Origin: Xanthomonas campestris pv. campestris str. ATCC 33913
GTDB taxonomy: Bacteria > Pseudomonadota > Gammaproteobacteria > Xanthomonadales > Xanthomonadaceae
DNA length: 32,000 nt
NCBI RefSeq assembly: GCF_000007145.1
Contig: NC_003902.1
Location: forward strand, 637,436 to 669,435
Reading direction: 5' to 3'
The notes under the pieces are model-generated. The model saw only the letters and a program-made list of their open reading frames with translations, did not search any database and was not told the DNA's origin. Below are positions 1 through 32,000 of this stretch, piece by piece. The position numbers and the translations under genes are program-made. Numbering within the stretch: the first letter of the stretch is position 1; the number at the start of each line of letters is the position of its first letter.

Positions 1-1
1 T

Positions 2-2110
2 AGCTTGCGGGCATTGCGCATGGCGCTGGTTGATCATAAAGGCAGCGTCCAGCGTTTCGATTCAACACTGCCGAACCCTAACCGCACACCGCCACTGTGG
101 CTGAGCGGTCTTAGTGCTGGCCCGCTGCAGCTGCGCCAGAATCCGCAGCAGGGTCAGCTAAACGTCGAGTTCAACCCATGGTTCAACAGCATCATCGGTG
201 GACGTGGCACTGGTAAGTCGTCGTTGGTGGAACTGCTGAGAATCGTGCTTCGTCGAGATGGCGATCTGGCAGGCGAGCGTAGTGGTCCACTAGCGCAGAT
301 CCATGATGTCTTCAGGAATTTCGCGCTTGCCAATGACAAGGACGGCCGTGGCGCCCTGCGTTCCGATACCAAGATCCAGGTCAAACTGAATAAGGATGGG
401 CAAGCGATGGCCGTGGCATGGGACAAGCGTTCCGGCCTGACAACGATCGAAGAACATACTGGTAGCGACTGGTCGCCGGTACCGGAACAAATTGATGACG
501 ACTATGTGCGCAATCGCTTCCCGGTGACGGTACTGAGCCAGAAGCAGATCTATGCGCTTGCTGAACAGCGCGGCTACCTACTCGAGTTGCTCGACCGGCA
601 ACCGCAGGTTGACAAAGCACAATGGCAGCGTCGATTCGACGCGATGCGCCAACGCTTCCTTGGCCTTCGTGCACAAGCGCGGCAACTGGCGCCCGACTTG
701 AGCCAGCGGCCTGCGCTTGAAGCCGAACTGCGTGACACCGAGCGCAAGCTCAAAGCGCTGGAACTGTCGCACCATGCAAGCAGCTTGCAGGCCTATCAGC
801 GTGCGCGGCGCCAACTGAGCGCGCAGCAGAACCTGCTCGCGCAGTGGCAGAGCGACCTCGAAAGCATGCGACCAGTGGTTGAGGATTCCGACCTGTTTCG
901 GCGCATCGAGTTCGAAGGATTCGATCAGGCCACTGGCGATGAAGCCGAGTTCATAGGATTGGTCGAGCAGGTTGAGTCGGAGCTACGCGGCCACTACGAG
1001 CAGATTCGGACTGCCGTGTCGCAGATCGAGGCTACCCTGGCGACGACACCTGCCCGTTTCGCCGCCTTACGCTTGCAGGTTGCGATTACGCAAGCGCAGG
1101 CCGACTATCAGGCGCTGCTGGAGAGACTGAAGTCTCAGGGAGTGGAATCGCCCGATCAATACGCGGCACTGGTCGCCCGGAGGGACGAACTGCAGAAGGA
1201 GCTAAAGCGTCTGGATGCAGGTCTTCATGAACAGGCAGGCTACATACAGCAAGCAGAGCAGGTGCTTGAGGAATTGACGCAGCTGCGCCATGAGATTAGC
1301 GAAAGCCGGAAAGATTTCATCACAGAGATCAACCAGCGGGCAGGGAATAGAATTCGTCTGAGTCTGTCGCGTTTCGGTACGCCGGAAATTGCCGAAACTC
1401 GCTTCCGTGAGTTGATCAAACAACCCACAGCGTTCGCCGAGGATATCTACGAAGTGCTGGAGGGCGGCGCCAGACGCGGTGTGCTGCACCGGTTGTTCAG
1501 CGCATCTGTCGCGGACTTCGAGAACGAGCTCTCTGCTTTGAAGAAAGAGATCCTACGCATGCGGCAGGAACCTGCCAAGCATGAGGACCTGCTCGGCGAA
1601 AAAGTTAACAAACGACTACGAACGCACATCGAAACCAGACTTGGTGAGCTGGAGATTGATGAATTGCTGACGTGGTTTCCGGATGACGGTCTCGATCTTA
1701 TGTTCACGCAGAGCGGAAAATCGCGATCAGTGGACGGAGCTTCCGCAGGCCAGAAAAGCGCTGCTGTGTTGTCTCTACTGCTGGCGTTTGGCGGAGAGCC
1801 GTTGATCGTGGATCAGCCTGAAGACGATCTGGACAACGCAATGGTGATGGATCTGGTCGTCAGCCAGATACGCGCCAACAAGACGCATCGGCAGTTGATC
1901 GTTGTTACCCATAATCCAAATGTGGTGGTCAACGGGGACGCTGAATGGGTAATACCAATGCATTTCCATAAAGGTCAAATCGATGTGGATGCGACTGGCT
2001 TGGGTGCAGTATCTGAACTTGGCACCCGCAAGGCGATCTGCACGATCATGGAAGGCGGTGAAAACGCGCTACGCATGCGTTACAAGAAGATCTTGGAAAA
2101 TATCGCATAG
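2..2110 (+). CDS. SMC/RecF-like ABC-type ATPase with long coiled-coil insert (possibly 5'-partial; ORF is open to the window edge)
   Basis: Walker A GGRGTGKSS about 65 aa into the visible ORF. Q-loop-like VLSQKQ. About 350 aa of heptad-like E/Q/R/L-rich sequence. Signature-like ASAGQKSAA, Walker B/D-loop LIVDQPEDDLD and H-loop VVTHNPNVVVNGDAEW near the C-terminus. No in-frame stop between nt 2 and the listed TTG at 5. GC about 50-57% in counted 60-nt lines versus about 65% in neighbours. Confidence 0.8.
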   Translation, partial: SLRALRMALVDHKGSVQRFDSTLPNPNRTPPLWLSGLSAGPLQLRQNPQQGQLNVEFNPWFNSIIGGRGTGKSSLVELLRIVLRRDGDLAGERSGPLAQIHDVFRNFALANDKDGRGALRSDTKIQVKLNKDGQAMAVAWDKRSGLTTIEEHTGSDWSPVPEQIDDDYVRNRFPVTVLSQKQIYALAEQRGYLLELLDRQPQVDKAQWQRRFDAMRQRFLGLRAQARQLAPDLSQRPALEAELRDTERKLKALELSHHASSLQAYQRARRQLSAQQNLLAQWQSDLESMRPVVEDSDLFRRIEFEGFDQATGDEAEFIGLVEQVESELRGHYEQIRTAVSQIEATLATTPARFAALRLQVAITQAQADYQALLERLKSQGVESPDQYAALVARRDELQKELKRLDAGLHEQAGYIQQAEQVLEELTQLRHEISESRKDFITEINQRAGNRIRLSLSRFGTPEIAETRFRELIKQPTAFAEDIYEVLEGGARRGVLHRLFSASVADFENELSALKKEILRMRQEPAKHEDLLGEKVNKRLRTHIETRLGELEIDELLTWFPDDGLDLMFTQSGKSRSVDGASAGQKSAAVLSLLLAFGGEPLIVDQPEDDLDNAMVMDLVVSQIRANKTHRQLIVVTHNPNVVVNGDAEWVIPMHFHKGQIDVDATGLGAVSELGTRKAICTIMEGGENALRMRYKKILENIA

Positions 2111-2147
2111 AAGTTTCAACCTGCACGTAATTCTAAAGAGAACACCG

Positions 2148-3034
2148 ATGCGTCGTCTGACCGCTCAGGATTTCCACCCCGGTCTGCTTGCGCTGTACGA
2201 CGGGTACGTGCACGGCAAACTCAGTCGGCGCGATTTTCTCGATCGCGCCGCTGCGTTCGCGGTGGCCGGGTTGAGTGCGGCGGCGATCCTGGAATCGCTG
2301 AGCCCCAACTACGCGCTCGCCACGCAGGTGGAGTTCACCGACCCGGACATCGTGGCCGAGTACATCACCTATCCCTCGCCCAACGGCCATGGCCAGGTGC
2401 GCGGCTATCTGGTGCGTCCGGCCAAGGTCACCGGTGCGGTGCCCGGCGTGGTGGTGGCGCACGAAAACCGTGGTTTGAATCCGTATATCGAAGACGTGGC
2501 GCGGCGCGTGGCCAAAGCGGGTTTCGTCGCGTTGGCACCGGATGGCCTGAGTTCGGTCGGTGGGTATCCGGCAACGACGAAAAGGGGCGCGCGCTGCAGG
2601 CGCAGGTCGACCCGACCAAGCTGATGAACGACTTCTTCGCCGCAGTGGAATTTTTGATGAGCCGCGAACGCACCACCGGCAAGGTCGGCATCACCGGCTT
2701 CTGCTATGGCGGCGGCGTGGCTAATGCGGCGGCGGTGGCGTATCCCGAGCTTGCAGCGGCGGTGCCGTTCTATGGCCGTCAGCCCACCGATGCCGAGGTC
2801 GCCCGCATCCGCGCGCCCCTGCTGCTGCATTACGCCGCGCAAGACGAGCGCGTCAATGCCGGCTGGCCCGCGTATGAGGCCGCGCTCAAGGCGCAGCACA
2901 CCGTCTATCAGGCCTATGTGTATCCGGGCACCAATCACGGCTTTCATAACGATTCCACATCGCGTTACGACAAGGCGGCCGCGACGTTGGCCTGGGATCG
3001 CACCATCGAATGGTTTCGGCGACACCTGGTGTGA
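2148..3034 (+). pseudogene. Dienelactone hydrolase family protein with Tat-type signal, interrupted by a 1-nt deletion frameshift near 2569-2571
   Basis: Frame-0 part reads MRRLTAQDF...SRRDFLDRAAAFAVAGL...VVVAHENRGLNPYIEDVARRVAKAGFVALAPDGLSSVGGYP. Frame-2 reads straight on as GNDEKGRALQAQVDPTKLMNDFF...GFCYGG...NHGFHN. The two share g2570, so CCGGC appears where CCGGGC is expected. Nucleophile and His motifs are both present. Confidence 0.8.
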
Positions 3035-3180
3035 GTGGGTCGGTGCGGTCGTGGTGGTGTCGCCGCTTGCGCGCCATTGGCGCGCAAGCCTCAGTGCGCC
3101 CTGACGCTAGCCCTGGCCGGGGCGCGCAGCGGGGTCGGGATGATCGCGTGTGGCGAAGTGCTCGTGTTGGCTGTTGCAGC

Positions 3181-3219
3181 ACACAAAAGACCCCGCCTTT
3201 CGGCGGGGTCTTTTGTGTG
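3181..3219. terminator. Bidirectional rho-independent terminator between convergent genes
   Basis: acacaaaagaccccgcc-tttc-ggcggggtcttttgtgt: perfect 17-bp stem with A/T runs on both sides. Lies between the dienelactone hydrolase (+) and the effector gene (-). Confidence 0.85.
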
Positions 3220-3273
3220 CACACCACTACTGCGCAGGCGGGTGCTGGCAGCCCATTGCCGTTGTTTGCAATG

Positions 3274-5388
3274 TCAGGGCGAACCCGCTGTGCGCAGTGT
3301 TGCGTCATCGCTGAGTGGGTACGGTTGCGTAATCGCTTCCGGTTCCGGGGAGGCGGTCTGTACCGCGACCTCGGCGGCCTCGTCCGGCTCGGTGACTTCG
3401 GAGATTTCGGTGATCGTGACGCTATTGCCGGGCTTGGTCTCCGCACCCGCTCCCGCGCCCTTAATCACTTGCAGGACGCTATCTTCAACTATCTGCGCGT
3501 ACTTCTGCGCCTGTTCCGGCGGCAGACTTGCCACATACTTCGCCGTGTCTTGTACGGTCTGGATCAGCTCTTCGGGCGAGGACGGCATGCAGGTTGCGAG
3601 CGGGGTCCCATCGGGTCCCTTGAACACCCGCATGACCTGACGCCCGCCCCAGTTCATCGCCAGTTCCGCGCCGCGCGCCATCGGGCCAGGCATCGTCATC
3701 GACATCAGCGACATGATCGCGCCAGCGTAGTAGGGCGATGCGGACGATGCTTCGATCAGACTCTTGTCTGCGAACGTCTTGGACAGTTTTTCCACACCCA
3801 GCGCCAGCGCCATGACCATGCTGCCGGAGCACATGGCCTTGAAGCGCTCCATCGTGTCCTGGCGGGTCGCGTGCTTGTTCAACGCCGACTGCATCATCAC
3901 GGTCGTCACCACGGCCGTGTCGGCCAGCAGGTCCACCGTGCCGATCCGATCCGGCTGGATCAGGTAGACGGTCAGCCCCGTCACGCCGGCAGCCAGCAAT
4001 GCCAATGCCAATTTGGAAGAGAAATCCTGGTTGGTCAGTTGGCGCGGGATGGTGGCTGGCTGGTCCTGGTCGACTTGCAGCGCAGTGCTCAGGCGCTTGG
4101 TGCACTGATCGAGCGTCTCCAGCAGATGCGTGCATTGCGCATTGAGCGTGCGGGTGAGTTCGTGCCCTGTGCCGGGTTCGGTGAAGTCTCGGCGCGCTTT
4201 TCGAAAAGCGTCGCGGCCAAGCTCCAGAGCGGCGCAGATCTCGTTGAGTTGCGTGCGCAGTTCCTGGCTGATCTGTCCGGGCGTCAGGCGCGCACGCAAC
4301 CGCTGAGCCTGCGTCTGAAGGCCGGCACGGTCCGCGATACCCGCGCCCAGGTGGGAGACGCCATGCTGCATTCGATTGCCGAGCGCGTTGAGGCTGTTCC
4401 AGAGAAAGGGCGTCAGCACCATCGCTGTGCAGGCCGTGGATGCGGCCGCGGCAAATCCCAGGTTGTTTTCCACCGCTTCGGCCTGCTGTCGCATGGACGG
4501 GTTGCCGAATTTCTTTGGCAGTTCGGTGGCGAGAAACAATCCGTTGAGCAGGATGGCGTAGAAATGCATTTCGTTGGCTTCGCGCCCCAGCTGACCGCCC
4601 ATCAGCGGGAACGGAAGCCCATCGGCGGTGGGGCGCAGCGCCGATGCCGATAGACTCATCACGCCCTTGGTTGCTGCAGCAATGGAATAGGCAAAAGTCT
4701 TGGCTTGGTTGGCGAGCAGCGGGCTGGGCACTACCAGGGGCCAGAGATTGACCAGATTGGCCAGCGACTTCAGCGCCCTCCCTGCTGCAGGTGTCCCATG
4801 CTCCAGCGGCTGCAGCGCATTTTCCACGGCTTCGGCGTCGTTGAGCAATTGCTGACAAAAGCGTGTTTCCAGACCGGTTGCAGATTCGATGGCGCCGCGT
4901 AGCTGCGTGATCTGCTGGCGGCACGCGGCCAGGCTGTGCGGCGCGACCTGTTCCGGATCGGTGTGGCGCACCATTTGCAGAAATGCGGGATCGTCTGCAT
5001 GCATCTGCAGCATGGTGCGCAGATCCGCCAGCGACCAGAGATCAGAAGCGGCCTTGGACACTGCAGCGGATGCATGCTGGACGCCGCTTGTCAGCGCGGA
5101 GTTCGCGCGCGCGGTAAGCGTTTTGGCAGTGGATAGAGCAGTCGCCCGTGCCGAGTGTGACGCCTGCGGTGCGGGCGAGGATGGCTCCACGGGCGACGTT
5201 GGCGCGGAACTGGCAGACGAAGTGCGTGAGCGGCTGCGCGGGACAAGTGCCGATAGCGCGGGGTTGACCGGGGGCTGTGTCGGCGATGCGGCAGGTTGCA
5301 GTTCCACGATACCTTCATCGTGCTTGCGTGCGTTCTGCAACTCGGCTGGCGAGGACGGGCCTGCCAACTGCGCTTTCTTGATCTCCAT
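3274..5388 (-). CDS. xopX: XopX-like type III effector candidate, paralog A (704 aa)
   Basis: Start placed at MEIKK (ATG 5388), preceded by GGAGAT at 5-nt spacing. The listed GTG at 5418 is not conserved in frame with copy B. S/P-rich N-terminus with no Sec signal. Very Met-rich C-terminal half (e.g. AIMSLMSMTMPGPMARGAELAMNW). From memory, XopX is a roughly 74-kDa Met-rich Xanthomonas effector; the name was not checked against a database. Confidence 0.6.
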   Translation of the reverse strand: MEIKKAQLAGPSSPAELQNARKHDEGIVELQPAASPTQPPVNPALSALVPRSRSRTSSASSAPTSPVEPSSPAPQASHSARATALSTAKTLTARANSALTSGVQHASAAVSKAASDLWSLADLRTMLQMHADDPAFLQMVRHTDPEQVAPHSLAACRQQITQLRGAIESATGLETRFCQQLLNDAEAVENALQPLEHGTPAAGRALKSLANLVNLWPLVVPSPLLANQAKTFAYSIAAATKGVMSLSASALRPTADGLPFPLMGGQLGREANEMHFYAILLNGLFLATELPKKFGNPSMRQQAEAVENNLGFAAAASTACTAMVLTPFLWNSLNALGNRMQHGVSHLGAGIADRAGLQTQAQRLRARLTPGQISQELRTQLNEICAALELGRDAFRKARRDFTEPGTGHELTRTLNAQCTHLLETLDQCTKRLSTALQVDQDQPATIPRQLTNQDFSSKLALALLAAGVTGLTVYLIQPDRIGTVDLLADTAVVTTVMMQSALNKHATRQDTMERFKAMCSGSMVMALALGVEKLSKTFADKSLIEASSASPYYAGAIMSLMSMTMPGPMARGAELAMNWGGRQVMRVFKGPDGTPLATCMPSSPEELIQTVQDTAKYVASLPPEQAQKYAQIVEDSVLQVIKGAGAGAETKPGNSVTITEISEVTEPDEAAEVAVQTASPEPEAITQPYPLSDDATLRTAGSP

Positions 5389-5411
5389 CGGATATCTCCG
5401 TTCGGTGGGGG

Positions 5412-5435
5412 ACACCAAATCGCGGTGTTTGGTGT
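5412..5435 (-). other. Conserved 5'-leader hairpin (8-bp stem, 8-nt loop) upstream of paralog A SD
   Basis: Minus strand ACACCAAA-CACCGCGA-TTTGGTGT, 24-47 nt upstream of the ATG. Identical in copy B. Confidence 0.5.
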
Positions 5436-5477
5436 TCTTTCATGATCCGCGCGCGAGCACCCGGCTCAACCAGATAT

Positions 5478-5501
5478 GCGAACTGCGCGCTGCCACCGGA
5501 A
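5478..5501 (-). promoter_or_regulatory. Homologous PIP-like element upstream of paralog A with 14-nt spacer (TTCCG-N14-TTCGC)
   Basis: Same half-sites as copy B but one nucleotide fewer in the spacer. GATCAT lies 30 nt downstream. Confidence 0.25.
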
Positions 5502-5761
5502 GTGCCCAACCAGGCGGTGACAACGGTAGCGACGCTCCAACGTAGTGATTCCGGTGCCGCCAGCTGCGCATGGATGGGCACGCTGTGATCCGATCACACA
5601 CCTGTAGCACAGCATCGAATGGGCTATTTTGAGGCGGATGCCACGTATTTATGTCGGGGTGTTGACATCATAGTGACCGACACGCATCCCGCGACATGCC
5701 GCGCGGCTGGTGCTACAGGCTTGGCCGCGATTGCCGGGACCGGACCTTCCGCGCGGGGCCC

Positions 5762-7735
5762 TCAGCCGGAGCGCGGCGGGTCCGCGCTCCCGGCCTCTGT
5801 TCGCGGGGCGGGTTGGCTGTCATCGATCTCGGTGATGGTGACGCTGCTGCTGGGCCCGGCCTGCGCCGCGTCGCCGGCTTCCTGGATCGCTTGCAGCATG
5901 GATTCCCCCGCGATCTGCTCGTACTGATCCAACTCTTCCGGTGTCAGGCTCATCAGATACGCCAACGTGGTCCGCGTTCTCTCCTGCAGTTCTTCGACAG
6001 AGGAGGGAGCACTGGTTGCCAGCGGAGTGCCCTCCGGTCCGGTGAACAGGCGCTTAAGTCTGCTTCCTGCGAAATTCATCGCCAACTCAGCGCCGCGTGC
6101 GATCGGGCCCGGCATCGTTACCGCCATCAGCGACATGACGGCGCCGGCATAGAACTGCGCATTGGGCGAGGACTCGATCAGGCTATTGTCGGCGAACGTC
6201 TTGGACAATTTCTCTGCGCCCAGCGCAAGCGCGATGACCATGCTGCCGCCGCACATGCCCTTGAAACGTTCCATTGCGTCCTGCCGGGTGGCTTGCTTGT
6301 TCCATACCGATTGCGCCATCACGGCCGTGACGATGCAGGTGTCGCTTAGCAGATTGATCGTGCCCAACCGATCCGGTTGGATAAGGTAGATCGTCGAGCC
6401 GGTCACCGCAGTGGCCAGTATCATCAGTGCCACCTTGGAGGAGACATCCTGGTTGCGTAGCTCACGCGGCAGACTCTGCGTCTGGTTGCCATCCAGATGC
6501 AGCACGCTGGCGAGTCGTTTGCTGCACATGTCCAAGGTTTCCAGCAGGTGTGTGCATTGTGCATTCACCGTCCTGGTGAGTTCCTGCCCTCCATCCTGAT
6601 GGACGAAGCTGCTGCGGGCCTGCCGGAAGGCGCTGCAGGCGGCGTCCAGTTGTTCGCGGATTTCCTGCAACTGCAAGCGCACCTCTTGATTGATCCGGGC
6701 AGGCGTCAGGCGGGCACGAAGTTGCTGCGCCTGGTTGTTCAGTCCCGCTGCCTGTGCTGCGGCCGCGCCCAGGCGCGCCGTGTTGTTCAGCATCGTGTTG
6801 CCGAGTTTGCTGAGGCTGCTCCACAGAAATGGGGTCAACATAATCGCCGTGAAGCTCACTGAAATGCCTGCGGCATATCCCACACTTTGGCTGACCGCCT
6901 CGGCGTTTTTGCGCAACGCCTGATCGCCGAATTTCTTTGGAAGTTCGGTGGTGAGGAACAGTGTGTTGATCAGCACGTTGTAGAGATGCATTTCGTTCGC
7001 GTCGCGCCCTAGCTGGCCTCCGGCGAATGGAAACGGCAAGCCGTCGGCGCTGGGTCGCAACGCCGAGGCCGACATCGCAAGCACGCCCTTAGTGGCCGTG
7101 GACATCGTGAAGGCGAAGGTTTTTGCTTGCTTGCCCATCAGCGGGCTGGGAACCACGACCGGCCAGAAATTGATAAGATTGATGATCGACTTCAATACAC
7201 GTGAGGTGGCCGGTGTGGCGTGGTCGAGCGGCTGCAGGGCGTTCATTACCTTCTTGATGTCGCCCAGCAACTGCTTACCCTGATGCGTTTCCAGCCCTTC
7301 TGTATTTTTGATCAGCTCGCCGAGCTCCTCCATTTGCTGTCTACAAGACGCCAAGGTGTGTTGCGTGGCGTGTTCCGGATCGCTGCCGCGCAGGATCTCC
7401 AGAAATGCGGGATCGTTTGCGTGCATCTGCAGCATCGTGCGCAGGTCGGAGAGCGACCACAGATCGGACGCGGCTCGCGATACAGCGGTGGATGCGTGAC
7501 GGACGCCGTTTGCCAGCGCGGACTTCGCGTGCGCGGCAATATTGGCTGCAGCGGATGTGCCAGACGAAGAGTTTGACCGGCTGAGCGGGACAAGTGCCGA
7601 TAGCGCCGGGTTGACCTGGGAGTATGTCGGTGATGCGGCAGGTTGCAGTTCCACGATACCTTCATCGCGCTCGCGTGCGTTCTGCAACTCGGTTTGCGAG
7701 GACGGGCCTGCCGACTGCGCTTTCTTGATCTCCAT
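5762..7735 (-). CDS. xopX: XopX-like type III effector candidate, paralog B (657 aa)
   Basis: Collinear with paralog A over its whole length, about 60-65% aa identity by eye. Same MEIKKAQ start with the same GGAGAT SD. The long N-terminal extension in the track (to 7957) runs through the conserved promoter region. An in-frame upstream ATG at 7789 exists only in this copy. Confidence 0.6.
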   Translation of the reverse strand: MEIKKAQSAGPSSQTELQNARERDEGIVELQPAASPTYSQVNPALSALVPLSRSNSSSGTSAAANIAAHAKSALANGVRHASTAVSRAASDLWSLSDLRTMLQMHANDPAFLEILRGSDPEHATQHTLASCRQQMEELGELIKNTEGLETHQGKQLLGDIKKVMNALQPLDHATPATSRVLKSIINLINFWPVVVPSPLMGKQAKTFAFTMSTATKGVLAMSASALRPSADGLPFPFAGGQLGRDANEMHLYNVLINTLFLTTELPKKFGDQALRKNAEAVSQSVGYAAGISVSFTAIMLTPFLWSSLSKLGNTMLNNTARLGAAAAQAAGLNNQAQQLRARLTPARINQEVRLQLQEIREQLDAACSAFRQARSSFVHQDGGQELTRTVNAQCTHLLETLDMCSKRLASVLHLDGNQTQSLPRELRNQDVSSKVALMILATAVTGSTIYLIQPDRLGTINLLSDTCIVTAVMAQSVWNKQATRQDAMERFKGMCGGSMVIALALGAEKLSKTFADNSLIESSPNAQFYAGAVMSLMAVTMPGPIARGAELAMNFAGSRLKRLFTGPEGTPLATSAPSSVEELQERTRTTLAYLMSLTPEELDQYEQIAGESMLQAIQEAGDAAQAGPSSSVTITEIDDSQPAPRTEAGSADPPRSG

Positions 7736-7757
7736 CGGATATCTCCGTTCGGTGGGG

Positions 7758-7781
7758 ACACCAAATCGCGGTGTTTGGTGT
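7758..7781 (-). other. Conserved 5'-leader hairpin upstream of paralog B SD
   Basis: Sequence identical to the copy A hairpin, at the same distance from SD and ATG. Confidence 0.5.
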
Positions 7782-7823
7782 TCTTTCATAATCCATGCGC
7801 GAGCACCCGGCTCAACTTGATAT

Positions 7824-7848
7824 GCGAACTGGCGCGCTGCCGCCGGAA
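7824..7848 (-). promoter_or_regulatory. Imperfect PIP (plant-inducible promoter)-like box TTCCG-N15-TTCGC upstream of paralog B
   Basis: Minus strand reads TTCCG (7848-7844), 15 nt, TTCGC (7828-7824), then GATTAT 30 nt downstream. The PIP consensus recalled is TTCGB-N15-TTCGB-N30-32-YANNRT. The first half-site deviates (C instead of G at position 4). Confidence 0.35.
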
Positions 7849-8008
7849 GTGCCCAACCAGGCGGTGACAACGGTAGCGATGCGTCAACGTAGTGATTCCT
7901 GTGCCGCCGGCTGCGCATGGATGGGCACGCTGTGATCCGATCAGAGGCGTGCAGCACAACATCGAATGGGCTGTTTTGAGGCGGGCATCACATATTTATG
8001 CCGGGATG

Positions 8009-8038
8009 TTGACACCGATGTCATCACAGCCCTAGCGT
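8009..8038 (+). promoter_or_regulatory. Candidate sigma70 promoter for the TonB-dependent receptor (TTGACA-N18-TAGCGT)
   Basis: Perfect -35 hexamer and a weak -10. About 130 nt upstream of the ATG at 8169. Confidence 0.3.
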
Positions 8039-8168
8039 CGCTGGGCAGGCGCTTGCGCCGAACGGTCGGGGGGCCATCGGACAGGGGGGCGGCGATGCGG
8101 TGCATCGCTCGCAGGCGTCGTTGCAGTGGAACGCCACGCCGGCCATGCCGGCCTCTCCCGGGGATCTT

Positions 8169-11054
8169 ATGAACTGCCGCAGTCATCGCCTTGCCTTGTC
8201 GATTTCCCTCTCGCTCGCGCTGGGCGCCGCCGTGCAACCGGCCAGCGCTCAGCAAACCGACGCGGACAGCCCGCGTGCCACCTCCACCCTGGACGCCGTC
8301 AGCGTCACCGGTTCGCGCATCAAGCGGGCCCAGGTGGAAGGTGCGCAACCGGTGGTCACCATTTCCGCGCAGCAGATCCAGCAAGAAGGCTTCGCCACCG
8401 TCTACGACGTGCTCAACAGCATGAACCAGCAAGGCTCGGTGGAAGCCGACACGCAGTGGGGATCGCATACGCCCAATGCCTCGCCGATCAATCTGCGCGA
8501 CCTCGGCCCGGGGCGCACGCTGCTGCTGGTCAACGGCCGCCGCGTGGCCGACTACCCACTGCCCTACGGCGGCGAAAGCAACTTCTCCAACTACAGCAAT
8601 ATTCCCTCCGCCGCGGTGGAGCGCATCGAGATCCTCACCGGCGGCGCCTCGGCGATCTATGGCTCCGATGCCGTGGCCGGCGTGGTCAACGTGATCCTCA
8701 AGCGCGACTACCAGGGCGACCAGGTGCGCCTGCGCGGCGGCACCGCCACCGAGGGCGGCCGCGACAGTTTCGATGTGTCCTGGGCCGGTGGCCGCACCGG
8801 CGAGAACTGGAGCCTGACCTACGCGCTGCAGGCGACCCGGCGCGACCCACTGAGTGGGCGCGACCGCGCACAGATGGACGATTCGGACGACATGTCCTAT
8901 TCCAACTGGACCGGGCAAAACCGCCTGTACGGGTTCAACCCGTTCACCGGCCTGAGCCTGGTCGATGCCAACACCAACGAACGCCTGGCGCCGCCAGCGG
9001 GCACCTGCGCGCGCTTCGGTGGCGAATTCGTCGATGCCTCGCGGCTGAGCTACAACCAGAACAACGGCGCGCTCACCAACGCCGGCGATTATTGCGGCAT
9101 GGCGCGCGATTACGCGGACTGGGGCCTGGTCACCGGCAGCGAAGATTATTCGGCGTATCTCTACGGCACCTGGCGCTTCGGCGAGCACACCGAAGCCTGG
9201 GCCACGTTCTCGGCCAACCGCAGCATCGGCCGCTGGACCTACAACCCGCCGTACGCGTATCTGGGCCCGTTCCAGGATGCCGACACCGGCCGCTCGTTGT
9301 ATGCGATCCGCCAGATGACGCGCCGCGAGGCCGGTGGCTGGGACCGCCTGGCCAACTACAACAAGGAACAATCCTGGGACCTCAGCGCTGGCCTGCGCGG
9401 CGTGTGGGCCGACCGTTTCGATTGGGAACTGAGCGTGGGCCGCTCGCGCTACACCGTGGACGAATACGTGCGCACCGTGGACACCGCGCGCGCCACCGAC
9501 TATTTCCTCGGCAGCCCGTTGGGCACCGCCGCCGATGGCAGCGCCATCTATGCGGTCAACACCGCGCGCTGGTACGCGCCGCTGTCCTCGGAGCAATACG
9601 ATTCATTGGTGGTGAAGTCGCACAACTCGGCCTATTCGTGGGTGAATCAGGCCGCTTTCAGTCTCAGTGGCGATCTGTTCCAGGGCTGGGCCGGGCCGAT
9701 CCGCTTTGCCACCGTGGCCGAAGTGGCCAAGCAGGGCTACCAACTGTCGCCAGACCCGTGCGCCAACGCGTGTTACCCGGTGGACGTTGTCGACAGCGGC
9801 GGCGGCGAACGCCTGCGCAGTTCGGCCGGGCTGGAATTGCAGATCCCGCTATTGTCCACGCTAAGCGCCAATATCGCCGGCCGTTACGACCGCTATGGCA
9901 ATTACCGATCCTCGGCGGTGCAGACCGAAGTCGGCACGCAGAGCGACACCACCTGGAGCGCCGGCCTGGAGTGGCGGCCCATCGATAGCCTGCTGTTTCG
10001 CAGCACGCTGGCCACCAGCTTCCGCGCGCCGGACATGCATTACGTGCTCGGCGAACCCAGCTCCACCAACCAGACGGTGATCGACCAATACCGCTGCATT
10101 TCCTCCGGCGCGTATCTGACCGGCAGCTGCAATGACGAGAACAGCAACATCTACTACACCGTGGATGTAAACCGCCGCGGCACGCCGGATCTGCGCTCGG
10201 AAACCGGGCGTTCGTTCACCGGCGGCGTGGTGTGGGATATCGCGCAAGGCCTGTCGTTGAGCGTGGATTACTACCGCATCCAACTGGAGGAAATGATCAA
10301 GGATCTGGATCGCGACGAGATCCTGTCGGCCGAAGCCGGCTGCCGCACCGGCACCACCGTCAGCGGCGGCGCCTGGAACAATCCGGGCGGGGCAGGCTAT
10401 TGCGACACCATCACCTCGCGCGTGCTGCGCAATGCCGACGGCACCATCGCCAGCATCGAGCGTGGCCCGATCAATCTGGCGCAGATGGAAACCTCCGGCA
10501 TCGACGCATCGCTGAAATACCGCCTGAGCACCGCCGGCTGGGGCAACTTCCAGTTGTCGCTGGATTACAACACCCTGATCGCCTACCGCGAGCAGATCTA
10601 CCGCACCGACAGCGACGAAAACCGCCGCGACGAACGCGTGCGCAGCCGCGTGCGTGGCAGCGTGCATTGGGACAACGGCGGCGCCTGGGACTGGACGGTG
10701 TATTTCCGCCGGCTCGGTTCGATGCGTGCGGTCAACTGGGGCACCTGCGCACGCTTCGACGACGGCTACCAGCCCAGCGCCGCCGACGAATGCCTGGTGA
10801 CCGATACCGCCAACGTGCATCTGGGCGAGACCAGCAAGCGCTACTTTGGCCGCGTGGGCCCGGCGATCTACTGGAACCTGAGCACCGGCTACAAAATCAC
10901 CGACCACGCCAAGGTCAACTTCTACGTCAACAATGTGTTCAACGAGGTGGGTTACGAGAACAAGGAGCGCTTCTACGGCTACGGGTTCTACAACACCACG
11001 CTGTTCAACCCGATCGGCCGCGAAGTGGCGGCGGAGTATGTGTTTACGTTCTGA
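8169..11054 (+). CDS. TonB-dependent outer-membrane receptor (961 aa)
   Basis: Signal peptide MNCRSHRLALSISLSLALGAAVQPASA. TonB-box/plug region LDAVSVTGSRIKRAQ...ISAQQIQQEG...LRDLGPGRTLLLVNGRR. Beta-barrel repeats, and a C-terminal AAEYVFTF ending in Phe. Start moved from 8100 to the ATG that gives a canonical signal peptide. Confidence 0.9.
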   Translation: MNCRSHRLALSISLSLALGAAVQPASAQQTDADSPRATSTLDAVSVTGSRIKRAQVEGAQPVVTISAQQIQQEGFATVYDVLNSMNQQGSVEADTQWGSHTPNASPINLRDLGPGRTLLLVNGRRVADYPLPYGGESNFSNYSNIPSAAVERIEILTGGASAIYGSDAVAGVVNVILKRDYQGDQVRLRGGTATEGGRDSFDVSWAGGRTGENWSLTYALQATRRDPLSGRDRAQMDDSDDMSYSNWTGQNRLYGFNPFTGLSLVDANTNERLAPPAGTCARFGGEFVDASRLSYNQNNGALTNAGDYCGMARDYADWGLVTGSEDYSAYLYGTWRFGEHTEAWATFSANRSIGRWTYNPPYAYLGPFQDADTGRSLYAIRQMTRREAGGWDRLANYNKEQSWDLSAGLRGVWADRFDWELSVGRSRYTVDEYVRTVDTARATDYFLGSPLGTAADGSAIYAVNTARWYAPLSSEQYDSLVVKSHNSAYSWVNQAAFSLSGDLFQGWAGPIRFATVAEVAKQGYQLSPDPCANACYPVDVVDSGGGERLRSSAGLELQIPLLSTLSANIAGRYDRYGNYRSSAVQTEVGTQSDTTWSAGLEWRPIDSLLFRSTLATSFRAPDMHYVLGEPSSTNQTVIDQYRCISSGAYLTGSCNDENSNIYYTVDVNRRGTPDLRSETGRSFTGGVVWDIAQGLSLSVDYYRIQLEEMIKDLDRDEILSAEAGCRTGTTVSGGAWNNPGGAGYCDTITSRVLRNADGTIASIERGPINLAQMETSGIDASLKYRLSTAGWGNFQLSLDYNTLIAYREQIYRTDSDENRRDERVRSRVRGSVHWDNGGAWDWTVYFRRLGSMRAVNWGTCARFDDGYQPSAADECLVTDTANVHLGETSKRYFGRVGPAIYWNLSTGYKITDHAKVNFYVNNVFNEVGYENKERFYGYGFYNTTLFNPIGREVAAEYVFTF

Positions 11055-11125
11055 GTGAAGGTGGTGCCGCATCGCACGTCACGGTATTGCACCGCGGCGT
11101 GTGGTGCGGTGTTGATGCCACATGG

Positions 11126-12484
11126 TCAGGCAAGGCGTGATGCGGTTCGACGCAAGCTTGCCAACGCGCGCGTGGCAATGCCGCGCATCTGTTCGCTCAG
11201 AGTGTCGTCGTCGATCGCATGTTGCCAGAACTGCTCGGCCATTCCGGCAGCGCGCCGCCATTGGGCGAATTGATCCACGGTGGGCGGCGGAATCTCGATG
11301 TCTCTGTGCACGACTTCGCCACTGGATGCCGGGCGCAGCGCCATCGGCAACATGTCGTACACCGGGGCAAGCTGCAGGGGCAGGGTATCGGCGAGTACCA
11401 GTGCGGCATTGCCCAGGTGCATGTCGGTATTGCCGATGAGGGTCCCGAACCAGCTGATCACTTCCAGGCGCTCGGCGTCTTCCGGGCTCAGCCAGCCATC
11501 GCGTTTGAGTAGTGGAGCAAGTGTTCGCCAGGTGCTGACGTTTGCGTCGCCATAAAAGGACGCAAACAGCGACATCAGCGAGACGAATCCGCGTCGGCCT
11601 AACGCAGCAGTCCGATCGAAGCGTGTCGATTCGAGAAAGACGCGCCCGCCTGCCTGCAGTACCTGTGTTGCCGCAGCAGGGATGCCGGCGGCAACGAGAA
11701 TCTGGCTGGCCAACCATTCCATCTGTAAAAGATCCGCCCAGCGCCGGCCGGTGGGTTGATCGATCTGATCGGTGAACTTGACGATCACGGGTCGGTATGC
11801 TTCGCGTTCCTTCAGCACTGCGGTGAACTTCGGCTGTTTGCCGGCGGCAGACGAGCCAACGGCCTCGCCGCGCAATGCAGCTTCGGCGCGACTGAGATAT
11901 TCCTCGGTGCGTGCCTGCGTGGCGATAACTTCAGGGTGTTCGATCGCCGCCAAAGCCAGAGCCAGTGCGCGCTCGCCGATCAGCAGATCGCCAGGCTGGT
12001 CGTGACCAACCGACAGCATGGCCACAAGGTTGTCCCTGGGCGACCACAGCGCCAAGTTGTCCGGAAGGCGCAACGGCGCAGAAATACGGTGTGCCAGGTT
12101 GCGACCAAGAAATCCCTGCGGCCTTTGGTCGTCTATAAACCAGGGCAGCGATGCGAACACGCCGGTGTCCAATGGCGAATGCAATAGAACGGGGTTGTCC
12201 TGCAAAAGTTCGACAAAGAAGTGGTCGTCGTGGAGTGCCAATAGTTGGCCCAGCGGTATGACGCGGGCATCGTGATCAATCCGATAGAGCGGCCACATAC
12301 GCTCGCCCCGCAGTTCACCGGTGGCCGCGTAGCCGGTGCTGCGCGCCCTGCCATAACGCAGCACCGCAGGGCCTGCATCTGCGACTAGGCGAGACAGAGT
12401 CGGCCGGCTCACGCCCACGCGCACCGCCAACTCGGCCCCACGCATGGGGCCGTTGACGCGCAGCGTGGTGATCAGGCGCTCCAC
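11126..12484 (-). CDS. HipA-family Ser/Thr kinase with fused N-terminal HTH domain (YjjJ/HipH-type, monocistronic)
   Basis: N-terminus MRGAELAVRVGVSRPTLSRLVADAG is HTH-like. Gly-rich loop GSSAAGKQPKF (compare HipA SxAGxQxK). Catalytic GNTDMHLGNAAL (DxHxxN). PVYDMLPM (Mg-binding Asp). GTG start as listed, with an alternative ATG 13 codons in. Confidence 0.75.
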   Translation of the reverse strand: MERLITTLRVNGPMRGAELAVRVGVSRPTLSRLVADAGPAVLRYGRARSTGYAATGELRGERMWPLYRIDHDARVIPLGQLLALHDDHFFVELLQDNPVLLHSPLDTGVFASLPWFIDDQRPQGFLGRNLAHRISAPLRLPDNLALWSPRDNLVAMLSVGHDQPGDLLIGERALALALAAIEHPEVIATQARTEEYLSRAEAALRGEAVGSSAAGKQPKFTAVLKEREAYRPVIVKFTDQIDQPTGRRWADLLQMEWLASQILVAAGIPAAATQVLQAGGRVFLESTRFDRTAALGRRGFVSLMSLFASFYGDANVSTWRTLAPLLKRDGWLSPEDAERLEVISWFGTLIGNTDMHLGNAALVLADTLPLQLAPVYDMLPMALRPASSGEVVHRDIEIPPPTVDQFAQWRRAAGMAEQFWQHAIDDDTLSEQMRGIATRALASLRRTASRLA

Positions 12485-12500
12485 ACAGCTATACGGGGCA

Positions 12501-12535
12501 TGAAACGCAGCTTTTGAAACGATGTCTGAAACGAT
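12501..12535. repeat. Three direct TGAAACG repeats (two extended to TGAAACGAT) in the kinase upstream region
   Basis: TGAAACG at 12501, 12515 and 12527. Located 17-51 nt upstream of the GTG start, between it and the IS3 end. Confidence 0.5.
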
Positions 12536-12621
12536 ACTAAGCCGTAAGAAATTCTACGTGACCTGCCCCCGCTGAGCCGTACCACGTGAAGCTGTAAAGT
12601 CCGTCAACCACGAGGACGGAC

Positions 12622-12888
12622 ATGAAGAAGAGTCGTTTCACCACCGAGCAGATCATCGGATTCATCAAGCAGGCGGATGCCGGGATGGCGGTGGCTGAGC
12701 TGTGCCGCCAGCACGGTTTCAGCCCGGCCAGCTTCTACCAGTGGCGGGCCAAGTACGGCGGCATGGAGGCCGAAGACGCGAAGCGCCTGAAGGAGCTGGA
12801 GCAGGAGAACAACCGCCTGAAGCGGTTGCTGGCCGAGGCGCACCTGGACATCGAGGCGCTGAAGGTCGGGTTCGGGGTAAAACGCTAG
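12622..12888 (+). CDS. IS3-family transposase OrfA (HTH, leucine zipper)
   Basis: MKKSRFTTEQIIGFIKQADAGMAVAELCRQHGFSPASFYQWRAKYGGMEAEDAKRLKELEQENNRLKRLLAEAHLDIEALK is the classic IS3 OrfA pattern. Confidence 0.9.
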   Translation: MKKSRFTTEQIIGFIKQADAGMAVAELCRQHGFSPASFYQWRAKYGGMEAEDAKRLKELEQENNRLKRLLAEAHLDIEALKVGFGVKR

Positions 12889-13244
12889 CCCCGCAACGCA
12901 AGCGCGAGGCAATCCGGCGCATGTGCGAGCTGACGTCGATCAGCGAGCGCCGGGCTTGTCGCCTTGCGGGGATCTCCCGCGATGCTTTCCGCCACGCGCC
13001 GACACCCACGCCGGCGACGCAAACCCTGTCGGCCAGACTGGTGGAACTGGCGCAGGCGCGTCGCCGCTTCGGCTATCGCCGCCTGCACGACCTGCTGCGC
13101 CCGGAGTTTCCGCAGGTGAACCATAAGAAGATCTACCGTCTGTACCGCGAGGCGAAGCTGAGCGTGCGCCGGCGCAAGAAGGCCAAGTTCCCGGCGGCAC
13201 AGCGGCAGCCGTTACGGCCAGCGCGGCATCCCAACGAGGTAATC
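12876..13244 (+). pseudogene. IS3-family transposase OrfB, N-terminal fragment only (DDE domain missing)
   Basis: The -1 frame relative to orfA reads GKTLAPQRKREAIRRMCELTSISERRACRLAGISRDAF...YRRLHDLLRPEFPQVNHKKIYRLYREAKLSVRRRKK. It is cut at the IS5 inverted repeat. Confidence 0.8.
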
Positions 13245-14752
13245 AGTCGCCCCTGAAAAACCCCCTTCAAGCACCAAGTGTCATCGGCGACAGCGGCACG
13301 GCGCTAAAGGATGGCCATCCCATCGCCCGCATCCAGGCACGCAAAAACGCGATCCAGCGCAGCAGCCAGCGCAGGTTGTAGCCGGCGGCGCAGCCGAGTA
13401 CGTGCAGCGCATCGCCTTGTGCACCTTTCAGCCTGCAGCGACGCAACCTGCAGTCGTCTTTCAGATGTCCGATCACCGGTTCCACCGCCTGCCGTCGTTT
13501 GATCCAGCGCCATTGCCGTCGCGTCAGCGTCTTGGCCTTGCCACGATGGAGCACCTGCACGCCATCGACCTCGCGCCCGCGATAGCCCAGGTCCACGATC
13601 GCCACCGTCGGTTCTACGCTCAGATCCTGCAGCAACCCGCGTGTCTGCTCCAGCTGCTCGGCCAAGGTGTCGCCGTCGTACGGGTTGCCCGGGAAGCTAC
13701 GCGCACCCACGACCAATCCCTTGCAGGCGGTGACCGCAATGCCGACCTTGACGCCGAATTCGTACGCTTGACGCGCCTTGCCCTTACCGATGCATTCCAC
13801 TTCCGGGGCATGCAATGCGTACAGTTTTTGTTTGTCCTTCGGACGCTGCGTGTACAGCCGTTGCGCACGTTCCAGCCAGACCGCGATGCGCTCGCGCACG
13901 CCGGGTTCCACCTGGTCCAGCTTGCGCGCGATATCGCGCAACACCCGCCCCAAGACCGTGCGTTGACGTCGCAGCACGCGCTGCATGCGCTTGAACTGGC
14001 GTGCATGCGCATAGCGGCCCGCCTTGCGGCTCAGGGCCGGACCTTGCCGTGCGTAGCTCTGCCGCAACCCGATGCCGTAACGCTTGGCCAGCAGCACCAG
14101 TTTCTTGCGTGCCACCTCCAGCAACCGACTATCGGTCGGATAGGCAATCGCCTTTTCCTGCACCGTGGTGTCCACGATCACCCGCGACAACTCGCGTGCG
14201 TCCACCGCCTGCATGGCATGTGCAGCGTTGATGGTGTGTGCCAGCAACTCTTCCATCCCCGCTTCGTCAAGCCGCTGACGCCAGCGCGTCAGCGAGCTGG
14301 CATCGCACGGCAAGCGCGTCTGGAACACGACCTCGCCAGTGAAAAACTGCCAATACGGATTTTCCAGCCAACGCTCGCACACCGCCTCATCGGACAGGTC
14401 GTAGGCGTGTTTGAGGTAGAGCAAACCGGCGATCAGCCGCACCGGCAATGCCGGCCGACCGCCACCAGCCTGGGTGGCCGGCAAGCGCGATGAAAGTGCT
14501 TGCTCCAACGCCGTCCACGGCATCCGTTGGCTCAGCTGCGCCAGCGGATGCCGCAGATCGATCTGGTTCTCCAGGCGCGAACGAAACAACTCCTCGGCAG
14601 GCATGTGCTCGGCAGCAGGACGGCGTGTATGCATGAGTGGAAATTGCCAGAAACCAGCCTTCAGCGTAGCGAAAACTGGTAGTTCTGGCACGCCACTGCA
14701 GACATCAAGGCCTTGCGGGCGTTGGGTGATTGGGGGTTTTTCAGGGGCGACT
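13245..14752 (-). mobile_element. Complete IS5-family insertion sequence (1508 bp) with 21-bp perfect terminal inverted repeats
   Basis: AGTCGCCCCTGAAAAACCCCC at 13245-13265 is the exact reverse complement of 14732-14752. One transposase gene lies inside. No matching direct repeat flanks the ends. Confidence 0.85.
13267..14634 (-). CDS. IS5-family DDE transposase (455 aa)
   Basis: Start moved to MHTRRPAAEHMPAEELFRSRLENQIDLRHPL so that it lies inside the IS. InsH-type N-terminal domain (GRPALPVRLIAGLLYLKHAYDLSDEAVCERWLENPYWQFF). DDE region (VIVDTTVQEKAIAYPTDSRLL, VAIVDLGYRG, IGHLKDDCRLRRCRLKG). Confidence 0.9.
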   Translation of the reverse strand: MHTRRPAAEHMPAEELFRSRLENQIDLRHPLAQLSQRMPWTALEQALSSRLPATQAGGGRPALPVRLIAGLLYLKHAYDLSDEAVCERWLENPYWQFFTGEVVFQTRLPCDASSLTRWRQRLDEAGMEELLAHTINAAHAMQAVDARELSRVIVDTTVQEKAIAYPTDSRLLEVARKKLVLLAKRYGIGLRQSYARQGPALSRKAGRYAHARQFKRMQRVLRRQRTVLGRVLRDIARKLDQVEPGVRERIAVWLERAQRLYTQRPKDKQKLYALHAPEVECIGKGKARQAYEFGVKVGIAVTACKGLVVGARSFPGNPYDGDTLAEQLEQTRGLLQDLSVEPTVAIVDLGYRGREVDGVQVLHRGKAKTLTRRQWRWIKRRQAVEPVIGHLKDDCRLRRCRLKGAQGDALHVLGCAAGYNLRWLLRWIAFLRAWMRAMGWPSFSAVPLSPMTLGA

Positions 14753-14781
14753 AACCACTGTTCGCCGCAACTGAGTATCTG

Positions 14782-15339
14782 ATGCCACTTCTCCTCGCTA
14801 TTCCGCTGGCCGTGATCATCGCTCTGGCGGTATTCGCGGTGCTGTTTCCGTTGTCGCTGGTGCAGCGCTTCCGTGTCGGTACTGCGCGGCGACAGGCCCG
14901 CGGATGGTTGTTGATGATCAATCTGGCCTCGGCTGCGCTCTCCAACGTGTTGTTCGTCATTTTCGCGCTGGTTGCCGCCGCGTTCTGGCCCTGCGCGATC
15001 AGCCATGCCGCATTCGGCTGGGCCTGCGGGCTGGCCTTGGGTCTGCTGGCGTTGCGGTTGACCCGCTTCGAACGTACGCAGCAGGGCCTGTTTTACCGGC
15101 CCAATTTGTGGCTGGTGCTAGCAGTGACGGCGTTGGTGGTGGTACGCGTCATCTCCGGCATGGTGCAGGGCTGGCGCAGCGCATGGCAAGGTGTGGTGTG
15201 GCCTACGGAGGGCTGGCTTAGTCATGCCAGCCTGCTGGGCGCGGCCGGCGTATTGCTCGGTTATGCACTCGCGTATGCCACCTTGCTGTGGTGGCGTTGG
15301 CGCAGCGCGAGCCTGCGCGGTAGCGTTTACTGGCGGTGA
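14782..15339 (+). CDS. Hypothetical integral membrane protein (185 aa, about 5 TM segments)
   Basis: Hydrophobic segments throughout (LLLAIPLAVIIALAVFAVLF, LLMINLASAALSNVLFVIFALVAAAF, etc.). High-GC codon usage. An in-frame stop sits at the IS junction, 30 nt upstream. Confidence 0.6.
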   Translation: MPLLLAIPLAVIIALAVFAVLFPLSLVQRFRVGTARRQARGWLLMINLASAALSNVLFVIFALVAAAFWPCAISHAAFGWACGLALGLLALRLTRFERTQQGLFYRPNLWLVLAVTALVVVRVISGMVQGWRSAWQGVVWPTEGWLSHASLLGAAGVLLGYALAYATLLWWRWRSASLRGSVYWR

Positions 15340-15342
15340 TCC

Positions 15343-15383
15343 TGTTACTGCCAGCCCTCTCGGCGCTGGCAGTAACAATTTTC
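15343..15383 (+). terminator. Rho-independent terminator after the membrane protein gene
   Basis: tgttactgccagc-cctctcggc-gctggcagtaaca (13-bp stem) followed by attttc. Confidence 0.7.
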
Positions 15384-15395
15384 AAGTATGCCTTA

Positions 15396-15971
15396 TTAAT
15401 TAAATGCTTCCGCAGCTTTAAGCATCTGTGCGTCTGCTGGCGCTATGCGAATGGCACTTAGGCAATCTGGGGAGGTTTCTGGGAACGAAAACTCCATCTT
15501 CTCCTGATTTTTAATAACGGCCAGAGTCAATGTTTCTGAACTACTCTGTCCTCTCGGAATATTTGAAATCAGATAATTCGGATATCGAATCTTGAAGTCC
15601 TGACGAGAAACGCAGGAACCTTCCAGATTGAGTAGGACTGACTCGATCTTTTTCTTATCGGCCGATATGAAGATGGAAGAGTCCTTAGCAGTTAGGTGAT
15701 CACCTAATTTTAATGTTCCTCCGCTGACGTTGTACATGCCTTCGTTTTCTGAATTTGGCGTCGAAATTCTGGCTCCAGGCCATGAATTAATAAATTCAGA
15801 GGGTGATTTTTTGAGATTTCTCGAAATTTCTTCGGCTAGTTCAAACGCACGAGCAGCATCCGCTGCTGTCGCTGCTGAAATTTTAGTTGCATATGCTGAA
15901 GGTGCAATCAAAGCAGCAAGGAGTGTTATTATAAAGTAGGGATATGATGATCTGTTAAGGAAGTTTGTCAT
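15396..15971 (-). CDS. Secreted/periplasmic hypothetical protein (191 aa), candidate inhibitor or immunity partner of the upstream metallopeptidase
   Basis: Start placed at ATG 15971, with GGAGAG 6 nt upstream inside the preceding gene. Signal peptide MTNFLNRSSYPYFIITLLAALIAPSAYA|TK. Overlaps the upstream stop codon (15955-15957). About 40% GC. Confidence 0.65.
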   Translation of the reverse strand: MTNFLNRSSYPYFIITLLAALIAPSAYATKISAATAADAARAFELAEEISRNLKKSPSEFINSWPGARISTPNSENEGMYNVSGGTLKLGDHLTAKDSSIFISADKKKIESVLLNLEGSCVSRQDFKIRYPNYLISNIPRGQSSSETLTLAVIKNQEKMEFSFPETSPDCLSAIRIAPADAQMLKAAEAFN

Positions 15972-16560
15972 ACTGCTCTCCATAATATACGTTATAGTTC
16001 TGTCCTGTGGTTGAGGTTATGTTATTTGCGCAGAACGATTTTCCAACATTTGATGCGACATTAGGTCCTCCAGCAGAGTAAATCCCGAAAAGCTGATCGG
16101 GATTTGATGCTGCAAGCTTAATGTCTATGCTATTTTGAGTGGAAATCGATATTTCATTCCTTGCAACTATGTTATTTGTTACGGCAAGTCCTTCCATCTT
16201 GCATGCTTCATCTATATATGCTTGCCGAGTCGTTTTGGCAAACGAATAGTTGAATTTCACATGGCCAAACTCATGGGCTAGGACTGAGACTGTAAAATAC
16301 ATGCCCGGCATATCTTGACTCGCGCAGCTATAATTGCGGATATATACAATTTTATTTGGCATGTCCGTATAGCTGGCCGAGCCGTAAGCGATCTTAAAAG
16401 TAGTGTTGGTGTTTATTTGTCCGGTAAGTGTCGTTGATTGGGAAGTTATGAAGTCAATGCAGGTTCCAAGTCCTGTGGTAGGGACAGTTGTCTGAGCCTG
16501 AGTTCCAAAGGATACGAGTGCGAGAAGAAATATCGCCATTGCATGGCATCTTATGTGCAT
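15955..16560 (-). CDS. Secreted small HExxH zinc metallopeptidase-like protein (201 aa)
   Basis: SD GGAGAT 5 nt before the ATG. Signal peptide ...MAIFLLALVSFGTQA|QTT. HEFGH motif with a downstream acidic candidate third ligand (YIDEACKMEG). Four Cys residues. About 40% GC in a 65% GC context. Confidence 0.7.
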   Translation of the reverse strand: MHIRCHAMAIFLLALVSFGTQAQTTVPTTGLGTCIDFITSQSTTLTGQINTNTTFKIAYGSASYTDMPNKIVYIRNYSCASQDMPGMYFTVSVLAHEFGHVKFNYSFAKTTRQAYIDEACKMEGLAVTNNIVARNEISISTQNSIDIKLAASNPDQLFGIYSAGGPNVASNVGKSFCANNITSTTGQNYNVYYGEQYDKLP

Positions 16561-16660
16561 AATATCTCCATATATATGTGAGGAAATCGCGCCAATTTCT
16601 ACGCGATGTGCCGCAACAGAATCCTAAACGCAGAAGCCCCTTAGGACTGAGGGTTTGATC

Positions 16661-16690
16661 AAAAAAACAGGCCCTCGCGGGCCTGTTTTT
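16661..16690. terminator. Bidirectional rho-independent terminator downstream of ompW
   Basis: aaaaaaacaggccc-tcgc-gggcctgttttt. Confidence 0.8.
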
Positions 16691-16714
16691 AAGGTGCCTA
16701 GCCAATCGGTGTGC

Positions 16715-17392
16715 TTAGAAGCGAGCGCCGACGCCGAAGCCGACGGTCCACGGATCCAGTTCCAGCTCGCTGCCGGTACCGGCACCACCCACACGCAGTT
16801 CGGGACGCGAACGCATGTAACGGGCGTCGGCGCGTGCGAACCAGGTGGAGTTGATGTTCATGTCCACGCCCACGGTGCCGATCACGCCCTTGGCGGTATC
16901 CACGCCCACGTGCTGACCGGTGGTGGAGGCTGCGTCGATCTTCTCGTTGCTGAAGTTCGACTCGTAGTAGCCCACGCCCACGAACGGACGGAACACGTTG
17001 TCGGCCTGGCCGAAGTGGTACTGGCCGCTGATGGCGATCGGCTGCTGCTCGACAGTGCCCACCTTGCCCACGCCATCGGCGTTGACGCGGTGGTTGAACT
17101 TGTCGGCTGCGCCCCACAGTTCGACGGCCCAGTTGTCATTGATGTAGTAGCTGGCGCTCAGGGTCGGCGCCGGGCCACCGTCGACGTCCAGGCCAGGAGC
17201 CGGGTCGTTCTTCGGCTTGATCAGCGCAACGCCGCCGACTACGGCCCAATGCTTGCCGGATGCGGTGTCGCTGCTGCTGGACATGGCGGTCGAAGAGGTG
17301 TCACCGGTGTAGGTGGCCTCCTGCGCGAACGCGGACGGTGCAATCGCAAGTGCGGATACAGCAGCCAGGCTCAGGATGGAAATGGAACGCAT
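16715..17392 (-). CDS. ompW: OmpW-family outer-membrane protein
   Basis: Signal peptide MRSISILSLAAVSALAIAPSAFA. OmpW-like strands (WAVELWGA, ISGQYHF, RPFVGVGYY, WFARADARYM). C-terminal GFGVGARF. SD GGAGA. Confidence 0.8.
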   Translation of the reverse strand: MRSISILSLAAVSALAIAPSAFAQEATYTGDTSSTAMSSSSDTASGKHWAVVGGVALIKPKNDPAPGLDVDGGPAPTLSASYYINDNWAVELWGAADKFNHRVNADGVGKVGTVEQQPIAISGQYHFGQADNVFRPFVGVGYYESNFSNEKIDAASTTGQHVGVDTAKGVIGTVGVDMNINSTWFARADARYMRSRPELRVGGAGTGSELELDPWTVGFGVGARF

Positions 17393-17571
17393 GAGGGTCT
17401 CCTCGTCTTATTGTTAGGCCCTTGGAGTGGGCCGCGCCAAAGCTATTCCTGAAAATCTGAATCCACGCCCACCTGCGGCTCGCTAAAATTTCGTTTGTTC
17501 AGGAACTTTCCCGAGAAGACCGTGATTGCTGGATTCAATGCTGAAAGTGCATTCACGCAGATGCGTTCGCC

Positions 17572-18096
17572 GTGACGATGCAAACACCGCTGTTGCGTGG
17601 ATTGCCCGCAGAAATTGCGGCGGATTGCCGTGTACTGGTGCTGGGATCGATGCCCGGCAGCGCTTCATTGCATGCGCATGCCTACTATGCACATCCACGC
17701 AATCGCTTCTGGCCGGTGATGCAGCAATTGCTCGGCATCGATGCAGACGCGCCGTATGACGCACGCCTGCAGCAACTGGCCGAGCGCGGCGTCGGGCTCT
17801 GGGATGTAATCGGCGAATGCGCACGCCGCGGCAGCCTGGATGCGGCGATCGTGCCGGGCAGCATCGTGGTGAATCCGCTGCCCGAGCGGTTGGCCACGCT
17901 GCCGCAGCTGCGCCTTGTGGTGTGCAACGGCAGTGCCGCCGCGCAGGCGTGGCGCCGCCACGTGCAACCGGCGTTGTCGCCGCCGCTGACGCGCCTACCG
18001 GTGCAGGCCGTGCCCTCGACCAGCCCGGCCAATGCTGCGTGGTCGCTGCCGCGGTTGTGCGCGGCGTGGCAGCCCGTGCGCGATGCGCTGCGCTAG
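17572..18096 (+). CDS. DNA-deoxyinosine (hypoxanthine) glycosylase, UDG family 6
   Basis: VLVLGSMPGSASLHAHAYYAHPRNRFWPVM matches the family-6 GSxPGxxS...YYxxxxNxFW signature as I recall it. Size is about 170 aa. Confidence 0.65.
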   Translation: MTMQTPLLRGLPAEIAADCRVLVLGSMPGSASLHAHAYYAHPRNRFWPVMQQLLGIDADAPYDARLQQLAERGVGLWDVIGECARRGSLDAAIVPGSIVVNPLPERLATLPQLRLVVCNGSAAAQAWRRHVQPALSPPLTRLPVQAVPSTSPANAAWSLPRLCAAWQPVRDALR

Positions 18097-18253
18097 CTGC
18101 CAAGCATGACAGATCGCGCACGCGGACGTTCTCAGCGCGTTGCAGCGCGCGCATGCAACACCATGCGTCGCCAGAAGTCATGCCCGCCTTAGGCACACGC
18201 GCGGCGGTGGCGCGCTGCGCATCATCGGCCACAGCACATAAGGGAGAAGCTGG

Positions 18254-19012
18254 ATGGCAATCACGTACCGGACCACGTTCGCCATTGCACTGGGCGCCTG
18301 CCTGGCCGCAGCTGGTGGTGTGGCCAGCGCCGATGAGCTGCATTGCGAGGTCAACATGGACTACGACCTCACGCTCAATCCGCGCAGCCTGATCCTGATC
18401 CGCGACAGCGGCACGCCGCAGCGGCTGGTCATGCGCCAGGGCGCGCTGTTCGTCGACGACCGCTGGGTGACGTTGAGCGACGACGATCGCAACCGTCTGG
18501 TCCAGTTCGAGCAGCAGACCCGCGCCGTGCTGCCGCTGGCGCAGGAGGTCGGGCGCGAGGCGGCCGATATCGCCATTACCGCGCTCGGCGAAGTGGCGGC
18601 CGGCTTCAGCCGGGATCCGTCGGCCACCCGGACGCAGCTGGCCAGCGTGCGCGACAAGGTCGACCTGCGCCTGAAGCAGAGCTTCGGCAAAAGCCAGCTG
18701 ACGCCGGTGGATATCGACGATGAAATCGGCACGCTGGTGGCGGAGATGCTGCCGCAACTGATCGGCGATGTCGTGGCCAGCACCGTGCAGGCGGCGATGA
18801 CCGGCAACGGCGCGCAGCTGCGCTCGCTCGACGGCCTGGAGCAGCGCATCGAGCGGCTGGTCGAGCCGCAGGCGCGCGCGCTGCGGCCGCGTGCGCAGCA
18901 GTTGTGCACGCGGATGGAGGCGCTGGACGCATTGGACAATGCGCTGGCGTATCGTCTGCCGTCAGGCGCGCCGTTGCAGCTGTTGCAGGTGGATCGACGC
19001 CCTGCCAAGTAA
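18254..19012 (+). CDS. DUF2884/YggN-like periplasmic protein
   Basis: Signal peptide with SD GGGAGAA. The pattern C-x-V...L...G.LFVDDRWVTLSDDDRNRLVQFEQQTRAVLP resembles YggN-family proteins from memory only. Confidence 0.45.
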   Translation: MAITYRTTFAIALGACLAAAGGVASADELHCEVNMDYDLTLNPRSLILIRDSGTPQRLVMRQGALFVDDRWVTLSDDDRNRLVQFEQQTRAVLPLAQEVGREAADIAITALGEVAAGFSRDPSATRTQLASVRDKVDLRLKQSFGKSQLTPVDIDDEIGTLVAEMLPQLIGDVVASTVQAAMTGNGAQLRSLDGLEQRIERLVEPQARALRPRAQQLCTRMEALDALDNALAYRLPSGAPLQLLQVDRRPAK

Positions 19013-19138
19013 GCGTGCAGCCCCTGCGCGGACGCTGCATCCCGCCACGCGTGCGATTTTTTCCGCGGCAATGGTTGGCGCTGCGGCTCCCGGCCGGCCA
19101 CAATAGGGGTTTCCCCATTCTGTTGCCGGAGTTCCCGT

Positions 19139-20896
19139 ATGGCCGAAATCAAGGAAGCACTTGTCCCCGATATCGGTGACTACAGCGATGTCCCGGTGAT
19201 CGAAGTGCTGGTGTCGGTCGGCGATACGGTCAGCAAGGACCAGAGCCTGGTCACGCTGGAATCGGACAAGGCCACGATGGAAGTCCCCTCGTCGGTGGCC
19301 GGCGTGGTCAAGGAGATCAAGGTCAAGGTCGGTGACAGCCTGTCGCAGGGCGCGCTGGTCGCGCTGATCGAAGTAGCCGATGCCGATGCCGGTGCCGAGA
19401 CGGCTGCGGCGCCAGCGCCTGCCGCTGCGCCCGCCAAGGCCGCACCTGCTGCCGCTCCTGCGCCGGCTGCCAAGGCCGCGCCTGCCGCAGCGTCCGACGG
19501 CGGTCAGGTCGAGGCCCGTGTGCCGGACATCGGCGACTACAGCGGCGTGCCGGTGATCGAAGTGCTGGTGGCGGTGGGCGACACCGTCGCCAAGGACCAG
19601 AGCCTGGTCACGCTGGAATCGGACAAGGCCACGATGGAAGTGCCCTCGTCTGTGGCCGGCGTGATCAAGGAGCTCAAGGTCAAGGTCGGCGACAGCCTGT
19701 CGCAGGGCGATCTGGTGGCGATCATCGCTGCCAGCGATGGCGGCGCCGGTGCGGCGCAGTCCCCGGCCAAGCCCACCACCGACACCGCTGAAACCGCCGG
19801 CAAGGTCGAGCCGGTGGCCGTCCCGGCCGAGCCGGACAAGCTGGCCCAGCGCGAGATCGCGCAGGTGCAGTCGGCACGGTCCACCGCGGCATCGCAGCCG
19901 GCCCAGGCAGCGCCCGGCACCCCGAGCAGCCCGCCGGTGACCTTCGATGCCGACAGCGTGCTGCCGTCCAAGGTGCCGTATGCCAGCCCGGTGGTGCGCG
20001 TGTTCGCGCGCGAGCTCGGCGTGGATCTGAACCAGATCAAGGGCAGCGAGAAGGGCGGCCGGATCACCCGTGAAGACGTGCAGCGCTTCGTCAAGGCCGC
20101 ACTCAGCGGCGGCGCGCCGGCCGCAGCCGGTGCCGCACCGGCCGGTGGTGGCAACGGCCTGAACCTGCTGGCCTGGCCGAAGGTGGACTTCAGCAAGTTC
20201 GGCGAAACCGAAACCCAGCCGCTGTCGCGCATCAAGAAGATTTCCGGTGCGAACCTGGCGCGCAACTGGGCCATGATCCCGCACGTCACCCAGTTCGAAT
20301 CGGCCGACATCACCGACCTGGAAGCCCTGCGCGTGGCGCTGAACAAGGAAAACGAAAAGGCCGGCATCAAGCTGACCATGCTCGCCTTCCTCATCAAGGC
20401 CAGTGCCGCGGCGCTGAAGAAGTTCCCCGAGTTCAACGCCTCGCTCGACGCGGCCGGCGAAAACCTCACGCTGAAGAAGTACATCAACATCGGCTTTGCC
20501 GCTGACACCCCGAACGGCTTGGTCGTGCCGGTGATCCGCGACGTCGACAAGAAGGGCGTGCTGCAGATCGCGCAGGAAAGTGGCGAGCTGGCCAAGAAGG
20601 CACGCGACGGCAAGCTGGGCCCGGCCGACATGAGCGGCGGCTGCTTCTCGATCAGCTCGCTCGGTGGCATTGGCGGCACCGCGTTCACGCCGATCATCAA
20701 TGCACCGGAAGTGGCGATCCTGGGCGTGTCCAAGTCGGCGATGCAGCCGGTCTGGAACGGCAAGGACTTCGCACCGAAGCTGATGCTGCCATTGTCGTTG
20801 AGCTACGACCACCGCGTCATCGACGGCGCGCTGGCCGCGCGCTTCACCACCTATCTCAGCCAGGTGCTCGCCGACATGCGACGCGTCCTGCTGTGA
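19139..20896 (+). CDS. aceF: Dihydrolipoyllysine-residue acetyltransferase, pyruvate dehydrogenase E2 (two lipoyl domains)
   Basis: Two lipoyl domains (LESDKATMEVPS twice). Ala/Pro linkers. E3-binding domain (ASPVVRVFARELGVDLNQIKGSEKGGRITREDV). Catalytic LSLSYDHRVIDGA. Confidence 0.95.
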   Translation: MAEIKEALVPDIGDYSDVPVIEVLVSVGDTVSKDQSLVTLESDKATMEVPSSVAGVVKEIKVKVGDSLSQGALVALIEVADADAGAETAAAPAPAAAPAKAAPAAAPAPAAKAAPAAASDGGQVEARVPDIGDYSGVPVIEVLVAVGDTVAKDQSLVTLESDKATMEVPSSVAGVIKELKVKVGDSLSQGDLVAIIAASDGGAGAAQSPAKPTTDTAETAGKVEPVAVPAEPDKLAQREIAQVQSARSTAASQPAQAAPGTPSSPPVTFDADSVLPSKVPYASPVVRVFARELGVDLNQIKGSEKGGRITREDVQRFVKAALSGGAPAAAGAAPAGGGNGLNLLAWPKVDFSKFGETETQPLSRIKKISGANLARNWAMIPHVTQFESADITDLEALRVALNKENEKAGIKLTMLAFLIKASAAALKKFPEFNASLDAAGENLTLKKYINIGFAADTPNGLVVPVIRDVDKKGVLQIAQESGELAKKARDGKLGPADMSGGCFSISSLGGIGGTAFTPIINAPEVAILGVSKSAMQPVWNGKDFAPKLMLPLSLSYDHRVIDGALAARFTTYLSQVLADMRRVLL

Positions 20897-21540
20897 GAGC
20901 AACGCTGCTGACGCTCGCCCTGCTGGGTGTGCTGCCGTGGTCGTCCGCGGCCGCACGCGAGTGCGCCAGCACGCTGGGCCGCGGCTGGCCGCCGGCGGTG
21001 GGCAACTACGGCACCGCGGTGACCACGCTGCTGGATGGCGGCGCCAAGCCGATGCTGTCGTTGCTGACCCTGCCCACGCGTGGTGTCGAAAGCGGCATCG
21101 CGCTGGTGCCGGGCAAGTCCGGCAGCGACTGGACGGTGCGCTTCAGCCGCGCCGACGAGCGGGTCTACAGCTGGGTCAGCCAGACCGACCGCGGCGCGGT
21201 GCAGTTCCGCACCGAACAGACCCCCGAAACCGTCGAGATCCCGATCCCGGCGGCGCTGGCGCAACGCCTGGTCGGCAGCTGGACCACGGCACTGACGCAG
21301 CTCGCGCCGAGCGGCCAGACCGCGCCGGTCACCGAGGGCGAAGTGCTGTCGTTCCTGGTCGATGGCGTGCGCTACAGCGGCACGCGCCCGAGCTGCGGCG
21401 TTGGCGAGTTGCTGTTGCAGCAGGCCGCGCTGCTGATCGAAGCCAGCGAAGGCAAGGAAAAGAAGCGCGACAAGCGCTGGACCCAAATCGAATCGTCGCT
21501 GGATGAACTCCAGCAGACGCTTGCCGGCACCGCCGGTTAA
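20893..21540 (+). CDS. Hypothetical signal-peptide protein embedded between aceF and lpd (215 aa)
   Basis: The GTG start overlaps the aceF TGA (ctGTGAgag). Signal peptide MRATLLTLALLGVLPWSSAAA. High-GC codon bias consistent with coding. lpd starts 17 nt after its stop. Confidence 0.6.
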   Translation: MRATLLTLALLGVLPWSSAAARECASTLGRGWPPAVGNYGTAVTTLLDGGAKPMLSLLTLPTRGVESGIALVPGKSGSDWTVRFSRADERVYSWVSQTDRGAVQFRTEQTPETVEIPIPAALAQRLVGSWTTALTQLAPSGQTAPVTEGEVLSFLVDGVRYSGTRPSCGVGELLLQQAALLIEASEGKEKKRDKRWTQIESSLDELQQTLAGTAG

Positions 21541-21556
21541 GCCACAGGAGAAGCAA

Positions 21557-23404
<1,848 letters not shown>

Positions 23405-23430
23405 ACCGCACCGCGTCTTGTGTGCTGACA

Positions 23431-23459
23431 GCGCCCCGCATTGCGGGGCGTTTGTCGTT
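23431..23459 (+). terminator. Rho-independent terminator after lpd
   Basis: gcgccccg-cattg-cggggcg followed by tttgtcgtt. Confidence 0.7.
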
Positions 23460-23775
23460 AGGCAGGCATGCCTGCGCATAACCGATTCGAAGGTCGACTC
23501 GACGGCGGATGCCAGCGCACGCGTGATGTGCGCCGGTATCGGCAAGGGCAGCGTTGGGCGCGTCCTGTCCATCCTGCGCGAGCAGTGGCGCGTGCTGCCA
23601 CGCGCTGGCGCCACTGCGTGCGCGAATGTGGCTCCATCACCGCAGCATCGTGCGACGCTACTGCAACCGCGATGCTGCAACCACCAACATGACCCCGCAG
23701 CGCAGCTTGCACGCCAGGCAGCGCGCTTGCACCATCGAGCCGCGGACACCGGGTTCGCGCCTGGGGAGACAACGG

Positions 23776-25053
23776 ATGGTCAAGGTAAGGATGTCGGCGT
23801 TGCTGGTCGCCGCAGGGTGCGCGTGCACATCGCTGAGCGCGCACGCCCAGACCACCGTCATCACCGCCGCCCGCCTGCTGGATGTGCAGGCAGGACGCTA
23901 TGTGGAGCGCCCGCAGATCGACGTCGTCGCCGGCCGTATCACGCGTGTCGGTCGCCAGGGCGACCCGCTGCCACCACAGGCGCAGCGCATCGACCTGGGC
24001 GAGCGCACGCTGTTGCCCGGGCTGATCGACATGCATGTGCATCTCACCGTGGATCCCACATTGGGCGGCTACAAGGGCCTGGAATACACCGACAATTTCT
24101 GGACCGTGGTGGGCGTGGCCAATGCCGCCAAGACGCTCCGCGCAGGGTTCACCACGGTGCGTAATGTTGGTTCGCTCAACTACGACGATGTCGCGCTCAA
24201 GCAGGCGATCGAGCGCGGCACCGTGCCGGGGCCGCGTATCGTGCCGGCGACCTACGGCATCGGCGCGACCGGAGGGCACTGCGATGCCACCGAGTTCCCG
24301 CCATCGGTGCGCGTCACCGGCCCCGGTGTGGCCGATGGCCCGGATGCGATCCGCGCGGCGGTACGCACGCTGCGCAAATACGGCGCCGAAGTGATCAAGT
24401 TCTGCGGCACCGGCGGCGTGCTGTCCAAGACCGACAGCGTTGGCGGGCAGCAATACAGCCTGGAGGAAATGCGCGCGCTGGTGGACGAGGCGCATCGCCT
24501 GGGCTTGAAGGTCGCCGTGCATGCGCACGGCACCGCCGGCATCAACGATGCGATCCGTGCCGGCGCCGACACCATCGAGCACGCCAGCCTGGCCGATGCC
24601 GAATCCTTCAAGCTGGCCAAGGCGCACGGCACCTGGTTTTCGATGGACATCTACAACGACGACTACATCCTGGCCGAGGGCGAAAAGAACGGTTTGTTTG
24701 CCGAGTCGCTGGAGAAGGAGCGCCAGATCGGGCGCAAGCAACGCGAGACCTTTCGCGCCGCACATGTGGCGGGCGTGCGGCTGGTGTTCGGTAGCGATGC
24801 CGGCGTGTATCCCAACGGCGACAACGCGCGCCAGTTCGCCAAGATGGTGGAGTGGGGCATGACCCCGCTGGAGGCGATTCGCGCCGCCACCGTAGACGCC
24901 GCCGATGCATTGGGGCGCAGTGCCGACGTCGGCGCCATCGCGCCGGGGCGCTATGCCGATCTGATCGCGGTGAGCGGCGATCCGCTGCAGGACGTGAGCG
25001 TGCTGATGCAGGTGGAGAGCGTGATCAAGGGCGGCGAACGCGTCGCCGATTGA
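23776..25053 (+). CDS. Metal-dependent amidohydrolase family protein, secreted (425 aa)
   Basis: Start moved to MVKVRMSALLVAAGCACTSLSAHA (signal peptide, with GGGGAG upstream). LPGLIDMHVHL (HxH), KVAVHAHG, IEHAS, FGSDAG. Confidence 0.85.
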   Translation: MVKVRMSALLVAAGCACTSLSAHAQTTVITAARLLDVQAGRYVERPQIDVVAGRITRVGRQGDPLPPQAQRIDLGERTLLPGLIDMHVHLTVDPTLGGYKGLEYTDNFWTVVGVANAAKTLRAGFTTVRNVGSLNYDDVALKQAIERGTVPGPRIVPATYGIGATGGHCDATEFPPSVRVTGPGVADGPDAIRAAVRTLRKYGAEVIKFCGTGGVLSKTDSVGGQQYSLEEMRALVDEAHRLGLKVAVHAHGTAGINDAIRAGADTIEHASLADAESFKLAKAHGTWFSMDIYNDDYILAEGEKNGLFAESLEKERQIGRKQRETFRAAHVAGVRLVFGSDAGVYPNGDNARQFAKMVEWGMTPLEAIRAATVDAADALGRSADVGAIAPGRYADLIAVSGDPLQDVSVLMQVESVIKGGERVAD

Positions 25054-25393
25054 AGCGTTGCAACTGATGCCGCGCTGCGGTGTTACGGGGCAGTGCGGCA
25101 GCGCGGTGCAGTGCATGAGCGCGTCACGCTCTGCTAGCGAGCATTGATCTATCGCGCAGCACGCGGTGTGTGGCACGTGCAGTGGTGCGGTTTTTCATCA
25201 GCCTGGATAGCAGGTAGCCGCTGGCGGTGGCGCTGCGATCACGCATGAAGCACGCGGCAGGCAAGCAGGGGGGGTATGCGGTGAGACGCGCATCCCAGGT
25301 TTACGCTGCGATCGCGCATTGCGCATGCTGCACGCAATGCGTGGAGTAACGCGCAGATGCAGACGCAGGCGCAGATGCAAACACCAAAACCAC

Positions 25394-25418
25394 AACGCCC
25401 CGCACAAGGCGGGGCGTT
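25394..25418 (-). terminator. Rho-independent terminator for the minus-strand OMP gene
   Basis: aacgccccgc-acaag-gcggggcgtt (10-bp stem). On the minus strand it is followed by GTGGTTTTGG. Confidence 0.7.
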
Positions 25419-25441
25419 GCGTCACACAGGTGCAGCGCAGA

Positions 25442-26254
25442 TCAGAACGCGAACGTCACGCCTGCAACCGGGCCCTTGAACTCCTGCTTCAGGCCGATCA
25501 GGCCATCGCTGCCGCGCTGGTCGACGTCGAGCTTGAACCAGTCGTAGCCGGCGAAGATGCCGAAGTTCTTGGTGAAGCGGTATTCGGCCATCGCATTGGC
25601 ACGGCTCAGGTCGCCTGAGTAGTCGCCAAAATCGCCCCAGCTGGTGTTGAGGTACTGGCCCTGCACGTTGAACAGCCAATGCTCGCTCGGACGTGCGGTG
25701 AAGCGGATACCCACCACCGGTGCCACGCCGTCTTCGCTCTCGTCGAGCACGTCGCCGGTGAACACGTCACCCAGGTCGGCGTAGGCGTTGGCCTCGACCT
25801 TGGCGTATTCGGCACCGATCTGCAGGCCCAGGCTGAATTCCGGACTGTCGACGACCGAGTAGTCGTACACCAGGCTGGCCACCTGGTACTTGAGCTCGCC
25901 CTTGATGAAGCTGCCGCTCGGCACGGTGAAGCCACCGGCGCTGACGTCTTCGCCCAGGGTCTCGCGGCGATCCTTGTCGTACTTGAAGTAGTCAAAGATC
26001 AAGCGCTGGCGGGTGCTCATGCGGAACACGCCATCGATGCGCGGCTCCCATTCCTTGCCACCGAAATCGAAATCCTGGTCCAGGGAGATTTCGTTGCCAG
26101 CCACCACGGTGTTGCCACGCAGGGTGTTGTCGTTATCGATGTTCATCGCGCCAAGACGGATCTGGAAGCGATCATCGGTATCTTCGGCGTGGGCAGGCGC
26201 TGCATAGGCAGCGGCCAAAACGCACGGGATGGCCAGTGCGAGCAGGTGTTTCAT
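25442..26254 (-). CDS. Outer-membrane beta-barrel protein (270 aa), family unassigned
   Basis: Start moved to MKHLLALAIPCVLAAAYAAPAHA (GGAG 7 nt upstream). Alternating beta-strand pattern. C-terminal GVTFAF. Confidence 0.7.
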   Translation of the reverse strand: MKHLLALAIPCVLAAAYAAPAHAEDTDDRFQIRLGAMNIDNDNTLRGNTVVAGNEISLDQDFDFGGKEWEPRIDGVFRMSTRQRLIFDYFKYDKDRRETLGEDVSAGGFTVPSGSFIKGELKYQVASLVYDYSVVDSPEFSLGLQIGAEYAKVEANAYADLGDVFTGDVLDESEDGVAPVVGIRFTARPSEHWLFNVQGQYLNTSWGDFGDYSGDLSRANAMAEYRFTKNFGIFAGYDWFKLDVDQRGSDGLIGLKQEFKGPVAGVTFAF

Positions 26255-26681
26255 GGGGAGCTCCGTATTCTTGGTAGGCAGGCGATCGGGCCTGTGGCGC
26301 GCACTATCGGTAAAAGCGCGTCCACCAAAAGTGAAAGCGTTGTGGTACCGAAGTGAAGAACTTCCTAGCAATCGGACAAAACGGTCCGCTTGGCCTGTCC
26401 CGCGACATCCGGGTCAATACGCACCATTGTGGTGTCTGAGTGCTGTCACACCGCCGCGGAGGTCGGCGGATTGGACCGGAGGTGGGAAAGTGGGGGTGCG
26501 ACAAAATGCGTCATAAAAGCAGGAGCCCCGGTCTCCCAGGGCTCCTAGACGCAGCCTGCAGTGGAACCTTTCGACGAGGATGTGCAGGCCTCGCAGGTTC
26601 TGACAGCCGGTTTGTGGCAAAGTTCCTCCCGTTGCGTGGCACCGGCATGGTGCGTCGCAATAAGTTCATGACTTCTCCCGG

Positions 26682-26711
26682 TTGTCTCGCAATTTGTCCA
26701 ATTGCTATACT
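26682..26711 (+). promoter_or_regulatory. Candidate sigma70 promoter of the atp operon (TTGTCT-N18-TATACT)
   Basis: The hexamers are visible about 60 nt upstream of the atpI GTG. No experimental support. Confidence 0.35.
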
Positions 26712-26770
26712 TTCGCGGCTCGACGAGGCGCATCTGCGCTTCCCACCCATCCACACGCAAGGTACCCGTA

Positions 26771-27136
26771 GTGCTGAACTCCGTTGACGCGGGTCGGCGG
26801 CTGATGCTGCGCGCTGCGGTATATCCGCTTGCCGCTGTAGCTATAACCAGTCTGGGCTTGCTGCTGATGGGGCCCCGTTACTCTGCCGGTCTGGCATTGA
26901 CCGGGTTTGCGACGGTGTTGGGCGGCTGGGTGGCGGCGCGGACGGCGCTGGGGGGCGGCATCCAGGCGGCGGGCATTGCCATGGTCCGTCTGATTCTGGC
27001 GATGGTGCTGAAGTGGGTGTTGGTTTTCGTGGCGCTGGCGCTGGGCTTTGCCCTGTGGCGGCTGCCTCCTCTGGCCTTGTTGGCGGGTATCGCCATCGGG
27101 CTGATTTTTCAAGTTCTGGCTCTGGCCAGGCGTTGA
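26771..27136 (+). CDS. atpI: ATP synthase protein I
   Basis: Small four-TM hydrophobic protein directly upstream of atpB. The start is uncertain (GTG 26771 or ATG 26804). Confidence 0.6.
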   Translation: MLNSVDAGRRLMLRAAVYPLAAVAITSLGLLLMGPRYSAGLALTGFATVLGGWVAARTALGGGIQAAGIAMVRLILAMVLKWVLVFVALALGFALWRLPPLALLAGIAIGLIFQVLALARR

Positions 27137-27161
27137 TTCGAACTTAAAGGGCTCCGGACAC

Positions 27162-28338
<1,177 letters not shown>

Positions 28339-28450
28339 TCCAGCGGTAGCAGGATGTGGACGCAGCCATGGTGGTTGCGTCCGCGGATGAAGGTCGGAAA
28401 GCGTCGCCATGCGGTGGCGCTTTCACCCCTAAAGAGCGATTGAGCGACCC

Positions 28451-28921
28451 ATGGACATCACCCTTACCATCTTTGCCCAGGCGCTGGCCTTCGCCGGTCT
28501 GATCTGGATCGTCGCGACCAAAATCTGGCCGCCGCTGTTGAAGGCGATCGAAGAGCGTCAGCAAAAGATTGCTGAAGGTCTGGCTGCGGCCGACCGGAGC
28601 CAGAAGGATCTGGCGCAGGCGCAGGAGAAGGTCAACGAGGCGCTGAAGGACGCACGCACCAAGGCCAACGAGATCATCGACCAGGCCCACGCGCGCGCCA
28701 ATCAGATCATCGAAGCGGCCAAGCTCGAAGCGATTGCCGAAGCCAACCGTCAGAAGGATCTGGCCCAGGCCGAAATCGACGCATCGGCCACCCGTGCCCG
28801 CGAAGAACTGCGCCGTCAGGTGTCGTCGCTGGCTGTCAGCGGTGCCGAAAAGCTGCTCAAGCGCGAAATCGATGCCACTGCCCACAAGGCACTGCTCGAC
28901 GAACTGGCAGCGGAGATCTGA
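28451..28921 (+). CDS. atpF: F0F1 ATP synthase subunit b
   Basis: N-terminal TM segment followed by a long charged helix. Operon position fits. Confidence 0.9.
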
Positions 28922-28924
28922 TCG

Positions 28925-29452
28925 ATGAGCCAGGCCCTCACACTTGCCCGTCCCTACGCCCGTGCCGCATTCGCGATTGCGCGTGAGGGCGGCAAGTTCG
29001 CGCCCTGGTCCGATGCACTTGCGTTCTCGGCGCAGGTCGCCGGCGATCCGCGCGTGGCTGCGCTGTTGCTGAATCCGGCGCTGCACCAGGATCAGGCGGT
29101 GACGCTGCTGGCGCCGCCGGCTGCCGAAGCGGACTATCAGCGTTTTCTCGGCCTGTTGGCCGATGCACAACGGCTGGCCCTGCTGCCGGAAATTGCAGGG
29201 TTGTACGAGCAGTTGCGTGCCGAAGCCGAGCACGTCGTGAAAGCGACGGTGACCTCGGCCACCGACATGAGCCCGGCCGAGCTGGCCACGATCACTGCCG
29301 CGTTGAAGAAGCGCTTCGGGCGCGAGGTGGATGTCACCACCGCGGTGGACGCTTCGCTGATCGGCGGCGCGGTGATCGACACCGGCGAGATGGTCATCGA
29401 CGGCTCGCTGAAGGGCAAGCTTGCGCGCCTGCAGAACTCGCTCGCCCACTGA
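28925..29452 (+). CDS. atpH: F0F1 ATP synthase subunit delta
   Basis: OSCP-like sequence ([10 protein letters not shown]..., [21 protein letters not shown]). Operon position fits. Confidence 0.9.
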
Positions 29453-29499
29453 ATTCACATAAACGCATGGCCCTCGCGGCCGGCACCTAGGACTGAACG

Positions 29500-31047
29500 A
29501 TGGCAACCACGCTCAACCCCTCCGAAATCAGCGACCTGATCAAGACCCGCATCGAGGCGGTCAAGCTGTCCGCCGAGTCGCGCAACGAAGGCTCCGTGAC
29601 CAGCGTGTCCGACGGCATCGTGCGCATCTTCGGCCTGGCCGACGTGATGCAGGGCGAAATGATCGAACTGCCGAACAACACCTTCGCCCTGGCGCTGAAC
29701 CTGGAGCGCGATTCGGTCGGCGCGGTGGTGCTGGGCGATTACGAGAACCTGCGCGAAGGCGACGTGGCCAAGACCACCGGCCGCATCCTGGAAGTGCCGG
29801 TCGGCCCTGAGCTGCTGGGCCGCGTGGTCAACGCACTGGGCGAGCCGATCGACGGCAAGGGCCCGCTGGGCGCCACCCAGACCGCACCGGTGGAGCGTGT
29901 GGCCCCGGGCGTGATCTGGCGCAAGTCGGTCGACCAGCCGGTGCAGACCGGTTACAAGTCGGTCGATGCGATGATCCCGATCGGCCGTGGCCAGCGCGAG
30001 CTGGTGATCGGCGACCGCCAGACCGGCAAGACCGCGCTGGCGATCGATGCGGTGATCAACCAGAAGGGCACCGGCATCAAGTGCGTGTACGTGGCGATCG
30101 GCCAGAAGGCCTCGACCGTTGCCAACATCGTGCGCAAGCTCGAAGAAAACGGCGCGCTGGCGCACACCGTGGTGGTGGCTGCGACCGCGTCCGAATCGGC
30201 CGCGATGCAGTACATCAGCCCCTACGCTGGCTGCACCATGGGCGAATACTTCATGGACCGCGGCGAAGACGCGCTGATCGTGTACGACGATCTGTCCAAG
30301 CAGGCCGTGGCCTACCGCCAGATCTCGCTGCTGCTCAAGCGCCCGCCGGGTCGCGAAGCCTATCCGGGCGACGTGTTCTATCTGCATAGCCGTCTGCTCG
30401 AGCGCGCTGCGCGCGTGTCCGAGGAGTACGTGGAGAAGTTCACCAACGGTGCGGTGACCGGCAAGACCGGTTCGCTGACCGCGCTGCCGATCATCGAGAC
30501 GCAGGCCGGTGACGTGTCCGCGTTCGTGCCGACCAACGTGATCTCGATCACCGACGGCCAGATCTTCCTGGAAACCGACCTGTTCAACGCCGGTATCCGT
30601 CCGGCCGTGAACGCCGGTATCTCGGTGTCGCGCGTCGGTGGTGCGGCCCAGACCAAGATCATCAAGAAGCTGTCCGGCGGCATCCGTATCTCGCTGGCGC
30701 AGTACCGTGAGCTGGCGGCGTTCGCGCAGTTCGCCTCGGATCTGGACGAAGCCACCCGCAAGCAGCTCGAGCGCGGTCAGCGCGTCACCGAGCTGATGAA
30801 GCAGAAGCAGTACGCGCCGATGTCCATCGCCAACCAGGCGCTGTCGATCTATGCCGTCAACGAGGGCTACCTCGATGAAGTGCCGGTCAACAAGCTGCTG
30901 GCGTTCGAAGAAGGCCTGCACGCGCACTTCGCCAACACCCAGGGTGAGCTGGTCTCCAAGATCAACACCACCGGCGGTTGGGACAACGACATCGAAGCCG
31001 CGTTCAAGAAGGGCATCGAAGAGTTCAAGACCACGGGCAGCTGGTAA
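29500..31047 (+). CDS. atpA: F0F1 ATP synthase subunit alpha
   Basis: GDRQTGKTA Walker A. Sequence conserved along its full length. Confidence 0.97.
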
Positions 31048-31057
31048 GTCCAGCTGC

Positions 31058-31135
31058 GGGAATCGGGAATAGAGAATCGGGAATCGTCAAAGCGGGTTGG
31101 CTGTGCCAATTCCCCACTCACGATTCCCCATTCCC
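31058..31135. repeat. Imperfect inverted repeat built from GGGAATC/GGGAATG units in the atpA-atpG spacer
   Basis: Left arm gggaatcgggaatagagaatcgggaatcg (31058-31086). Right arm caattccccactcacgattccccattccc (31107-31135), whose reverse complement is gggaatggggaatcgtgagtggggaattg. Confidence 0.7.
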
Positions 31136-31159
31136 ACTAAGTGAGCGAAGCGAGCGAGT

Positions 31160-32000
31160 ATGGCAGGCGGACGCGAAATCAAAACCAAGATCAAGAGCGT
31201 GCAGAACACCCGCAAGGTGACGCGCGCGCTCGAAATGGTCTCGGCCTCCAAGATCCGCAAGGCGCAGGAACGCATGAAGACCTCGCGTCCCTACGCGCAG
31301 GCCATGAAGCAGGTGATCGGGCATCTGGCGCAGGCCAGCACCGACTACCAGCATCCGTTCCTGGTGGAGCGTGAGCAGGTCAAGCGGGTCGGCTACATCG
31401 TGATCTCTTCCGACCGCGGCCTGGCCGGCGGTCTGAACAACAACCTGTTCCGCAAGATGCTGGGCGAAGTGCGCCCGTGGCAGGACAAGGGTGCCGAGAT
31501 CGACGTGGTCACCATCGGTCAGAAGGCCTCGGCGTTCTTCCGCCGGATCAAGGTCAACATGGTCGGCAGCGTCACGCATCTTGGCGACAGCCCGCACATC
31601 GAGCAGTTGGTGGGCGTGATCAAGGTGATGCTGGATGCCTTCACCGAGGGCAAGGTGGACCGCGTGTATCTGGTCTACAACCGCTTCGTGAACACCATGA
31701 CGCAGAAGGCCAGCTTCGAGCAGTTGCTGCCGCTTCCGGCCGCCGAGCACAAGGTGGCGCACCACGACTGGGACTACCTGTACGAACCCGATGCCGCCAC
31801 CGTGCTGGAGCACGTGATGACGCGCTACATCGAGTCGCTGGTGTACCAGGCCGTGCTGGAAAACGTGGCCTCCGAGCACGCCGCGCGCATGGTGGCCATG
31901 AAGGCCGCCAGCGACAACGCCAACAAGATGATCGGCACCTTGCAACTGGTCTACAACAAGGCGCGCCAGGCGGCGATCACCCAGGAAATTTCGGAAATCG
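31160..32000 (+). CDS. atpG: F0F1 ATP synthase subunit gamma (3'-partial, runs off the window)
   Basis: Not in the ORF track because no stop is reached. My own translation from ATG 31160 reads [39 protein letters not shown]...[14 protein letters not shown]...[10 protein letters not shown]. Confidence 0.95.

Follow-up and report, generated by a model that had tools for sequence, protein, structure and literature searches.

T6SS effector-immunity pairs are usually regarded as tied to the injection machinery, and covalent toxin-immunity fusions are unusual. Among the closest described systems are the pairs VgrG2b C-ter/PA0261 from Pseudomonas aeruginosa and Tpe1/Tpi1 from Acinetobacter baylyi, in which T6SS metallopeptidases act in the periplasm and the periplasmic immunity proteins rely on cysteines and DsbA (Wood et al. 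2019, PMC6899460). In the 861-aa VgrG2 of Enterobacter bugandensis E104107, a “novel putative gluzincin metallopeptidase domain” was noted in silico at 689 to 757 and described as distinct from VgrG2b (PMC10763514). Here, we describe a two-gene cassette from Xanthomonas campestris pv. campestris which, judged by homology, may represent a form of interbacterial metallopeptidase effector-immunity module that is exported by Sec. We put the probability of this reading at about 0.5.

The cassette occupies positions 15384 to 16660 of the window (the whole 32,000-nucleotide stretch that was analyzed). It consists of two overlapping minus-strand genes, bracketed by two terminator hairpins, with ompW and a DUF1453 gene as its neighbors. 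Its features are as follows.

15343..15378, either strand: strong hairpin where the partner and DUF1453 genes converge, the downstream cassette boundary
15396..15971, minus strand: partner gene, 191 aa (AAM39853.1 / Q8PD11, annotated as 195 aa from an ATG at 15983)
15955..16560, minus strand: peptidase gene, an open reading frame of 201 aa (AAM39854.1 / Q8PD10 of X. campestris pv. campestris)
15976..15981, minus strand: Shine-Dalgarno sequence of the partner, GGAGAG, within the last codons of the peptidase gene and 4 nt ahead of the ATG at 15971
16561..16660, minus strand: leader/promoter region of the bicistron, 100 nt, as read from the sequence
16566-16569, minus strand: Shine-Dalgarno sequence of the peptidase, GGAG, 5 nt upstream of the ATG
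16661..16691, minus strand: intrinsic terminator of ompW, with its hairpin at 16668-16691, the upstream cassette boundary

The original prediction described a low-GC islet with host terminators at both ends, and the computed values agree. GC is 0.426 within the islet versus 0.637 across the remaining window. Windows of equal length elsewhere in the stretch have a mean GC of 0.639 (standard deviation, 0.030; minimum, 0.545); the islet falls some 7 standard deviations under this mean and is the lowest-GC stretch of the window. GC3 is 0.37 to 0.41 in the peptidase and partner genes and 0.77 to 0.82 in ompW and the DUF1453 gene. Both boundary hairpins fold well: the ompW terminator at about −21 kcal/mol (z of −4.6 to −4.7), followed by UUUUUUU on the minus strand, and the downstream hairpin at −27 to −29 kcal/mol on each strand (z of −5.8). 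A consensus scan of 16561..16660 returned no sigma-70-like site. Two IS elements do lie close to the islet.

12702-13256: IS3-type OrfA, truncated
13245-14752: complete IS5-family element with perfect 21-nt inverted repeats

These elements had been taken to bear on the origin of the islet, and that part of the claim did not hold. The IS5 element is missing from the sibling strains L002 and L004; it is therefore strain specific and unrelated to the islet. We rejected mobilization of the islet by the nearby IS elements, since sibling strains lack them. The flanks of the islet yielded no direct repeats, tRNA, or integrase.

Recent horizontal acquisition, which had been proposed from the composition, is contradicted by comparison across species. 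The pair occupies a shared ompW/DUF1453 site in at least four species (X. campestris, X. hortorum, X. sp. Leaf148, and X. vasicola), and its dS values of 0.15 to 0.40 are comparable to those of the flanks (0.19 to 0.81). With dN/dS at 0.22 to 0.29 for the peptidase and 0.14 to 0.21 for the partner, both genes are maintained under purifying selection, and the catalytic residues are intact. Composition is thus atypical, yet the synteny, the flank-like dS, and the lack of mobility signatures indicate that the cassette is old and not a recent arrival. A 42% GC cassette has remained unameliorated in a 64% GC genome, and this in several species.

Four features were assigned at the protein level. Both Sec signals were judged by eye from their n/h/c layout.

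15888..15971, minus strand: predicted Sec signal of the partner, residues 1-28, ending LIAPSAYA with TK after the cleavage point, read from the translation
16192..16194, minus strand: E123, candidate third zinc ligand in a (D/x)EGxA segment, +23 from H100, from conservation
16261..16275, minus strand: HEFGH zinc-binding/catalytic motif of the peptidase, residues 96-100 (H96, E97, H100), from the family alignment
16495..16560, minus strand: predicted Sec signal of the peptidase, residues 1-22, MHIRCHAMAIFLLALVSFGTQA with Q after the cleavage point, read from the translation

The open reading frame and its translation matched the earlier description of the first gene as a 201-aa Sec-signal HEFGH protein with four cysteines, which are C34, C79, C120, and C177 in the mature peptidase. 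H96, E97, G99, and H100 are invariant in a 31-sequence family alignment, and H/E/H plus E123 are kept in 105 of 109 full-length domains. A downstream Glu had been suggested as a possible third ligand. E123 is at least 90% conserved family-wide, while the nearer E118 is not conserved, and conservation thus points to E123 as the candidate. The protein appears to be one gluzincin-type domain, in which HExxH and the Glu conserved at +23 are joined by YxxYYG near the C terminus. The putative gluzincin (MA(E)) assignment rests on HEFGH and on E123 in EGLA, both present and conserved, with a fold model of pLDDT only 41.5 (AlphaFold2, 8-sequence alignment); this model was left out of the fold search. 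The C120 plus C177 pair occurs in 16 of 20 family members with a Sec-like N terminus versus 1 of 76 N-extended members; conservation of cysteines is thus a trait of the signal-bearing members and speaks for export of the peptidase. As the original prediction had it, the putative toxin shows a Sec signal and no N-terminal carrier, and the 175-aa mature peptidase contains no receptor-binding or translocation domain for reentering a Gram-negative cell.

The start of the partner gene overlaps the end of the peptidase gene by 17 nt, and its GGAGAG and AYA-TK signal are as first described. Invariant residues of the partner family include C120, F163, and C170. For the partner, AlphaFold2 gave a model with a pLDDT of 71, and a Foldseek search of the PDB gave weak matches with TM-scores of 0.23 to 0.48 (DUF4309/YjgB, SAV1118 C-domain, and LppA), with DcrB and BLIP-like proteins ranked lower. 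The model is suggestive of a small alpha/beta periplasmic fold, but nothing more specific than that.

Neither protein had been placed in a nameable family, and Pfam, NCBIfam, and PDB sequence searches with both returned no match above threshold. The sole Pfam match of the peptidase, below threshold, was DUF2268 (E of 0.014, 15.4 bits versus a cut-off of 23.6). A word-indexed homologue search recovered Xanthomonas-level relatives only, for both proteins, and a broad partner alignment added three metagenome proteins. An exhaustive profile search yielded a peptidase family of 276 proteins at E of ≤1e-3 and 89 at E of ≤1e-10. This family is uncurated, being in neither Pfam nor NCBIfam, and the same is true of the partner family. 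No family member reached a Pfam gathering score. Sub-threshold matches to DUF6782, Peptidase_M78, and DUF2268 lay over the HExxH region in several members, the best for DUF6782 in relatives being E of 1.2e-5 (22 to 23.1 bits versus a cut-off of 27). There were no Tox-MPTase matches (Tox-MPTase2-5), and the sole match of the family profile in the PDB was Ste24p, a chance HExxH (E of 0.68).

The family domain often forms the C-terminal part of T6SS proteins (VgrG, PAAR, or PAAR-like), and one copy is in a TraG_N protein. Its carrier domains are Phage_GPD, Phage_base_V, Gp5_trimer_C, T6SS_Vgr, and DUF2345 (in VgrG proteins), PAAR, Tox-PAAR-like, and TraG_N, and its sources include Variovorax, Enterobacter asburiae, and Paraburkholderia megapolitana. 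VgrG and PAAR members match the peptidase profile at E of 1e-16 to 1e-23 over query residues ~25 to 199. NCBIfam recognized the VgrG, PAAR, and TraG parts of the T6SS-borne members and nothing else. The Xanthomonas peptidase retains the family features (a TGLG N-motif, HExGH, the (D)EGxA Glu, and the C-terminal YxxYYG) but has a Sec signal, no carrier, and ompW/DUF1453 neighbors in place of a T6SS locus. By these motifs and its gene context, it is a Sec-type branch of the family.

We used the partner HMM to search downstream of the peptidase gene in nine independent non-Xanthomonas loci. A partner-family gene follows directly in eight of them (L001, L011, L013, L016, L017, L020, L021, and L022) and lies two genes further down in the ninth (L019). 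Synteny of the pair across taxa, on which the original prediction had been staked, was therefore kept in every locus examined, nonadjacently in L019. For the Variovorax downstream gene (L001), whose product lacks a signal peptide, hhalign against the partner gave a probability of 95.7% (E of 1e-8). Lipoboxes (LLGC, LAGC, and LVGC) were found in the partner-family proteins of L016, L019, and L021, and Sec or transmembrane N termini in those of L011, L013, L017, L020, and L022. We also asked whether the DcrB-family gene that follows the Variovorax immunity gene might itself confer immunity, and rejected this, since hhalign shows no relation to the partner; the family of this gene (PF08786/DUF1795) we take to be the Eag chaperone family, serving the downstream PAAR-Rhs effector. 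The partner domain is also found fused behind the peptidase in all ten proteins with a ~165-aa C-terminal extension, and in no others, in the order signal, peptidase, ~30-aa linker, partner domain. Sec-signal forms, as split pair and as fusion, occur in Xanthomonas and Stenotrophomonas. Cassette GC is below that of the surroundings in 8 of 10 loci in other hosts, and lower GC than the surroundings is usual for mobile toxin-immunity modules.

Taken together, the T6SS carriers and the immunity-position partner lend strong homology support to the proposal of an exported mini-metallopeptidase toxin with a periplasmic inhibitor or immunity partner. Under the effector-immunity reading, both Xanthomonas proteins would cross the inner membrane via Sec and fold in the oxidizing periplasm, with two disulfides forming in the peptidase and one in the partner. 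Translational coupling would yield the two proteins in roughly 1:1 amounts, and the partner would bind and block the peptidase in the periplasm, so that the producer's own envelope would be protected. Once outside the producer, the peptidase would attack other bacteria at a target in their periplasm or cell envelope. Because X. campestris is absent from the listed T6SS-bearing Xanthomonadales (PMC6653060), type II secretion or outer-membrane vesicles are the likely exits. Counting against this reading are the absence of a receptor-binding or translocation domain, the missing signal peptide of the Variovorax homologue, and the interruption of the partner gene in two X. campestris assemblies. 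The fused forms would represent this system with its inhibitor attached in the manner of a C-terminal pro-domain, although an accessory or regulatory domain would explain the fusions equally well.

This last point leads to an alternative that we consider unlikely but worth weighing, that of a domesticated two-part envelope enzyme. Here, the peptidase would do a housekeeping or conditional job in the periplasm of the producer itself (e.g., peptidoglycan or lipoprotein trimming), and the partner would be a subunit for regulation or substrate targeting, not an antidote. The presence of both domains in a single Sec-exported protein, as in the ten fusions, would be natural for an enzyme with an accessory and odd for a toxin with its antidote, and the TraG_N fusion suggests local cell-wall remodeling. 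Vertical inheritance at a single chromosomal site under purifying selection, in at least four species, fits as well. In two X. campestris assemblies (loci L003 and L006; the assemblies are GCA_900002245.1 and GCA_000321125.4), an IS element breaks the partner gene but the peptidase remains 100% intact, implying that the partner is not indispensable there; either the peptidase is silent or harmless to the producer in these strains or they compensate. However, dedicated T6SS delivery domains carry most of the family, and the partner there occupies the canonical immunity position; the distribution is patchy, and GC is atypical in several hosts. Close homologues are confined to Xanthomonas, which argues against a core function.

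The same IS-disrupted loci count against an orphan-immunity island, in which the partner would be kept against incoming VgrG- or PAAR-borne peptidases and the peptidase gene would be a passenger. The disrupted gene in the two assemblies is the partner, not the peptidase, which keeps every catalytic residue and shows purifying selection of its own. Cross-protection is also doubtful because the partner is only 15 to 22% identical to T6SS-linked and fused members. In its favor, T6SS loci carry members of the partner family in the immunity position, the T6SS of Stenotrophomonas rhizophila kills X. campestris pv. campestris (PMC10777753), and X. campestris is not among the listed T6SS bearers (PMC6653060); even so, we regard this explanation as improbable.

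We give about as little credence to a plant-directed secreted protease, a type II substrate that would act on apoplast or cell-wall proteins of the host, with the partner as a guard before export. It would account for the Sec signals and exported-type cysteine patterns of both proteins and for close homologues being found only in plant-associated Xanthomonas; UniProt names both “Secreted protein,” which reflects a signal-peptide prediction only. Against it, relatives sit on antibacterial delivery systems with periplasmic immunity-type partners in non-plant Enterobacter, Variovorax, and Paraburkholderia, and a literature search on the locus tags and UniProt identifiers of both genes found nothing. 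Finally, recent foreign DNA without function, or a decaying remnant, is hardly credible: 42.6% GC within a 64% GC genome, IS elements nearby, and shortened copies in X. theicola (155 aa) and X. campestris pv. raphani (80 aa) would suit it, but the shared locus with flank-like dS and dN/dS of 0.14 to 0.29 in at least four species, an identical peptidase sequence in hundreds of X. campestris assemblies, and the strain specificity of the IS element already contradict it.

If the effector-immunity reading holds, a wider one becomes possible, which we offer tentatively and as a whole. A T6SS toxin family active in the periplasm might also have forms that do without T6SS, one a Sec-exported pair and the other a single chain whose immunity domain is a removable pro-inhibitor. 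Effector-immunity modules might then be convertible into secreted zymogen-like bacteriocins, or be derived from them, and a T6SS-less plant pathogen might use such a module for competition via type II secretion or vesicles. The Sec-signal forms offer a concrete system in which to ask how interbacterial toxins switch delivery route and if the immunity protein could also serve as a pro-domain. Since both the effector and immunity families lie outside Pfam and NCBIfam, many “Vgr family protein” C termini of VgrG and PAAR proteins could be annotated. In addition, a testable function is gained for a pair of conserved proteins, labeled “hypothetical/secreted,” in a major crop pathogen.

How, then, does the cassette compare with known systems? 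The original prediction drew an analogy to serralysin-Inh, which are alike in logic, a secreted zinc protease with a periplasmic inhibitor encoded alongside. Serralysins are metzincins of about 50 kDa (HExxHxxGxxH plus a Met-turn) that leave by type I secretion. The analogy fails on motifs: HExxHxxGxxH is absent, and the peptidase instead has HEFGHVKFNYS, no third His, and a Sec signal. No M10 or Inh matches were obtained in Pfam or the PDB, and the partner has no similarity to Inh.

A probable relative is the E. bugandensis VgrG2 domain. Our family contains an 846-aa E. asburiae VgrG (P0069) from a T6SS cluster, with HESGH at 734, and the E. bugandensis domain, compared by its published description only, is probably of the same family. 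The module had been called undescribed. That stands for curated families and is weakened by this in silico record of a T6SS member of probably the same domain (PMC10763514), a paper that gives no account of an immunity family, Sec-signal members, or fusions.

We rejected membership in the VgrG2b/DUF4157 family itself. Among 31 members there was no PF13699 match at E of ≤1, PDB 6H56 was unmatched in PDB sequence searches both by the family profile and by a VgrG member, and the ligand spacing differs, with the third ligand at +23 here versus +44 (E983) in VgrG2b. The plan is nevertheless similar. Like VgrG2b and Tpe1 (DUF4157; PDB 6H56), the family is a small, putatively gluzincin-type HExxH domain on VgrG, PAAR, or free-standing proteins, and like PA0261 and Tpi1, the small next gene encodes a periplasm-facing protein (soluble, lipoprotein, or membrane anchored) with conserved cysteines. 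VgrG2b and Tpe1 act in the periplasm, and by analogy we propose the same site for this family. Unlike VgrG2b and Tpe1, the Xanthomonas copy carries a Sec signal and no T6SS carrier, and fused toxin-partner forms exist.

The low-GC islet of the original prediction was borne out. GC content across 15384-16660 was 42.6%, against 63.7% in the remainder of the 32-kb window. This is the lowest-GC stretch of its length in the window, about 7 standard deviations under same-length windows (mean, 0.639; standard deviation, 0.030). Upon re-reading the ORFs and sequence, we found the described layout to be accurate, with two overlapping genes, an HEFGH motif, Sec-type N termini, and hairpin borders:

15343-15378: strong hairpin common to the partner gene and the convergent DUF1453 gene, one border of the cassette
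15396-15971, minus strand: partner gene, 191 aa, ATG at 15971 preceded by GGAGAG with 4-nt spacing
15955-16560, minus strand: peptidase gene (ORF), 201 aa, GGAG five bases 5' of the ATG
16661-16691: strong ompW terminator hairpin, the other border

The partner start overlaps the end of the peptidase gene by 17 nt. The peptidase N terminus has a Sec-type layout (MHIRCH, then AMAIFLLALVSFG, then TQA with predicted cleavage before Q), HEFGH occupies residues 96 to 100, and four cysteines lie in the mature part. The partner signal region ends in PSAYA, with predicted cleavage before TK. Annotated starts conflict at 16540-16560 (peptidase of 201 versus 194 aa) and 15971-15983 (partner of 195 versus 191 aa). 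The ribosome-binding sites favor 201 and 191 aa, and the alternative partner ATG at 15983, chosen by some annotations, is without one. Databases list the peptidase as AAM39854.1/Q8PD10 and the partner as AAM39853.1/Q8PD11, labeled “hypothetical” or “Secreted protein,” and our literature search on the two genes found no paper mentioning them.

The peptidase had no match above threshold among curated families and solved structures (its sole match was a sub-threshold DUF2268), and the partner matched no curated family or PDB sequence, in agreement with the earlier statement that neither belongs to a nameable family. A word-indexed search with the peptidase returned no relatives beyond Xanthomonas and a few metagenome contigs; an exhaustive profile search returned 276 proteins at an E value of ≤1e-3 and 89 at ≤1e-10. 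In most of these relatives, the peptidase domain is the C terminus of a longer protein that begins with a VgrG spike (Phage_GPD, Phage_base_V, Gp5_trimer_C/T6SS_Vgr, and DUF2345), PAAR or Tox-PAAR-like domains, or, in one case, TraG_N. Variovorax, Enterobacter asburiae, and Paraburkholderia megapolitana are among the named sources, and all of these proteins are annotated simply as “Vgr family protein.”

H96, E97, G99, H100, Y189, and Y193 were invariant in an alignment of 31 sequences, in which E123-G124-x-A126, an N-terminal (T)GLG-x-x-x-D, and a C-terminal YYG were at least 90% conserved. H/E/H plus E123 were kept in 105 of 109 full-length domains. Judged by motif, HExxH with a conserved Glu at +23 in an ExxA context is a gluzincin signature. 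The structure model, made from a shallow alignment, had a pLDDT of 41.5. Of members with a Sec-like N terminus, 16 of 20 have the C120 and C177 pair, versus 1 of 76 with an N-terminal extension, and free-standing Sec-type peptidases carried all four cysteines, as would be expected if Sec-type members alone fold in an oxidizing compartment.

Two variants stood out within the family. One member (P0065, 1871 aa) has two tandem peptidase domains, the first with HEVGH and the second degenerate, with HENWH nearby and K aligned where the catalytic E should be. Four others (P0078, from a Polyangiales MAG, P0105, P0132, and P0150) have an N terminus resembling a Flp/TadE-type prepilin leader before the peptidase domain, e.g., ...RRGLSTLEYALLFVVICVGSLA, a hint that a Tad-like apparatus may deliver them. 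The only Pfam match was a sub-threshold DUF4244 (E value, 0.0014), and the leader is read from the sequences themselves.

Synteny across taxa had been named as a test of the pairing, and a partner-family gene was indeed downstream of the peptidase gene in every non-Xanthomonas locus fetched:

L011/L012 and L013: Sec-type pairs, metagenomes, adjacent
L022: Sec-type pair, Stenotrophomonas, adjacent
L001: VgrG, Variovorax, adjacent (hhalign probability, 95.7%; E value, 1e-8)
L016: VgrG, metagenome, adjacent
L020: VgrG, Enterobacter, adjacent
L021: VgrG, Paraburkholderia, adjacent
L017/L018: PAAR, adjacent
L019: TraG_N, two genes further down

A broad partner profile matched these genes at 1e-29 to 1e-57 (Stenotrophomonas, 1.6e-6), with members used in building it bound to match. 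Independent evidence comes from the Xanthomonas-only profile, which matched every downstream gene but that of Stenotrophomonas, detected by the broad profile alone. The Xanthomonas-partner HMM also matched the C-terminal extension of about 165 aa in 10 of the 10 family members having one and in no others (E values of 5e-9 to 4e-4 among 161 sequences). These Rosetta-stone fusions run signal peptide, peptidase, linker of about 30 aa, and partner domain. By gene order, the partner occupies the immunity-gene position in T6SS loci. Taken together, sequence comparison shows the pair to be part of a conserved two-gene module; its other members combine a predicted warhead on a T6SS spike or tip with a downstream protein targeted to the periplasm.

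Partner-family lipoboxes were LLGC in L016, LAGC in L019, and, given an upstream in-frame start, LVGC in L021, and the partners of L011, L013, L017, L020, and L022 have Sec or membrane-anchor N termini. The Variovorax atrisoli gene (L001:9178-9624) is without a signal peptide, and its ORF is not extendable upstream; the next genes there encode a DcrB/DUF1795-family protein and a PAAR-Rhs effector. Two cysteines and a Y(P)...PRG...F-x-F...C-L pattern were conserved in 19 of 19 aligned partners. The AlphaFold model of the partner (pLDDT, 71) gave only weak Foldseek matches, to small alpha/beta folds of periplasmic proteins or lipoproteins. On the JGI metagenome contig L019, the peptidase domain lies inside a conjugative TraG_N protein (1044-4370; residues ~672 to 863 of 1108), with the partner-family lipoprotein at 5210-5770, which also ties the module to a type IV/conjugation mating-pair protein.

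The same pair sits between ompW and the DUF1453 gene in X. hortorum, X. sp. Leaf148, and X. vasicola and is equally AT-rich there.

Divergence of cassette and flanking genes from these three species, with GC3 in the window
Peptidase: dS 0.15-0.17; dN/dS 0.22-0.29; GC3 0.41
Partner: dS 0.35-0.40; dN/dS 0.14-0.21; GC3 0.37
ompW: dS 0.34-0.37; dN/dS 0.07-0.12; GC3 0.82
DUF1453 gene: dS 0.19-0.81; dN/dS 0.08-0.10; GC3 0.77

Synonymous divergence of the cassette genes is within the range of the flanking genes, and both cassette genes are under purifying selection. This implies that the cassette predates the split of these species and has been vertically inherited with its foreign composition kept. 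With the same site occupied in four species, the recent horizontal acquisition that had been proposed did not hold. For the same species pairs, peptidase dS did not reach half the value of the partner gene it overlaps; recombination or constraint on the peptidase mRNA are possible causes. The partner evolves faster at the protein level, with 80 to 87% identity between Xanthomonas species versus 91 to 94% for the peptidase. In other hosts, cassette GC was below its surroundings in 8 of 10 loci, which is typical of mobile toxin-immunity modules.

Nearby IS elements had also been taken as a sign of acquisition. The neighborhood contains the following:

11126-12484, minus strand: HipA_C-domain kinase ORF (toxin-antitoxin type), adjoining the OrfA below
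12702-13256, plus strand: truncated IS3-type OrfA (HTH_21), abutting the IS5 element
13245-14752: complete IS5-family element (DUF772 and DDE_Tnp_1 transposase), perfect 21-nt inverted repeats, 0.6 kb from the islet
26515-26592, minus strand: Xanthomonas sRNA sX12 (Rfam RF02231), 106.6 bits, barely over the gathering score of 106

The IS5-family element is at the same site in L005 and L007 and missing from two sibling strains (L002 and L004), so it is unrelated to the islet. Beyond it, the window has HipA_C and IS3 OrfA genes in place of the siblings' metQ/ABC genes, which suggests IS-mediated rearrangement.

Two X. campestris assemblies have IS sequence breaking up the partner gene, and in both the peptidase is 100% identical to that of the window. 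The break is at about codon 11 in L003 (GCA_900002245.1, 8607-8900; window ~15940) and about codon 156 in L006 (GCA_000321125.4, 9060-9350; window ~15505). Both insertions are represented by assembly N-gaps with IS ends on the flanks, and one end in L006, GGGGGTTTTTCAGGGGCGACT, matches the inverted repeat of the IS5 element in the window. Thus, either these strains do not express the peptidase, or it does its producer no harm, or there is compensation. These interruptions are one reason to keep the main rival to a toxin-immunity pair, namely, a domesticated envelope enzyme with the partner as its regulatory subunit, and the fusions are also easier to square with an accessory or regulatory domain. 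The orphan-immunity and plant-directed protease readings rank below it.

The core idea of the original prediction, an exported metallopeptidase with an inhibitor or immunity partner, was a good one, as both domains can be placed in a T6SS-type module. For Xanthomonas, we infer function by analogy with VgrG2b C-ter/PA0261 and Tpe1/Tpi1, the nearest worked examples. Sec would export both proteins, with disulfides forming in the periplasm, and translational coupling would keep their amounts matched. The partner would bind and block the peptidase there, and the peptidase would attack an envelope or periplasmic target. In the fused forms, the inhibitor may be a tethered C-terminal pro-domain of what is otherwise the same system. 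X. campestris pv. campestris is not known to have a T6SS, so the peptidase, if used against other cells, would have to exit some other way, with type II secretion or outer-membrane vesicles as the obvious candidates. A table of T6SS-bearing Xanthomonadales does not include this pathovar (PMC6653060). In the worked examples, the toxin acts in the periplasm, and the immunity proteins require a signal peptide, bind the toxin directly, and depend on DsbA and conserved cysteines; that immunity family reaches the periplasm as soluble, lipoprotein, or membrane-anchored proteins (PMC6899460).

T6SS metallopeptidase effectors paired with a periplasmic immunity protein are already known as a general kind of system. 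What is new is the definition of a separate family of effectors together with that of their immunity proteins, the Sec-signal versions, both split and fused, and the Xanthomonas cassette as an old, conserved, still AT-rich resident. The serralysin-Inh analogy fails on motifs. The module would work like the VgrG2b/Tpe effector-immunity family, but we rejected membership: none of 31 members matches DUF4157 at an E value of ≤1, the family profile and a VgrG member both miss the 6H56 chain, and the candidate third ligand is at +23, against +44 in VgrG2b. The nearest Pfam model is DUF6782, sub-threshold at up to 23.1 bits versus a cutoff of 27. Enterobacter bugandensis VgrG2 was described in silico as having a “novel putative gluzincin metallopeptidase domain” distinct from VgrG2b (PMC10763514). 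In our family, an E. asburiae VgrG of 846 aa has its motif in the equivalent position, and, by description and motif location, E. bugandensis VgrG2 probably belongs to this same family as one of its T6SS members.
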